A stretch of DNA of 64,000 nt from Nitrospinales bacterium (lineage in GTDB: Bacteria; Nitrospinota; Nitrospinia; Nitrospinales; VA-1). The stretch is taken from assembly GCA_965262115.1 (NCBI GenBank), contig OZ253496.1:1440001-1504000 (forward strand). Direction: 5' to 3'. Position numbers and translations under genes: made by a program. Below, one piece after another: positions 1 through 64,000 of this stretch. A model generated the notes under the pieces. The model worked only from the letters and a program-made list of their open reading frames with translations. It was not told the DNA's origin and did no database searches. How positions within the stretch are numbered: the first letter of the stretch is position 1; the number at the start of each line of letters is the position of its first letter.

Positions 1-680
1 TCCATGCTGTTATGGGAAATTTCCGGAAACTTTAAAATTTTGGCGGTGTATTGGCGGTCGATGGGAAAATTAGTGCCGGCCAATGCCGCTGATCCCAGAG
101 GCATAACGTTGATCCTTTTGCGCGCATCCAGAAAACGGTCTTTGTCGCGAAGCAACATTTCCACATAAGCCAAAAGGTGGTGCGACAACAAAACCGGTTG
201 TGCCCTTTGCAAATGTGTGTATCCAGGAATCACCCGGTCGATATTCTTTTTGGCAAGAGTCACCAGGGTTTTGCACGACCGGTCGATTTCCTTTACTACC
301 TCATCCACCTCGTTTCGCAAATACAGGCGGATGTCCAGGCAAACCTGATCGTTACGACTGCGAGCGGTGTGGAGTTTGCCGGCGGTGGGTCCTATCATTT
401 CACGCAGGCGGCTTTCGATATTCATATGAATATCTTCCAGCTTGTCGCTGAACTGGAACCGTCCCGTTTTGCATTCTTTTAAAATCCGCTTCAACCCTTT
501 CTGGATTTTCTGCGACTCGGACGGGGAGATTATTTCACAATGCGCCAGCATTTTGCAATGCGCGATACTTCCTTCGATGTCACAGGCGTAAAGCCGCTTA
601 TCAAAAGAAATGGAAGCCGAGAAGGTTTCCATCAACGTATCGGTCGATTGTTTGAACCGGCCGCTCCATGGTTTTTTCAT
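1..680 (-). CDS. argH: Argininosuccinate lyase, 5' part; runs off the window start
   Basis: Manual minus-strand translation from ATG 680 gives MKKPWSGRFKQSTD...MPLGSAALAGTNFPIDR, typical of ArgH. Confidence 0.93.
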   Translation of the reverse strand, partial: MKKPWSGRFKQSTDTLMETFSASISFDKRLYACDIEGSIAHCKMLAHCEIISPSESQKIQKGLKRILKECKTGRFQFSDKLEDIHMNIESRLREMIGPTAGKLHTARSRNDQVCLDIRLYLRNEVDEVVKEIDRSCKTLVTLAKKNIDRVIPGYTHLQRAQPVLLSHHLLAYVEMLLRDKDRFLDARKRINVMPLGSAALAGTNFPIDRQYTAKILKFPEISHNSM

Positions 681-902
681 TTTAAATTCCCCTCCCCCCG
701 GCTAGCCGCCACCAGGCGTGAGGCTGTGATATTTCTTTACTCCAGGTTCTTGACCTCCACTTGCGAGCCGGTTTTCGGGCATCGGCTATTTGGGCGAGGG
801 TCATTTTTTCTCAACAATATTTTCGCCAGCGAACTGTAGCTTCATGGTTCTTCCCTTGGGAGCGGGAAGCGGATCCGTTGTACCATTGGTGCCGTATTCT
901 GT

Positions 903-1421
903 TCAGGCTTCGCAAGCCGTCCAATCTTCTCTTCTGATTTTTATTTCTTTGCTCGGTGGGCTATTATCCAAGGATAAAAAACCTACCATCGTTTTTACAA
1001 TTCGCATAATGCCGGGAGTCTTTATAATCTCGTCTGTTTTTTTTTCCAAGTATATGCGGCGAATATGCTTGTCATTGCTCCCTGTAATTTTTGTTTTTCC
1101 ACCCTACCACCTCGTTACGGTCATTCTTTTAACGCCCATAATTCTGGCCAGCTCTTCCCCTGTATAACAGAGATGTTTTCTTAAAAACCGGGCTTCCCTT
1201 CCGGTTAGGGCTTTGGGCTTAAATACCAAAGCGAAAGCTATCATAAGGTGCAACCCTTCCGAACACGGAACTTCCCACTCTGTACTCTTGCATGACAAAC
1301 AAATATAATTAGGGACGCCCTCAAGAATTATATTATCCAGGCCGGATTGAGTATACCTGAAATTTCCTTTGCCTTTTTTTTGCGTTTTACCGCACTCTAA
1401 ATATTTCATGATTAGGCCCAT
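903..1421 (-). pseudogene. MqsA/YgiT-type zinc-finger + HTH antitoxin with in-frame TAG at 1104-1106
   Basis: CxxC/GLDNIILEGV, then HTH 'GEELARIMGVKRMTVTRW*GGKTKIT'. The frame stays open after the TAG to TGA at 903; TAG sits where GAG (TRWE) is expected. Confidence 0.7.
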
Positions 1422-1465
1422 CTCTCCATTTTTTTATGTTTTACCGCGCTCCAAGGGTATCAAGA

Positions 1466-1729
1466 TCATTTTTTTCTTATAATTGCTATAAGCCTTATCT
1501 TTGATTTTCTTTTGTCTACAACTTCAAAGACTACCTTTAAATGTTCGACAGGATGCTCAATTCTATAAGTCCATGCGCCCGTAACGATATGCGGCTCCGG
1601 AGCGTTAAAAATAAACCCTGACCTCGCCAAGGCTATCAGGTCATTGGCTTCCACCCCATCTGTGGATGATTTTAACTTGCTTGACGGGTTGATTGGAAAA
1701 CCGGTTCCGTTATGAAGAGGAGCCACCAC
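1466..1729 (-). CDS. DUF4258-like toxin partner; N-terminus uncertain or truncated
   Basis: Small ORF just upstream of the MqsA-like antitoxin; 'W.YRIE...LKVVFEV...IRLIAII' pattern. Confidence 0.45.
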   Translation of the reverse strand: MVAPLHNGTGFPINPSSKLKSSTDGVEANDLIALARSGFIFNAPEPHIVTGAWTYRIEHPVEHLKVVFEVVDKRKSKIRLIAIIRKK

Positions 1730-1848
1730 AAGACCCGCCCGGATGCCCTGTTTTTTTCTTTATGAAATAAATCGGGCGTTCCGCATATCCTGGATAGCTT
1801 CCCCATTATTAAACGGGATGATGAAAAACTTTTTAATGGAAAATACTA

Positions 1849-2559
1849 CTAACTTTTCCTCTTTTTCTCGTCTGAGCCGGCGATCACCACGGTGATTTCG
1901 CCTTTCCAGGTTCGTGTCAGGGTGGAAAGCTCTTTCAGGCTGCCACGAATCACTTCCTCATACATTTTAGTCAGCTCGCGGGTAACAGCCACCTTGCGAT
2001 CTCCAAAAAACCGGTAAAGGTCTTGCAACGTTTTTTGAATGCGGTTCGGCGATTCAAATAAAACTACGGTGCGTTTTTCATTCGCCAGATTCTCCAGCAT
2101 CGTCGTGCGCCCTTTTTTGCGGGGGAGGAACCCCTCAAAAACAAACCGGTCCATGGGCAAACCGGAAACAGTCAATGCCGCCAGCAATGCCGATGGACCA
2201 GGAATGGAGTAAACAGAAACCCCCTCCTCGATTGCGCTGTTCACTAAATGATAATGCGGGTCAGAAATTCCGGGCGTTCCGGCGTCTGAAACCAGAGCAA
2301 GGTCATCGCCTTTTTTGAGCCGCTCGACAAACTCCCTGCCTTTCTTAATTTTGTTAAAACTGTTGTAACTGGAAAGGGGCGTTTGGATTTGGTACCTGTT
2401 CAACAAAATTCTTGTCCGGCGGGTATCTTCAGCCGCTATCAGGGAAACCGCATCAAGGGTTTCTATAGCGCGATGGGTCACATCACCCAAGTTGCCAATT
2501 GGGGTGCTCACTACAAATAAATTGCCCGCTTCCACTGACCCCGGTTGCACAACAGCCAT
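1849..2559 (-). CDS. rsmI: 16S rRNA C1402 2'-O-methyltransferase
   Basis: TPIGNLGD, AAEDTR, LVSDAGTPGISDP, ESPNR and RELTK motifs. Confidence 0.95.
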   Translation of the reverse strand: MAVVQPGSVEAGNLFVVSTPIGNLGDVTHRAIETLDAVSLIAAEDTRRTRILLNRYQIQTPLSSYNSFNKIKKGREFVERLKKGDDLALVSDAGTPGISDPHYHLVNSAIEEGVSVYSIPGPSALLAALTVSGLPMDRFVFEGFLPRKKGRTTMLENLANEKRTVVLFESPNRIQKTLQDLYRFFGDRKVAVTRELTKMYEEVIRGSLKELSTLTRTWKGEITVVIAGSDEKKRKS

Positions 2560-2633
2560 GATTGAATATTTATTTTAGTCTCCGGTTTTGAAAAACTCAA
2601 CCCTTCGTTAGGAAAAGCAGGACCGATTTTCAG

Positions 2634-3041
2634 TTACCCTTTCGCGGACTGGCCGGAAACTTTCTTTTCTTTTTCTTCGGTTTTTACCAGAGGTATGATT
2701 TTATTTTCTTTTCCCGTCATATCGCAGGAACCGTCCAATACCCCTCCCAGCTCAATGTACAAAGCAGGGGATTTAATATTTCCCACCACCCGGCTGCCCG
2801 AATGAATCTCAACCTTTTTGGAAGCAATGATGGTTCCTTCTACGCGACCCATGCAGACAACCGTTCCCGCAGAAATTTCCGCTATAAGATGTCCCGTCTC
2901 CCCGACAACCAGCGTATCATCGGTGTGGACCTCGCCTTCAAACTTGCCATCAATGCGAACAGTCCCGTCAAAATATAACGACCCGTTGAAAACCGTGTCT
3001 TCGCTCATAGAGGCTTTAATTTGCGTGTCTTCTTTTTTCAT
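2634..3041 (-). CDS. Bactofilin (polymer-forming cytoskeletal protein)
   Basis: Beta-helix repeats 'VRIDGKFEGEV...VGETG...GRVEGTI...GNIKSPAL'. Confidence 0.85.
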   Translation of the reverse strand: MKKEDTQIKASMSEDTVFNGSLYFDGTVRIDGKFEGEVHTDDTLVVGETGHLIAEISAGTVVCMGRVEGTIIASKKVEIHSGSRVVGNIKSPALYIELGGVLDGSCDMTGKENKIIPLVKTEEKEKKVSGQSAKG

Positions 3042-3079
3042 ATTTTTCTCTCTCCACATGAGAAACCACCTGTCCCGTT

Positions 3080-3952
3080 TTAATGTTTTTGCTGGCCAAT
3101 CAATTCCTGGATGCGATCCAGATCGTCATCCGAGTAATAAGTCACCACCAGTTTGCCACCTTTTTTCCCTGGATTAATCTCAACTTTGGTCCCCAGCTTG
3201 CGCTCCAACTCCTTTTCCAGGTCCCTGATAAAAATATTTTTTTTACTAGCAGGGACGAGTTTTGTAGGCGTCGATTGTTTTAACCTGTTCACCCGGCTTT
3301 CTGTTTGCCGTACCGTAAGATCCTGTTTGAAAATTTCTTTACGCAGAGCTTGCATTTGTCCGGCATTGTCCAGCCCCAGGAGAGCCCGGGCGTGGCCCAT
3401 GGAAAGTTTTCCGGAAATCAAATCTTCCTTGATATTTCTGGACAACTTGAGAAGCCGCAAAATGTTGGCAACCGCAGCCCGGCTTTTACCTACCTTTTTA
3501 GCGATCATTTCCTGAGTCAGGGCAAACTCATCGGAAAGGCGGGCATAAGCTTCCGCCTCTTCTATGGGGTTGAGATCCTGACGATGAATATTTTCAACGA
3601 TCGCCAATTCCAGAGCCTGATTGTCGCTGACCTCGCGAATCACTGCGGGAATTTTTTTCAGTCCCGCTTTTTTTGATGCCCGCCATCGTCTTTCACCCAC
3701 CACCAACTTATAACCGGTTGCCGCTTTTTGCACAATCACCGGTTGCAGAATTCCATTTTCACGAATGGACATTACCAGTTCTTCAAGCTTGTCATCATCG
3801 AAATATTTTCTCGGTTGAAACCGGTTGGGTGAAATTTCATCGATCAGTAATTCCGTTCCCAGGGTCGTTCCTCTTTCGACGGATTCGGGAACTCCCATTT
3901 CGAAGTCCGGGATCAATGCGTTAATGCCTTTGCCTAATGCTTTTCGGTTCAT
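3080..3952 (-). CDS. parB: Chromosome partitioning protein ParB/Spo0J
   Basis: ALGKG, QPRKYF, GERRWRA, ENIHRQDLNPIEEA, HTH. Confidence 0.96.
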   Translation of the reverse strand: MNRKALGKGINALIPDFEMGVPESVERGTTLGTELLIDEISPNRFQPRKYFDDDKLEELVMSIRENGILQPVIVQKAATGYKLVVGERRWRASKKAGLKKIPAVIREVSDNQALELAIVENIHRQDLNPIEEAEAYARLSDEFALTQEMIAKKVGKSRAAVANILRLLKLSRNIKEDLISGKLSMGHARALLGLDNAGQMQALRKEIFKQDLTVRQTESRVNRLKQSTPTKLVPASKKNIFIRDLEKELERKLGTKVEINPGKKGGKLVVTYYSDDDLDRIQELIGQQKH

Positions 3953-3978
3953 GCCGCCGAGCCTGAAAGTGGGGTTCG

Positions 3979-4743
3979 TTATTCGGTTTTAGATCGGGAT
4001 ATAATTTCTTTAGCCAGTTCCACATAAGAATCCGCGCCGCGTGAGCGACCGGCATACAGCATGATCGGCTTGCCATGACTGGGCGCCTCGCTCAACCGCA
4101 CATTCCTTGGAATGATTGTTTTTAGCAGGAAGTCGCTGAAATATTTTTGCACCTGGTCCTTCACCTGTGAGGCCAGCAGGGTTCTGCCATCAAACATCGT
4201 CAACAAAATGCCTTCCACTTTTAAATCCGGGTTGATGGATTTCTTTATCAGCTTTAAAGTTTTCAGCAAATGGCTCAAACCCTGAAGAGCGTAATATTCA
4301 CATTGCATCGGAATCAAGACCGAGTTGGAAACCGTCAAGGAATTCAAAGTCAAAAGACCTAAAGAAGGCGGACAATCTATAACCACAAACTCAAACTCCT
4401 CGCGCACTCCGTTGAGCGCCGTCTTCAAAACTTTCCCCCGGGCTTCCCTGGATACCAGCTCGATTTCAGCACCGGTAAGATCCACCCTCGACGGGATGAT
4501 TTTCAGCGTTTCAATTTCAGTGGAGCAAATGACTTCCTTTTGGCTCGCCTCACCCATCAAGAGTTCATAAACCCCCCGGGAATTGGCATCGATCCCCAAC
4601 CCGCTGGAGGCGTTGCCCTGAGGATCAATATCGATTAACAACACTTTTTTGCCCGAAAGGGCTATAGAGGCTGAAAGGTTGATGGCTGTGGTGGTTTTGC
4701 CCACCCCGCCTTTTTGATTTGCAATGCTTATGATTTTGCCCAT
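3979..4743 (-). CDS. parA: Chromosome partitioning ATPase ParA/Soj
   Basis: NQKGGVGKTTT, DPQGN, DCPPSLG, EAPSHG. Confidence 0.96.
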   Translation of the reverse strand: MGKIISIANQKGGVGKTTTAINLSASIALSGKKVLLIDIDPQGNASSGLGIDANSRGVYELLMGEASQKEVICSTEIETLKIIPSRVDLTGAEIELVSREARGKVLKTALNGVREEFEFVVIDCPPSLGLLTLNSLTVSNSVLIPMQCEYYALQGLSHLLKTLKLIKKSINPDLKVEGILLTMFDGRTLLASQVKDQVQKYFSDFLLKTIIPRNVRLSEAPSHGKPIMLYAGRSRGADSYVELAKEIISRSKTE

Positions 4744-4927
4744 GAAACCTCTTGGGAACAGTTCGGACAACCGCCTCAAATTACCATATTTTCAATTCTT
4801 TGCCAATATATAAATTGATTTGGACCACTGTTCGGCCAGGGTAGCACTGGACCCAACTGGCAATAGCCTCTCTGGCAAGCAACCTTTTTTCTCGGCTAAG
4901 TCCTTGCTAATCTTGCCCCTGCGGGGC

Positions 4928-5090
4928 GAGACCTTTGCATAACCTGAGATTCTCATTGATCCTCCCCTCTCATGAGGGGAGGCAAGGCGTAGCCGCGGAG
5001 GGGTGTATTATTTTTACGGAATTTATAATCCAACCCTCCCCTGGCCCCTCCCTATGAAGGGAGGGGGATTTCTGCTTCCGCCTTTTTCAG
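4928..5090. repeat. MITE-like repeat (GAGACCTTTGCATAA end); inverted homologue of 37139-37320
   Basis: Near-identical reverse-complement match to 37139-37320; a second element end starts at 5150. Confidence 0.75.
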
Positions 5091-5262
5091 AGAGGGTCGG
5101 GGTGATTTACCACCAGAAGGTTTCAGGTTGTCCCCCTCTTTCTCAAAGAGAGACCTTTGCATAACCTGAGATTACCCCTGCGGGGCATGAAGTTTATGGA
5201 TGTGGATATAACAGGCTCATGAAGGTTTTGGTAAGTCATCACACCTGTAGCGGCTCGCCGGA

Positions 5263-5278
5263 TGTTTCACGTGGAACA
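5263..5278. promoter_or_regulatory. parS: parS centromere site overlapping the rsmG stop codon
   Basis: TGTTTCACGTGGAACA (reverse complement TGTTCCACGTGAAACA) matches the parS consensus and lies next to parAB. Confidence 0.9.
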
Positions 5279-5911
5279 TTTTTCATAAATCAGCAGGCTG
5301 GAGACCCGTCCCTGATAGCTGGTTATGGTGATCTCGTCCTTTAAAGGAATACTGGATTCCGGGAGGGTTTCGTCGGGGGACTTTTTCAGGACCAACCTGC
5401 CTCCGGGAGCTAAAAACCTCTCGCCCAGGGCCAGACAAGGCTCTACACCCGATACAGCGCGAAATATGACCGCATCAAATTGGCCTTCCTGTTGGGCCGG
5501 AATGTCTTCCGCTCTGGCATTGATCACCTCAGCCTGATCCAGCTCGAGCTCCCGGATGACCGTTTCCAGAAAACTGCAGCGTTTTCGCTGGCTTTCCACC
5601 AAAACCAATGGCATTTCAGGAAAAATGATTTTTAAAGGAATCCCGGGAAAACCAGCACCGCTGCCTATATCCATGGCCCGGAAATCCGGTTTGAGCGCCC
5701 GGCAATACTGTAGAGAGTCGAATATATGTCTTTTGAGGATGTTTTCGGGGTCTTTTTCTGCGGTGAGATTAATTTTGTGGTTCCATTTGACCAGAAGATC
5801 CAGATAGTGCTGAATCTGAGGCTCCGCGAGGCTAGAAAGCCCACTATCCAGAGCCAGCCGGGGGTCCTGCAAAATATGTCCAATGGTACCTTGCATGGGA
5901 GGCCTTTGCAT
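5267..5911 (-). CDS. rsmG: 16S rRNA G527 methyltransferase
   Basis: WNHKINLTA, DIGSGAGFPGIPL, FRAV; directly upstream of parA. Confidence 0.93.
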   Translation of the reverse strand: MQRPPMQGTIGHILQDPRLALDSGLSSLAEPQIQHYLDLLVKWNHKINLTAEKDPENILKRHIFDSLQYCRALKPDFRAMDIGSGAGFPGIPLKIIFPEMPLVLVESQRKRCSFLETVIRELELDQAEVINARAEDIPAQQEGQFDAVIFRAVSGVEPCLALGERFLAPGGRLVLKKSPDETLPESSIPLKDEITITSYQGRVSSLLIYEKCST

Positions 5912-5926
5912 AGGGCAAAATGGCGT

Positions 5927-6910
5927 TCAGGAAGCAAGAATCTTTTTAAATTCCCGGGTAAGAATAGGGACGATCTTTAGAACATCTCCAACTAACCCAT
6001 AATCGGCAACAGAAAAAATAGCCGCATTGGGGTCGGAATTAATGGCTACAATGCATCGTGACGAAGACATTCCGGCTAAATGCTGTACCGCCCCGGAAAT
6101 ACCACAGGCGAAATAAAGATCCGGGGAAACGGTTCGCCCGGTCTGGCCCACCTGGTTGGAATAGTCGCGCCAACCATTATCTACCACAGGCCGACTAGCC
6201 CCTACCGCCCCACCCAGGACTTCTGCCAGGTCTTCCAGCAGTTTAAAATTTTCCGGCCCCTGCATCCCCAGTCCACCCGATACCACAATCCGGGCTTCGG
6301 TGACATCCAATTGGGAACCCACCTGTTTGACCAGTTCCCGGACCCGTTGGGAAAATTCCGGCAATTCGATTTCTTCCTGAATAATGTCGCCCTGCCGTGA
6401 AAGCGGGGGATCGCGAAATACATTCGGCCTGAGGGAAAGTATATGCGGTTTCTTGCCCTTAAAGCGGACTGAGGAGTGGGCCTTTCCGGCTGAAACCGGC
6501 CGTACCGCCTCCACCTCACCACCGCTAACAGAAAGGGAAATACAGTCGGTCGCCACCCCTACCCCTAACTGGGCCGAAAGAACCGCCGACAATTCCTTGC
6601 CGTTATTGGTCGCCGGCAACAATAAATAATCGAATTCAGATTTTTCCAGCTGCCGCAATAAAGCGAAAGCATAATTTTCGTGGACATAGTGCTGCAGGTC
6701 GGGATGAGTGAGAAAACGCACTTCATCGGCGCCGTATTGAATAAAAAGGTCGGCCTCAAAATCCGCTGCATGGCTAAAACAAAAGGCAACCACCTTTCCA
6801 GAGATCTGGTCCGCCAGTTTCCGGGCGGCGCTTAGAATCTCAAACGATACCGGTTTGGTTTTACCTTGGTCATGCTCGATCACCACAGCCAGGACACGAT
6901 CAACACTCAC
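5927..6910 (-). CDS. etfA: Electron transfer flavoprotein alpha subunit
   Basis: VGASRPVVD, QVGQTG, GISGAVQHLAGM. Confidence 0.95.
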   Translation of the reverse strand: MSVDRVLAVVIEHDQGKTKPVSFEILSAARKLADQISGKVVAFCFSHAADFEADLFIQYGADEVRFLTHPDLQHYVHENYAFALLRQLEKSEFDYLLLPATNNGKELSAVLSAQLGVGVATDCISLSVSGGEVEAVRPVSAGKAHSSVRFKGKKPHILSLRPNVFRDPPLSRQGDIIQEEIELPEFSQRVRELVKQVGSQLDVTEARIVVSGGLGMQGPENFKLLEDLAEVLGGAVGASRPVVDNGWRDYSNQVGQTGRTVSPDLYFACGISGAVQHLAGMSSSRCIVAINSDPNAAIFSVADYGLVGDVLKIVPILTREFKKILAS

Positions 6911-7035
6911 AAAAAAACTCCAGAAAAAAAATAAAAAGGGTGGCCGGAATCACGAACGCCAGAAAAATGTGTTTTATTGCCTTTTTAGGCGTAGCCTGAT
7001 TGGCGCATTTAATGGGATATGAAACCACAGTACGG

Positions 7036-7221
7036 TCAATATTTACCGGGTGGGCGAAACAGGGGAAGATCCAATATCCATTCAATCTCCCAGATTTCGC
7101 CAATGGTTCCCAGTCCGAGAAGAAAAACATATAGAACCAGGAGACCAATGCCAAATTGACCTTTATATTTCTGTGCCAGGCTTTTTAGTCCGCTGTCCGC
7201 GGGAGCAGGAGTTTCATTCAT
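7036..7221 (-). CDS. Small membrane protein
   Basis: 61-aa ORF with one hydrophobic segment, between etfB and etfA on the same strand. Confidence 0.55.
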   Translation of the reverse strand: MNETPAPADSGLKSLAQKYKGQFGIGLLVLYVFLLGLGTIGEIWEIEWILDLPLFRPPGKY

Positions 7222-7238
7222 AGGATAGATTTTCTTGA

Positions 7239-8015
7239 TTAAATGATTTTTTCCTCTTCACGCAGCAAGCGAACCAGCTCGCCGCTTATTTCTTCTTCAG
7301 ATCCTTGCAGAATTATTCCCTTTTTTCGCTCCGGGGGCAAGCATAGATTTTCCTCAATCACCCGGTTGTCACCAATGTCAAGCGTCTCAACATCAAGGGC
7401 AGATAGCGTTAAAACTTCTTTTTTCTTAGCGGCCATTATACCTTTAAGCGAGGGCAGACGAGGTTCATTAAGACCTTTCTGGCAAGTCAGCAACAAGGGA
7501 AGCGGCAATACGCAAACTTCACTGCCGCCTTCGACCTGCCGGGTTATTTTAGCATTTTGAAAGTCGTCGGAGAGCTCAATCCCTGTCACCACAGTGACGA
7601 AGGGAATGTCGAGAAAAGTAGCCAGGGCCGGGCCGGTCTGGGCCTGATCCACATCCACAGCCTGCCTGCCGCAAAGAATTAAATCGTAGGGAATTTTTTT
7701 AATCGCGCGGACCAAAATTTGGGCCAATGCATAAGAATCCAGTCCTTCAAATTTAGCATCCATCAAATGCACGGCCTTATCCGCACCCATAGCAAGAGCT
7801 TTTTTAATGGAATCCTTAAATCCTTCGGGCCCCAGCGATAAAAGGGTGATTTCGGTATCCGGTTTTTTTTCTTTAATGCGCACCGCTTCTTCAATCGCAA
7901 ACTCATCATAGGGGTTGATGATGCGGGAACTCCCGGGAGAAACCACCCTTTCATTTTCAATCTGGATTTGAGCAGCAGTGTCCAGAACCTGTTTGACACA
8001 AACGATGATTTTCAT
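7239..8015 (-). CDS. etfB: Electron transfer flavoprotein beta subunit
   Basis: MKIIVCVKQV, INPYDEFAIEEA, NEPRLPSL. Confidence 0.95.
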   Translation of the reverse strand: MKIIVCVKQVLDTAAQIQIENERVVSPGSSRIINPYDEFAIEEAVRIKEKKPDTEITLLSLGPEGFKDSIKKALAMGADKAVHLMDAKFEGLDSYALAQILVRAIKKIPYDLILCGRQAVDVDQAQTGPALATFLDIPFVTVVTGIELSDDFQNAKITRQVEGGSEVCVLPLPLLLTCQKGLNEPRLPSLKGIMAAKKKEVLTLSALDVETLDIGDNRVIEENLCLPPERKKGIILQGSEEEISGELVRLLREEEKII

Positions 8016-8209
8016 AATCCTCAAGCACGATTAACTTAACCTGGATATTGTCGCAGAGGGCGGCAATTTGTAAAACCGCCAAATTGTCACCAACACAACT
8101 GGGTAAAAATCTGTGAGGATTTAATAGTGATACTTTTAAGGTGAGGCTGATTGATGAATTGTGCAAATACGACTTCAGTACCCGGGAAAAGATGGGATTG
8201 TAATGGTTC

Positions 8210-8551
8210 TTAAACCATATATATCACTTCGGCCATTCGTTTTAACCTTTTCTTATTCATTTTTGATCTTTTTCCCCATGACAGCGTATGTGCTAAAGTT
8301 GATTTTATGGCGCCGTATTGGTCTCTTTCTAAAGCTTCTCTTTCACCTCTCAATTTTCCAGCACGCAATCTAATTAAGCCTTGGTCGGGATATTCATCGT
8401 GAAATTCCAACGGACTAATAAGACTTTCCAAGCAACATGAAATACCTCCTGGACCAAATGCAACTGACGAAACTTCTCCGTTCCTCCAATATTCTACTGG
8501 CATTCTTCTCAGGAATCCCTCTTCATCAAGAAATTGTTGGATCATCAACAT
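8210..8551 (-). CDS. Hypothetical protein, putative ART/RES-like toxin
   Basis: R...SSVAF...S...AH pattern; size and position resemble 39520-39924. Confidence 0.45.
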   Translation of the reverse strand: MLMIQQFLDEEGFLRRMPVEYWRNGEVSSVAFGPGGISCCLESLISPLEFHDEYPDQGLIRLRAGKLRGEREALERDQYGAIKSTLAHTLSWGKRSKMNKKRLKRMAEVIYMV

Positions 8552-8569
8552 GCTTTTCTCCGTTTTTAT

Positions 8570-8962
8570 CTACAAATTCTCTATCCATCGGATCAAGTCA
8601 GGGATCTCATCATTTGACACATTATCTTTTTCCAAATACATAATTTCATCGGCGCTTAGTTCCTCGGTTTTTAGAACAGAAATAGTTTCCTCATTAAACT
8701 CCATTTCCAAATCTCTTTTCCCATATTTCCACTCAAGCTGCAATCCTCCCCCACAAACCGGAAAAATAGAAGGTAATTCTAATTTGGAGGTTTTGGAGAA
8801 ACTTCCAGCTTTCTTAGCATAATTTAGAGCCCGTAACTTTGGCTTTATCTTCCTCTCAGGTTGGGCCATGTTATCACTTCCGTACAGACAGATTGTACTA
8901 AGTTTATCCAAGGACTCAGACGGTAGATACTTTGTCGCCCTGAAATTATCGACTGACTTCAC
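8570..8962 (-). CDS. Hypothetical protein (P.IFP..GGGLQLEW family); start uncertain
   Basis: C-terminal motif resembles 39000-39518 (PTVLLEPDGSFALDW). Confidence 0.5.
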   Translation of the reverse strand: MKSVDNFRATKYLPSESLDKLSTICLYGSDNMAQPERKIKPKLRALNYAKKAGSFSKTSKLELPSIFPVCGGGLQLEWKYGKRDLEMEFNEETISVLKTEELSADEIMYLEKDNVSNDEIPDLIRWIENL

Positions 8963-9285
8963 CCTAAAGTCAGGGTCATTTTTTTGAGGCCGGCCTTGAG
9001 GTGGTCGGAGAGGGCTTGGCTGCTGATCTTCATGATACGCGCAGCGAGTTTTTTCTTAAGCCCCCCATTAAACACCAATGAGACAGCCATCAACTGCCTG
9101 TCCGTCAATCCCATATCTTCAAGGTTCAAGAAACCTTCCTTTAAGTAGGAAAACTCTGAGTGCGGACGATAATCCTGAAATTCAACTCCGAAATTCTGGG
9201 CATTGCGGATAATTTCCAACTCATCAGGAGGAAAAAACCTCAAGTGATAGTCATTCTCCGATCCATAATCTATACCTTCATTCAT
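8959..9285 (-). CDS. Sigma region 4-like HTH protein, putative phage late regulator
   Basis: LTDRQLMAV...AARIMKISSQALSDHLKAGLKK. Confidence 0.6.
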   Translation of the reverse strand: MNEGIDYGSENDYHLRFFPPDELEIIRNAQNFGVEFQDYRPHSEFSYLKEGFLNLEDMGLTDRQLMAVSLVFNGGLKKKLAARIMKISSQALSDHLKAGLKKMTLTLG

Positions 9286-9299
9286 TTGTTTTGCAGGGT

Positions 9300-9728
9300 T
9301 CAGACATGCTCGTGATTCTCCAAGTATTTTAGAAATTGAGGACCATCATAGAAAATAAAATAGGAAAACCAGGGAGGCGGATCGGGCTCGAGCAAATCGG
9401 CAAAAAGACTGCGCGGCAAACCATCGGGCAAACCCATCACGGGAACACCATTAATAAAAACTTTGTCCCGGGAGAACATCGTCCGCCAATATTCACGTCC
9501 CACCCTGAAATGAAACCACAGTGCTTTTAGCGAAGGTTCCCGACGATATAAATAATTTCCACAATAAAGGCAATGCCAACCCACATCGGTTTCGTGCAAT
9601 CCCTTTCTACCGCAACCCCTTTGAAGAGTTTCTCCGCTTTCCAATACATAAGAAACCCGCAAACAAAGTTTGAGTCTTTTCCTGGCAGATGCGTTATGAC
9701 CCGAACGCGTTATCCGTATCTTTTCCAC
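9300..9728 (-). CDS. Hypothetical Zn-ribbon-containing protein
   Basis: GCG...WHCLYCG; same strand as the HTH gene and divergent from the repressor. Confidence 0.55.
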   Translation of the reverse strand: MEKIRITRSGHNASARKRLKLCLRVSYVLESGETLQRGCGRKGLHETDVGWHCLYCGNYLYRREPSLKALWFHFRVGREYWRTMFSRDKVFINGVPVMGLPDGLPRSLFADLLEPDPPPWFSYFIFYDGPQFLKYLENHEHV

Positions 9729-10291
9729 GGCACCCCTCCTCTAAAGTAGTTACCTGACACCTTGTTTCATCAAACCTGCTGATCCGGCGAAGTACAGTGC
9801 CCATCTGGCCAGGATTGATTTGATAGCCCCAAAATTTTCAGCCAACCCCAGCCAAGCACATTCCTGTTATTTTCCGGATATTTTTCGTTTACCGATTGCA
9901 TTGTCCGGACAGGAGTTGTTATAATTCCCACGTCCCCAGCTTGACCCTTTGAGTTTTATCCGGCAAATCCATATCGCAGGAAAGCCGGGGGGCCATTCGT
10001 TTCGGCTATTTTGCACATTAAAATAACCATTTTGTAGTTGCTGTAATTAATTGATAAATGGTGAATTATTTTGTCTGTTCATTTTCCCTATTCCCAAAAT
10101 ACCTGATCAAGATGGTATAATTAGTGGAAAGGCAGAATTCGAACCAAGCCATACTGCCAATAAAGTGAAACTGTTTCGCCAAAGAGCAAATTACAAAAAA
10201 ACAGCGAATTCGGAATAAGGACTTTATTCCTTTTTCTAATTTTTAATATAGGACATTTGTCCTCTTATGTCAAGAGCTTTTTCACTCCGTC

Positions 10292-11182
10292 ATGCCAAAA
10301 ACACGGGTTTGGGAAAGAATAGGGTCTTTGCCGGGGAACAACAACCTTGCCGATTTTTGTCGAAAGGTTGGCTTGAATTATGAAAAATTCAAGAAGAGCC
10401 ATAGGCGTAACAATGGACCTCCTGATTCCATAACCCTGGAAAAAATCGCCAGGCATTTCAGGCTGGACCTGGGATGGCTGATTACGGGCATCACTTCTTC
10501 CTCTCCCCTTAACCAGAGAATTGGTAAAAAGCTCAAACGTTTGAGAAAAAAGAATGGCTGGTCCCTTGAAGAACTGGGCAAGCGCGTTTCTCTCCTTCCG
10601 CAGGTTTTACAAAACTACGAAAATGGAAACTGGTCCATCTCCCCTGATTTGCTCAACGACCTGGCAGAAAAAATGAATATTCCGCCGAACGAGTTTTTGA
10701 AGGAAGGGGACACGTTTCCGGTGCAAGTGCCGGAATTGAAAATTTATCAACCCAGGAGCATCGCAGAAGCTCCAGCCATTAAAGGGGAAGACTATATCTC
10801 CATTCCTCTCACGGCCTCTTCCATCGCCGCCGGACAACCCATCATCCAGGAAAATAATATTGAGGATTATGTTCTGCTTCATATACGGGCGGCAGGCAAA
10901 AAGAAAAATCTGGTGGCCAGCCGGGTAGACGGGGATTCCATGGAGCCCATGTTGCACTCGGGCGACATTGTGGTCATTGACCGGGATGACAAAAAATTAT
11001 TGAAAAACCGTATCTTTGCCATCTTCTATGATGAGGGTTTAACAGCAAAATATGTGGAATCCCAACAAAACCTGTTGATTCTCAGGCCTATCAACCCCAA
11101 CTCTCAGGTACAAATCATCAACCTCAACGAGCATCCCGACCCCATTGTCGGCCGCGTTATTGGTGCCTGGAAAGAGCTTTAA
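10292..11182 (+). CDS. CI/LexA-like repressor: two HTH domains + S24 peptidase
   Basis: XRE HTH, AG cleavage site (IAAGQP), GDSMEP catalytic Ser, TAKY Lys. Confidence 0.88.
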   Translation: MPKTRVWERIGSLPGNNNLADFCRKVGLNYEKFKKSHRRNNGPPDSITLEKIARHFRLDLGWLITGITSSSPLNQRIGKKLKRLRKKNGWSLEELGKRVSLLPQVLQNYENGNWSISPDLLNDLAEKMNIPPNEFLKEGDTFPVQVPELKIYQPRSIAEAPAIKGEDYISIPLTASSIAAGQPIIQENNIEDYVLLHIRAAGKKKNLVASRVDGDSMEPMLHSGDIVVIDRDDKKLLKNRIFAIFYDEGLTAKYVESQQNLLILRPINPNSQVQIINLNEHPDPIVGRVIGAWKEL

Positions 11183-11247
11183 ACTCCTTCCACAATCCAG
11201 ACAATTTGATTTTACAATTTCCGCCTCGATAATCCATAATAGAGGCT

Positions 11248-11694
11248 ATGAGTGGTCAGGGTGGTGAAAAACCAAGAGAAGCCGACAAGAAAAAAGAACT
11301 CGGTCCCCCGCTCAAAATTCTAGTCGCCGATGACACAGCGGTTGACCTTGCCTTGGCGACAAAATTATTAAAAAGAAGGGGTCACGATATTATTGCGGTC
11401 GAGAATGGCCTCCAGGCTTTTGAAACTTTCAAGGAAACCTCCTTTGATGTTGTCCTGCTGGATATCCATATGTCCGCCATGGACGGTTTAGAATCCACAA
11501 ACAAAATCCGCGAATTTGAAGCTTCCCAACCTTCCCGGCCACCGACTCCTATCGTAGCCATGACCGCCAATAATGAACAAAGCGACCATGAAATATATTT
11601 AAAATCCGGGATGAACGGAATCATCACTAAGCCACTGGACATCAAAACCGTCGTTTCACAAATTCGAGAAATCATCGCAAGCTTCTCATGCTGA
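11248..11694 (+). CDS. Single-domain response regulator (receiver)
   Basis: ILVADD, LLDIHM, AMTAN, TKP motifs. Confidence 0.88.
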   Translation: MSGQGGEKPREADKKKELGPPLKILVADDTAVDLALATKLLKRRGHDIIAVENGLQAFETFKETSFDVVLLDIHMSAMDGLESTNKIREFEASQPSRPPTPIVAMTANNEQSDHEIYLKSGMNGIITKPLDIKTVVSQIREIIASFSC

Positions 11695-11792
11695 ACCCGC
11701 AAGTGGGTTTTATTCCCCGTGGCTTGCCACGTCCTTTAAAATAACACTTTGTCAGGATACCCTGTCTGCTTGCAGCGGAGGTGTTCACTTTT

Positions 11793-12269
11793 TTAAGGGC
11801 TGGGTATTGCTTCTTTCGGGTAATAAAGGGTCACCACAATCTTATCCCCTGCGACAACCGATCCGACTTGAGTAAATTTTAAACCCAGCCGGTCGGACAC
11901 CAAAAACCCGATTGAAGAACCTAAAACCGTTTTTCCAAACTGGCTTCCGTCCGTTAATGTTCCGGGGTTGGTCTGGGCCCTTCCATTTTTTAAAACATCG
12001 ACCTTCATATCCTGGCCAGTGGGAGCGGTTTGCGCAAAAAGGCCGATTGCCTTTACCGTAATATTTTCCTGCGGAACAAACCCATCATAAAATATCACCC
12101 CATTAGCAGCGGAGTCGAGAACGGGAACGGTAAAACAAAACAAATTACCAAGATCATCCACCGCCTCGGAAAAATCGGAATATTCATTTTCCCAATTTAA
12201 ATCTCCGGCGGAGGGAACCGCAAGATTAAGGTTCGTTGTAAAAGTATTAGCCATAAAACTCCTTTCCAA
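11793..12269 (-). CDS. Putative phage tail-associated virion protein
   Basis: MANTFTTNLNLAVPSAGD.W N-terminus typical of tail fibre-like proteins; last gene of the tail cluster. Confidence 0.55.
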   Translation of the reverse strand: MERSFMANTFTTNLNLAVPSAGDLNWENEYSDFSEAVDDLGNLFCFTVPVLDSAANGVIFYDGFVPQENITVKAIGLFAQTAPTGQDMKVDVLKNGRAQTNPGTLTDGSQFGKTVLGSSIGFLVSDRLGLKFTQVGSVVAGDKIVVTLYYPKEAIPSP

Positions 12270-12311
12270 AATTTAAATCCAAGGCCAAACGCTGGTATGA
12301 ATCAAAATTCT

Positions 12312-15203
12312 TTAATTTATTTCTGCACCGCCAAAACCCGAGCCCCCAAAACCCTGCAGCCCAAACCCCGCATTGCCGACAAGTCCGCGCATTTGCCGGG
12401 CGATTACAGGAACCGTATCCATACGTTGGGCAATTCCCGAACCCATAGACCTGCCGGCACCTAAAACCATGACTTTGACATTTTCCAATTCATGCGTAGG
12501 AGGGTTGATTTCAAGAATATCGCCCCGCTCAATTTCCATATTATCCAGCAGCAATTCAATCTCATAAACATCCCGGGGAAACCCGCGTTCCTGCAAATAA
12601 AATAAAGCCAGATCCGCCGCAAGGGCCTCGGTCCGAATCCAATTGAACTCAAAATCAGTCGGCTTTTCCTTTTGCCCAAACTGATTGATCGATTCGACAT
12701 CGTTGGCGCTTTCCACCGATTTATAGCCCTCGCCGGACCAGTTTTTGCGGTATTTCAGATCAATTTTATTCACCACATCCTCAATAGGATTACGCGTGGA
12801 TTTAAACCGAACCTGATTTTTGGAATCCAACAAAACCATATTGTCCAAAATGATTTTATCCGCGATGGTGCTGGTATTCACAAGGTTTAATCGACGAAAC
12901 AGAATTTTTGCCAATCCCAAATCCCAATAAAAAAAAGAACGACTTTCCTTGCCTCATTGATTCCAGAGTTCGCGGGCTGAAACCTTATTGGCTATTATCC
13001 CGGCCAACAAATAACCGGAAAATAAACCGCCCGCCTGATCCAGAGATGCAGAGTCCAAGACCGAGCTGCTGAAATTTAACGCTTTGAGAATCGACCATTT
13101 ATATACATGATCCGGTCTTTCAACAAGGGAGCCGGCCATCCCGGTCAGGGTTCCACTGGAATCATCCTTCACACCCTGGATATCAGCACTGACCTCATCG
13201 GTGAACTGGATTCGTCTTCGGGCGTACTCAATTTCATAAGCAAGGTGAACGATAAAGGCAGTGCGGCCATCGCTGGAGCCATTGTATTGAATTTGGGATT
13301 CCCGGTTGGTGAACCAGTTCCAGTCTCCATTCACATGGGTTGTGATATCAAAAAAATCAACCACACTGCGAGTGGCTTTTTCAGCCGTGGAATTAATCGC
13401 CGGGCGGGAAGAATGCTGGGTCAAGGACCCGGTTTTTGAGGTGGAAACATTGGTCCCTTGCGTACTCACGCTTAGCGGTGCATTCATGGTCACGACCCGC
13501 GTGGCAAAAGTCACCTTAAAAACAATAAATGTTGCGTTATGAGTGAGACGAATGGAGTTCGTGTCTGTATTGATATTGCCGCCTGTGGTATAGGTCTGCG
13601 TCGTTCCTTGCCGTCTCCACACCCTGTAGCTGCCTGAGGGATGCCCTCCATTATTTTTTGCATAAACATCCACGGTATTCGGTCCATTGATAGTTCCTGA
13701 CCATTCAAATCCAATTCCATATTCCGCTGTTGCCCAGGTACCCGGACCCGGATCGGGAAAAGTAATAATATGTTGCTGTCCGCTATTCAGGCCGATCGTT
13801 TGCCCACCGACCCCGGACAGGGCACTTTGCGTTATCTTTGGAGGAAGCGCTCCGGTATGCTGATGTTGTGGATCACTGATGGGGAACCCGAACGAGTCCA
13901 AATGCGTATGAGTGATATCCGTCGTCCCGCTCGAAAGCACCACATCATCCACAGCCGGAGCAGACAAGGTGCCGACCTGGCCCACCCCGGTAACATGGGC
14001 CGTCATATTGTCATTGGGAAGTTTCTCCTCAACAAAATGCTCGACCCGAAAAAGTACTTTACCAATGGTTCCAATATTAGCCAGGGAATCGGTTTGCCAT
14101 AACGATAGAACATTGGTGCTCTGGTTGATTTTGGCATAGGTCGTGGGGCTGTTGGGAATGTTGGCGTTGGTCGGATTAACAGCCGTATTCCCCGCGCCCA
14201 CTACATCGTTCTGCGCCTGTAAGAATTTGGTGTCGATGGAATCGGACTTTTTAGGCTTCGAGGAAAACACCACTTCCCCTTTAGCAACATCTACCGAAAA
14301 ATCTCCAGAATCGGCCAGATGGCCCCCGACACTGACGTTTGAAATCTCTTTAACAGGATAATCAGGGTCACTGAATAAATAACGATGGTCTGTCACCTTC
14401 TCGAGAACCGCATCCCCACTATAATGAAATTCATTGATCCCGGAACAACCCAAAAACTGGGTGGAGTTCAAACTGGTAAAGCTGATTTCATCATCATTGA
14501 CGATAACCGTCCCGGACGCCGAAAAATTATCAGTGGAGGCAACGTCCAGCAAAGACCCGCCGGGAATCGCCACCGACGTTAATTGCGTTTCTTGTGATTT
14601 CCGTACCAGAGTCCCGGGGGCTTCATCGACATTACCAATAACGATGGGCCTGATTTTTCCAACCGATGCTTCCGGAGCATTCGGGTAATCAGCAAGAGTG
14701 AGGGTGTTGCCGATCACTGTTGAACCATAACCCTGAGATATATCCACCAGGTCAAAAGTACAAATCGCCTCGTCATATTGGATCGGGTCTCCAATGCGGG
14801 CAATAAAAAGGACGCCAATATCCGCGTCGGTCAACCCGTCATCCGCAAACCACTGGTAAAGAGTCACCACAGCCGATTCAGGGGGACGATGGCGAAACAA
14901 ATTTGAAAACCGGGCCACCGGACTGAACAAGTCCACCGGCGCATTCACCACGTTCACCGTGAGGTTGGGGTAAGAATTGCTATCGGTTTGATCGGGGGAT
15001 ACCAGCCGGTCAAGGTTTCCCATATTATTCACCAGCGGGTACCAGTAAAGAGAGTTGATCGTGATCCCTTCCCGGTCGGTCAGCCTCAACGTCAACGCCG
15101 ACAACCCATTCATGGCAGACCAGTCAATTTGCAACAGGTTGACCGGTGCATTGCTCTTGTTGTTTCTGGAAGTGTTAAATCCGGATGTAAAATCGGTTCG
15201 CAT
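12312..15203 (-). pseudogene. Large phage tail tip/hub protein split by one in-frame TGA at 12954-12956
   Basis: ORFs 12954-15203 and 12312-12920 are in the same frame (ELWNQ*GKESRSFFYWDLG); beta-rich; follows the Dit-like gene. Confidence 0.7.
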
Positions 15204-15282
15204 GACGAATAAAATAACAATAGGTTTATAAAGGGCTCTCTAATCCTTGCAAACTTTCACAAAGTCCCACATGAAAATTATT

Positions 15283-15600
15283 TCAGCCAATCGGGTTCTT
15301 ACTCATAGCCATCAACTCCAACTTGTCATCAATGCCTATCCGGCTTGAGCGAATCTTTTCATCAATCTCCTCCCGCACCCGGTTTTTCAGAATTTTCATC
15401 AACTGTTCTTTCCAGTCCTCCCTATATCTCAACTGGGCATAAAACTCGGCCCGAAGAGGAACGGATTTCTGGAAAGCAAAGGTCTCCCCCTTATAAAAAA
15501 CCCGGACCGGGAACAATTGCGTCTGCCCCACTTGCTGAATTTCCTCACCCTCCACCACAAGGTTGAATTCCTCAGCTTGGCACTGGCTCCAATCAATCAT
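15283..15600 (-). CDS. Hypothetical protein
   Basis: 105-aa ORF with an AAGGAG ribosome-binding site upstream. Confidence 0.6.
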   Translation of the reverse strand: MIDWSQCQAEEFNLVVEGEEIQQVGQTQLFPVRVFYKGETFAFQKSVPLRAEFYAQLRYREDWKEQLMKILKNRVREEIDEKIRSSRIGIDDKLELMAMSKNPIG

Positions 15601-15745
15601 ATTCGTCTCCTTTATCTATTTGCGGAAAACCGCGTGACCAGCGTGACGCTGGCCGGGCAGCACCCGGTGGTGATTGGGCAAAGATTTCAAGGCCGAGATA
15701 ACTTTTTGCTCGCCTGGAAAAGTTATTGCAATTTGCCCACGGCGG

Positions 15746-16126
15746 CTACGCCGGTTCTTTTCTAAGATCAATAGTCCCGGAATATTTGCCAAAGAGGACC
15801 AGTTGAAAATTAAATCCGTTCATCCATCGGACGGTATGAAGAGCTGCGTTCCGGTCCTCCAACTCAAAGGTGTTGAACGATTTTTTAACGGTATCAAAAA
15901 AGTTCTGGGCGCTGTCCCGATCCGATTGATTGATGCGGACAAAATTAAACTGGAAGGTCTGCCGTTGGCCGCCTTTTTCCTGGACATAAAGCGTGCCGCC
16001 CGCAGTGGCAGAACTAATCTGTTCCGGATAGTCCAGCACCTCCCCCGCCGGGTACTCCGGCTGGGTGACAGGCACCCATTGCGCCGACGGCGCGGACTTT
16101 GTCGGATAATAAAAACCAAAACTCAT
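15746..16126 (-). CDS. Putative distal tail (Dit-like) protein
   Basis: Size, position after the tape measure gene, 'TAGGTLYV...FF..VK..F' pattern. Confidence 0.6.
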   Translation of the reverse strand: MSFGFYYPTKSAPSAQWVPVTQPEYPAGEVLDYPEQISSATAGGTLYVQEKGGQRQTFQFNFVRINQSDRDSAQNFFDTVKKSFNTFELEDRNAALHTVRWMNGFNFQLVLFGKYSGTIDLRKEPA

Positions 16127-16186
16127 AAAACATTCTCCAAATCACTAAATAAAAAAACTTCTTCCAATAAAAAACCATGGCCCGGT

Positions 16187-16307
16187 CGTCATTGCGAGGA
16201 GCCAAAGGCGACGACGCAATCCAAGAATACCCTTGCAGGGCATGAAGGCTAATGAGGAAATATCACAAACCTGGATCGCCGCGCTCCTTACAGTCGCTCG
16301 CGATGAC
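16187..16307. repeat. REP-like palindrome interrupted by a micro-repeat copy (16228-16265)
   Basis: GTCATTGCGAG...GCAATC and GATCGCCGCG...CTCGCGATGAC inverted arms. Confidence 0.6.
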
Positions 16308-16334
16308 GCACAGGGTAGCAACCCAGCCTGGTGG

Positions 16335-17366
16335 CTAATTGATTCGGCGGTCAAGACGTTTGAGTTCATCACACATCATGAAAGCCATATTGCGGAACTC
16401 CTCCCGGTCGAGCTTGCTGCCGTTGGGAACATTGAAACTGAAATTAAGATTATTAATGCTCATTCCATTGGCCCCACTCTGGCGAAAATCATCGGCCTTG
16501 TTTTTTGACAAAACCGCTTCATCTTTATGGATCATGGCGATCATGTCCCTGGGAACCCGGTCGATACCGCTGTCAAAACTGGGAAGGCGTGGATTGGTGG
16601 TGGAGTCCACTGACTTGCTGAACCCTGTCAAATCCGGACTCGAAGTAAGAAACTCTGGCAGGCCATCATCGAAAAAGGAGTTGGATGAACCGGAAGGAGC
16701 CACTGAGCGGATTGTTTCTTCGATAATGGTGATTCTTTGAGTGATGTCCTGGGAGAATATTGCTTCAATTTCTGCACGAATGGCCTTGGCCTGTTCGGTG
16801 GCGTTATCCAGCAGGTTGATCGTGATCAAAACATCCTGCATATTCTGGATCTGTTCGAGGCAGGTTTTGGTGGTTTCAAGCGACTGCACCGTCTCCGGCG
16901 GTAGCGCCGGAGGTTCAGCATTGCCAAGCTGCTCCAGCGATTCTTTCACACCTCCTACATATTCTTCAATCGGTTGACCGGCCACTCGCCACTCTTGTAA
17001 TAATTGCTGTTCTTTCCATGCAATATAAAAAGCTCCTAAAGCAACTGTAGCAGCCCCAAATATCGAAGGCCATTTAACAATAACACCAGTCAAAGCCCCT
17101 ATTTTAAGAATTCCTTCAATAGTTTCCCATCCTAAAACTTCATCCTCCAGGCCAGTAAAAAATCCATCCATCGCTTCCTTAAAAGGTCGCCTTGATTCAT
17201 TTTCAATCTGCTGCACCTCTTCGTAGGCCTTCTTTAATTTTTCAATATTACGAAGTGACGATGCCAGAGAATTTGCCTCCTGCTGGACTTCATCCAAAGA
17301 TTTTTTTGCCGGTATGGAAAACTGATCATCAAGTTTAAGTATGATTTGTGTTTCTACATTTGCCAT
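16335..17366 (-). CDS. Short tape measure-like protein
   Basis: Coiled-coil plus hydrophobic middle; C-terminal 'FDSGIDRVPRDMIAMIHKDEAVL' motif common in TMP C-termini; downstream of the chaperone pair. Confidence 0.65.
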   Translation of the reverse strand: MANVETQIILKLDDQFSIPAKKSLDEVQQEANSLASSLRNIEKLKKAYEEVQQIENESRRPFKEAMDGFFTGLEDEVLGWETIEGILKIGALTGVIVKWPSIFGAATVALGAFYIAWKEQQLLQEWRVAGQPIEEYVGGVKESLEQLGNAEPPALPPETVQSLETTKTCLEQIQNMQDVLITINLLDNATEQAKAIRAEIEAIFSQDITQRITIIEETIRSVAPSGSSNSFFDDGLPEFLTSSPDLTGFSKSVDSTTNPRLPSFDSGIDRVPRDMIAMIHKDEAVLSKNKADDFRQSGANGMSINNLNFSFNVPNGSKLDREEFRNMAFMMCDELKRLDRRIN

Positions 17367-17448
17367 CTATAAAATCCTTAAAAAACAGGCCGTTAAAACT
17401 ATAAATTAAATATGATATAGTTCCGCAGACCCATATGGAGAAACAGCC

Positions 17449-17781
17449 ATGGCCTTGATTCCCTGTTTTGAGTGCGGAAAAGAAATCAGCGATAAAGCCG
17501 TAACCTGTCCCCAATGTGGAGTTCCAATTCCAATTAAAAAAGAAAAGAGAAGTGACTTTATTCTTTTCTTTGGTCGACTTTTTGGACAAATTCAAGCGGT
17601 TTGTAGAAAATGCCGATTTCCCATCAAGTCGGCAGGTCAGAATTTTTGTAAAACCTGCGGCACCTATTTTCCCTTCCATGAATCAAATAAAACTATTTCT
17701 TTGTTTTTTCTCATCGTGTTTTGTGTGTGGTTTTTTACCAAATTTTTATTTCCTAAAACATTTAGTTTCTTATTTTCATAA
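17449..17781 (+). CDS. Zinc-ribbon membrane protein (moron-like)
   Basis: MALIPCFECGKEISDKAVTCPQCG, further CxxC pairs, C-terminal transmembrane segment; AT-rich. Confidence 0.65.
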   Translation: MALIPCFECGKEISDKAVTCPQCGVPIPIKKEKRSDFILFFGRLFGQIQAVCRKCRFPIKSAGQNFCKTCGTYFPFHESNKTISLFFLIVFCVWFFTKFLFPKTFSFLFS

Positions 17782-17900
17782 ACTCCACCTTATTTAAATC
17801 CAAACAACTTTAAAAAGGTCTACGGTTTTTGATCCTGCAAAACTCCCAATAAAATTATTTATAACTTTCCATTGCCTGCATTACTGGCACAGTAAACGGG

Positions 17901-18085
17901 TCATCAAGTTTAAGTATGATTTGTGTTTCTACATTTGCCATATATAAAGTCCTTAAATATAGTCGATTAAAACTTTAAATCAGCTATGGTATAATTCGGT
18001 CAACCAATATGGAGTATTTACCATGGCTTTGATCCCCTGTTTTGGGCGCGGAAAAGAAATCAGCGATAAAGCGGTAACTCATCCT
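17901..18085. repeat. Diverged direct repeat of 17326-17510 (TMP start + divergent zinc-ribbon start)
   Basis: Repeated minus-strand MANVETQIILKLDD and plus-strand MALIPCF..GKEISDKAVT; offset about 575 bp. Confidence 0.85.
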
Positions 18086-18205
18086 AACGGTGGAACCTGT
18101 TCCAAAAAAATAACTAATAAAAATCCCCCCTTCCCCATAACTCATGGAGTCATAGGGGTCGAGGGGTTGCCGCCCGTCAAGGAGGAGGTAACGGGCAACA
18201 AACCA

Positions 18206-18481
18206 TTAACCGTGGTCGGTGGGCCTCTGGCGATTCTGATATTTTTCCAATAAGGCCAGGGCTTTCCATTCGACAAGATCCAGATCATTTTTTGCAAAAG
18301 GGTAACCACCCTGTTTTAACAGCAGAAGGTTTTCCAGATACCACACCCATTTGCCGAACCCTTCAGAGTAGCGGTTGAGAATTTTCCGTGCCGGGTGATT
18401 TTCGATATTCCATTGCGGGTCATCTGTTTCTTCGTGAACCCATTGCAGGAATTTCTGGTACTCTACTTCCAGTCCCGGCAC
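18206..18481 (-). CDS. Tail assembly chaperone, T-part (reached by -1 frameshift)
   Basis: Open in the -1 frame from slippery A-AAA-AAC at 18505-18511. Confidence 0.7.
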   Translation of the reverse strand: MPGLEVEYQKFLQWVHEETDDPQWNIENHPARKILNRYSEGFGKWVWYLENLLLLKQGGYPFAKNDLDLVEWKALALLEKYQNRQRPTDHG

Positions 18482-18501
18482 ATCGTCCTGGAAGTAGGCG
18501 A

Positions 18502-18891
18502 TCAGTTTTTTAGTGTGGCGTGTTCCAAGTTGGCGGAGGTGCCTTCAAACACCATTGCCGCCGCGCATTTGAATGAGGCCTGGACATACTTTTTCCAGTT
18601 TGGAATTGAAGGGGTCAAAGGTTTTTCCTCGCCTGTAGCAGGGTCGGTAAAAACAACCTCTTCTTCGCCCTCTTTAGTTTTAACTTTAATGTCCATTAAA
18701 ATTGTTTCGATGAATTCAATACGCGCCTGCGAGGAGTGGTCATCGACATTGCCGGGAGAGACAAACTTGAACCGGTTTTTTTGGAACCGGCAAAACTCTT
18801 CGGTCGTGTAATCCCGCAAAACCAGAACAACCGTTTCCCCGCAATAAGGAATTTCTACTTTTATAATCCCTGGATTAATATTTATTGCCAT
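18502..18891 (-). CDS. Tail assembly chaperone, G-part
   Basis: Between tail tube and TMP; ends CTA AAA AAC TGA. Confidence 0.75.
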   Translation of the reverse strand: MAININPGIIKVEIPYCGETVVLVLRDYTTEEFCRFQKNRFKFVSPGNVDDHSSQARIEFIETILMDIKVKTKEGEEEVVFTDPATGEEKPLTPSIPNWKKYVQASFKCAAAMVFEGTSANLEHATLKN

Positions 18892-18918
18892 TCATACCTC
18901 TATTCATTAAATGGTGTT

Positions 18919-19962
18919 TTAGTTTAAGTATCCTGTTTGCTCATTGATCACTTTCACAATCACCGAGCCGTAGGTCGTGTCTTCCAATATCTAAAACTCG
19001 GCATTCACGGTCACAACTTCCCCATCCCGGTCTTTTTTGGCTTCTTTATAAACCACCTTGGGGAAAATAAGGTCGCAGGAGTAATTGAACAAACCGGAAC
19101 CTCCCGCGATCACCGCTCCGGTAACGGGAATGTGCAACACATATTCGGTGCCGTTGACCAAGCCGGATTTATGGCTGTCGTCCTGCATTTCCAGAGTCGC
19201 GGTTAAAGTTTGCTGGAACCGGTCGCCGCGTTCAGCTCTCGTTACATATCCGGAACTGTCACCCATTTCATAAAATGTTTGCGCCTGGTTATCCATCGTC
19301 CAGTCAAAGGACAGCAAATCTGCCTTGAAGGATGTCGGCGAACCGCCAACCGCAAGATCTCCTCCGGCAACCGAACCAGAAATAGAACCCCCGCGATTAA
19401 AATTGACATCGCCATATCTTAAATAGGATTCTCCAACCACGGTTGGTTTGGAGTCGGAATTGGGTTCTTCTTTTCCATTGCCGCCAAACTGCGCCTCGAG
19501 TTTGACGAAGTCGCCCCTCGACCCGCTGATTTTGGCGGACTTCCCAAACAATCCGGAATAGCGCTTGTTGGCAATCCCGTCATACTCCACCAGGGTCACA
19601 GAGGGCAGAGCAATATTAGCAAGATCGCGCTCCATGAAATGCCGATAAACGGTGGGATCATTGGTATTATCTGGCTGGTCGGTGGTGACTTTTCCCATCA
19701 CCAGTGCAAGAAAAAATGCCAGGTTGTGCGGCATAGCTCGCTGTTGATGGGTACCATCGAGTTTCCAGTTAAGAATTTCCTGAATGGAGGGTTCATTGAG
19801 TCCGGTGGTCTCGTTTTCATCCGTCTGCACCTCATTCGGTTGCACATCGGTGATGGGACCTTCAAAATTAAAAGCGGTGGAAATTCCTGCCGGGGTTCCG
19901 TAACTGGCTTCTTTAGCAGTGGAAAATCCGCGCCATCCTGTGGTAATACGTTTGGTCGTCAT
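18919..19962 (-). pseudogene. Major tail tube protein with in-frame TAG at 18991-18993
   Basis: KEASYGT N-terminal motif; frame continues ILEDTTYGSVIVKVINEQTGYLN to TAA at 18919. Confidence 0.7.
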
Positions 19963-19971
19963 AAAATGTCC

Positions 19972-20448
19972 TCAAAAATTAACGGTCAATTCAATTTGGG
20001 CAGTGGTGATGGAAATAAAATAATAATATTCCCCTTTTTTAAATTGTTCTTCGGTTGTGCTGACTTCCCGGACAAAACCCCCGATGCCAAGATCGTCGCT
20101 GGAGCTTTTTTGCTTATCCAGGACCCTTTCAATATTCGCCACCAGGGTATGATGAGCCGCCAACCCCAATTGGGCGTCCCTTTGCCGGGTCACGGCGATC
20201 ACCTGGGCTGGCACGGTTTCGCGAATCTCGTTAGTGGCTCCGGGCTCCTGCTGTTTGGCCTCGGCGTTGGGCACCACGGCGATGGCAGGCAGGTCGGCCG
20301 GGGCAAAAAACCGCGCGTCCTTTTCATCCTGAATGGAAAATCCCCTTTTATGGGTTTCAAGAGTCTTAACATTGGCGGAATTACCCACCCAGGAATCGTT
20401 TTCCAACGTTGTTTTAATGGCATTGCCAAGAACGGTATAATCGGTCAC
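19972..20448 (-). CDS. Putative tail terminator
   Basis: Position between the HK97 gp10-like gene and the tube gene; LPAIAVVP motif. Confidence 0.6.
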   Translation of the reverse strand: MTDYTVLGNAIKTTLENDSWVGNSANVKTLETHKRGFSIQDEKDARFFAPADLPAIAVVPNAEAKQQEPGATNEIRETVPAQVIAVTRQRDAQLGLAAHHTLVANIERVLDKQKSSSDDLGIGGFVREVSTTEEQFKKGEYYYFISITTAQIELTVNF

Positions 20449-20459
20449 CGAGGCTCTCC

Positions 20460-20924
20460 TTAATTAAATTTCCGCTTGAGCGCAGTTTGAAAAATCTTTC
20501 CAGTTTCTTCCGCCGCCTCTTCTGTTGCTTCCCCCAGTACCCGAAATGCAGGAGTGCCAGGGTGTTTGACTTCTTTCACAGGGTGTTTTGCCCCCGGCCA
20601 GAATAAAAGTTTATTTCCCTTAGGCCTGATCATATGCGGACGACTGCCAAACTCAATGATGTCCGCCACGGGCGAGTTGCTTTCCAGCTTTGAGGTGAAG
20701 GACCCATCCCCATCCAGAAAATCAGATTTTATGGAGCGGAAATAATTACCCTTTCCCATATTGGGTTTACGGGTTGTGGATCGAACCCTTGCCTTTGCCA
20801 GATGTTCAGCGCGAAGCATTAATGCGTGAGCAGTTTCTCGCGTTGCCTCTTTCACGCCTTGTGATAAACGTAGAAAACGGGTCTTGATTTTTTCAAACGA
20901 ATCAAAACGGATAGAAATTGTCAT
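20460..20924 (-). CDS. HK97 gp10-like tail completion protein
   Basis: IEFGSRPHMIRPK...HPVKEVKHPGT motif. Confidence 0.8.
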   Translation of the reverse strand: MTISIRFDSFEKIKTRFLRLSQGVKEATRETAHALMLRAEHLAKARVRSTTRKPNMGKGNYFRSIKSDFLDGDGSFTSKLESNSPVADIIEFGSRPHMIRPKGNKLLFWPGAKHPVKEVKHPGTPAFRVLGEATEEAAEETGKIFQTALKRKFN

Positions 20925-20937
20925 CAGGTCTTTTGGG

Positions 20938-21540
20938 TTATATTTTGAAAACTCTGTAGGGTTCCCACAAAACCCTCACAGCAGGTGGAATGGGTACCCG
21001 GTTCAACTCAAGAAGCCCTGAGGTGGATTCATCGGATTCAAATAGTTTGGATTTATTGGCGAACAACAGTTTGATCCATTGCAGAATTCCCTGCTTGATC
21101 GTTTCCGGAACGCTGGAGGCATCCCCAAAACCAGCGACAAACTCAATTTCCAACGCATTCATTTCTCGAAGAGAATTGGGCCATGTATGACCCTCGTTCA
21201 AGCCAACACGACCGGGAGTGGATGCAGCATCCACCAGATATTTACTGGCATCAAAAGTGCTGACTATATTGGCGGAATCGTAGGGTTTAATATCGACTAC
21301 AGACTGCAAAGGTGAAAGCGGGATGGAAAACATCGCGCCTTCCGGTGCCGAATCCAGCCACAGGGTCCAGGTTTGAGTGATGAACAAACGCCGGGTCCAG
21401 GTTTCGCCTTTTTGCCGAATAGCGGTCACCAGAGAATTGATCAACGCATCATCGTCGCTATCAGTAATACGCAAATAGTTTTTAGCCTTGGCCAGAGAAA
21501 CCGGCTCCGAAGCAGGCGGAACATTTATTATTAAAGCCAT
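20938..21540 (-). CDS. Head-tail connector/adaptor (gp6-like)
   Basis: PASEPVSLAKAKNYLRI..DDALI...TRRLFITQTW...F.AGFG...VPETIKQGIL. Confidence 0.85.
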   Translation of the reverse strand: MALIINVPPASEPVSLAKAKNYLRITDSDDDALINSLVTAIRQKGETWTRRLFITQTWTLWLDSAPEGAMFSIPLSPLQSVVDIKPYDSANIVSTFDASKYLVDAASTPGRVGLNEGHTWPNSLREMNALEIEFVAGFGDASSVPETIKQGILQWIKLLFANKSKLFESDESTSGLLELNRVPIPPAVRVLWEPYRVFKI

Positions 21541-21541
21541 T

Positions 21542-21763
21542 TTATTTTTCTGTTAAGGTTTTCGTCTTTTTCCCAGTGGTTTTATTTTCAGGGGCCTTGC
21601 CCCGGTCTTTCGCGCTTAGTTTGGTAACCTTGCGCGCCCAGCGTTGCTGAATGAAAACACGCGCCAATTCGGCCGGAACATCCACCGTTTCACCACTGAT
21701 ATAAGTGTTGACGGCGATCCCGTCTGGAGAACCTTGCCGGGTTTTGAGCATTTTAATTTTCAT
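21542..21763 (-). CDS. Small phage protein of the type that usually follows the capsid gene
   Basis: MKIKMLKT..GSPDG...Y..GE.VDVP.ELA..FI...WA, Lys-rich tail. Confidence 0.6.
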   Translation of the reverse strand: MKIKMLKTRQGSPDGIAVNTYISGETVDVPAELARVFIQQRWARKVTKLSAKDRGKAPENKTTGKKTKTLTEK

Positions 21764-21800
21764 ATATGGTGTCCAAAAAAACTCCCCTTCCCCTAAAAAA

Positions 21801-22028
21801 GGAGAGCTTTGCATAAGTCGAAAAACCTGAAAAGCGAGATGCTTCGACATACCCCTACGGGGCAAGAATTCAAAGGTCAAATATCACTAGCTCAGCATGA
21901 CAATACTGGGGCATTTTGTCATTCTGAGGAACAAGGTGACGAAGATGTGATATTTGTGATGGCCTCTTCCTTAAACTTCATGCCCGGAACGGGTAGAAGG
22001 GGTAATCTCGGGTTATGCAAAGGTCTCC
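21801..22028. mobile_element. MITE with terminal inverted repeats and a nested micro-repeat insertion (21946-22004)
   Basis: GGAGAGCTTTGCATAA ... TTATGCAAAGGTCTCC; homologous to 59898-60028, which lacks the insert. Confidence 0.8.
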
Positions 22029-22153
22029 CTCGGAGGGGAGAGGAACTTAATAGTTGAGGAGTACATCCACCTACGGAAAAATATAACATGATCTTCCCCT
22101 GAATTGGTGGACACATCGAAAAGTGTGGATAATACACTTTTGGAGGTGTTTTT

Positions 22154-22430
22154 ATGGGAACCAAACGCAGGAGTTTCAGTAAAGAATTCAAGTTAGAAGC
22201 GGTTCGATTGGTTATTGAAGTAGGCGATAGCATTGCCCGGGTGTCCCGGGATCTGGGAATCCGTTCTGCCCTTCTGGGTCGCTGGAAACAGGAGTATGAG
22301 GAGGATCAGGGGAATGCGTTTCCCGGCAAAGGACAGCTTAAGCCGGGAGATGAGTTGCAGCAGTTGCGGCGAGAAAACGCTCGCCTTCGTATGGAGCGGG
22401 ACATATTAAAAAAGGCGGCAGTTATCTTTG
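22154..22430 (+). pseudogene. IS3 orfA; last codons displaced to 23661-23677
   Basis: RRSFSKEFKLEAVRL...ERDILKKAAVIF; removing 22431-23660 restores ...IFAKGSQ*. Confidence 0.85.
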
Positions 22431-22479
22431 TGATGTCCTCTTCATTTGTCTTCATGCCCCGAAGCAACTGTGTTAAATG

Positions 22480-23640
<1,161 letters not shown>

Positions 23641-23673
23641 AACAACATACAAGGGGTACTCGAAGGGTTCCCA

Positions 23674-24537
23674 ATGAGATATCGGTTTATACGGGATCAT
23701 CGAGAAGCATTTCCGGTAAGCCCGATGTGCCGGGTTCTGGAAGTGGGACGAAGTGGGTTCTATGCCTGGCTGAGCCGCCCCGAGAGCCTGAGGAGCCGTG
23801 AGAAGCAGCGATGGGTTGATGAGATCAAAACCGTTTATAAGAAGAGTCGCCAGACTTATGGCAGTCCCAGAATTCATGAGGACTTGAAAGACAAGGGATA
23901 TGCCATTGGCAGGCATCGTATTGCCCGTCTTATGCGCGAGCATGGAATCGTTGCCAAGCACAAAAGAAAGTTTAGGGTGACAACCGATTCCAAACATAAT
24001 CACCCGGTGGCAAAAAACAAACTGCAACGGCGGTTTAATGTTGCTGAGCCCGGTCAATGCTGGGTTTCGGATATCACCTATATCCCGACTCAAGAGGGCT
24101 GGTTATACCTTGCGGTGACGCTGGATTTATTCCACCGTAAAGTTATTGGTTGGGCCATGGATCGTTGGATAACCCGTTGGTTGGTAATGAGAGCTTTAAA
24201 TATGGCAATGAAGAACGGCGGCATGAAACCGGGATTGATTCACCATTCTGACCGGGGGGTTCAATATGCCTGCAACGATTTTCAAGCCTTGCTCAATGTT
24301 CATGGGATAGAGTGCAGTATGAGCCGGAAGGGCGATTGCTGGGATAACGCCGTGGCGGAGAGTTTTTTCCATACTCTCAAAGTGGAACTCATTCATAACC
24401 GGAACTACAAAACCCGTCAGCAAGCAAAGAAGGATATTTTTGAATATATCGAAGTGTTTTATAATCGGCAACGCCGTCACTAATATCTCGGCTATCTCAG
24501 CCCTGCCGAATTCGAGAAACAGGCCTATGCCTCTTAA
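23674..24537 (+). pseudogene. IS3 orfB DDE transposase with premature TAA at 24481-24483
   Basis: [25 protein letters not shown]; frame continues YLGYLSPAEFE after the stop. Confidence 0.85.
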
Positions 24538-24719
24538 CTAACTGTCCACTAAAACAGGGGAAGATCACATATAAAAAAATCTGTTTTGAAAACTTTTGTT
24601 AATGCTGAAGTTGGGGGACTTTGATCTCATTCCTGGTTTTTGAGGTTGCTTTTAGGGCTCTTCTTTTATATATTGAACGCCAATTTCTCTCCACAACTCA
24701 TTATTTGTTTCCAAAAACC

Positions 24720-26066
24720 ATGGAAGTCAAAGAAGCCATTTGGAAAAAATGCTTAGAAAAAATTGAGGAGCAAATACTGCCCGAAAGCTATACCACTTGG
24801 TTTTCGCCCACCTATCCGAGGACCCTTTATGAGGGTTTGATGACCGTCGCGGTTCCAAATCAATTTTATAGAAAGTGCCTCATAGAGAATTACCGGGACC
24901 TGATCGAAAGCACTTTGAAATCTGTCACAGAAAAACCAATTCTGGTAGATTTTTGCATAGAATCTGAGATTATAGCCCAAACGGATCAAGACAAAGAAGT
25001 TGAGGAAGCCCCGGTTATTGAGCCGGTTGAGAGCCTTTGCGTTTCATCCTCTCTCAATCCTAAATACAATTTTTCAAATTTTGTGGTTGGTTCGAGCAAC
25101 CAGTTTGCCCATGCAGCGGCTTTGGCTGTTTCCACCCGCCCCGCCATCGCCTACAACCCCTTATTTTTGTATGGGGCAGTAGGATTGGGCAAAACACACC
25201 TTCTACATGCTATTGGTAATAAAATTTGCGAGAACAGCCCTAGATCTCGGGTCCGTTATATTTCTGCTGAAAGCTTCACCGTTGACCTTATTGAATCCAT
25301 TAAAAAAGACAAAATGCCGCTATTCCGGAAAAGGTATCGTCCTTTGGATGTTTTGCTTGTTGATGACATTCAATTCATTGCCGGCAAGGAAAGGACTCAA
25401 GAGGAGTTTTTTTATACCTTCAATACTCTTTACGAATCACACAAACAACTCGTTATTTCCAGCGACAGGTATCCTAAAGATATTCAGAAGATGGAAGAGC
25501 GGTTACGATCCCGGTTTGAATCCGGGTTGGTGGCTGATATCAATCCTCCCGATCTGGAAACAAAGGTTGCTATTTTGTACAAAAAGGCTGACTTTCACCA
25601 AAAAACTATTCCGCAAGATGTCGCTATTTTCATTGCTGGCAACATAAAATCCAATATTCGTGAGCTAGAAGGTTTTTTACTTAGGGTCATCGCATTTTCC
25701 TCTTTCACGCATCGAAAGCTTGATTTAGAGTTAACTAAAGAAGTGTTGAAAGATTTTACGCTAGATAAAAACAAGCATTTCACCATTAACAATATCCTTA
25801 AAACTGTTGCCGGATACTACGATCTTAAGGTGTCCGATCTTAAATCTAAAAGGCGCACTCGGGATATTTCCATACCCCGTCAAATAGCCATGTTTTTATG
25901 CCGGGAACACACCAAATCCTCGCTTCCTGAAATTGGTCGTCAGTTTGGCGGCAAAGATCACACAACAGTGATTTTCTCCTATAAAAAGATATCTAGTTTA
26001 GTCAAAGAAAACAGAGAGTTAGAAGCTTCCATCCGGGAAATAGTCAAGCTTGTTGAAAAAGGATAA
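24720..26066 (+). CDS. dnaA: Chromosomal replication initiator DnaA
   Basis: YNPLFLYGAVGLGKTHL, DDIQF, RELEG, FGGKDHTTV. Confidence 0.98.
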   Translation: MEVKEAIWKKCLEKIEEQILPESYTTWFSPTYPRTLYEGLMTVAVPNQFYRKCLIENYRDLIESTLKSVTEKPILVDFCIESEIIAQTDQDKEVEEAPVIEPVESLCVSSSLNPKYNFSNFVVGSSNQFAHAAALAVSTRPAIAYNPLFLYGAVGLGKTHLLHAIGNKICENSPRSRVRYISAESFTVDLIESIKKDKMPLFRKRYRPLDVLLVDDIQFIAGKERTQEEFFYTFNTLYESHKQLVISSDRYPKDIQKMEERLRSRFESGLVADINPPDLETKVAILYKKADFHQKTIPQDVAIFIAGNIKSNIRELEGFLLRVIAFSSFTHRKLDLELTKEVLKDFTLDKNKHFTINNILKTVAGYYDLKVSDLKSKRRTRDISIPRQIAMFLCREHTKSSLPEIGRQFGGKDHTTVIFSYKKISSLVKENRELEASIREIVKLVEKG

Positions 26067-28903
<2,837 letters not shown>

Positions 28904-28975
28904 GAAGAACCTCTTATAGATGACATCTTTCTCCTTTTGTCACTTCTGAAATTTTAAGCACAGAAAGGTATTTGA

Positions 28976-31396
28976 ATGCCGGGAACGATCGAACCGATCA
29001 ATATAGACGATGAAATGAAAAACTCGTACCTTGATTACGCAATGAGCGTAATCATTGGACGCGCCCTGCCGGATGTCCGAGACGGGTTGAAGCCTGTCCA
29101 CCGCCGCGCCCTCTATGCGATGCATGAGACCGGTAATGTCTGGAACAAACCCTACAAAAAATCCGCTCGCATCGTTGGCGATGTGATGGGTAAATACCAT
29201 CCGCATGGAGATCAGGCAATTTACGACACAATCGTTCGTTTGGCGCAGGAGTTTTCCCAAAGACACCCGCTTGTCGATGGCCAGGGAAACTTTGGTTCGA
29301 TAGATGGCGATTCAGCCGCCGCCATGCGTTATACAGAAATTCGCATGGAAGAGATCACCGGTGAACTGCTCCGGGATTTGGAAAAAGACACCGTTCAATT
29401 CACCCCCAACTATGATGACTCTCTGAAAGAGCCTTCTGTGTTGCCTGCAAGTTTTCCGCAATTGCTTGTTAACGGCTCGTCAGGAATCGCCGTGGGTATG
29501 GCGACCAATATTCCTCCGCATAACTTGGGAGAAGTTATCGATTCCGCGGTTTACGTTATTGAGAATCCCAATTGTTCGGTGGAAGACCTTATTGGGCTTA
29601 TGCCGGGTCCCGATTTTCCCACTCGGGGAATCATACAGGGAAGAAATGGAATATGGTCCGCTTATAAAACTGGCAGAGGTATCATCCGGGTTCGTGGTCG
29701 TGCTGAGATTGAAACCATGGAGAAGAGTGACCGGGAACGCATCGTCATCAACGAGTTGCCGTTTCAGGTCAACAAGGCCAGGCTGGTGGAGAAGATCGCC
29801 GAACTGGTTAGAGACAAGCGATTGGAAGGAATTTCTGACCTGAGGGATGAGTCGGACCGGGACGGAATCCGCGTCGTGGTGGAATTGAAAAAAGGCACCA
29901 TGGGGCAGGTGGTTTTAAACTCCCTTTACAAAAATACCCAGCTTCAGGACACTTTCGGGGTCATCCTGTTAGCTTTGGTGAATCAGCAACCCAGAGTTCT
30001 CAACCTGAAAGAGTTTTTGCACCATTTCATCCTGTTTCGTAAAGAAGTGGTGACTCGAAGAACCGAGTTTGACTTAAAGAAGGCCCGCGAGAAAGAACAT
30101 ACCCTTGAAGGATTGGCCACCGCGTTGGATAACCTGGATGCAGTGGTTCAGCTTATCCGCAATGCTGAGGATCCGACCGCCGCCCGCGACGGGCTCATGG
30201 CAGAGTTCGGGTTGTCAGAAATCCAGGCCAAAGCCATTCTTGAAATGCGCTTGCAACGTCTCACCGGACTGGAGCGGCAAAAAATAGTTGAAGACTTGGA
30301 AGAAACCCGCAAACAGATCAAAGCATTGCAAAATGTTCTTGCCCATGAGGAAGTCAAGCTTAAGATCATCAAAGAAGAATTGCTGGAAATTAAAAACAAG
30401 TATGGCAATGAGAGGCGGACAGAAATCGCCGATACGGATGATGAGGGCGATATAGACATTGAAGACCTCATTGCCGATGAGGATGCAGTGGTCGTTTATA
30501 CCCGAGGGGGTTATATCAAACGGCAAACCGTTGATAATTACCGGGCGCAAAGAAGAGGCGGTAAGGGCATTCGGGGGATGAATCTCAAAGAAGAAGATGT
30601 TGTCGAAAAACTTTTCATCGCTTCAACACTGAGCCATCTCCTGGTGTTTACCAGCATCGGAAAGATTCACGCATTGCGGGTATTTTCTATTCCGGAAGTG
30701 AGCCGGATTGCCAAAGGAAAATCCATCGCCAATCTTTTGCGTCTCCAGCCGGGAGAGGCCATAGCCAGTATCCTTTCCCTCAGGGAATTTGAAGAAGATA
30801 AATTTGTCATGGTCGCCACAGAACGCGGTATCGTTAAAAAAACATATTTGATGGCATACAGGAAGCCTCGACAGGGCGGCATTATCGGGCTGACGATCAA
30901 CGAAGGGGACCGGGTTATCGGCGCAGAATTGTGTGACGGGAAAAGCGATATTTTACTCGCCACCGAAAGAGGATTTTCTATCCGTTTTAACGAAGAAGAA
31001 GTACGCCCCATCGGCCGCACAGGTAGAGGGGTTCGCGGCATCCGTCTCAAAGACGGAGACCGGGTCGTAGGTGCGGAAATCGTTCAACCCGGCACCAAAC
31101 TCCTCACGGTAACTTCAAACGGTTATGGAAAGCGAACGCCCATAGAAGAGTATCCTCAACAGGGCCGGGGCGGACTGGGTGTTATGACGATCCGCTGTAA
31201 TGAAAAAATAGGAACCGTGGTGGGCGTGCAACAGGTAGATGAGGCAGATCAGCTTCTGGTCATCACCTCCGATGGTAATATTGTTCGCATGCGTGTCAGC
31301 GAAATATCCGTGATAGGCCGAAACACCCAGGGCGTTCGCGTAGTGGGTACCGGCGAAGGCAATCAGGTTGTCAGCATCGAAAAACTGGTCGAATAA
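28976..31396 (+). CDS. gyrA: DNA gyrase subunit A
   Basis: YHPHGD, AAMRYTE, GyrA box QRRGGKG. Confidence 0.98.
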
Positions 31397-32246
31397 AATC
31401 CCTCCTATGGATGTGACCTCCCAGACTTATCCTGCTCCAATATGGTCTAACCCGGCGGTTTGGAACAAACTGTGGGCGGGGATTTTTTTTCTGGGGTGGA
31501 TCTTCCTGGTTTCCTGCTCGGAACAGATGGACCCTCTTCTTCAGAAGGCGAATGAAGAATGGATCCAAGGCCGAAACCATAGCGCTATCGAGATGTTCAA
31601 TGAGGTGCTGAAAGAGCATCCCTCCGGCTCACTGGCGGAAGAAGCCCTGTTTCGCCTTGGTGAAATCCACCACTTAAGCTTAAACAGCAGTTCGCGGTCT
31701 CTGGTCTATTTTCAAGAAGTCCGGCAAATGAATCGAGGTGGAGAGTTCAGTTATCCAGCGCAAAAATATATTGCGGAAATCGCCGAATTTGGTTTGAAGG
31801 ATTATGATCAGGCGATCATCGAATACCAGAACTTAATCAATCATTATACCGGTAAAAATGACACCGGCGATCATCAATACCGCATTGCCTCGATTTATTA
31901 TAAAAAACAAAATTACGAGCAGGCTCTGGTAGAACTGGAAGTTTTATTAGAAAACTACCCCAAGAGCTCCTGGGCGGAAGAAACCAAATTTAAAATTATT
32001 GAAATTCTTTATACGTTGAGCCGGTGTCCCGAGGCAAGAGAACACTATCGGCATTTTAATCTGGAATATTCAGAAAGCCGTTTTAAAGAAGACATGGACT
32101 TTATTGTCGCCTCCTGCTTGGAGGAAGAGGGGCATCTGCAAGAAGCTTACAACCGGTTTAAGGTTTTGGAGGGGCATTATATTTACCCTGCCATACTCAA
32201 AATGAAACTGGTGAGCATTGAAAAAAGGATGAAAAAGAAACACTGA
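31368..32246 (+). CDS. TPR (BamD/CpoB-like) lipoprotein; start uncertain
   Basis: LVSC lipobox-like motif and TPR repeats. Confidence 0.7.
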
Positions 32247-33529
32247 TGCTCGATTTAAAAATTATTCGCGAAAATCCTGATGCAGTGAAAACCCGTCTCA
32301 AACGTCGGGGCGGTGACTTCAAGGAACTGGATGAATTGCTCAAGCCCGAAGAAGACCGACGGTTGGGACTTCAGGAATCGGAATTGCTGAAAAATAAAAA
32401 AAAGAAACTTTCGGCAGAGGTCGGGCAGCTCAAACAAAATGGCCAGGACGCTTCGGAGCTTATGGAAGAGGTCAAAGTCATTAACAGTTCCATAAAAGAA
32501 CTGGACGATAAAATTCAAACCCTGGAACAACAGGTGCAAGAGAAACTGCTTGGCATCCCCAACACTCCTGATGACTCCATTCCTGATGGTGCCGATGAAA
32601 GCGCCAACCGAAAGGTGCGCGATTGGGGAACGAAGCCGGAACTTTCATTCAAACCAAAAAATCATGTGGAAATCGGCGAACAGCTCGGCCTGATCGATTT
32701 AAAAAGAGCCGCAAAAATTTCCGGAGCCCGGTTCGCGGTATACAGAGGACAAGGAGCAGGACTGTTGCGTGGTTTGATCAATTTTATGATCGATGTGCAA
32801 ACCCGGGAAAACGGTTATGAGGAATTGTATCCACCCTTCCTGGTCAATAAGGAGAGCATACAGGGCACCGGGCAATTGCCCAAATTTGAGGAGGAGTTAT
32901 TCGCCACCCGCGACGACCCCTTTTACCTCATCCCCACCGCCGAAGTTCCTGTTACGAACTTTCATCGTGATGAAATTCTGGGAGAGGAGTCGTTGCCCAT
33001 CTGTTATGCCGCTTACACCTCTTGTTTCAGGAGAGAGGCCGGGTCCTATGGCAAAGACACGCAGGGATTGATTAGGCAGCACCAGTTCGACAAAGTAGAG
33101 CTGGTCAAATTTAGCCGACCGGAGGATTCACCCGCAGAGCTTGAGACTTTGGTCGAGAATGCAGAAGCCATCCTTAAAAAACTTGACTTGCATTACCGGG
33201 TGATGGAGTTATGTGCCGGTGACTTGGGTTTCTCTGCAGCTAAAACTTATGATCTGGAAGTGTGGCTTCCCAGTCAGGATACATATCGGGAAATTTCGTC
33301 CTGCAGTAATTTTACTGATTATCAGGCTCGGCGGGCCCGGATCCGCTGTAAAAAACGCACGGGTGGTAAACCGGAGTTTGTCCACACCTTGAACGGTTCA
33401 GGCCTGGCTGCAGGCAGATTGTTTGTGGCCCTGCTGGAAAACTATCAGCAGGAAGACGGAACGGTTGTGGTGCCGGAAGTGTTGCGCCCCTATTTGCACG
33501 GGCAGGAAGTTTTAGCAGGGCATCCATAA
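32246..33529 (+). CDS. serS: Seryl-tRNA synthetase
   Basis: PTAEVP, FRREAG, EISSCSN, TLNGSG. Confidence 0.98.
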   Translation: MLDLKIIRENPDAVKTRLKRRGGDFKELDELLKPEEDRRLGLQESELLKNKKKKLSAEVGQLKQNGQDASELMEEVKVINSSIKELDDKIQTLEQQVQEKLLGIPNTPDDSIPDGADESANRKVRDWGTKPELSFKPKNHVEIGEQLGLIDLKRAAKISGARFAVYRGQGAGLLRGLINFMIDVQTRENGYEELYPPFLVNKESIQGTGQLPKFEEELFATRDDPFYLIPTAEVPVTNFHRDEILGEESLPICYAAYTSCFRREAGSYGKDTQGLIRQHQFDKVELVKFSRPEDSPAELETLVENAEAILKKLDLHYRVMELCAGDLGFSAAKTYDLEVWLPSQDTYREISSCSNFTDYQARRARIRCKKRTGGKPEFVHTLNGSGLAAGRLFVALLENYQQEDGTVVVPEVLRPYLHGQEVLAGHP

Positions 33530-33735
33530 ATCTATAATTTTTATTTTGGCCATTCGCGTAACCTTTATTTAAAGGCTGTGTTCGCGCTGATAGTGGATTT
33601 TTATTACGCCATAAAGCATTGACTTAAAGCAGGAAACCGTCCCTTGACATTTTCCCGCAAGTAGATAAATATAAACGGGCTCACAATATTCAGGAGGGAT
33701 GGCCGAGTGGTTTAAGGCGGCGGTCTTGAAAACCG
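33446..33735 (+). repeat. 290-bp direct repeat, copy 1 (serS 3' end + promoter + 5' half of tRNA-Ser)
   Basis: Matches 35758-36047. Confidence 0.92.
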
Positions 33736-33946
33736 AAATTAACCTAACCTCAGTTCAATCCCCCTTATTTATCAACCCCCCTGTCTTCCTCTGATCTCTC
33801 TATTTTTCTCCTACTGTGCCACGGTATTTGTTTAAAAATTATGCACTGCTATAAAACTCTTTTGTGGAAGCGGCAGGGATTGAAACAAGTGAATGTTGGC
33901 CACTGCAACTAAATCCCACCAATGTTCAAACAAATTATGAAAGAAA

Positions 33947-35023
33947 CTAAGTTTTAATCATTTCATAAAGTTCTACATTGTAATACAAGTGATGCCTTCC
34001 CAACCAAAGATCGCCCATGATTCCAGCTTCTTTGAGTTCGTGCAAATGCTTACTGGCGGTTTGAGGGTGAATTTTCAGGGCCGTGGAAAATTGGGTTGGC
34101 GTTGTAAAAAGAAATGAAAAAACATGACTCACAGTTTCAATCGCATTCATCTTAGAATGATTTTTGCGAATAGTTTCTGTCAACCTTTGATATAAACTCA
34201 TCATTTGAAAAATTTTTGTTTTTGTTTTAATAGCTTCTGACCTGAATCCTTCCAGCACGAATAAAATATATGTTTCCCAATCCCCAGTTTCTGTTACTAG
34301 TTGCAGGGTTTGGTAATATTGAGGACGATTCCTGTTAAAATAAGCGCTGGTATACAAAACTGGAAAATCCAGTAAACCCTCCTGCACTAACTGAAGGACC
34401 AGTAATATTCTTCCCGTCCTTCCGTTTCCATCGCCAAAGGGATGAATTGCCTCAAACTGATAATGGGCGATGGCACACCTGATCAGTGGGTCAATTTTCA
34501 GATTGTCCGACCTGTTGACAAAATGTTCCCAATTTTGTATTAACTCGCCTATCCTTGAAGCTATGGGTGGTGTATATGTAATCTCTCCGGTTTTTTTGTT
34601 TTGTATCCCATTTTGTAGTTTCCTGTAACCAACTTTGGTTTGCATCAGTTTTTCGTGTATTCCCAAAACCAACCTTGTTGATATTGAAAAATCTTTGATA
34701 TGCCGCATTGCCCAATGGATCGCCTCTTGATACCTTAAAGTTTCTCTGTCCGGGCCTTTTTGCTCCGATACCGGGAGAACCTGGCTCTTCAAAACACTTT
34801 CTACAGTCGTATGGATTTCTTCAATACCTGAGCTTTCTACGGATTCCTTAGTCATGGCCACGGACATTAGAACCTTTGCGTCTGGGATACTAGTACAGTA
34901 CCCTTTCAGTTCTCCTATCTCCCGGCTTGCAGAATTAAGTGCCTTTAGTATTGAAGTGGCGTCGAAATCTATCTGGGGTGGCAACAGCTTTAAATTATGT
35001 GGTTGATTGGGATTAAAATTCAT
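33947..35023 (-). CDS. Fic-family protein
   Basis: HPFGDGNGRTGR motif, SSGIEE inhibitory-helix motif, C-terminal HTH. Confidence 0.93.
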   Translation of the reverse strand: MNFNPNQPHNLKLLPPQIDFDATSILKALNSASREIGELKGYCTSIPDAKVLMSVAMTKESVESSGIEEIHTTVESVLKSQVLPVSEQKGPDRETLRYQEAIHWAMRHIKDFSISTRLVLGIHEKLMQTKVGYRKLQNGIQNKKTGEITYTPPIASRIGELIQNWEHFVNRSDNLKIDPLIRCAIAHYQFEAIHPFGDGNGRTGRILLVLQLVQEGLLDFPVLYTSAYFNRNRPQYYQTLQLVTETGDWETYILFVLEGFRSEAIKTKTKIFQMMSLYQRLTETIRKNHSKMNAIETVSHVFSFLFTTPTQFSTALKIHPQTASKHLHELKEAGIMGDLWLGRHHLYYNVELYEMIKT

Positions 35024-35757
35024 TGTTCTGGTAAATGATGTTTTCTTCGAAGTATTCTACCAGAAATATCGAATATTTTTTAATATTTCGACATATTACA
35101 GCGATGTATCGATTTTATTAGAATATTTCAACATATTGGAGGGTAGTATATAGCAGAGGAATAAGATAAATTTCGATGGATTAGCAAAACACATCGAAGT
35201 TAAGTAAAAAATTCGACATAAAGCCACATATCCAAAACCTTTAATTTCAATATATTACCAATAGAAGGGTGAAGCCACAAGATATTGTGTTAAGGATTAA
35301 AGAGCATACAAAATATAGAACTATTTGTGTTTCCTGCTAATTTTCCAGGTTCCCATTAATTAAATAGTTGCGATCAGCTTACAGTCTTTAATGGCCTCCT
35401 TGCCTTCCTCATTCCCAACCAGATAAATATCTGACCTTGCACTTATCCATCCCATTTTAACTTCTTGCCTGACAAAATAATAAATTTGGGGCTGTCCTAG
35501 ATAACATCGAATAGGTGTTATGATGGGTAGTATGAGAAAGAGGAGATTAAGCGCATGGAAGCTCCTTGGAAGGTTTTAGTTGAACCACTATATATCGGCA
35601 GAGGGAAATTATGAAGTGAAATTTTGGAAGGTATTGCTTGGGTATCAGCGTCTATCGCTCCATTTTTGGTCTTTCTCTTTTGAAGTGTGTGTATTGCTTC
35701 TCCTACTGTGCCATTAGTGTGCCATGGCGGTCTTTTGGCGACTTTGAGAGAGAGAAC

Positions 35758-36047
35758 CAGCAGGAAGACGGAACGGTTGTGGTGCCGGAAGTGTTGCGCC
35801 CCTATTTGCACGGGCAGGAAGTTTTAGCAGGGCATCCATAAATCTATAATTTTTATTTTGGCCATTCGCGTAACCTTTATTTAAAGGCTGTGTTCGCGCT
35901 GATAGTGGATTTTTATTACGCCATAAAGCATTGACTTAAAGCAGGAAACCGTCCCTTGACATTTTCCCGCAAGTAGATAAATATAAACGGGCTCACAATA
36001 TTCAGGAGGGATGGCCGAGTGGTTTAAGGCGGCGGTCTTGAAAACCG
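35758..36047 (+). repeat. 290-bp direct repeat, copy 2
   Basis: Matches 33446-33735 and continues into the complete tRNA. Confidence 0.92.
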
Positions 36048-36090
36048 TTGAACGAAAGTTCCGTGGGTTCGAATCCTACTCCCTCCGCCA
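36005..36090 (+). tRNA. tRNA-Ser(TGA)
   Basis: Cloverleaf with long variable arm, anticodon TGA, CCA end. Confidence 0.95.
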
Positions 36091-36218
36091 CTCTCTAGCG
36101 AGAGAGGCAAATAGCAATAGACGATTGAGCTGAAATAAATCGTTGCTTGCCAGACTGGGCGAATGCTCGTTGCCCCTACGGCTAGTAGCCGTAGGGGCAG
36201 ATAAAAACTATATAGATT

Positions 36219-36309
<91 letters not shown>

Positions 36310-36450
36310 CTGCTCGCCGCAGGGGCAGGTTAAGCCGAGAAGAAGTTTTTAGCTAATTTATAAACTTATAGCTAGTGGGCCCCACGCCGAGTGGTTGTTC
36401 GCCAGATCGAGCAATTGCTTATTTTCTGTGGAGGAACTTCACTCGCCGCA
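36310..36450 (+). repeat. ~130-bp tRNA-associated repeat
   Basis: Near-identical copies at 40319-40450 and 40451-40560; partial copy at ~43425-43485. Confidence 0.85.
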
Positions 36451-36510
36451 CCCCTTCGGGGCATGAAGGCTGATGAGGGGTCATAACATGGGGCCCAAAA
36501 GGTAAGAACT

Positions 36511-37116
36511 TTGAGACGTTTAAATTACATAGCCCTGCTGGCACTGGTTCTCATAGCGGGTTGCACTTACGAAAGCAAGGAAGATATCGCTGGCCTGAAA
36601 GAGACCGACATCAGCAAACTGAATGTTTCCCAATTTGAAGGATCCCGGTCCAAGCCCGTCCAGCAGATTGAAGCTTCATTGGAAGAAGGTTCGGACAGCT
36701 ATGCGCCTGACGGAAGTCACCCCACAGTTCAAGAGGGAGTGAAAATCCAACGAGCGATTGTCGTGCCCGAGGAGACAGAAGGTAAGTGGAAAGCGGTCAA
36801 GCTTCTGATCAAGAACAAGAAAGACGAAGAACGTAACGAAATGAAAACCATCGCCCTGGGCTCCAGTTTTGAATTGGAAGATTCGGGAATCAGAATTACA
36901 GTGGGCCCGTTTTTACCAAGTTTTGTGATGAGCCAGAAGGCTTATACATCTGGCGGAAACGAACTGACCAACCCTGCTGTTCAATTAGTGGTTGAACAAA
37001 ACGGCAAGACCCTTTATACAGGATGGGCATTCGCGAAATATCCCACGATGTATGCGTTCGAGCACGAAGATTTTGCTCTGCAGTTGATGGATTACATACC
37101 CATTGATGTTTCTTGA
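36511..37116 (+). CDS. Lipoprotein, DUF2155-like
   Basis: IAGC lipobox; NPAV...GWAFAKYP...FEH motif. Confidence 0.7.
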   Translation: MRRLNYIALLALVLIAGCTYESKEDIAGLKETDISKLNVSQFEGSRSKPVQQIEASLEEGSDSYAPDGSHPTVQEGVKIQRAIVVPEETEGKWKAVKLLIKNKKDEERNEMKTIALGSSFELEDSGIRITVGPFLPSFVMSQKAYTSGGNELTNPAVQLVVEQNGKTLYTGWAFAKYPTMYAFEHEDFALQLMDYIPIDVS

Positions 37117-37138
37117 CCCGCTAGTCGCCCCTTCGCAG

Positions 37139-37320
37139 GGAGACCTTTGTGTAAGTCGAAAGCGGAAGCAGAAATCCCCCCTCCCTTCATAGGGAGGGGC
37201 CAGGGGAGGGTTGGATTATGAATTCTGTCAAAAACAATCCACACCCCTCCGCGGCTACGCCTTGCCTCCCCTCATGAGAGGGGAGGATCAATGAGGGTCT
37301 CGGGTTGTGCAAAGCTCTCC
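37139..37320. mobile_element. MITE with terminal inverted repeats
   Basis: GGAGACCTTTG...CAAAGCTCTCC, flanked on both sides by TTCGCAG (possible target duplication). Confidence 0.75.
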
Positions 37321-37429
37321 TTCGCAGGGGAGGCAAATTGATATAGCTTGTTGAGCCAAGAGAACGGTTGGACGCGAGATAAAGATATTGCTATTTACCA
37401 GCGGAGGTACTCCGCTAAAACCCAATTAT

Positions 37430-37506
37430 GCGCCCATGGCTCAGCTGGATAGAGCGACGGTTTGCGGAACCGTAGGTCGCAGGTTCGAGTCCTGCTGGGC
37501 GCACCA
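37430..37506 (+). tRNA. tRNA-Arg(GCG)
   Basis: Anticodon arm ACGGT-TT-GCG-GA-ACCGT, CCA end. Confidence 0.93.
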
Positions 37507-37677
37507 TTACCCGTGTACCCCCCTTTTGGAGCGTGAGACAAGTGAAGATTCACAGGCTCTTGAAGGCCAAGGAGGGGGGTAACACACAGGGGGGTTTGCA
37601 AAAACTCTCCCTCCTGCTCGCCGCAGGGGCAGATAGCAATGGCTTATTAAGCTAAGAGAACGAAAGGAAAAATTTTA

Positions 37678-37875
37678 ATGGCTAAAAGAGAGAAACGACC
37701 AAAAATGGTTTTCCGTAAGTTTTTACAGGATAACCAGAAGCAAATGACCGATTATATAGCCCATGTCGAAGCTTCAGAAAAATATGAACGGGAACCCTGG
37801 ATGTTAGGGTCCGACCCTGAAGGACTCGTCACCCCCGAATCCATTGTCGAACTCAACCAGCTCGGCGACGGCTAG
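37678..37875 (+). CDS. Small hypothetical protein
   Basis: 65-aa ORF with an AAGGA ribosome-binding site. Confidence 0.4.
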   Translation: MAKREKRPKMVFRKFLQDNQKQMTDYIAHVEASEKYEREPWMLGSDPEGLVTPESIVELNQLGDG

Positions 37876-38028
37876 CCGGGCCACGCCCGGTGGGATAATG
37901 CAATATCCTGTCAAGCCGCCAACATGGTTTGAGCGTGAGGGCAACATTGGGCAAACATGGGTTTGTAATGCCGAGATAAAAGCTGGACACGGCAGGGCTA
38001 TATAGCTCGTTGCCACTACGGCTAGTAG

Positions 38029-38118
<90 letters not shown>

Positions 38119-38259
38119 CCGGGCCACGCCCGGTGGAAATAGGGCAAGGGTTTTTTCGGTCGAGAAGAATGGTTCATTTTCTGTCCAATGGTGTTACACC
38201 TTAACTTTGAGTATATAGTATGAGGTGTTGATAAATGTTTCTCTTGAGACCAATAAAAA

Positions 38260-39003
38260 ATGACCGAACACCCTAACCTGAAAAACGCACCGATAACGGA
38301 AGCGGCCATAGAGTTTAGGTACCAAGATAAAGTAACGGAATTCCAAACCCTTGAGTCTGTTTATTCAGTATTTGAAAAGGACTTCCCCGAAAAGAAAATA
38401 ATTCACCGTGGAAAAGTGGACGTTACTTTTAGGAAAGATAAGCCAGTCGCTTTACAAGCCGAGGATATGGGCCCAGAAGTTATTATTTTTTCTTCTGCTG
38501 ATCAGAAAAAAATAATTCAGTTAAAGAGGGATAGCTTTTCATTCAGCTGGGTAGGGAAATATTCTAAATGGGAAGAATTTTCATCAAAAGCTTTGGAGCT
38601 TTGGAATAAAGCAGATAAAATATTGAAAAGAGAGGCTTTAATTAGAACAGGTTCCAGGTTTATTAATAATCTTAATATTCCCCAAAATGTAGAATTAAAG
38701 GAAATTATAGTAAACTCCCCGACTCTTCCAAAAGGCACAAGTTTTGAGATGGCAGGGTTTTTAAATCAAATGACCCTTTACGATGACAATAATTCTGTTT
38801 CTGCTGTTGTTTGTTTAGGATTAGACCGTAATGAAATAAAAGAACCAAAACTCCCGGTTATCTTTGATATTGATGTGTTTAGCCTGGATATAATTCCAAA
38901 TGAAAATACTAAAATTAATGAAAATTTGAATAAATTAAGAGTTTTTAAAAACTCTATATTTTTTAATTCCCTTACACCAAAAGGAATGGAGCTATATCAA
39001 TGA
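38260..39003 (+). CDS. TIGR04255-like protein
   Basis: L.NAPITEA.IE.R N-terminus; Y..WEEF; R.G.RFIN; FDID; FFN.LT. Confidence 0.8.
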   Translation: MTEHPNLKNAPITEAAIEFRYQDKVTEFQTLESVYSVFEKDFPEKKIIHRGKVDVTFRKDKPVALQAEDMGPEVIIFSSADQKKIIQLKRDSFSFSWVGKYSKWEEFSSKALELWNKADKILKREALIRTGSRFINNLNIPQNVELKEIIVNSPTLPKGTSFEMAGFLNQMTLYDDNNSVSAVVCLGLDRNEIKEPKLPVIFDIDVFSLDIIPNENTKINENLNKLRVFKNSIFFNSLTPKGMELYQ

Positions 39004-39518
39004 TTGCTCTGAAAGAAAGAAGCGTGTTGCCTTTTGAGCCAGACGAAATTAGCTTTTCCCGTTCTTCAGTGGTCACAACTGATTTAGAAAAATTGATTGA
39101 GGATTCTCCCGGCAGGGAGCCAAATTCATTTGCCGTTAGAGAAAAAATTCATTTACTTCTTGAAGAAATTGATCAAGCTTTTGCTGGTTCTCAAGCGGGA
39201 AACGCTGATAACTATGGAGGTAAAGCAGGTAATACTAATTCCTTCAGAAACATTTGTGAATTTATTTATTTAATGTCAGGGCCGTTATTAGAAATAATGC
39301 CGACAGTTCTTTTAGAACCAGATGGTTCTTTTGCCTTAGACTGGGAAAATGTAAACGCAGATACTTCCTTCGCGGTCAGTTTTGGCCCAAATGACGAATT
39401 ATTTTTTGCGGGGCTTTTTTCAAATGGGGCTAAACAAAGAGGTGTTGAAATTTTTAATAGATTTTGGTTTCCCGAGCCCATTAGTAAAAATATATTACGG
39501 GTCATAAAAGGGAAATAA
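39000..39518 (+). CDS. Hypothetical protein, putative antitoxin
   Basis: ATGA overlap with the upstream gene; DNYGG and P...EPDGSFALDW motifs. Confidence 0.7.
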   Translation: MIALKERSVLPFEPDEISFSRSSVVTTDLEKLIEDSPGREPNSFAVREKIHLLLEEIDQAFAGSQAGNADNYGGKAGNTNSFRNICEFIYLMSGPLLEIMPTVLLEPDGSFALDWENVNADTSFAVSFGPNDELFFAGLFSNGAKQRGVEIFNRFWFPEPISKNILRVIKGK

Positions 39519-39519
39519 T

Positions 39520-39924
39520 TTGAATTTAAATTCAGTTTCAGATCAAGAAGAATTGTCTAGATTTCTTTTTAACAATCAGGACTTTACAGAAAGCTCAGGA
39601 AATATCCGATGGACTAGATTGATGCCCATATTTTGTGAGCAACTTGATAGATTGGAAACCTCAATATTCAGGACATCTACTTTGAAGCAAGATAAAGAAA
39701 TATGGGCGTTAGGAGATGCTTTTGCAGGTTTGAAGCGAAAACCCCCAAAAGCTATAGCTGTCCTAACAGCAAAACAAATTAGAAATAAGCAGAGATTGGA
39801 TGTGATACCAGAAACCTCAACACACCCGCTCCATGCGGTGATAGTAAATTGGCCAGAGGCAAAAGATGGACAAATGGAGATTTGTAAAGAATTAAACAAG
39901 GAAGCCAAACTAAGGGTTCGATAA
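39520..39924 (+). CDS. Hypothetical protein, putative ART/RES-like toxin
   Basis: E.LSR...ETSIFR...HA.I.NWP pattern; starts 1 bp after the upstream stop. Confidence 0.65.
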   Translation: MNLNSVSDQEELSRFLFNNQDFTESSGNIRWTRLMPIFCEQLDRLETSIFRTSTLKQDKEIWALGDAFAGLKRKPPKAIAVLTAKQIRNKQRLDVIPETSTHPLHAVIVNWPEAKDGQMEICKELNKEAKLRVR

Positions 39925-40127
39925 ATATTGTTTCCAATTTAATTTTTAGAATTGTTGTGGTCGGGACCAACGTCGGTAGCTCTCTAATCTAATAGCGGAC
40001 GTTTTCTCGACTTTTTTTGTTAGAATAGGGCTTTGGTGAACGGCTCAGGTTAGCCGAGTGTTGATAGGGCAAAAGCTCAATTCAGCCGAGAAAAACTTTC
40101 GCTTGCCAGATAGAGCGATTGCTCGTT

Positions 40128-40218
<91 letters not shown>

Positions 40219-40318
40219 CCATTCGCCATGGAGGCAAATTGATATAGCCTGTTTGGCCGCGAGGGCAATTGGGCACGAGATAAAGATATTGCATTTTATT
40301 AGCGGAGATTCTCCGCCA

Positions 40319-40560
40319 CTGCTCGCCGCAGGGGCAGGTTAAGCCGAGAAGAAGTTTTTGGCTAATTTATAAACTATATAGCTAGTGGGCTCCACGCCGA
40401 GTGGTTGTTCGCCATATCGAGTGATTGCTTATTTTCTGTGGAGGAACTCCGCTCGCCGCAGGGGCAGGTTAAGCCGAGAAGAAGTTTTTAGCTAATTTAT
40501 AAACTATATAGCTAGTGGGCTCCACGCCGAGTGGTTGCTCGCCATATCGAGCAATTGCAT
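40319..40560 (+). repeat. Tandem ~130-bp tRNA-associated repeats (2 copies)
   Basis: GCTCGCCGCAGGGGCAGGTTAAGCCGAG recurs at 40321 and 40451. Confidence 0.85.
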
Positions 40561-40581
40561 ATTGAAAAGTATTGGCAGTTT

Positions 40582-40677
40582 TGTTGGGCCTCACGCAACG
40601 TGGCTTTGTGAAACCCGTCAGATCCGGAAGGAAGCAGCGGTAGCAAAATTCCATGTGTGCTGTGAGTTCCCCAACAA
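40582..40677 (+). ncRNA. ffs: SRP 4.5S RNA
   Basis: TCAGATCCGGAAGGAAGCAGC domain IV motif in a long hairpin upstream of dnaX. Confidence 0.9.
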
Positions 40678-40750
40678 TTCTGCCTTTAAATAACATCCCC
40701 GGGCGACCCGCGATCAGCGGTTGCCTGCAAATGGTCGGTCTTCTGAAATA

Positions 40751-42349
<1,599 letters not shown>

Positions 42350-42376
42350 AAAATTCCTCGAACAACAGGTGTTTAA

Positions 42377-42700
42377 ATGAGCGATGATAAAGGATGGTTC
42401 TCGTTATTAAAACAGGCTCAGGACATGCAGTCCAAGCTTGCTGAAATTCAGGAAGGCCTCGCTGAAAAAATGGTGGAAGTGTCTACCGGTGGCGGTATGG
42501 TGAAGGTGGTTGCTAATGGACTCAACGAAATTATCTCGGTCCATATTGATGACGAATTGATCAACATGAACGATCGGGAAGTGCTCGAAGACCTGATCAC
42601 CGGCGCCATGAACGAAGTTCATAAGAAAGTGAAAGATCTGGCGCAGGGTGAAATGTCCAAATTGACCGGGGGCCTGAAAATTCCCGGATTGTTCACCTAA
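42377..42700 (+). CDS. ybaB: Nucleoid-associated protein YbaB/EbfC
   Basis: GGGMVKV, LEDLI.GA.N; between dnaX and recR. Confidence 0.93.
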   Translation: MSDDKGWFSLLKQAQDMQSKLAEIQEGLAEKMVEVSTGGGMVKVVANGLNEIISVHIDDELINMNDREVLEDLITGAMNEVHKKVKDLAQGEMSKLTGGLKIPGLFT

Positions 42701-42754
42701 TTACCAGCGGAGGTACTCCGCTAAAAATTAACTTTTTCCATTAGTCGTCTCACC

Positions 42755-43357
42755 GTGAAAAGACCCCCCGCAGTTACAAACCTTATAGATGAATTGAAGA
42801 GGCTTCCCGGCATTGGCCAGAAAACCGCTGAACGTTTGTCGTTTTTCCTGATGCGCGGAAAAGCCGAGCAGGCCAATAAACTCGCCACAGCCATTCAGAA
42901 TCTTAAGGAAAAGATTATCCTCTGTTCGATTTGCCATGGCATCACCGAGTCTGACCCCTGCGATATTTGTTCAGACACTTCCCGCGACCATTCACAGATT
43001 TGCGTGGTGGAAGAACCACACGACGTTTATGTGATGGAAAACATGGGTTATTTCAAAGGCGTTTATCATGTGTTGATGGGGGTGATTTCTCCGCTGGATG
43101 GAATTGGCCCCGATGATCTGAACATCGAAATGTTGAAAGAAAAAGTCAGCAAGCCGGGTATCCGTGAGGTCATCCTGGCGACCAATCCGGACATGGAAGG
43201 TGAATCCACCGCCGTGTATATCTCAAAGGTTTTAAAACCTTACGGTGAAGTTAAGGTCACACGCATTGCCCGGGGCCTGCCGGTGGGTTCGGATATTGAG
43301 TATGCCGACTCCGTGACCCTGTTGAAATCGCTGGAAGGCCGCATGGAAATGACGTAA
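42755..43357 (+). CDS. recR: Recombination protein RecR
   Basis: LPGIG.KTA.R, C4 zinc finger, YHVL.G, TOPRIM domain. Confidence 0.96.
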   Translation: MKRPPAVTNLIDELKRLPGIGQKTAERLSFFLMRGKAEQANKLATAIQNLKEKIILCSICHGITESDPCDICSDTSRDHSQICVVEEPHDVYVMENMGYFKGVYHVLMGVISPLDGIGPDDLNIEMLKEKVSKPGIREVILATNPDMEGESTAVYISKVLKPYGEVKVTRIARGLPVGSDIEYADSVTLLKSLEGRMEMT

Positions 43358-43557
43358 CAAGGCTACGCCTTGAGGAAATGGCAGGACCATAATATGCTTG
43401 GCAAAAAATGGGCAAAGGGTAAATTTAGCCGAGAAAAAGTTTGTCAGCAGAAATACCATATAGCTAGTGGGCCCCACGCCTGGTGGGGGAAATCCACTTG
43501 ACAATATGTTACAAAACAATTAAATTTAAGTGTTTTAATCCAATTCAAGAAAACCAT

Positions 43558-43632
43558 TCCGGTGTGGCGCAATGGTAGCGCAATCGGCTGTTAACCGATG
43601 TGTTAGAGGTTCAAATCCTCTCACCGGAGCCA
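43558..43632 (+). tRNA. tRNA-Asn(GTT)
   Basis: Cloverleaf, anticodon GTT, CCA end. Confidence 0.93.
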
Positions 43633-43769
43633 GTTTTTGTCTCCTTTTTCAGGGGCATAGATTACAAAACCCTGTCGAACCCACTACCGGGTTTTGCTTT
43701 AGGTTGCAAAGGTCAAATTGATCCGTTATTCTTCTTCATGTTGGTAAACCTCTGCAATAAGAGGCACTT

Positions 43770-44750
43770 ATGATTCAAAGACCGCGCAGAAACAGATTGA
43801 ATCCGGCCGTTCGTGGGCTGATCCGGGAATCGCAAGTGAACCCGGCCAACCTGGTCTGGCCCACTTTCGTGCAGGAAGGCAAGAACCTTCGCACTCCGAT
43901 CGTGTCGATGCCGGGCATCTCAAGGCTTTCCATCGACCAGCTTGCCGCCGATTGCCAAAAGGCCTTTGATCTGGGAATCCCGGCGGTCGCCCTCTTCCCG
44001 GTTTTGGATGAATCTTTAAAAAATTCCGAGGGCAAGGAAAGTCTTAATTCTAACGGACTTCTGCAACGCGCGGTGAAGGAGTTAAAGAAAACCATTCCCG
44101 GTATGTTGGTGATTACCGATGTGGCGCTGGACCCTTATTCCAGTGACGGGCATGACGGACTGGTTAAAGACGGAAAAATTTTGAACGATGAAACGCTTCC
44201 TCTACTTGCTGGCATGGCGGTGGTCCAGGCCGAAGCGGGAGCCGATGTGGTGGCGCCCTCCGACATGATGGATGGCCGGGTCGAGGCCATTTGCTGGGCT
44301 CTGGACGAGGCGGGATTTGAGGATGTGTTGATCTGCAGTTACTGTGCAAAATATGCTTCGGCGTTTTACGGGCCGTTTCGCGATGCGCTCGATTCTGCTC
44401 CGAAAGAGGGCGATAAAAAAACCTATCAAATGGATCCGGCCAATGCCCGTGAAGCGATACGGGAAATTTTGCTGGATGAAGAAGAAGGGGCAGACTGGTT
44501 GCTGATCAAACCGGGCCTGCCTTATCTGGATATCATCCGATTAACGCGCGAGCATTCGGCGCTCCCCATTGCCGCTTACCATGTCAGCGGAGAATATGCC
44601 ATGCTGAAAGCCGCTGCCGAAAAAGGCTGGCTCGATTATGACAGCTGTCTGATAGAGTCGCTCCTCAGCATGCGCCGCGCCGGAGCAGATATGATCTTCA
44701 CCTATGGCGCCATTGATGCTGCCAGAATAATTCGGAAATCTCGCGGTTGA
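43770..44750 (+). CDS. hemB: Porphobilinogen synthase
   Basis: DVALDPYS..GHDG, APSDMMDGR, YHVSGEY. Confidence 0.96.
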   Translation: MIQRPRRNRLNPAVRGLIRESQVNPANLVWPTFVQEGKNLRTPIVSMPGISRLSIDQLAADCQKAFDLGIPAVALFPVLDESLKNSEGKESLNSNGLLQRAVKELKKTIPGMLVITDVALDPYSSDGHDGLVKDGKILNDETLPLLAGMAVVQAEAGADVVAPSDMMDGRVEAICWALDEAGFEDVLICSYCAKYASAFYGPFRDALDSAPKEGDKKTYQMDPANAREAIREILLDEEEGADWLLIKPGLPYLDIIRLTREHSALPIAAYHVSGEYAMLKAAAEKGWLDYDSCLIESLLSMRRAGADMIFTYGAIDAARIIRKSRG

Positions 44751-44794
44751 TGGTTTAACAATCTCCCTGCTTCCATCGGGCGAGGCCCGACACT

Positions 44795-45622
44795 ATGGCA
44801 AGTCCCAATTACTGGGTTCACGATCTGGACCCGTTTCTATTTCAATTTACAGAGAATTTTGGCATCCGCTATTACGGGTTGGCCTATGCGCTGGGCTTTC
44901 TTGCCGGGATGTGGCTCCTGCACCTTTTTTGCAAGCATGGCAAAGCGGTGCTCACGCCCGAACAACAGTCGCTCACCATTACCGCCATGATGATTGGGGT
45001 TTTGCTGGGCGGACGTTTGGGGTACTCACTGTTCTACGCGCTGGACAACACTCTGCACCGACCCTGGATCATATTGCAAATCTGGAAAGGCGGAATGGCC
45101 AGTCACGGCGGGTTCATCGGTGTGCTTGTGGCCTGCTGGTGGGTGGCAAAAAAACTGAAACTTTCTTTTCTGCAACTCGGCGACTTGTTGTGTCCTTTAG
45201 TACCACCGGGAATTTTGCTGGGACGTATTGCAAATTTCATCAACGGCGAACTGTGGGGTAAAGTCACTCATGTTTCCTGGGCGGTGATCTTTCCGCAAAG
45301 CGCTATGCTGGGAACTCCTCTGGAACAGATCGCTCCGCGTCATCCTTCGCAACTTTATGAAGCCGGACTGGAGGGAGCCTTATTGCTGATATACAGCCAG
45401 TGGCGGTTGTGGAAAACCGATGCTCTGAATCAGCCCGGCAGATTGACCGGCGAGTTTCTCATGATCTATGCGGTGGTGCGCGTTTTCGGCGAACAGTTCA
45501 GAGAACCCGATGCTCCGCTTATTATGGACCTCAGCCGAGGCAGTTTTTACAGCCTGTTTCTGCTCGCTGGCGGACTTTACCTGGTTCTGCGGTCCCGCCG
45601 GGCAACGCCCGGTAGTAATTAG
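44795..45622 (+). CDS. lgt: Prolipoprotein diacylglyceryl transferase
   Basis: GGMASHGG, GRIANFINGELWG, HPSQLYE. Confidence 0.96.
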   Translation: MASPNYWVHDLDPFLFQFTENFGIRYYGLAYALGFLAGMWLLHLFCKHGKAVLTPEQQSLTITAMMIGVLLGGRLGYSLFYALDNTLHRPWIILQIWKGGMASHGGFIGVLVACWWVAKKLKLSFLQLGDLLCPLVPPGILLGRIANFINGELWGKVTHVSWAVIFPQSAMLGTPLEQIAPRHPSQLYEAGLEGALLLIYSQWRLWKTDALNQPGRLTGEFLMIYAVVRVFGEQFREPDAPLIMDLSRGSFYSLFLLAGGLYLVLRSRRATPGSN

Positions 45623-45883
45623 CAAAGCCACTTTTCTCTCGACAGGGAGAAGTTCAATTCCCCCATGAGAAGGGGGGTCAGGGGGGTTAAACATTCACTC
45701 AGCTTTGGACTTCATCCCCACCCGATTGCAACCCGTTATAAACCGATACCGCAATAGTTATAAATATAAAACCTACCATATATCGCGTAGTTTGATTAAA
45801 ACCTCCGCCAATGATCCCGGTTGACAACTATATTACCACTAGTTATAATAAACTTTACAACTAGTGGTAATATAGGGTTAAAA

Positions 45884-46915
45884 ATGGTCAAGAACCAGGC
45901 AGAAGAAATTCGCGCCTATCTTTTAGCGAAAATACCGGTGCACCCGAAAAATATCGTCGCCAAAGCCTCGAAGGCTTTTTCGTGCAGCCGCACCACCGTC
46001 CACCGGCACCTGAACCGGCTGCTCCGCAATGGAGCGATCATTAAAACCGGCACCACGAGGCAGGCGCAATACTTTTTAAAGTCGGAAAAAAACAAACAAA
46101 TTCTTGTTCCTCTGGAACCGGGAGTTGAGGAGGATAAAGTCTGGAAAGAAAACTTTTTGCAGGACTTTGAAACGCTCCCCAAAAACGTGCGGAATATTTG
46201 TGAATACGGTTTTCTGGAAATGCTCAACAATGCCATCGACCATTCAGAGGGAACAGGGGTAGTGATAAAAACAGAGTGGGCATCTGACTCAATTATGCTA
46301 GCTATTCGCGATGATGGTGTGGGAATTTTTAGAAAGATCAAGAACGCGCTGAGCTTGGAAGATGAGCGCGAGAGCGCCCTGCATCTCTCAAAGGGAAAGT
46401 TCACCACCGACCCGGAAAACCATACCGGAGAGGGAATATTTTTTTCTTCCCGGGCCTTCGATGAATTTCTTATAACTTCAAGAGGAATGGGTTATGCAAG
46501 AAATAATTGGGATGAAGACTGGTTTGTGGAAACGACGAAGGATGAGAATGTATCCGGAACAGGTTTAATAATGAAAATCGCTCTGGGCTCAAAAAGAAAA
46601 ATGCAGGAAGTTTATGCGCAATTTCAAAATGATGACTCTGACGGAATCCAAAGTTTTGACAAGACCCATATTGCAGTGAAACTGAGCAAATTGGGTGATG
46701 AACGCTATATTTCCCGTTCCCAGGCACGGCGCATCTGTTTGGGACTGGAAAAGTTCAAGCATGTGGATTTAGACTTCACAGGTATTTCTACTGTAGGACA
46801 GGGCTTTGTCGATGAAGTGTTTCGCGTGTTTCAGTCCAAACACCCCCGAATAAAAATTGAACACATAAATGCCAATGACGATGTCCGGTTCATGATTAAA
46901 CATAGCCTGCCTTAA
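45884..46915 (+). CDS. HTH + HATPase + STAS-like (DUF4325) protein
   Basis: EMLNNAIDHS, DDGVG, SRSQARR, GQGFVDEVFRVF. Confidence 0.8.
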   Translation: MVKNQAEEIRAYLLAKIPVHPKNIVAKASKAFSCSRTTVHRHLNRLLRNGAIIKTGTTRQAQYFLKSEKNKQILVPLEPGVEEDKVWKENFLQDFETLPKNVRNICEYGFLEMLNNAIDHSEGTGVVIKTEWASDSIMLAIRDDGVGIFRKIKNALSLEDERESALHLSKGKFTTDPENHTGEGIFFSSRAFDEFLITSRGMGYARNNWDEDWFVETTKDENVSGTGLIMKIALGSKRKMQEVYAQFQNDDSDGIQSFDKTHIAVKLSKLGDERYISRSQARRICLGLEKFKHVDLDFTGISTVGQGFVDEVFRVFQSKHPRIKIEHINANDDVRFMIKHSLP

Positions 46916-47292
46916 TAGTGGCGGCGGATAGAGCGGCGGTCTTCTTCATTCTCCGATAGATGATTTTGATAATTCACATAAACTTTACTGGCAGGCTGCT
47001 GAAAGACTCATATAACTGTTGTTCGCCAATATTTGCATCCCTCCCTTCGTAAGGGAGGGACTGAGGGAGGGTTGGCCTGTTCTTTGCTGGTTTTTTGGTT
47101 TTGGGAATAACTCTGATATGCCTCAGACGAAAGTCAAACCCTTCTTCCGCCGGTTGACCGCTTCCAGGTTTTTCTCCCGTTTTACCCGTATTTCTTTTAA
47201 CTCAAAATATCCGCCGACTGTTCAAGATGCTTGCGGTTTAACACCCCATTGGTGTAAGCTGGGGGGCTCTATAACAAAAACGGTAATGAGTC

Positions 47293-48579
47293 ATGATTCC
47301 CGAATTATTGTCACCTGCTGGCAGCCCTGAGAAATTAAAATACGCTTTGGCGTATGGTGCGGATGCGGTCTATGCGGGCATTCCCAAGTTTTCCTTGCGG
47401 GCCAGAGAGAATCCTTTCAAAAACGATTTGCTTGAAGAGGCCATTGCCTACACCCACGATAAGGGCAAGAAGATTTATGTTACGGCCAATATTCTCCCGC
47501 CCAACCGGAAAATTGAATCCTTCAAAAAATCCCTGGCTCAACACGCCGCATTGGGACCGGATGCATTCATCATGGCTGATCCGGGGATGATTCAGTTTGC
47601 TCTCAAGGAGTTTCCCCAGATTCCGGTTCATCTTTCGGTGCAAACCAATACTATGAACTGGTCCTCGGTGGAATTTTGGTACAACCTTGGAGTTAAGCGG
47701 GTCATTTTATCGAGAGAGCTTTCCCTGGAAGAGATTCAGGAGATCCATGACCGGGTCCCGGATATGGAACTGGAGGCTTTCGTGCACGGGTCAATTTGTA
47801 TTGCTTATTCTGGCCGGTGCCTGTTATCCAATTATTTCAATCACCGCGATGCCAATCAGGGGACATGCACCAACAGTTGCCGATGGGAATTTAATGTTAA
47901 GGAGGAAGTAGAAAAAGAAACCGAACAGTATCAGCCGCTTAAGGGGCAGTATGCCATTGAGGAAACTTCGCGAAAAGGCGAAATGATGCCTGTCGATGAA
48001 GACGAGCACGGTACTTATATCATGAACTCTAAGGACTTGAGGGCGGTGGAATTTTTAAAACCGCTTCATGAAGTCGGTGTCATGTCATTTAAAATAGAGG
48101 GCCGATCGAAATCCATTTATTATTTGTCCATGGTCACCCGGGCTTACCGTAAGGCCATTAAAGATCTGGCAGAAGGACGTTCATTCGATCCCGAATTACT
48201 TGGAGAAATTGATAAGACGGCGAACCGGGGTTTCACATCCGCGTTTTTAATATCCGCCTCCAATCGGGACACCGAGCGGTTTGATTCACCGCAGGAGAAA
48301 GATCAGGCCCAGGTTTTTGGTGGGCAGGTTGTGAATGAGCGGCCGGGTTGGATGGAGGTAGAAGTTAAAAACCGAATCGAGCTGGGGGATGAGGTGGAAT
48401 ATATTTCCCCCAGCGGGCAATTCAAATTTTCCATTGATGCTATGGAAACAAGCACCGGGGAAAAAGCAACTGTCGCACACGGAGGAAATGGAACGATCTG
48501 GATTGGAATTGATCGGCAGGCAGAACCGTTCGCACTGTTAAGCCTGTTGCAGAAGGCCAAAATGGCTGAAACCGTTTAA
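47293..48579 (+). CDS. U32 peptidase family protein (TrhP/YegQ-like tRNA hydroxylation)
   Basis: PELLSPAG, HLSVQ, CIAYSGRCLLS, KIEGR. Confidence 0.88.
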   Translation: MIPELLSPAGSPEKLKYALAYGADAVYAGIPKFSLRARENPFKNDLLEEAIAYTHDKGKKIYVTANILPPNRKIESFKKSLAQHAALGPDAFIMADPGMIQFALKEFPQIPVHLSVQTNTMNWSSVEFWYNLGVKRVILSRELSLEEIQEIHDRVPDMELEAFVHGSICIAYSGRCLLSNYFNHRDANQGTCTNSCRWEFNVKEEVEKETEQYQPLKGQYAIEETSRKGEMMPVDEDEHGTYIMNSKDLRAVEFLKPLHEVGVMSFKIEGRSKSIYYLSMVTRAYRKAIKDLAEGRSFDPELLGEIDKTANRGFTSAFLISASNRDTERFDSPQEKDQAQVFGGQVVNERPGWMEVEVKNRIELGDEVEYISPSGQFKFSIDAMETSTGEKATVAHGGNGTIWIGIDRQAEPFALLSLLQKAKMAETV

Positions 48580-48598
48580 AGTCAACCGGGAATTTTAT

Positions 48599-48847
48599 TT
48601 ACTCACGGTTGTTTTTGTCATGGCGGGTTTTGGTGGTTTGCGCCCAGAACAGGGTGAGAACAACACCAACAACCAAAGCCAGCCCTAACCAGCCAGACAG
48701 GGTATCGATTCCGTAATCGAAAATATCTTTAGCCAAGGCTCCATCAAAGGCTATTGCTGCCACAATAAAGATTAGAAAAAAAATAAATTTTTTCAAGATC
48801 GGTTTCCGATTAATGGGTCCCCTGCCGATATGGATTGATTTTACCAA
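48599..48847 (-). CDS. Small membrane protein
   Basis: Two hydrophobic segments. Confidence 0.45.
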   Translation of the reverse strand: MVKSIHIGRGPINRKPILKKFIFFLIFIVAAIAFDGALAKDIFDYGIDTLSGWLGLALVVGVVLTLFWAQTTKTRHDKNNRE

Positions 48848-49006
48848 TATATTTGATGGATGTTGTTTTCCCGGCTAAGGATAAAGTTCTTGGCTCCCCA
48901 AACATACTGGTTTTATAATAAGGTTCTTTTATTCTGGAATTTTAGCAAGAAATCTTTTTGGTGCAATTGGTAATTTTTTTAAACAATTTAATCGGTATTT
49001 AATTTC

Positions 49007-50014
49007 ATGGCTGTCCCGCTGATGCAAGCGTTGAAAATTGGGTCTTATGTCTTTCGGCAAAAATTAAAGGGCAACAAGCGTTATCCACTGGTGATGATGC
49101 TGGAGCCTTTATTCCGTTGCAATTTAGAGTGTATTGGTTGTGGAAAAATTCAAAAACCCAATGAAATATTGAAACAGAATATGACTCCGGAGCAGTGCTT
49201 TAAAGCCGCCAAAGAATGTGGCGCCCCTGTAGTTTCCATAGCGGGCGGCGAGCCCCTAATGCATCCGGAAATTGTGCAAATCGTTGAAGGCCTGATCGCT
49301 ATGAAGCGTTTTATTTATTTGTGCACCAACGCCATTCTGCTTAAAGATCATCTGGATCGATTGCCAGTAAGCCCTTATTTGACCCTTTCCGTTCATCTGG
49401 ATGGAATGGAAGAGGAGCATGATCGCATTGTTGATCAGAGGGGAACTTTCAACCTGGCCATCGAAGCGGTTCGAGAAGCGAAGCGAAAAGGATTCCGGGT
49501 TACCAGCGCCACCACCTTTTTCGAAGATACGACTGTAGAGATGGCGGAGGAATTTTTGGATTATTTAGCCCGTCTTGGGATAGACGGAGTGACCATGGCT
49601 TCGGCATTTCGTTACCCGGATGCTCCCGATCAGGATCATTTTTTCGGACGTCGGCGCACATTTGAATTTTTCGACAAATTGCTGGCGAAAAATAAAAAGG
49701 GCCGTTGGGATTTGAATCATTCGCCGCTTTATTTAGAGTTTTTGCGTGGGGAAAAGGATTACTCCTGTACGCCCTGGGGAAACCCGAATTATTCCGTGCT
49801 GGGTTGGCAGAAGCCCTGCTACCTTTTGGACGATGGTTATGCAGAAACTTATAAGGAATTGATGGAAACCACCGAGTGGGAAAACTACGGTCATCAAAAT
49901 AACCGGAAATGTGCGGATTGCACGGCTCATTGTGGTTATGAGGCGACAGCGGTTGAGGATGCGACATCCAATTTAAAGGGTATGTTTGATTCCGCTAAAG
50001 TGGTTTTTCAATAA
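49007..50014 (+). CDS. hpnH: Adenosyl-hopene transferase (radical SAM)
   Basis: LEPLFRCNLECIGCGKI, CTPWGNP, CADC.AHCGYE. Confidence 0.93.
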   Translation: MAVPLMQALKIGSYVFRQKLKGNKRYPLVMMLEPLFRCNLECIGCGKIQKPNEILKQNMTPEQCFKAAKECGAPVVSIAGGEPLMHPEIVQIVEGLIAMKRFIYLCTNAILLKDHLDRLPVSPYLTLSVHLDGMEEEHDRIVDQRGTFNLAIEAVREAKRKGFRVTSATTFFEDTTVEMAEEFLDYLARLGIDGVTMASAFRYPDAPDQDHFFGRRRTFEFFDKLLAKNKKGRWDLNHSPLYLEFLRGEKDYSCTPWGNPNYSVLGWQKPCYLLDDGYAETYKELMETTEWENYGHQNNRKCADCTAHCGYEATAVEDATSNLKGMFDSAKVVFQ

Positions 50015-50167
50015 CTACGAGGCGCAGGGCCGACTAGCAAGGGCTCGTTGAGCCGTCTATGTCTCCCGCTCGGCACTCGCTCCCGTGAGAAGGAACTGGG
50101 CAAAGGCTCATTAAGCCGAACTAACCTTCCATCCGCCAACAAAAGCTGTTGCTAATGGCCTCCCTCG

Positions 50168-50632
50168 CTAGAGGGTGGTTTTTTCATCGGTGTGGGCTTC
50201 TGCCAGTTGTTCGGGTGTGAGCCCTTCTGCCATTTTCAGGTTGGCCCCTTCGAGCCGGGCGTTTTTTATTTCGGCCTGCATGAAATCGGCACGGACAAGA
50301 TTAGCATTTTTTAGATCAGCATTTTTAAAGTTGGCCCACCGTAGGTTGGCTCCCCGCAAGTTGGCTCCCCGCAAGTTGGCGTTCTCAAGGTTGGCATTTT
50401 TTAAATAAGCTCCATACAGGTTTGCCCCTTCAAGGCTAGCGTTGCTAAGATCAGCACCCACCAGCACGGCCCCTTTTAAATGGCAGTCTTTCAGGTTTGC
50501 CGGTTCTCCATCACGGCCATCCGTTTTCAGCCAGGTTTTGTGGTTGGAAAGGATCGTCTTCAGTTCTGAGATGGAGCGTGTATTTGCTTTGGAAGTTTTG
50601 GAATCGGTATTGCTCATTCCGGTATTGTACAT
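50168..50632 (-). CDS. Pentapeptide repeat protein
   Basis: A(N/D)LxG repeats. Confidence 0.9.
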   Translation of the reverse strand: MYNTGMSNTDSKTSKANTRSISELKTILSNHKTWLKTDGRDGEPANLKDCHLKGAVLVGADLSNASLEGANLYGAYLKNANLENANLRGANLRGANLRWANFKNADLKNANLVRADFMQAEIKNARLEGANLKMAEGLTPEQLAEAHTDEKTTL

Positions 50633-50713
50633 CCGGAGAATTTAGGACTGCAAGTTTTCCTGTTGGAAAATTATGAAGCGGAAGGTTTCCCCCGCCTCAT
50701 TCCGAGCAAATTT

Positions 50714-51080
50714 TTACGAAGCCAATACTTTATTATAAAGTTCCTGGAACTTTAAATTACCAGGATCAGCCTGAAGTGCTTTTCCCATGGATTGCCTGGC
50801 CGATTCCTTGTTATTGATTTTGAGGTGGGTGTTGGCAAGCTGGTAATGCGCCTCCACATAAGACGGATTGATATTCAATGATTTTTGAAATGAGTCAATA
50901 GCCTTTTGCAACTTTCCTTCTGTTTAATAAAGGACTCCTAAATTGAAATGAGTGAGCATTCCATTTGTATCGACCTCCATGGACCCTAAAAGGATTTATT
51001 TAGCTTTTTTCAGATCGCCTTTTAAGCGATAGCTGTCTCCCAGATTGTTCGGGTAAGTTGAATTCGCCGGTTCATTTGTA
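50714..51080 (-). pseudogene. Fragmented TPR protein
   Basis: TPR ORF 50714-50911 plus upstream TPR-like fragments in other frames. Confidence 0.45.
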
Positions 51081-51202
51081 ATTTTTATCTTTTTTGGGCT
51101 TGGCCTTTGATTCTTTGTTACTTACTCTGTTGAGAAAGTCTTAGCCATTTGGTATAATTTTTAGCCGCCATATCTAAATAACTTTATAAAAGTTAAAAAC
51201 TT

Positions 51203-51997
51203 ATGAGCTTTTTGCCAGCCAGGACCCGGGTACCTAAAAAATGGTGTGGGGCTGTAATTTGTATGCTCGTATTTATGTTTTCTGTAGGTTGCGCCACCAC
51301 CGAACGGCTGCCGAATGAAAATAAAACTTTGGCGCAGAAAAAATTCAAGGAGGCCCTGCAGGCAGGCTCCTTGAATCAGCAGGATAAAATGGTGGTCTTG
51401 CTTAAAGAAGCCCTGGAGCTGGATCCTGTGGATTCGAAACTCCATTTTTTCCTGGGCCGGGCTTATTTTGTACAGGGAGATATCGAACAAGCAGAACAGG
51501 AGTATTTAATAAGCATCAAATTAAACAATAATTTGAAGGACGCCTATCGGAAGCTGGGTTTGATTTACATGCAGAAGGGGCAGTGGGAAAAGGCGATTCG
51601 CTACTTTCGGGAAGACCTGGCGCGACCTGGAACCCCGCAACCCCAACAGATTTATAATTGGATCGCGCTGTGTTTTTATAATCTTGGAAAAAAGAATGAA
51701 GCGGAAGTCGAGTGGGAAAGAGCTCTTGACCTAAAAGATAATGCGGGAATTCGGCTTAACCTGGCCTTGGCTTATATTAATCAGGAGCGTTTTGATCAAG
51801 CTAAGGACTCTTTACAAAAGGCTCTGGCTCTCAAGCCGCGTTTTTCTCAAGCCCATTTTGAGTTGGGACAATTATATTTAAAGGAAGAAAAAAAAGACAA
51901 GGCAGTGAATCATTTTAAAAAAGTGATTCTTTATTCCCCCAGAGGGAACCTGGCTAAAAAATCCAAAGAATATATAACATTGGTTTATCCGGAATAA
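51203..51997 (+). CDS. TPR lipoprotein, PilF/PilW-like
   Basis: SVGC lipobox, TPR repeats, upstream of rodZ-like and pilT genes. Confidence 0.7.
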
Positions 51998-52000
51998 AAA

Positions 52001-52924
52001 ATGATGGTTGAAAACTTTGGTTCTTATTTAAAACATGAACGCGAATTAAGGGGGGTGCCTCTGGAATAAATATCCAGGGCCACCAAAATTCATATTCGTT
52101 TTCTTAAGGCTCTTGAAGACAACTCTTTTGATGAACTTCCGGGGGAAGTTTTTATTAAAGGATATATCCGGTCCTATGCCAACATCATCGGTTCGGATGT
52201 TGAGGAAATGCTCAATATCTATAAAGAATCTGTGGAGTTCAAAAATCAGTAAAATATCCCCATCAAAATACCTTCTGTTAAAACACGGTCCAAAACCCTT
52301 TTGACATTTGGCCTGTTGATGCTGGTGGTTGTCGGTCTCTTGTTTTGGGTGGGAATCCTGATAAAAAAAAGGGGCGACCCGGAGCAGGTAAAAGTCCCTT
52401 CAATGCAAGAGCAAGAGGAGATAACTATATCGAAGCCTCCAATAAGTTCCGATATTTCCGAAAACCGGATTGTGGAAGAAAATATGGATGTTCAGGAAGC
52501 GGGCTCTGCCGAGCCTGAGACCTCTGCATTATCCGTCAATCTGTCTGATCAACTTGCCGAAGAACTGGACGAGAAAAAAGTCTTATCCCCCGAAGAGCCG
52601 ATCGAACTGAACGCACAGACCTCAAGTGCTTCACGGGCTGCTCCGAGTCCTCAAAATCCCGAGGGCGTGGAAAAATCTTTAAAACTTACAATTCGGGCAA
52701 AGTAAAATTCGTGGTTTAATATGACCATTGATGGTTTCAGGGATGAGGATTTTATTCTCCCCGCAGGCACCGCAAAGACCTTCTGGGCTAATGAAGCCTT
52801 TCGGTTGACGGTGGGGAATAAGACAGGAGTGGAGTTATTGTTAAACGGCAAGGTCTTAGCTTTGCCGGAAAGTGAAGACAGCGTGGTCAAGGGCTTTATT
52901 ATTAACTCTAAGCTGGTAGAGTGA
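52001..52924 (+). pseudogene. RodZ-like HTH/TM/DUF4115 protein with three in-frame TAA codons
   Basis: FG.YLKHERELRG..L, LPGEVFIKGYIRSYA; stops at 52067, 52250 and 52703 all in one frame. Confidence 0.85.
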
Positions 52925-52927
52925 ACC

Positions 52928-54001
52928 GTGGCTAAAATTGATGCCTTCCTCAAGCTGATGAATGAACAGGGAGCTTCAGACCTGCACCTTGTTTCCGGTT
53001 CGCAACCCATACTCCGAGTTCATGGAGACATGGAGCGAATCAAATACAAAGTGCTGGAAAATGATGAACTGAAAGCGATGCTGTATGAAATTGCCCCGGA
53101 AAACAAGATCAAGGTTTTTGAAGAAACCGGAGATGTGGATTTCGCCTATGAAATTCCCAATCTGGCCCGTTACCGGGCGAATTATTTTCAGCAGAAATGG
53201 GGTGTCGGAGCGGTTTTCAGGGAAATTCCAAGCACAATTCTGACTTCCGAACAACTGGAGCTTCCCAAAGTCATTACAAAACTTTCCATGTTGCATAAGG
53301 GAATGGTTCTGGTCACCGGGCCTACGGGAAGCGGCAAATCCACAACACTTGCCGCTATGATGGACTACGTTAACAAAAATAAGAAAAGCCATATCATTAC
53401 TATTGAAGACCCGATTGAGTTTGTTCATAAAAACCAAAGTTGTATTGTCAATCACCGGGAAGTGGGGGTGCACACACAAGGGTTTAAGTCCGCCCTGCGC
53501 GGAGCCTTGCGCGAAGACCCGGATCTCATTCTCGTTGGCGAGATGCGGGATCTGGAAACCATTGAGCTGGCCTTGGAAGCTGCTTCCACGGGCCATTTGG
53601 TTTTTGGTACGCTTCACACTCAGAGCGCGGCAAAAACCGTTGACCGAGTTATCGATGTTTTCCCGGCGCACCAACAGCCGCAAATTCGCACCACCCTTTC
53701 TGAATCCTTGAAAGGAGTCATAGCTCAGAATCTGTTCAAACGCGTCGATAAAAAAGGCAGAACGGCAATACTGGAAATCATGGTAGTAACTTCGGCGGTT
53801 TCCAACCTGATTCGTGAGGGCAAGACCTTTCAAATTCCTTCGGCAATCCAGACGGGGAAAAAATATGGCATGCAGTCATTGGACGATGCCATTCTTGTAG
53901 CTTTGGAAGAGAAAAAAATCAGCCCCGAAGATGCTTACGACAAGGCCATTGTTAAAGAGAGGTTTGTTCAGTTTTTAAAAACACCGCCAGATTTTTTATG
54001 A
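52928..54001 (+). CDS. pilT: Type IV pilus retraction ATPase
   Basis: GPTGSGKST, EDPIE, GEMRD, GTLHT. Confidence 0.93.
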   Translation: MAKIDAFLKLMNEQGASDLHLVSGSQPILRVHGDMERIKYKVLENDELKAMLYEIAPENKIKVFEETGDVDFAYEIPNLARYRANYFQQKWGVGAVFREIPSTILTSEQLELPKVITKLSMLHKGMVLVTGPTGSGKSTTLAAMMDYVNKNKKSHIITIEDPIEFVHKNQSCIVNHREVGVHTQGFKSALRGALREDPDLILVGEMRDLETIELALEAASTGHLVFGTLHTQSAAKTVDRVIDVFPAHQQPQIRTTLSESLKGVIAQNLFKRVDKKGRTAILEIMVVTSAVSNLIREGKTFQIPSAIQTGKKYGMQSLDDAILVALEEKKISPEDAYDKAIVKERFVQFLKTPPDFL

Positions 54002-54008
54002 GTGACCT

Positions 54009-55181
54009 ATGAGAAAAGCGGAAGTTGATCATATTTTGACCACCATGCTGGAGGCGTTCGGAGATATTTCCGATCTTAATATCACGGTGGGAAAACCCTG
54101 CCAGGTAGAGTCGTCGGGGCGATTGACGGCGGTTCCCATAGAACCTCCCATCGAGGAGTTCACACCTTTCCAGGCAGAAATATTTGCCTTGAATCTGATC
54201 AACGCGGATAGAAGACTAACAGAAATTTTAATCCAGCAAGGTTCCTGCGATTGTTCCTATTTTCTGGTGGGCAAAGCCCGGTTCCGTGTGAATATATTTT
54301 CACAGCGCGGAAATTATACTATCATATTGAAAAAACTGGAGGCACGAATACCCTCCATTGAGGACTTGAAACTTCCGGGCCAGCTTGCCAAAGCCGCCGA
54401 AGAAAAACATGGCCTTATCCTGGTTGCAGGGGCGACCGGAAGCGATAAATCGACCACGCTTGCCGCGTTGTTGAATAAAATGAACGAGGAAAAATCCATT
54501 CACATCATTACCCTGGAAGATCCCGTGGAATTTGTGCACCCCCATAAAAAAGCTACCTTTAACCAGCGGGAATTGGGAAACGATTATGACGCATTCTCCA
54601 GCGGACTTCGGGCTGCCCTTCGTCAAGCACCCAAGGTTATTCTGGTTGGGCAAATGCGTGACCTGGAAACGCTAGAGATCGGTCTTAGCGCGGTGGAAAC
54701 CGGCCATTTGGTCATGAGTGCTCTGCATGCTGTTGATGTCGGGCAAACCATCAACCGCATTGTAGGCATGTTTCCCCAGGAAGAGGAACAGCAAATACGC
54801 ATTCGTCTGGCAGACGCTGTTCGCTGGATCATTTGTCAACGTTTGCTTCCCAAAGTGGGTGGGGGTCGGGTGGCTCTGCTTGAGATTATGTCTTCCAATA
54901 TGCGGGTGAAAGACACCATCATCAATGGCGAATCCGAAGGCAAAACTTATTACGAAATCATTACCAACGGTGACGTATATGGCATGTGGACTTTCGATCA
55001 ACATATATTGAAAATTTATCAGGAGGGTCTCATCACAGAAGAAACCGCTATGGCATATGCTTCCCGCAAGGCTATAGTCGGGCGTGGCATTGACACCCTC
55101 AAATCGGCTAAAGGAGAAAAAACAACCTATATTGAGGGGCTTGATATGGACGATGAGTATGGGGCTCAAGTTAAAAAATAA
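54009..55181 (+). CDS. PilT/PilU paralogue with degenerate catalytic motifs
   Basis: GATGSDKST, VGQMRD, SALHA. Confidence 0.85.
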   Translation: MRKAEVDHILTTMLEAFGDISDLNITVGKPCQVESSGRLTAVPIEPPIEEFTPFQAEIFALNLINADRRLTEILIQQGSCDCSYFLVGKARFRVNIFSQRGNYTIILKKLEARIPSIEDLKLPGQLAKAAEEKHGLILVAGATGSDKSTTLAALLNKMNEEKSIHIITLEDPVEFVHPHKKATFNQRELGNDYDAFSSGLRAALRQAPKVILVGQMRDLETLEIGLSAVETGHLVMSALHAVDVGQTINRIVGMFPQEEEQQIRIRLADAVRWIICQRLLPKVGGGRVALLEIMSSNMRVKDTIINGESEGKTYYEIITNGDVYGMWTFDQHILKIYQEGLITEETAMAYASRKAIVGRGIDTLKSAKGEKTTYIEGLDMDDEYGAQVKK

Positions 55182-55197
55182 TAAGGGATGGACCAAG

Positions 55198-55863
55198 ATG
55201 CAAGTAGTGTGCGATGAGTGTCAGCGTTCCATGAACATTCCGGATGATAAGTTGCCGAAGGACTAGGCCTTCTCCATCACTTGCCCGGGATGCAAAAACA
55301 AGATTAAGGTAGATCAGCACCTGAAAACCCCGGAACCGCCAACACCCTCCAAACCCGAAGAGGTGCTGGACGCGCCGGGCATGGTCGTGGAGCACGAAGA
55401 ATTTGAAGATGATGACGAACTGGTTATTTATGAGGAAGGTGATCAGCTGGCGTTGGTGTTGGATGAAAAAAACCAGTCTGCCTGGACCAAGGTGTTGGAA
55501 AACAAGGATTATAAAATTCAATACGCCAAATCACCCGAACATGCAGTACATAAAATGAAGTTTACCCACTTCCATTTTGTTGTCTTGCATGAAAACTATG
55601 GAGGCAAGGGTCTGGAAAACAACGTTGTTTATAAAACCCTGATCGAATTGCCTATGGTGGCCCGAAGGAACATTTTTTTTGCGTTGCCGGGGACGAACTT
55701 TAAGACCCTGAATAATAAGCAGGCCTTTCAGAAAAGTGCCAATATCGTGATCAACGAAAAAGACATGGATAAGTTGGGAGATATTTTGAAGAAATCGATT
55801 TCCGAAAATGAAATATTTTATAAGGTATTCAAAGAAGCTCTTCACTCTATGGGGAAAGCATGA
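55198..55863 (+). pseudogene. MJ0042-type zinc-ribbon protein with in-frame TAG at 55264-55266
   Basis: MQVVCDEC...LPKD*AFSITCPGC continues in frame into ORF 55363-55863. Confidence 0.75.
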
Positions 55864-56019
55864 AGCTGCAAGACACACCGATTCACCATCATTCCAGCAT
55901 TGGTAGAGCGCCTGAGGATCACAACTCATTTTCTGACACGCATTGGACTGGAGCTTGAAAGTACAAAAAATAAAATTAACTCTTATACTTTAAAACAACA
56001 GGAATAGGCCAAATAACTT

Positions 56020-57219
56020 ATGCCTACTTTTACCTACAAAGCGCGGGTCCGGGGCAAAATGCAATCCGGAGAAGTGGAAGCGGAAGACGAAAAGGCCGCG
56101 ATCTCTAAGCTGAAATTGAAGAAAATTCGTGTTACCACCGTCAAGGGAAAAGGGGGTGGAAGCGCTTTATTTGGGCCCAAAGTCCATAAAATCACCACCC
56201 GCGACGTGGTTATTTTTACCCGGACGTTTTCCACCATGGTCGATGCCGGGCTTCCTTTGGTCCAATGTTTGGACATTCTTGGCAAGCAGTCTGACAATCC
56301 TACATTGGGGGAAAAGATTTTAAGCGTCAAGGCAAATATTGAAGCCGGGAACAACCTGTCGGATTCCCTGAAAAAACATCCAAAGATTTGGGACTCGCTA
56401 TACTGCAACCTGGTTGAAGCGGGAGAAGTGGGTGGAATCCTGGACATCATCCTCAGGCGTCTGGCAGCGTATATTGAAAAAGCGGAAAAGTTAAAGAAGA
56501 AAATAAAAACCGCGATGGTTTATCCAGGAGCCATTATGACGGTAGCTTTTGTCGTCGTAGCGTTTTTAATGGTCTTTGTTATCCCGTCGTTTGCCTCGGT
56601 ATTTGCAGGGGGAGGCCAGGAACTACCGGGACCCACACAGATCGTTATGGATGTCAGCGACTTCTTCAGAGACCAGTGGTGGGTCATGATAGGTGGGGCG
56701 GCTGCTTTTATCTTTATCTTTAAAAAAGTTTACGCCACCGAGCGGGGAAATATTGAAATAGATCGGATTGCTTTAAAACTCCCTGTGTTTGGAGATTTAA
56801 TTAAAAAGGTTTCGGTAGCAAAATTTACCCGGACACTGGGAACCCTGATATCAAGCGGCGTGCCTTTGATCGAAGCTTTGGATATTTGCGCACGTACTTC
56901 GGGAAATAAAATTGTGGAACAGGCCGTGTTCAAAACCATTGAGTCTATCAAGGAAGGTGAATCGATCGCCGCCCCTCTTTCGCGGGAAGATGTTTTTCCT
57001 CCTATGGTTGTTCAAATGATTGACGTTGGGGAAGCCTCGGGCTCCCTCGACAAAATGCTGACTAAAATCGCAGACTTCTATGACGAAGAAGTTGATGCTG
57101 CGGTTGACGGTCTAACGACCCTGATGGAACCCGCGCTCATGGTCTTCCTGGGCATTGTAATCGGATTTATTGTGATTGCCATGTACTTACCCATATTTAA
57201 AATGGGAGACGCTGTTTAG
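56020..57219 (+). CDS. pilC: Type IV pilus platform protein
   Basis: Two T2SSF domains; AGEVGGILD; AMYLPIF. Confidence 0.93.
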   Translation: MPTFTYKARVRGKMQSGEVEAEDEKAAISKLKLKKIRVTTVKGKGGGSALFGPKVHKITTRDVVIFTRTFSTMVDAGLPLVQCLDILGKQSDNPTLGEKILSVKANIEAGNNLSDSLKKHPKIWDSLYCNLVEAGEVGGILDIILRRLAAYIEKAEKLKKKIKTAMVYPGAIMTVAFVVVAFLMVFVIPSFASVFAGGGQELPGPTQIVMDVSDFFRDQWWVMIGGAAAFIFIFKKVYATERGNIEIDRIALKLPVFGDLIKKVSVAKFTRTLGTLISSGVPLIEALDICARTSGNKIVEQAVFKTIESIKEGESIAAPLSREDVFPPMVVQMIDVGEASGSLDKMLTKIADFYDEEVDAAVDGLTTLMEPALMVFLGIVIGFIVIAMYLPIFKMGDAV

Positions 57220-57255
57220 ACGAAGATTAAATTCGTTGGCGGATCCGGCCGCGCT

Positions 57256-58956
57256 ATGACACGCGAAATCCACAATCAGGATCAGGAATTAGAGCAGCGA
57301 GTCAGAAGAATAATGCTCTTAAGGGTTTTCTTTTTGACCGGGTTTGTGGCCCTGTTGCTTGCCTTTCAAGAGAGTTTGGGAATCACCGCACCCATAGAAC
57401 CTCTCTGCATGGTTATTGGGGTGGGGTTTTTCATGTCCCTGATTTATGCGGTTCTTTTCAGATTTTTGACTTTGGCGGAAAACGCTTCGCTTCAGGTTGT
57501 GGGAGACTTGCTTCTGGTGGGCGGCATTCTCTTCACCACAGGGGGTATTGACAGCCCCATTTCCTTACTTTTCTTATTTGTAATTATTGCATCCAGTGTC
57601 ACTCTGCCCAGAGCCGCAGCCTATCTGGCGGCATCGGGCGCCATTATCATTTATGGAGTGCTGGTGGATCTGGAGTATTTTGGCATCATTACTCCGGTTT
57701 ATTTGTTTCCAGAATCGAAGGTGTCTTTTGCAAGCGGTTATGTTTTTTATGTAATTTTTTTAAACATTGTTTCCTATTATACGGTGGCTTACCTCAGCAG
57801 TTTTCTCTCGCATCGACTGCGAATGGTTAAAGAGAAACTGGCTCGCGCAAGTATCAATCTGGAAGAGCAAAGGGCTTTCAACCGGGACATTATACAGAAC
57901 ATGGGAAATGGGTTGATCACCACTAACCTGGAAGGCAGGGTCACATCCATCAACCCTGCCGCGAGAGTTCTGACGGGTTATTCTGTTGAAGCGAGCCTGG
58001 AGAATCCCATTCGGCGGTTGATACCTTTAGCCGAATTGAAAAACCTGTTTTCCAAAGATTTAACACTTGTTTTTCCAAAACAGATTGAAGGGGAATACCA
58101 ACGAAAAGACGGAAGGATCATTTTTATCCGGATAAAAATCAGCCATCTTGCTGACCTCAATGAACCGGGATTCATTCTGGTATTTGAAGATCTCACCGAA
58201 GTAAAAGAAATGCAGGAAAAGGTTTTGAGGACAGAACAGTTAGCGGCGGTGGGAAGGTTTTCAGCAGGGCTTGCCCACGAAATCAGAAACCCGCTGACTT
58301 CACTGAGCGGTTCCATTCAGGTGCTGGCAAGAGGTCTTAAACTTGAAGACGCCTATAAAAAACTCATGGAAATAGTGATGAAGGAAACGGATCGTCTGAA
58401 TAGCATTCTTTCAGATTTTCTCAACTATTCCCAACCCAAAAAAAGCAATAATACCATTATAGATTTGACTCAACTTGTTCAGGATGTAATCATCCTGTTA
58501 AAGAATAAAGAGGCCTTGAGCTCTAAAAAACAGATTGTTTTCAAAGGAACGACTGACCATTTGATCCTGCATGGAGATGAGGAACAAATTAAACAGGTTG
58601 TGTGGAATTTGTGTATCAATGCTTTGGAAGCGATGTCCCAGGGAACCCTGACCTTGTCGCTTAAGGAGGTTTTTTCATTCCGGAGCGGAGAGTTTCAAGC
58701 TAATCACCGCGGCATGGTTCTTGAGGTCCAAGATGAGGGTTGTGGCATTGCCTCGGATCAGATCAATAATATTTATGATCCTTTCTATTCCAGTAAGAAA
58801 GATGGAGTCGGCTTAGGACTGGCAACCGCATATCAAATCGTCAACCGACACGGAGGGATTATGGATGTCGAAAGCACCCCCGGTACAGGAACTTTATTCA
58901 CGGTTTTTTTCCCCGATCAGGAAAGTGAAAAACCTGTCCCCTTGTCTTCCCATTAG
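57256..58956 (+). CDS. pilS: PilS-like sensor histidine kinase
   Basis: Six transmembrane segments, PAS, AHEIRNPL, GVGLGLA; follows pilC. Confidence 0.8.
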   Translation: MTREIHNQDQELEQRVRRIMLLRVFFLTGFVALLLAFQESLGITAPIEPLCMVIGVGFFMSLIYAVLFRFLTLAENASLQVVGDLLLVGGILFTTGGIDSPISLLFLFVIIASSVTLPRAAAYLAASGAIIIYGVLVDLEYFGIITPVYLFPESKVSFASGYVFYVIFLNIVSYYTVAYLSSFLSHRLRMVKEKLARASINLEEQRAFNRDIIQNMGNGLITTNLEGRVTSINPAARVLTGYSVEASLENPIRRLIPLAELKNLFSKDLTLVFPKQIEGEYQRKDGRIIFIRIKISHLADLNEPGFILVFEDLTEVKEMQEKVLRTEQLAAVGRFSAGLAHEIRNPLTSLSGSIQVLARGLKLEDAYKKLMEIVMKETDRLNSILSDFLNYSQPKKSNNTIIDLTQLVQDVIILLKNKEALSSKKQIVFKGTTDHLILHGDEEQIKQVVWNLCINALEAMSQGTLTLSLKEVFSFRSGEFQANHRGMVLEVQDEGCGIASDQINNIYDPFYSSKKDGVGLGLATAYQIVNRHGGIMDVESTPGTGTLFTVFFPDQESEKPVPLSSH

Positions 58957-59030
58957 TATTAAAAAATTCTAAAAAGGAAATCGATCATGTCAGGAGAGGG
59001 ACCCATAAAAATAACCGACACTACCCCTAA

Positions 59031-59897
59031 ATGGAGAACAGTTTCTTGAAAGCTTTAAATATCCTGGCCGGGTTGATAATGGTTCTTTTTTTATCAGGAT
59101 GTGCCACCCACCTGCAAAAAAATACTCCTGAAAATATGGTTTTCATTGCCGAAGGACCCTTTACCATGGGTTTTGTTATAGAAAATGATAATGAATGGGG
59201 AGATATGGATGAAGACCCGGTTCATGAAGTTACGCTCAGCGCTTACTGGATGGATAAATATGAGGTCACGAGTGCTGACTTCGCCGAATTTCTTAACTCT
59301 CACCAAGGTTCTGCCCGGCAGTTCATGGAAATCACTCCAAGCGTTACGGTTGAGTTTGTAGAGGGAAAATACCAACCCCGGACCGGGCTGGAGAACCTGC
59401 CTGTTAACCGGGTCTCCTGGCATGGTGCCGATGCCTATTGCCAGTGGAAAGACAAACGCCTGCCTACTGAAGCAGAATGGGAAAAGGCTGCAAGAGGAAC
59501 CGACCAGAGAATTTTTCCCTGGGGAAACGAATTTCCCGACAATAGCCGCGTCACTTTTCGGCGTAAATTTTCTAAACTGGGTTTTGAAGTGATGGAACTG
59601 GTAGATAGTATGAGCCAGGGGGTTTCCCCTTATGGAATCCATCACATGGCGGGTAATGTCTGGGAGTGGGTTGCCGACTGGTTTGGTGGAGGAACCTATG
59701 AAGATCGCGAATCCAAAGATCCTAAAGGCCCTGAAACCGGAATCAGCAAGGTATTACGGGGGGGCAATTGGTATTACAAGGCCTACTATTTGAGAACTAC
59801 CTACCGCTTTAACGAACGGCCCGATCAATTCAATATTTGGCAAGGATTCCGCTGCGCCTGGCCAGCGACCGGTGGCAAAAAACTTCCCCCCCTTTAA
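59031..59897 (+). CDS. Formylglycine-generating enzyme (SUMF1) family lipoprotein
   Basis: RLPTEAEWEKAARG, MAGNVWEW. Confidence 0.9.
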   Translation: MENSFLKALNILAGLIMVLFLSGCATHLQKNTPENMVFIAEGPFTMGFVIENDNEWGDMDEDPVHEVTLSAYWMDKYEVTSADFAEFLNSHQGSARQFMEITPSVTVEFVEGKYQPRTGLENLPVNRVSWHGADAYCQWKDKRLPTEAEWEKAARGTDQRIFPWGNEFPDNSRVTFRRKFSKLGFEVMELVDSMSQGVSPYGIHHMAGNVWEWVADWFGGGTYEDRESKDPKGPETGISKVLRGGNWYYKAYYLRTTYRFNERPDQFNIWQGFRCAWPATGGKKLPPL

Positions 59898-60028
59898 GGA
59901 GACCTTTGCATAAGTCGAAAAAAACAGAAAAGCGAGATTCTTCACTGCGTTCAGAATGACAATACAAGGCTGTTTTGTCATTCTGAGGAACAAAGTGACG
60001 AAGAATCTCGGGTTATGCAAAGCTCTCC
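59898..60028. mobile_element. MITE with terminal inverted repeats and an internal palindrome pair
   Basis: GGAGACCTTTGCATAA ... TTATGCAAAGCTCTCC; homologous to 21801-22028. Confidence 0.8.
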
Positions 60029-60112
60029 CTGATAAAGGGGGACTGAGGGGAGTTGGGTTTTCCTGTTTTCGGGTAATGCAGTGTTCCCTACACGGTTAGT
60101 TCTGTTCTGGTC

Positions 60113-60737
60113 ATGACCCTTTATTTATTGCTTTCGGTGTTCGGGTTCCTGGTGCACAACATTTCCGAGTATAACTGCCTCACTTCCCTTTTTATTTACT
60201 ATTTTGTATTTCTGGTTGCATCAATGGGACTCTTGTGCAGAGAAAGCGTTCCGCAAGTTTATAATAATTTGCCGCTCTTGAAAAAAAACATTTATGCTAC
60301 CGTCTATGCTTTTTGCTGTCCTTTTGACAGGATTTGCCTTGTCGAATTATTATAAATATAATCAAATTATAGTTAAAAAACTTCCTTTCAGCCAAACCCT
60401 GGGTGACGCGGAATATGAATTAAGACTTGCCAAAAATTTATGTAAGCAGTGCGGGGGGCCTCATTATTTATCCGGTTTCTTAAAATTGGAAGAGTACAAA
60501 AGAACAAGAGATCCTGAATTGCTAGAGGGAGCGCGAAAAGAGTTTTCCGAAGCTCTTATTCGAAACCCATACAGTTCGAGATTTTATTTTGCTGAAGGAG
60601 ATGCCTTTAACTTTCAAGGAAAGAAGGGGCAAGCAAAGCATTCTTATACAATGACCGGGAAAAACCCTAGGTACGCGTTACCCGCTTTAGAGAGAATTAA
60701 AACCCTGGGGAAAATTGATAGAGGCTTGGAACCCTGA
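60113..60737 (+). pseudogene. Truncated or frameshifted membrane + TPR protein (possibly an O-antigen ligase-like C-terminus)
   Basis: Two overlapping ORFs switching frame near an A-run at ~60281; follows the MITE. Confidence 0.4.
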
Positions 60738-60749
60738 ATTATCTTTGTC

Positions 60750-61526
60750 TTGTTAAACTGTTATAATGGCGTTATGCGAACCAAATCCGTAACGGCAATC
60801 TGTTTGACTATGATAATTTTTGGAATTTCCATTCCTGGAATGTCGCAGCAGTTAAACCCTGATCTGTTTCAACCCTCCTCTTTGGTCAGCAGTGAAATTG
60901 CACGCAAACAACTCCAAAAAATCTACCTGACATCCGCAAAGCAACGCACGTTCCATTGCGGTTGCGTGTTTGACAGGTTAAAACAGGTCTTTCCCAATTT
61001 GTGTAATGCCAGGACAGTTTTTGAAAAAGGCAAACCGAAAAAGCTGATCTGGGCATCTTTGATGCCGCCAAGTGTTTTTGCCAGATCGTTAAAGTGCTGG
61101 AGCAAGACCCTGTGTACGCGCCCCGGTGGGAAAAAAATCAAGGGAGCTCAATGTTGCTCGGAAATTTCGCCAAAGTTTAAAACCAGAGAATCCGATATGC
61201 ATAATATTTTTCCTATGATTGAAAAACCGGCAACTCCTGTTGCGACAAAGGAATTTTCCGGTATGTGGGAATACCGTTATTGTGAAAAAGAAGGCACGCT
61301 TAGAAAAGAGATTAGCGGCAATGCGTCCAGGGCTTATTTATATATGTCGTTTCAATTTAAAATTCCTTTGGATGAGAACCTGGAAAATTCATTGCGGATG
61401 TGGCATTTTGAAGATCCTCCTGATGAGTGGGAGGAAAAACGCAATGACCTGATAGAGGTTATCCAGGGAAACCGTAATCCCTTCATCGATCAGCCGGAAC
61501 TGGTGGAGCGGGTTGCCGATTTTTAG
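60750..61526 (+). CDS. Endonuclease I family protein
   Basis: TFHCGC, DMHN.FP, G..SRAYLYM, QGNRNPF. Confidence 0.8.
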   Translation: MLNCYNGVMRTKSVTAICLTMIIFGISIPGMSQQLNPDLFQPSSLVSSEIARKQLQKIYLTSAKQRTFHCGCVFDRLKQVFPNLCNARTVFEKGKPKKLIWASLMPPSVFARSLKCWSKTLCTRPGGKKIKGAQCCSEISPKFKTRESDMHNIFPMIEKPATPVATKEFSGMWEYRYCEKEGTLRKEISGNASRAYLYMSFQFKIPLDENLENSLRMWHFEDPPDEWEEKRNDLIEVIQGNRNPFIDQPELVERVADF

Positions 61527-61567
61527 CGGCCAGTACCCATCCGGGGCATGAAGGTTATGGTAAAAAT

Positions 61568-62005
61568 TCACAAGCGGGTTCCGGGAGGAAGCTGGGTGTC
61601 CTCATCGGTGAGGGTAGCTTCAAGTTGCGAATCAGTGACGCAGGTGTTCTGCAGGTTGGCGCCTTGAAGATAAGCCCCACCCAGGCGGGTGTTTTGCAGG
61701 TCGGCGTTCTCCAGATTAGCCCACATCAGATCGGTTTCTTCTAAGTTGGCGTTTTTCAGGCAGGTGCCCTGCAATTGGGCGTCTTGCAAGTTAGCCCCCC
61801 TGAGGTCGGCATTTTCAAAATTGGCTCCACGAAGGTCAGTGCCTTGCAAATTGGCCTCCACCAGAACAGCATTTTTAAAATTGCTTTCCCTTAAGTCTTC
61901 GCCGCTGAGATCGGCGAATATGCCGTCCTTGCCTTTTGATTCAAACCATTCCTTATGACTCAGGAGGATCTGTGGGAGAATGGAAATGAGGCTGGATTTT
62001 TTCAT
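61568..62005 (-). CDS. Pentapeptide repeat protein
   Basis: A(N/D)L repeats; similar to 50168-50632. Confidence 0.88.
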   Translation of the reverse strand: MKKSSLISILPQILLSHKEWFESKGKDGIFADLSGEDLRESNFKNAVLVEANLQGTDLRGANFENADLRGANLQDAQLQGTCLKNANLEETDLMWANLENADLQNTRLGGAYLQGANLQNTCVTDSQLEATLTDEDTQLPPGTRL

Positions 62006-62127
62006 AACTAATGAGGGGTCTTTGAAAAATGCCTTAAAATTATGAAACTCAAACTTGCAAACCGACACATGTATTTACCATAGTATAAAACTGTTTTTTG
62101 TTATTTTTAAATAAATAGACCGCCTAA

Positions 62128-64000
62128 ATGAAAAATAGAGGCATAGTTTTTAAACTGACATCGTTGATTCTCGTCGTCTCGGTTTTATTCTTCCTGATTG
62201 TCAGTAACCATAACTCAAAGAAAATTCGCTCTATATTCAAAGGTAACCTGAGGGAATCAGCAGAGAATTTATCCTATTCCACGTTAAATAAAATAGAATC
62301 GATTCTTAAGGCCGTCGAAAAAGTTCCCCAACAAATTGCTATTTCTTTGGAAGGTTCCTCCCACAGCAAGGAGGATCTGCTGCTTCTCATTCGCCAGGTT
62401 GTGGAAAACAATCCTGAAATTTATGGGTCCACCATCGCATTTGAACCCTATATGTTTGATCCCGACTCACTCTATTTCGCGCCTTATTTTTACAAGCATA
62501 AGGATGATGTAAAATTCACCTTTATCGGGGACGAGTCCTACAAGTACTTTTCATGGGACTGGTACAAGCTTCCCAAAGAGCAAAATAAACCCATGTGGAG
62601 CGAACCTTATTTTGATGAAGGAGCCGGAAATATTGTCATGTCCACTTATTCGGTTCCCTTTTACCGCAATGTAAAAGGAGAAAAAAGATTATGGGGAATC
62701 GTGACCGCCGACATTTCGCTTGCGTGGTTGCAGGAAATGGTGTCTTCCATAAAAATTGCCAAAACAGGTTTTGCCTTTCTCATTTCCAAAAAGGGAACCC
62801 TTGTCACCCATCCCATGCAAGACCTGATCATGAATCACACTATTTTCAGTCTTGCGGATAAGTTTGACCAGCCAGAGCTTCATAAACTGGGGCAAAGCAT
62901 GGTCAACGGCGAAACGAATTTCATTTCCAAGAAGCACCTGTTTACGGGAGAGGACGCCTGGCTGTTCCACGCCCCCCTGCCCTCTAACGGGTGGTCGCTG
63001 GGAGTCATTTTCCCTCAGGATGAATTGCTGGCGGGTATCAACAAACTGCAGATGGAACTGCAGGCCTTTGCCGCTGGTGGAATGGCGCTGCTACTGCTTG
63101 CCATCTGGCTCATCGCACGGTCTATCACCCGGCCTCTTGGTGTCTTGTCGAATGCGACGGAGCAGATGGTAATTGGAAAAACATGTGACCTCGTTTCGCA
63201 GATAGACTCGACCGACGAGGTTGGAAGACTGGCGAAATCGTTCTGCGCTATGGAGCAGGAGATTAAAAAACATATTCAACAGATTGAGGACATTTCAAAG
63301 CTTCCCGGTGAAAATCCCAATCCCGTATTTCGCGCTGGAGCAAACGGAAAGGTTCTTTACGCCAATAAGGCGGCCACCACCGTTCTGGCAGATTGGAGCA
63401 TCAAGGTGGGTAGCAGCCTTCCGGAAGTTTTTCATGAACCGACTGCTGCGGCTATGAAGCTGGAAAAAAATCAGCAAATGGAAGTGGAGCTTGAAGAAAG
63501 AATTTTCACCTTTGAACTCATGCCCGTTATCGAATCTGGTTATATCAATATTTATGGTAGAAATATAACAGAGAGACGTAAGGCCGAGAAGGAGTTGAAC
63601 AGAATCACCGTCGAAAAAAACCGGATCGAAGGTGAAGTGAAATTGGCCACGCTGGTTCAGGAAGGCTTTTTGCCAGAGGCTCCCCCCACCTTTCCAAATT
63701 ATGAATTTTCCGCCCATACTGTTCCCGCAAAATTTGTTGGTGGAGATTTTTATGATTTCATTGCAATCGATTCGAACCGTCTGGGAATAATCCTCGGTGA
63801 TGTTTCTGGTAAGGGTGTCTCGGCTGCTTTATATATGGCGCGCTTGATGAGCGATATAAAATACGTATCGCTGATTGATCCTGAACCTGTTCAGGTCATT
63901 TTCAATATGAATAATATTCTGGTCAAGCGGTCTCGAAAGGGGATGTTTGCCACCGCCTCCTATCTATTATTGGATGTCAAGAACCGTAAACTGAAAATAT
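62128..64000 (+). CDS. Cache-HAMP-PAS-SpoIIE (PP2C) sensor phosphatase; runs off the window end
   Basis: Manual translation: WSEPYFDEG, HAMP DEVGRLA, VGGDFYDF, GDVSGKG. Confidence 0.85.
   Translation, partial: MKNRGIVFKLTSLILVVSVLFFLIVSNHNSKKIRSIFKGNLRESAENLSYSTLNKIESILKAVEKVPQQIAISLEGSSHSKEDLLLLIRQVVENNPEIYGSTIAFEPYMFDPDSLYFAPYFYKHKDDVKFTFIGDESYKYFSWDWYKLPKEQNKPMWSEPYFDEGAGNIVMSTYSVPFYRNVKGEKRLWGIVTADISLAWLQEMVSSIKIAKTGFAFLISKKGTLVTHPMQDLIMNHTIFSLADKFDQPELHKLGQSMVNGETNFISKKHLFTGEDAWLFHAPLPSNGWSLGVIFPQDELLAGINKLQMELQAFAAGGMALLLLAIWLIARSITRPLGVLSNATEQMVIGKTCDLVSQIDSTDEVGRLAKSFCAMEQEIKKHIQQIEDISKLPGENPNPVFRAGANGKVLYANKAATTVLADWSIKVGSSLPEVFHEPTAAAMKLEKNQQMEVELEERIFTFELMPVIESGYINIYGRNITERRKAEKELNRITVEKNRIEGEVKLATLVQEGFLPEAPPTFPNYEFSAHTVPAKFVGGDFYDFIAIDSNRLGIILGDVSGKGVSAALYMARLMSDIKYVSLIDPEPVQVIFNMNNILVKRSRKGMFATASYLLLDVKNRKLKI

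Follow-up and report, generated by a model that had tools for sequence, protein, structure and literature searches.

A TIGR04255 protein ahead of exchangeable gene pairs: a widespread and apparently undescribed family of three-gene cassettes

Introduction

Toxin-antitoxin-chaperone (TAC) systems, among them CmdTAC, HigBAC and MqsRAC, are encoded in the order that their name gives (bioRxiv 10.1101/2024.02.24.581848 and PMC11618068, in their available text). The accessible portion of the second paper gives CmdT an H-Y-E triad and places the chaperone-addiction tail of CmdA at the C-terminus (PMC11618068). DS-42 (PRO1) was found with DefensePredictor and is listed as validated, with about tenfold protection against phage Bas1 in a single assay row (PMC13092281, available text). 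Table S4 of that paper, in its available part, predicts at least eight TIGR04255 proteins to be novel defence genes (log-odds 4.7-9.3) and scores them without describing their operons (PMC13092281). For PDC-M32, a pair of genes, the literature search returned no experimental paper; the name occurs in one prophage paper, as far as the available text of that paper goes.

The locus described here is a diverged member of a family of three-gene cassettes, and it is the family that is the main object of interest. The family is widespread and apparently undescribed: none of the main texts searched, which cover few subscription papers, names TIGR04255, CHP04255, IPR026349 or DUF7689. No description of the cassette was found in the literature, and the supplement of PMC13069673 contains none of these names.

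Results

Organization and setting of the locus

The window, i.e. the whole 64,000-nucleotide stretch of Nitrospinales DNA that was analyzed (assembly GCA_965262115.1, contig OZ253496.1, positions 1,440,001 to 1,504,000), carries three genes on the forward strand between tRNA-Ser(CGA) (38029..38118, +) and tRNA-Ser(GGA) (40128..40218, +). Gene 1 (38260..39003, +) encodes a 247-aa TIGR04255-family protein, the constant member of the cassette and likely its regulator or sensor. Gene 2 (39000..39518, +), an open reading frame call of 172 aa, is joined to gene 1 by an ATGA overlap. Gene 3 (39520..39924, +) follows after a gap of 1 bp, starts with TTG and encodes a likely toxin of 134 aa with a predicted ADP-ribosyltransferase (ART) fold. 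The operon has a GC content of 0.359 (genome, 0.468), a value within the lowest 1% for stretches of its size. Coupling, AT-richness and flanking tRNA genes are thus as a preliminary description, made from the letters alone, had given them.

The same description had taken the site for an island position, and this was confirmed. A search of 30 related genomes gave a DNA match to the operon in G073 only, and at four loci of relatives (L193, L194, L198 and L199) the two tRNA-Ser genes lie ~65-105 bp apart with nothing in between; the cassette is therefore an insertion in a variable tRNA cluster. Several same-genus loci have tRNA-Arg followed by tRNA-Ser(GGA), again without the cassette. The position of tRNA-Ser(CGA) varies among close relatives: it lies upstream of the operon in the window and downstream in L005 (5846-5933), and it was not found at L181 or at the corresponding place in the same-genus loci L186, L189-L192, L195 and L196. 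This tRNA gene is not a fixed border of the cassette. The named loci closest to the window in the GTDB search with gene 1 belong to Nitrospinales metagenome-assembled genomes.

Comparison of the window with L004 and L005 gave dN/dS values of 0.24-0.34 for all three genes (references: dnaX, 0.06-0.07; a neighbouring lipoprotein gene, 0.25-0.30), so all three are under purifying selection. Both relatives share the loss of 1 bp in an A-run of gene 1, which shifts its frame. In L004 the end of gene 3 has also been lost; in L005 gene 2 has a 23-bp deletion near codon 45, which throws its N-terminus out of frame, and gene 3 is intact. This decay, which amounts to one shared event and two later ones, fits a need to disarm the cassette after the loss of gene 1, as an anecdote.

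Scans of the operon for promoters and terminators stayed at chance level. None of the three window proteins matched Pfam, and gene 1 did not match SecB at E 1. The preliminary description had put the trio forward as a candidate defence system; PADLOC placed no cassette gene of the window below E 0.01 (best E 0.014).

A conserved cassette with exchangeable gene pairs

Of 250 GTDB loci that a search with gene 1 alone had brought up, the best 80 formed the locus set, and eight of these are near-identical Microcoleus copies. Third genes could be counted where the downstream DNA reached 950 bp or more, which was the case in 69 loci, the other 11 being too short. Three unrelated classes of third gene accounted for 66 of the 69 (38 of the ART-like class of the window, 16 DUF7689 and 12 of a QGD family), and the remaining three loci carry the gene 2 family of the window. 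The gap between genes 1 and 2 was -4 or -1 in 72 of the 75 loci with a called gene 2. The trio thus recurs in other genomes, whereas its absence from them would have spoken against the preliminary description, and it is a real, conserved and co-inherited modular cassette family. By sequence comparison, gene 1 is the constant platform ahead of several unrelated gene-2/gene-3 pairs.

Cassettes of type A alone carry at least 15 phylum labels. TIGR04255 was present in 27 of 351 Pseudomonadota genomes, drawn evenly, and in 14 of 120 genomes of the window's own phylum. Among 29 Pseudomonadota loci that were read, a coupled pair follows in 27, one runs off the contig end and one has none. The third genes of the 27 pairs, assigned to classes partly by eye, were ART-like (12), QGD-related (10), papain-like by motif (four) and HEPN-like (one). 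Third-gene families further include DUF7689 and the QGD...S/NCD family, the latter labelled PemK-like by its motif only; a sequence search of the PDB with the QGD family gave nothing useful. A HEPN-like third gene matched a solved HEPN protein at E 0.0011, and the match of a HicA-like one was weak (E 0.063).

On a quick tree of gene 1, the cassette types cluster (nine changes vs a shuffled mean of 35.1), and the QGD type needs at least three changes. The window's own genome (G000) has three TIGR04255 genes, each ahead of a different pair: besides the window's cassette, contig C1 carries one with a HEPN-like third gene (L001, ~1675726-1677445) and one with a QGD-family third gene (L003/L085, 1813500-1815300). 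The latter looks partly decayed and adjoins transposase genes. A PADLOC-recognized neighbour lies within 4 kb in four of 14 type A loci (53 of 60 long open reading frames scanned, no control), and the window's copy has none adjoining it, so that the link to defence islands is modest. Patchy spread was found together with low GC and the empty site in relatives.

Some cassettes depart from the common layout. In L117, L122, L127 and L130, gene 2 has a helix-turn-helix (HTH) domain and gene 3 encodes a QGD-related protein of 270-280 aa with an extra C-terminal region. In L111-L114, TIGR04255 is followed by a small helical gene and then by a 215-235-aa protein that has conserved H...HLAWH...GLTC motifs and no Pfam match; presumably this protein is permuted papain-like, to judge from its motif only.

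Gene 2 is built of two modules

The N-terminal segment of gene 2 (approximately residues 1-48; 39000..39143, +) is poorly conserved, with a mean top-residue frequency of 0.29 vs 0.46-0.50. The preliminary description had called it probably disordered; what the alignment shows is lower conservation. The remainder (39144..39518, +) belongs to a 'WDGY...PDG...W' family and is likely the antitoxin of gene 3. The preliminary description had named a small 'P..DG.F.LDW' domain here; the motif instead reads P-D-G-x-F-x-L-D-W (G109, W115), and it lies inside a conserved domain of ~120 aa. With the gene 2 profile, a PDB sequence search found nothing but designed helical bundles.

Types A and B share an N-terminal motif (HHalign 86%, E 4.8e-6, ~28 columns), whereas their C-terminal domains and third genes are unrelated (E 0.23 and 0.41; reversed control, E 0.32). 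The shared motif scored above the 95th percentile of shuffles in 16 of 17 type B and 25 of 43 type A sequences. On the gene 1 tree, L083 and L086 branch within type B, and they have a B-type N-terminus (16.5 and 19.9 bits) ahead of a QGD-family pair. The A-B match and these two loci suggest that the N-terminal segment follows gene 1 across swaps and may be a handle for it. Against this, most type C N-termini lack a match to the motif (4 and 3 of 16 above shuffles).

The C-terminal domain, for its part, always changes together with gene 3. Relatives of this domain and of gene 3 also occur without TIGR04255; the same domain then stands behind a different 260-aa region or TPR-like repeats, and the gene that follows the fused domain is small and ART-like. 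Many of these loci lie within type I restriction operons. Such a distribution is likely that of an antitoxin domain and its toxin. In L147, L148 and L150, for instance, a PDC-M32-like pair separates the methylase gene of a type I restriction locus from the specificity gene; L151 has an antitoxin-like domain fused to TPR-like repeats.

The gene 2 of the window fails the shared N-terminal motif (0.3 and -0.9 bits), and by this score it has lost the N-terminal motif of its family. It also lacks the conserved W of WDGY, and the gene 1 of the window is on a long branch of the quick tree. Because of the absent motif score, the lost tryptophan and the long gene 1 branch, the logic of the cassette family may have changed in this copy.

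The model of gene 1 weakly resembles kinase-type domains

Gene 1 was called TIGR04255-like in the preliminary description, and the match proved to be full-length (residues 7-242; 98.5 bits with a cut-off of 30). Across 163 sequences, the conserved polar residues are E14, Y101, R129, R133, N136 (N/D136), D203 and D205; E14, R129, R133, D203 and D205 are kept at 91-95%, the value for E14 being biased by the search pattern, and Y101 at 99%. The structural model (pLDDT 91.6) has two halves, each a sheet and a long helix and each about the size of SecB. No internal duplication was detectable in the sequence (P 0.067).

The top whole-length fold matches of the model were the catalytic domains of ATP:guanido phosphotransferases, among them taurocyamine kinase (Z 8.9, rmsd 4.1, 184 aligned; Z 7.8 in a second search) and the McsB kinase domain (Z 8.4, rmsd 4.7, 178 aligned; Z 7.5). 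TBP-like saddles came next (TBP, Z 6.2-6.8; the rolling-circle initiator RepDE, Z 6.6), and no fold match was strong. Foldseek TM-scores to TBP- and Rep-like folds were at most 0.35, with rmsd above 10. In BFVD, the top match was a 202-aa protein (TM 0.49/0.58), followed by TBP-like proteins. SecB and CmdC were absent among the matches listed in the fold searches, and HHalign of the gene 1 halves with 10 SecB sequences, a shallow profile, gave E 0.44 and 0.2. SecB was not found in the window's own genome, which is 94% complete. A PDB sequence search with gene 1 gave nothing useful, and the ESM Atlas returned only unnamed or TIGR04255 clusters. A role for gene 1 as a chaperone is unproven; its conserved polar residues and the kinase-type fold matches of the model fit an enzyme as well as a binder.

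A natural fusion of genes 1 and 2 was sought and not found, which is weak evidence; the candidate P0050 has a long N-terminus only. The N-terminal region of PDC-M32A was tried as a TIGR04255 domain and did not match, and 0 of 48 gene 1 homologues matched M32A.

Gene 3 is a predicted ART-fold protein

An alignment of 39 gene 3 sequences, taken from neighbourhood homologues, finds 3,336 clusters at 50% identity. Of the 150 best representatives, 148 keep R14, all 150 keep S48 and 149 keep H105, so that the R...S...H pattern noticed in the preliminary description is near-invariant. In the window, the codons are at 39559-39561 (R14), 39658-39663 (T47-S48) and 39832-39834 (H105), all on the + strand.

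A wide fold search with the gene 3 model (pLDDT 92.9) returned ART-fold or NAD-using proteins, classed by the reading of titles, in the top 39 rows and in 44 of 50 overall. The best matches were KptA (Z 7.2, rmsd 3.5, 93 aligned) and the type VI secretion toxin Tse2 (Z 6.9, rmsd 3.5, 108 aligned), with RES and DarT toxins ranking below both. Every ART Z-score was below 8, Foldseek gave no match at E 0.001, and the gene 3 profile found nothing useful among PDB sequences. The ART-like fold that the preliminary description had supposed is thus present in the predicted model, from which gene 3 is predicted to have an ART core. Its R14/T47/S48/H105 have the same order as the Tse2 pocket residues R14/T79/S80/H122 (bioRxiv 10.64898/2026.06.15.732508, available text). 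Tse2 and KptA/Tpt1 differ from gene 3 in that identity is 10-15% and in that gene 3 has no secretion-system context. The target of gene 3 might, as a guess from KptA, Tse2 and CmdT, be RNA or a translation component.

A search of 301 genomes with gene 3 gave a match in six non-seed genomes. Three of these have the full trio, one has a DS-42A-like first gene and two have fragments without partners.

Discussion

Proposed function and alternatives

The reading that we favour, at slightly below an even chance, is that the trio is a three-part toxin-antitoxin switch against phage in which gene 1 binds the N-terminal segment of gene 2. Gene 3 would be a NAD-using toxin with a predicted ART fold, and the C-terminal domain of gene 2 would neutralise it. 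The TIGR04255 protein would bind the N-terminal segment of gene 2 and so keep the antitoxin active; its displacement by a trigger, probably a product of the phage, would then free the toxin during infection. That gene 3 is toxic, that gene 2 neutralises it, that genes 1 and 2 bind, that a trigger causes release and that the system acts against phage are all inferred.

The same switch could instead be set covalently, with gene 1 as a kinase-, ligase- or nucleotidyltransferase-like enzyme whose substrate is gene 3 or the N-terminal segment of gene 2, or which makes or senses a small molecule. This is rather unlikely in our estimate. The whole-length matches to guanido phosphotransferase folds (Z 8.9 and 8.4) and the conservation of E14, R129, R133, D203, D205 and Y101 point towards it, but Z-scores of 7-9 at 7-10% identity may reflect a common sheet arrangement only. 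Guanido kinases have an arginine-rich first strand, which is not what the first strand of gene 1 shows, and proteins like the first gene of DS-42 stand before the same pairs without R129/R133. Taken jointly, binding and covalent modification make a three-part toxin-antitoxin switch controlled through gene 1 probable. A gene 1 that acts as a TBP- or Rep-like nucleic-acid-binding saddle, regulating the operon or sensing foreign DNA or RNA with no binding of the gene 2 tail, is quite unlikely. Such a role would suit the presence of TBP and RepDE among the fold matches, the conserved arginines and the type A operons without an HTH gene; it would not account for the way in which the N-terminal segment of gene 2 stays with gene 1 when pairs are swapped, it sits poorly with the Foldseek scores, and some cassettes have an HTH of their own in gene 2.

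The module might also serve stress responses or its own maintenance rather than defence, or gene 3 might be a non-toxic NAD-using enzyme. That KptA, the best fold match of gene 3, is a non-toxic RNA phosphotransferase would agree with this, as would the 10 of 14 type A loci with no recognised defence neighbour; the anti-phage role of TIGR04255 operons is itself a predicted one. However, unrelated toxin-like folds replace one another in the third position, type I restriction loci have related pairs within them, and the DefensePredictor scores, together with a validated DS-42 of the same layout, argue for defence. We consider a non-defence role unlikely. A true TAC system with a highly diverged tandem SecB as its chaperone is very improbable: the model does have two halves of about SecB size, each with a sheet and a long helix, but Pfam gave no SecB match at E 1, the HHalign values for the halves were E 0.44 and 0.2, and both the order of the genes and the end of the antitoxin that bears the tail are reversed with respect to TACs.

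Relationship to known systems

In TAC systems, ClpXP breaks down the antitoxin if the partner has not bound it. The favoured reading, a toxin-antitoxin switch held by binding of gene 1 to gene 2, resembles TAC systems (CmdTAC, HigBAC, MqsRAC), as their available descriptions go, in the three coupled genes, in a constant partner for several unrelated pairs, in the extra, poorly conserved antitoxin segment and in an ART-fold toxin in one class. It differs from them in the order partner-antitoxin-toxin (TIGR04255, antitoxin-like, toxin-like), in an extra gene 2 segment that is N-terminal where the TAC tail is C-terminal, and in a 247-aa TIGR04255 partner that has no sequence link to SecB. By analogy, the cassette is likely TAC-like in its working without being a TAC, given the lack of a sequence link to SecB and the reversed gene order and tail position. 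The preliminary description had seen a TAC-like module with TIGR04255 in place of SecB; the trio with its constant partner stands, whereas the chaperone role was not supported, the best fold matches being of kinase type. Nor was a close likeness to CmdT supported, because gene 3 has R-S-H in place of the H-Y-[E/D/Q] of a diphtheria-toxin-type ART, as far as the available text describes it.

DS-42 may be a remote relative of the cassette. It has a 238-aa first gene, a 4-bp overlap, a 190-aa second gene with a long variable N-terminus, and an effector; it differs in that the effector is an MBL-fold hydrolase (DS-42C matches MBL models, and the 134-aa gene 3 does not) and in that its gene 2 C-terminal domain is of another kind. 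HHalign of DS-42A with the gene 1 family gave P 0.047 with five sequences and P 0.006 with 10 (probability 6%), against P 0.32 for a reversed control, and DS-42A as a single sequence did not match TIGR04255. Homology of the two is only suggestive. DS-42A relatives do stand ahead of the window's gene-2 and gene-3 families in L203 (E 6e-37 and 9e-30), and one precedes a QGD-type gene in L204. DS-42 itself, at L162 (3177-5577), is part of a lambdoid prophage and has the lysis genes on one side and an antiterminator-like gene on the other, where the gene names come from the reading of translations.

In PDC-M32, the C-terminal region of M32A and M32B match the gene 2 and gene 3 families weakly (E 0.003-0.01), and M32B matches the gene 3 profile at E down to 2e-6. 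The system differs from the cassette in having two genes and no TIGR04255, in a 375-aa M32A (gene 2, 172 aa) whose antitoxin-like domain stands behind a different 260-aa region, and in that the loci read lie inside type I restriction-modification operons.

A broader view, which is speculative and somewhat doubtful, is that TIGR04255 and DS-42A-like proteins form one large superfamily with a guanido-kinase/McsB-like fold, whose members serve as immune sensors or as modifying enzymes. By reading a portable N-terminal antitoxin tag, these proteins would govern six or more unrelated effector types (R-S-H ART, DUF7689, permuted papain-like, PemK-like, HEPN, HicA, MBL), as an independently evolved, mirror-image counterpart of the SecB-based TAC present in several per cent of bacterial genomes. 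On the favoured reading, an orphan family in ~8-12% of the genomes sampled (27/351; 14/120) would gain a function, and the design of a constant sensor, a tagged antitoxin and a swappable toxin would have arisen twice, with different folds and in mirror order. On this reading the cassette is likely a trip-wire against viruses, with a sensor of a new kind in place of the chaperone of known systems. With it come a large R-S-H ART family that is unstudied and several further toxin candidates without annotation, and DS-42, which is validated but unexplained, gains a testable mechanism.

Other features of the window

A 290-bp direct repeat of the 3' end of serS, 100% identical, occurs at 33446-33735 and at 35758-36047, and its second copy runs into tRNA-Ser(TGA). 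The two copies flank a SoFic-like Fic gene (33947-35023, -), which could have inserted at serS recently; otherwise the arrangement is a duplication made in assembly. A second repeat, of 110-150 bp and ~95% identity (36301-36450, 40310-40460 and 40451-40563), is found once after tRNA-Ser(GCT) and twice in tandem after tRNA-Ser(GGA); parts of it recur elsewhere in the genome and in relatives. Further downstream, at 45821-46915 (+), a 364-aa protein combines an HTH-like N-terminus with HATPase and DUF4325 STAS-like domains.
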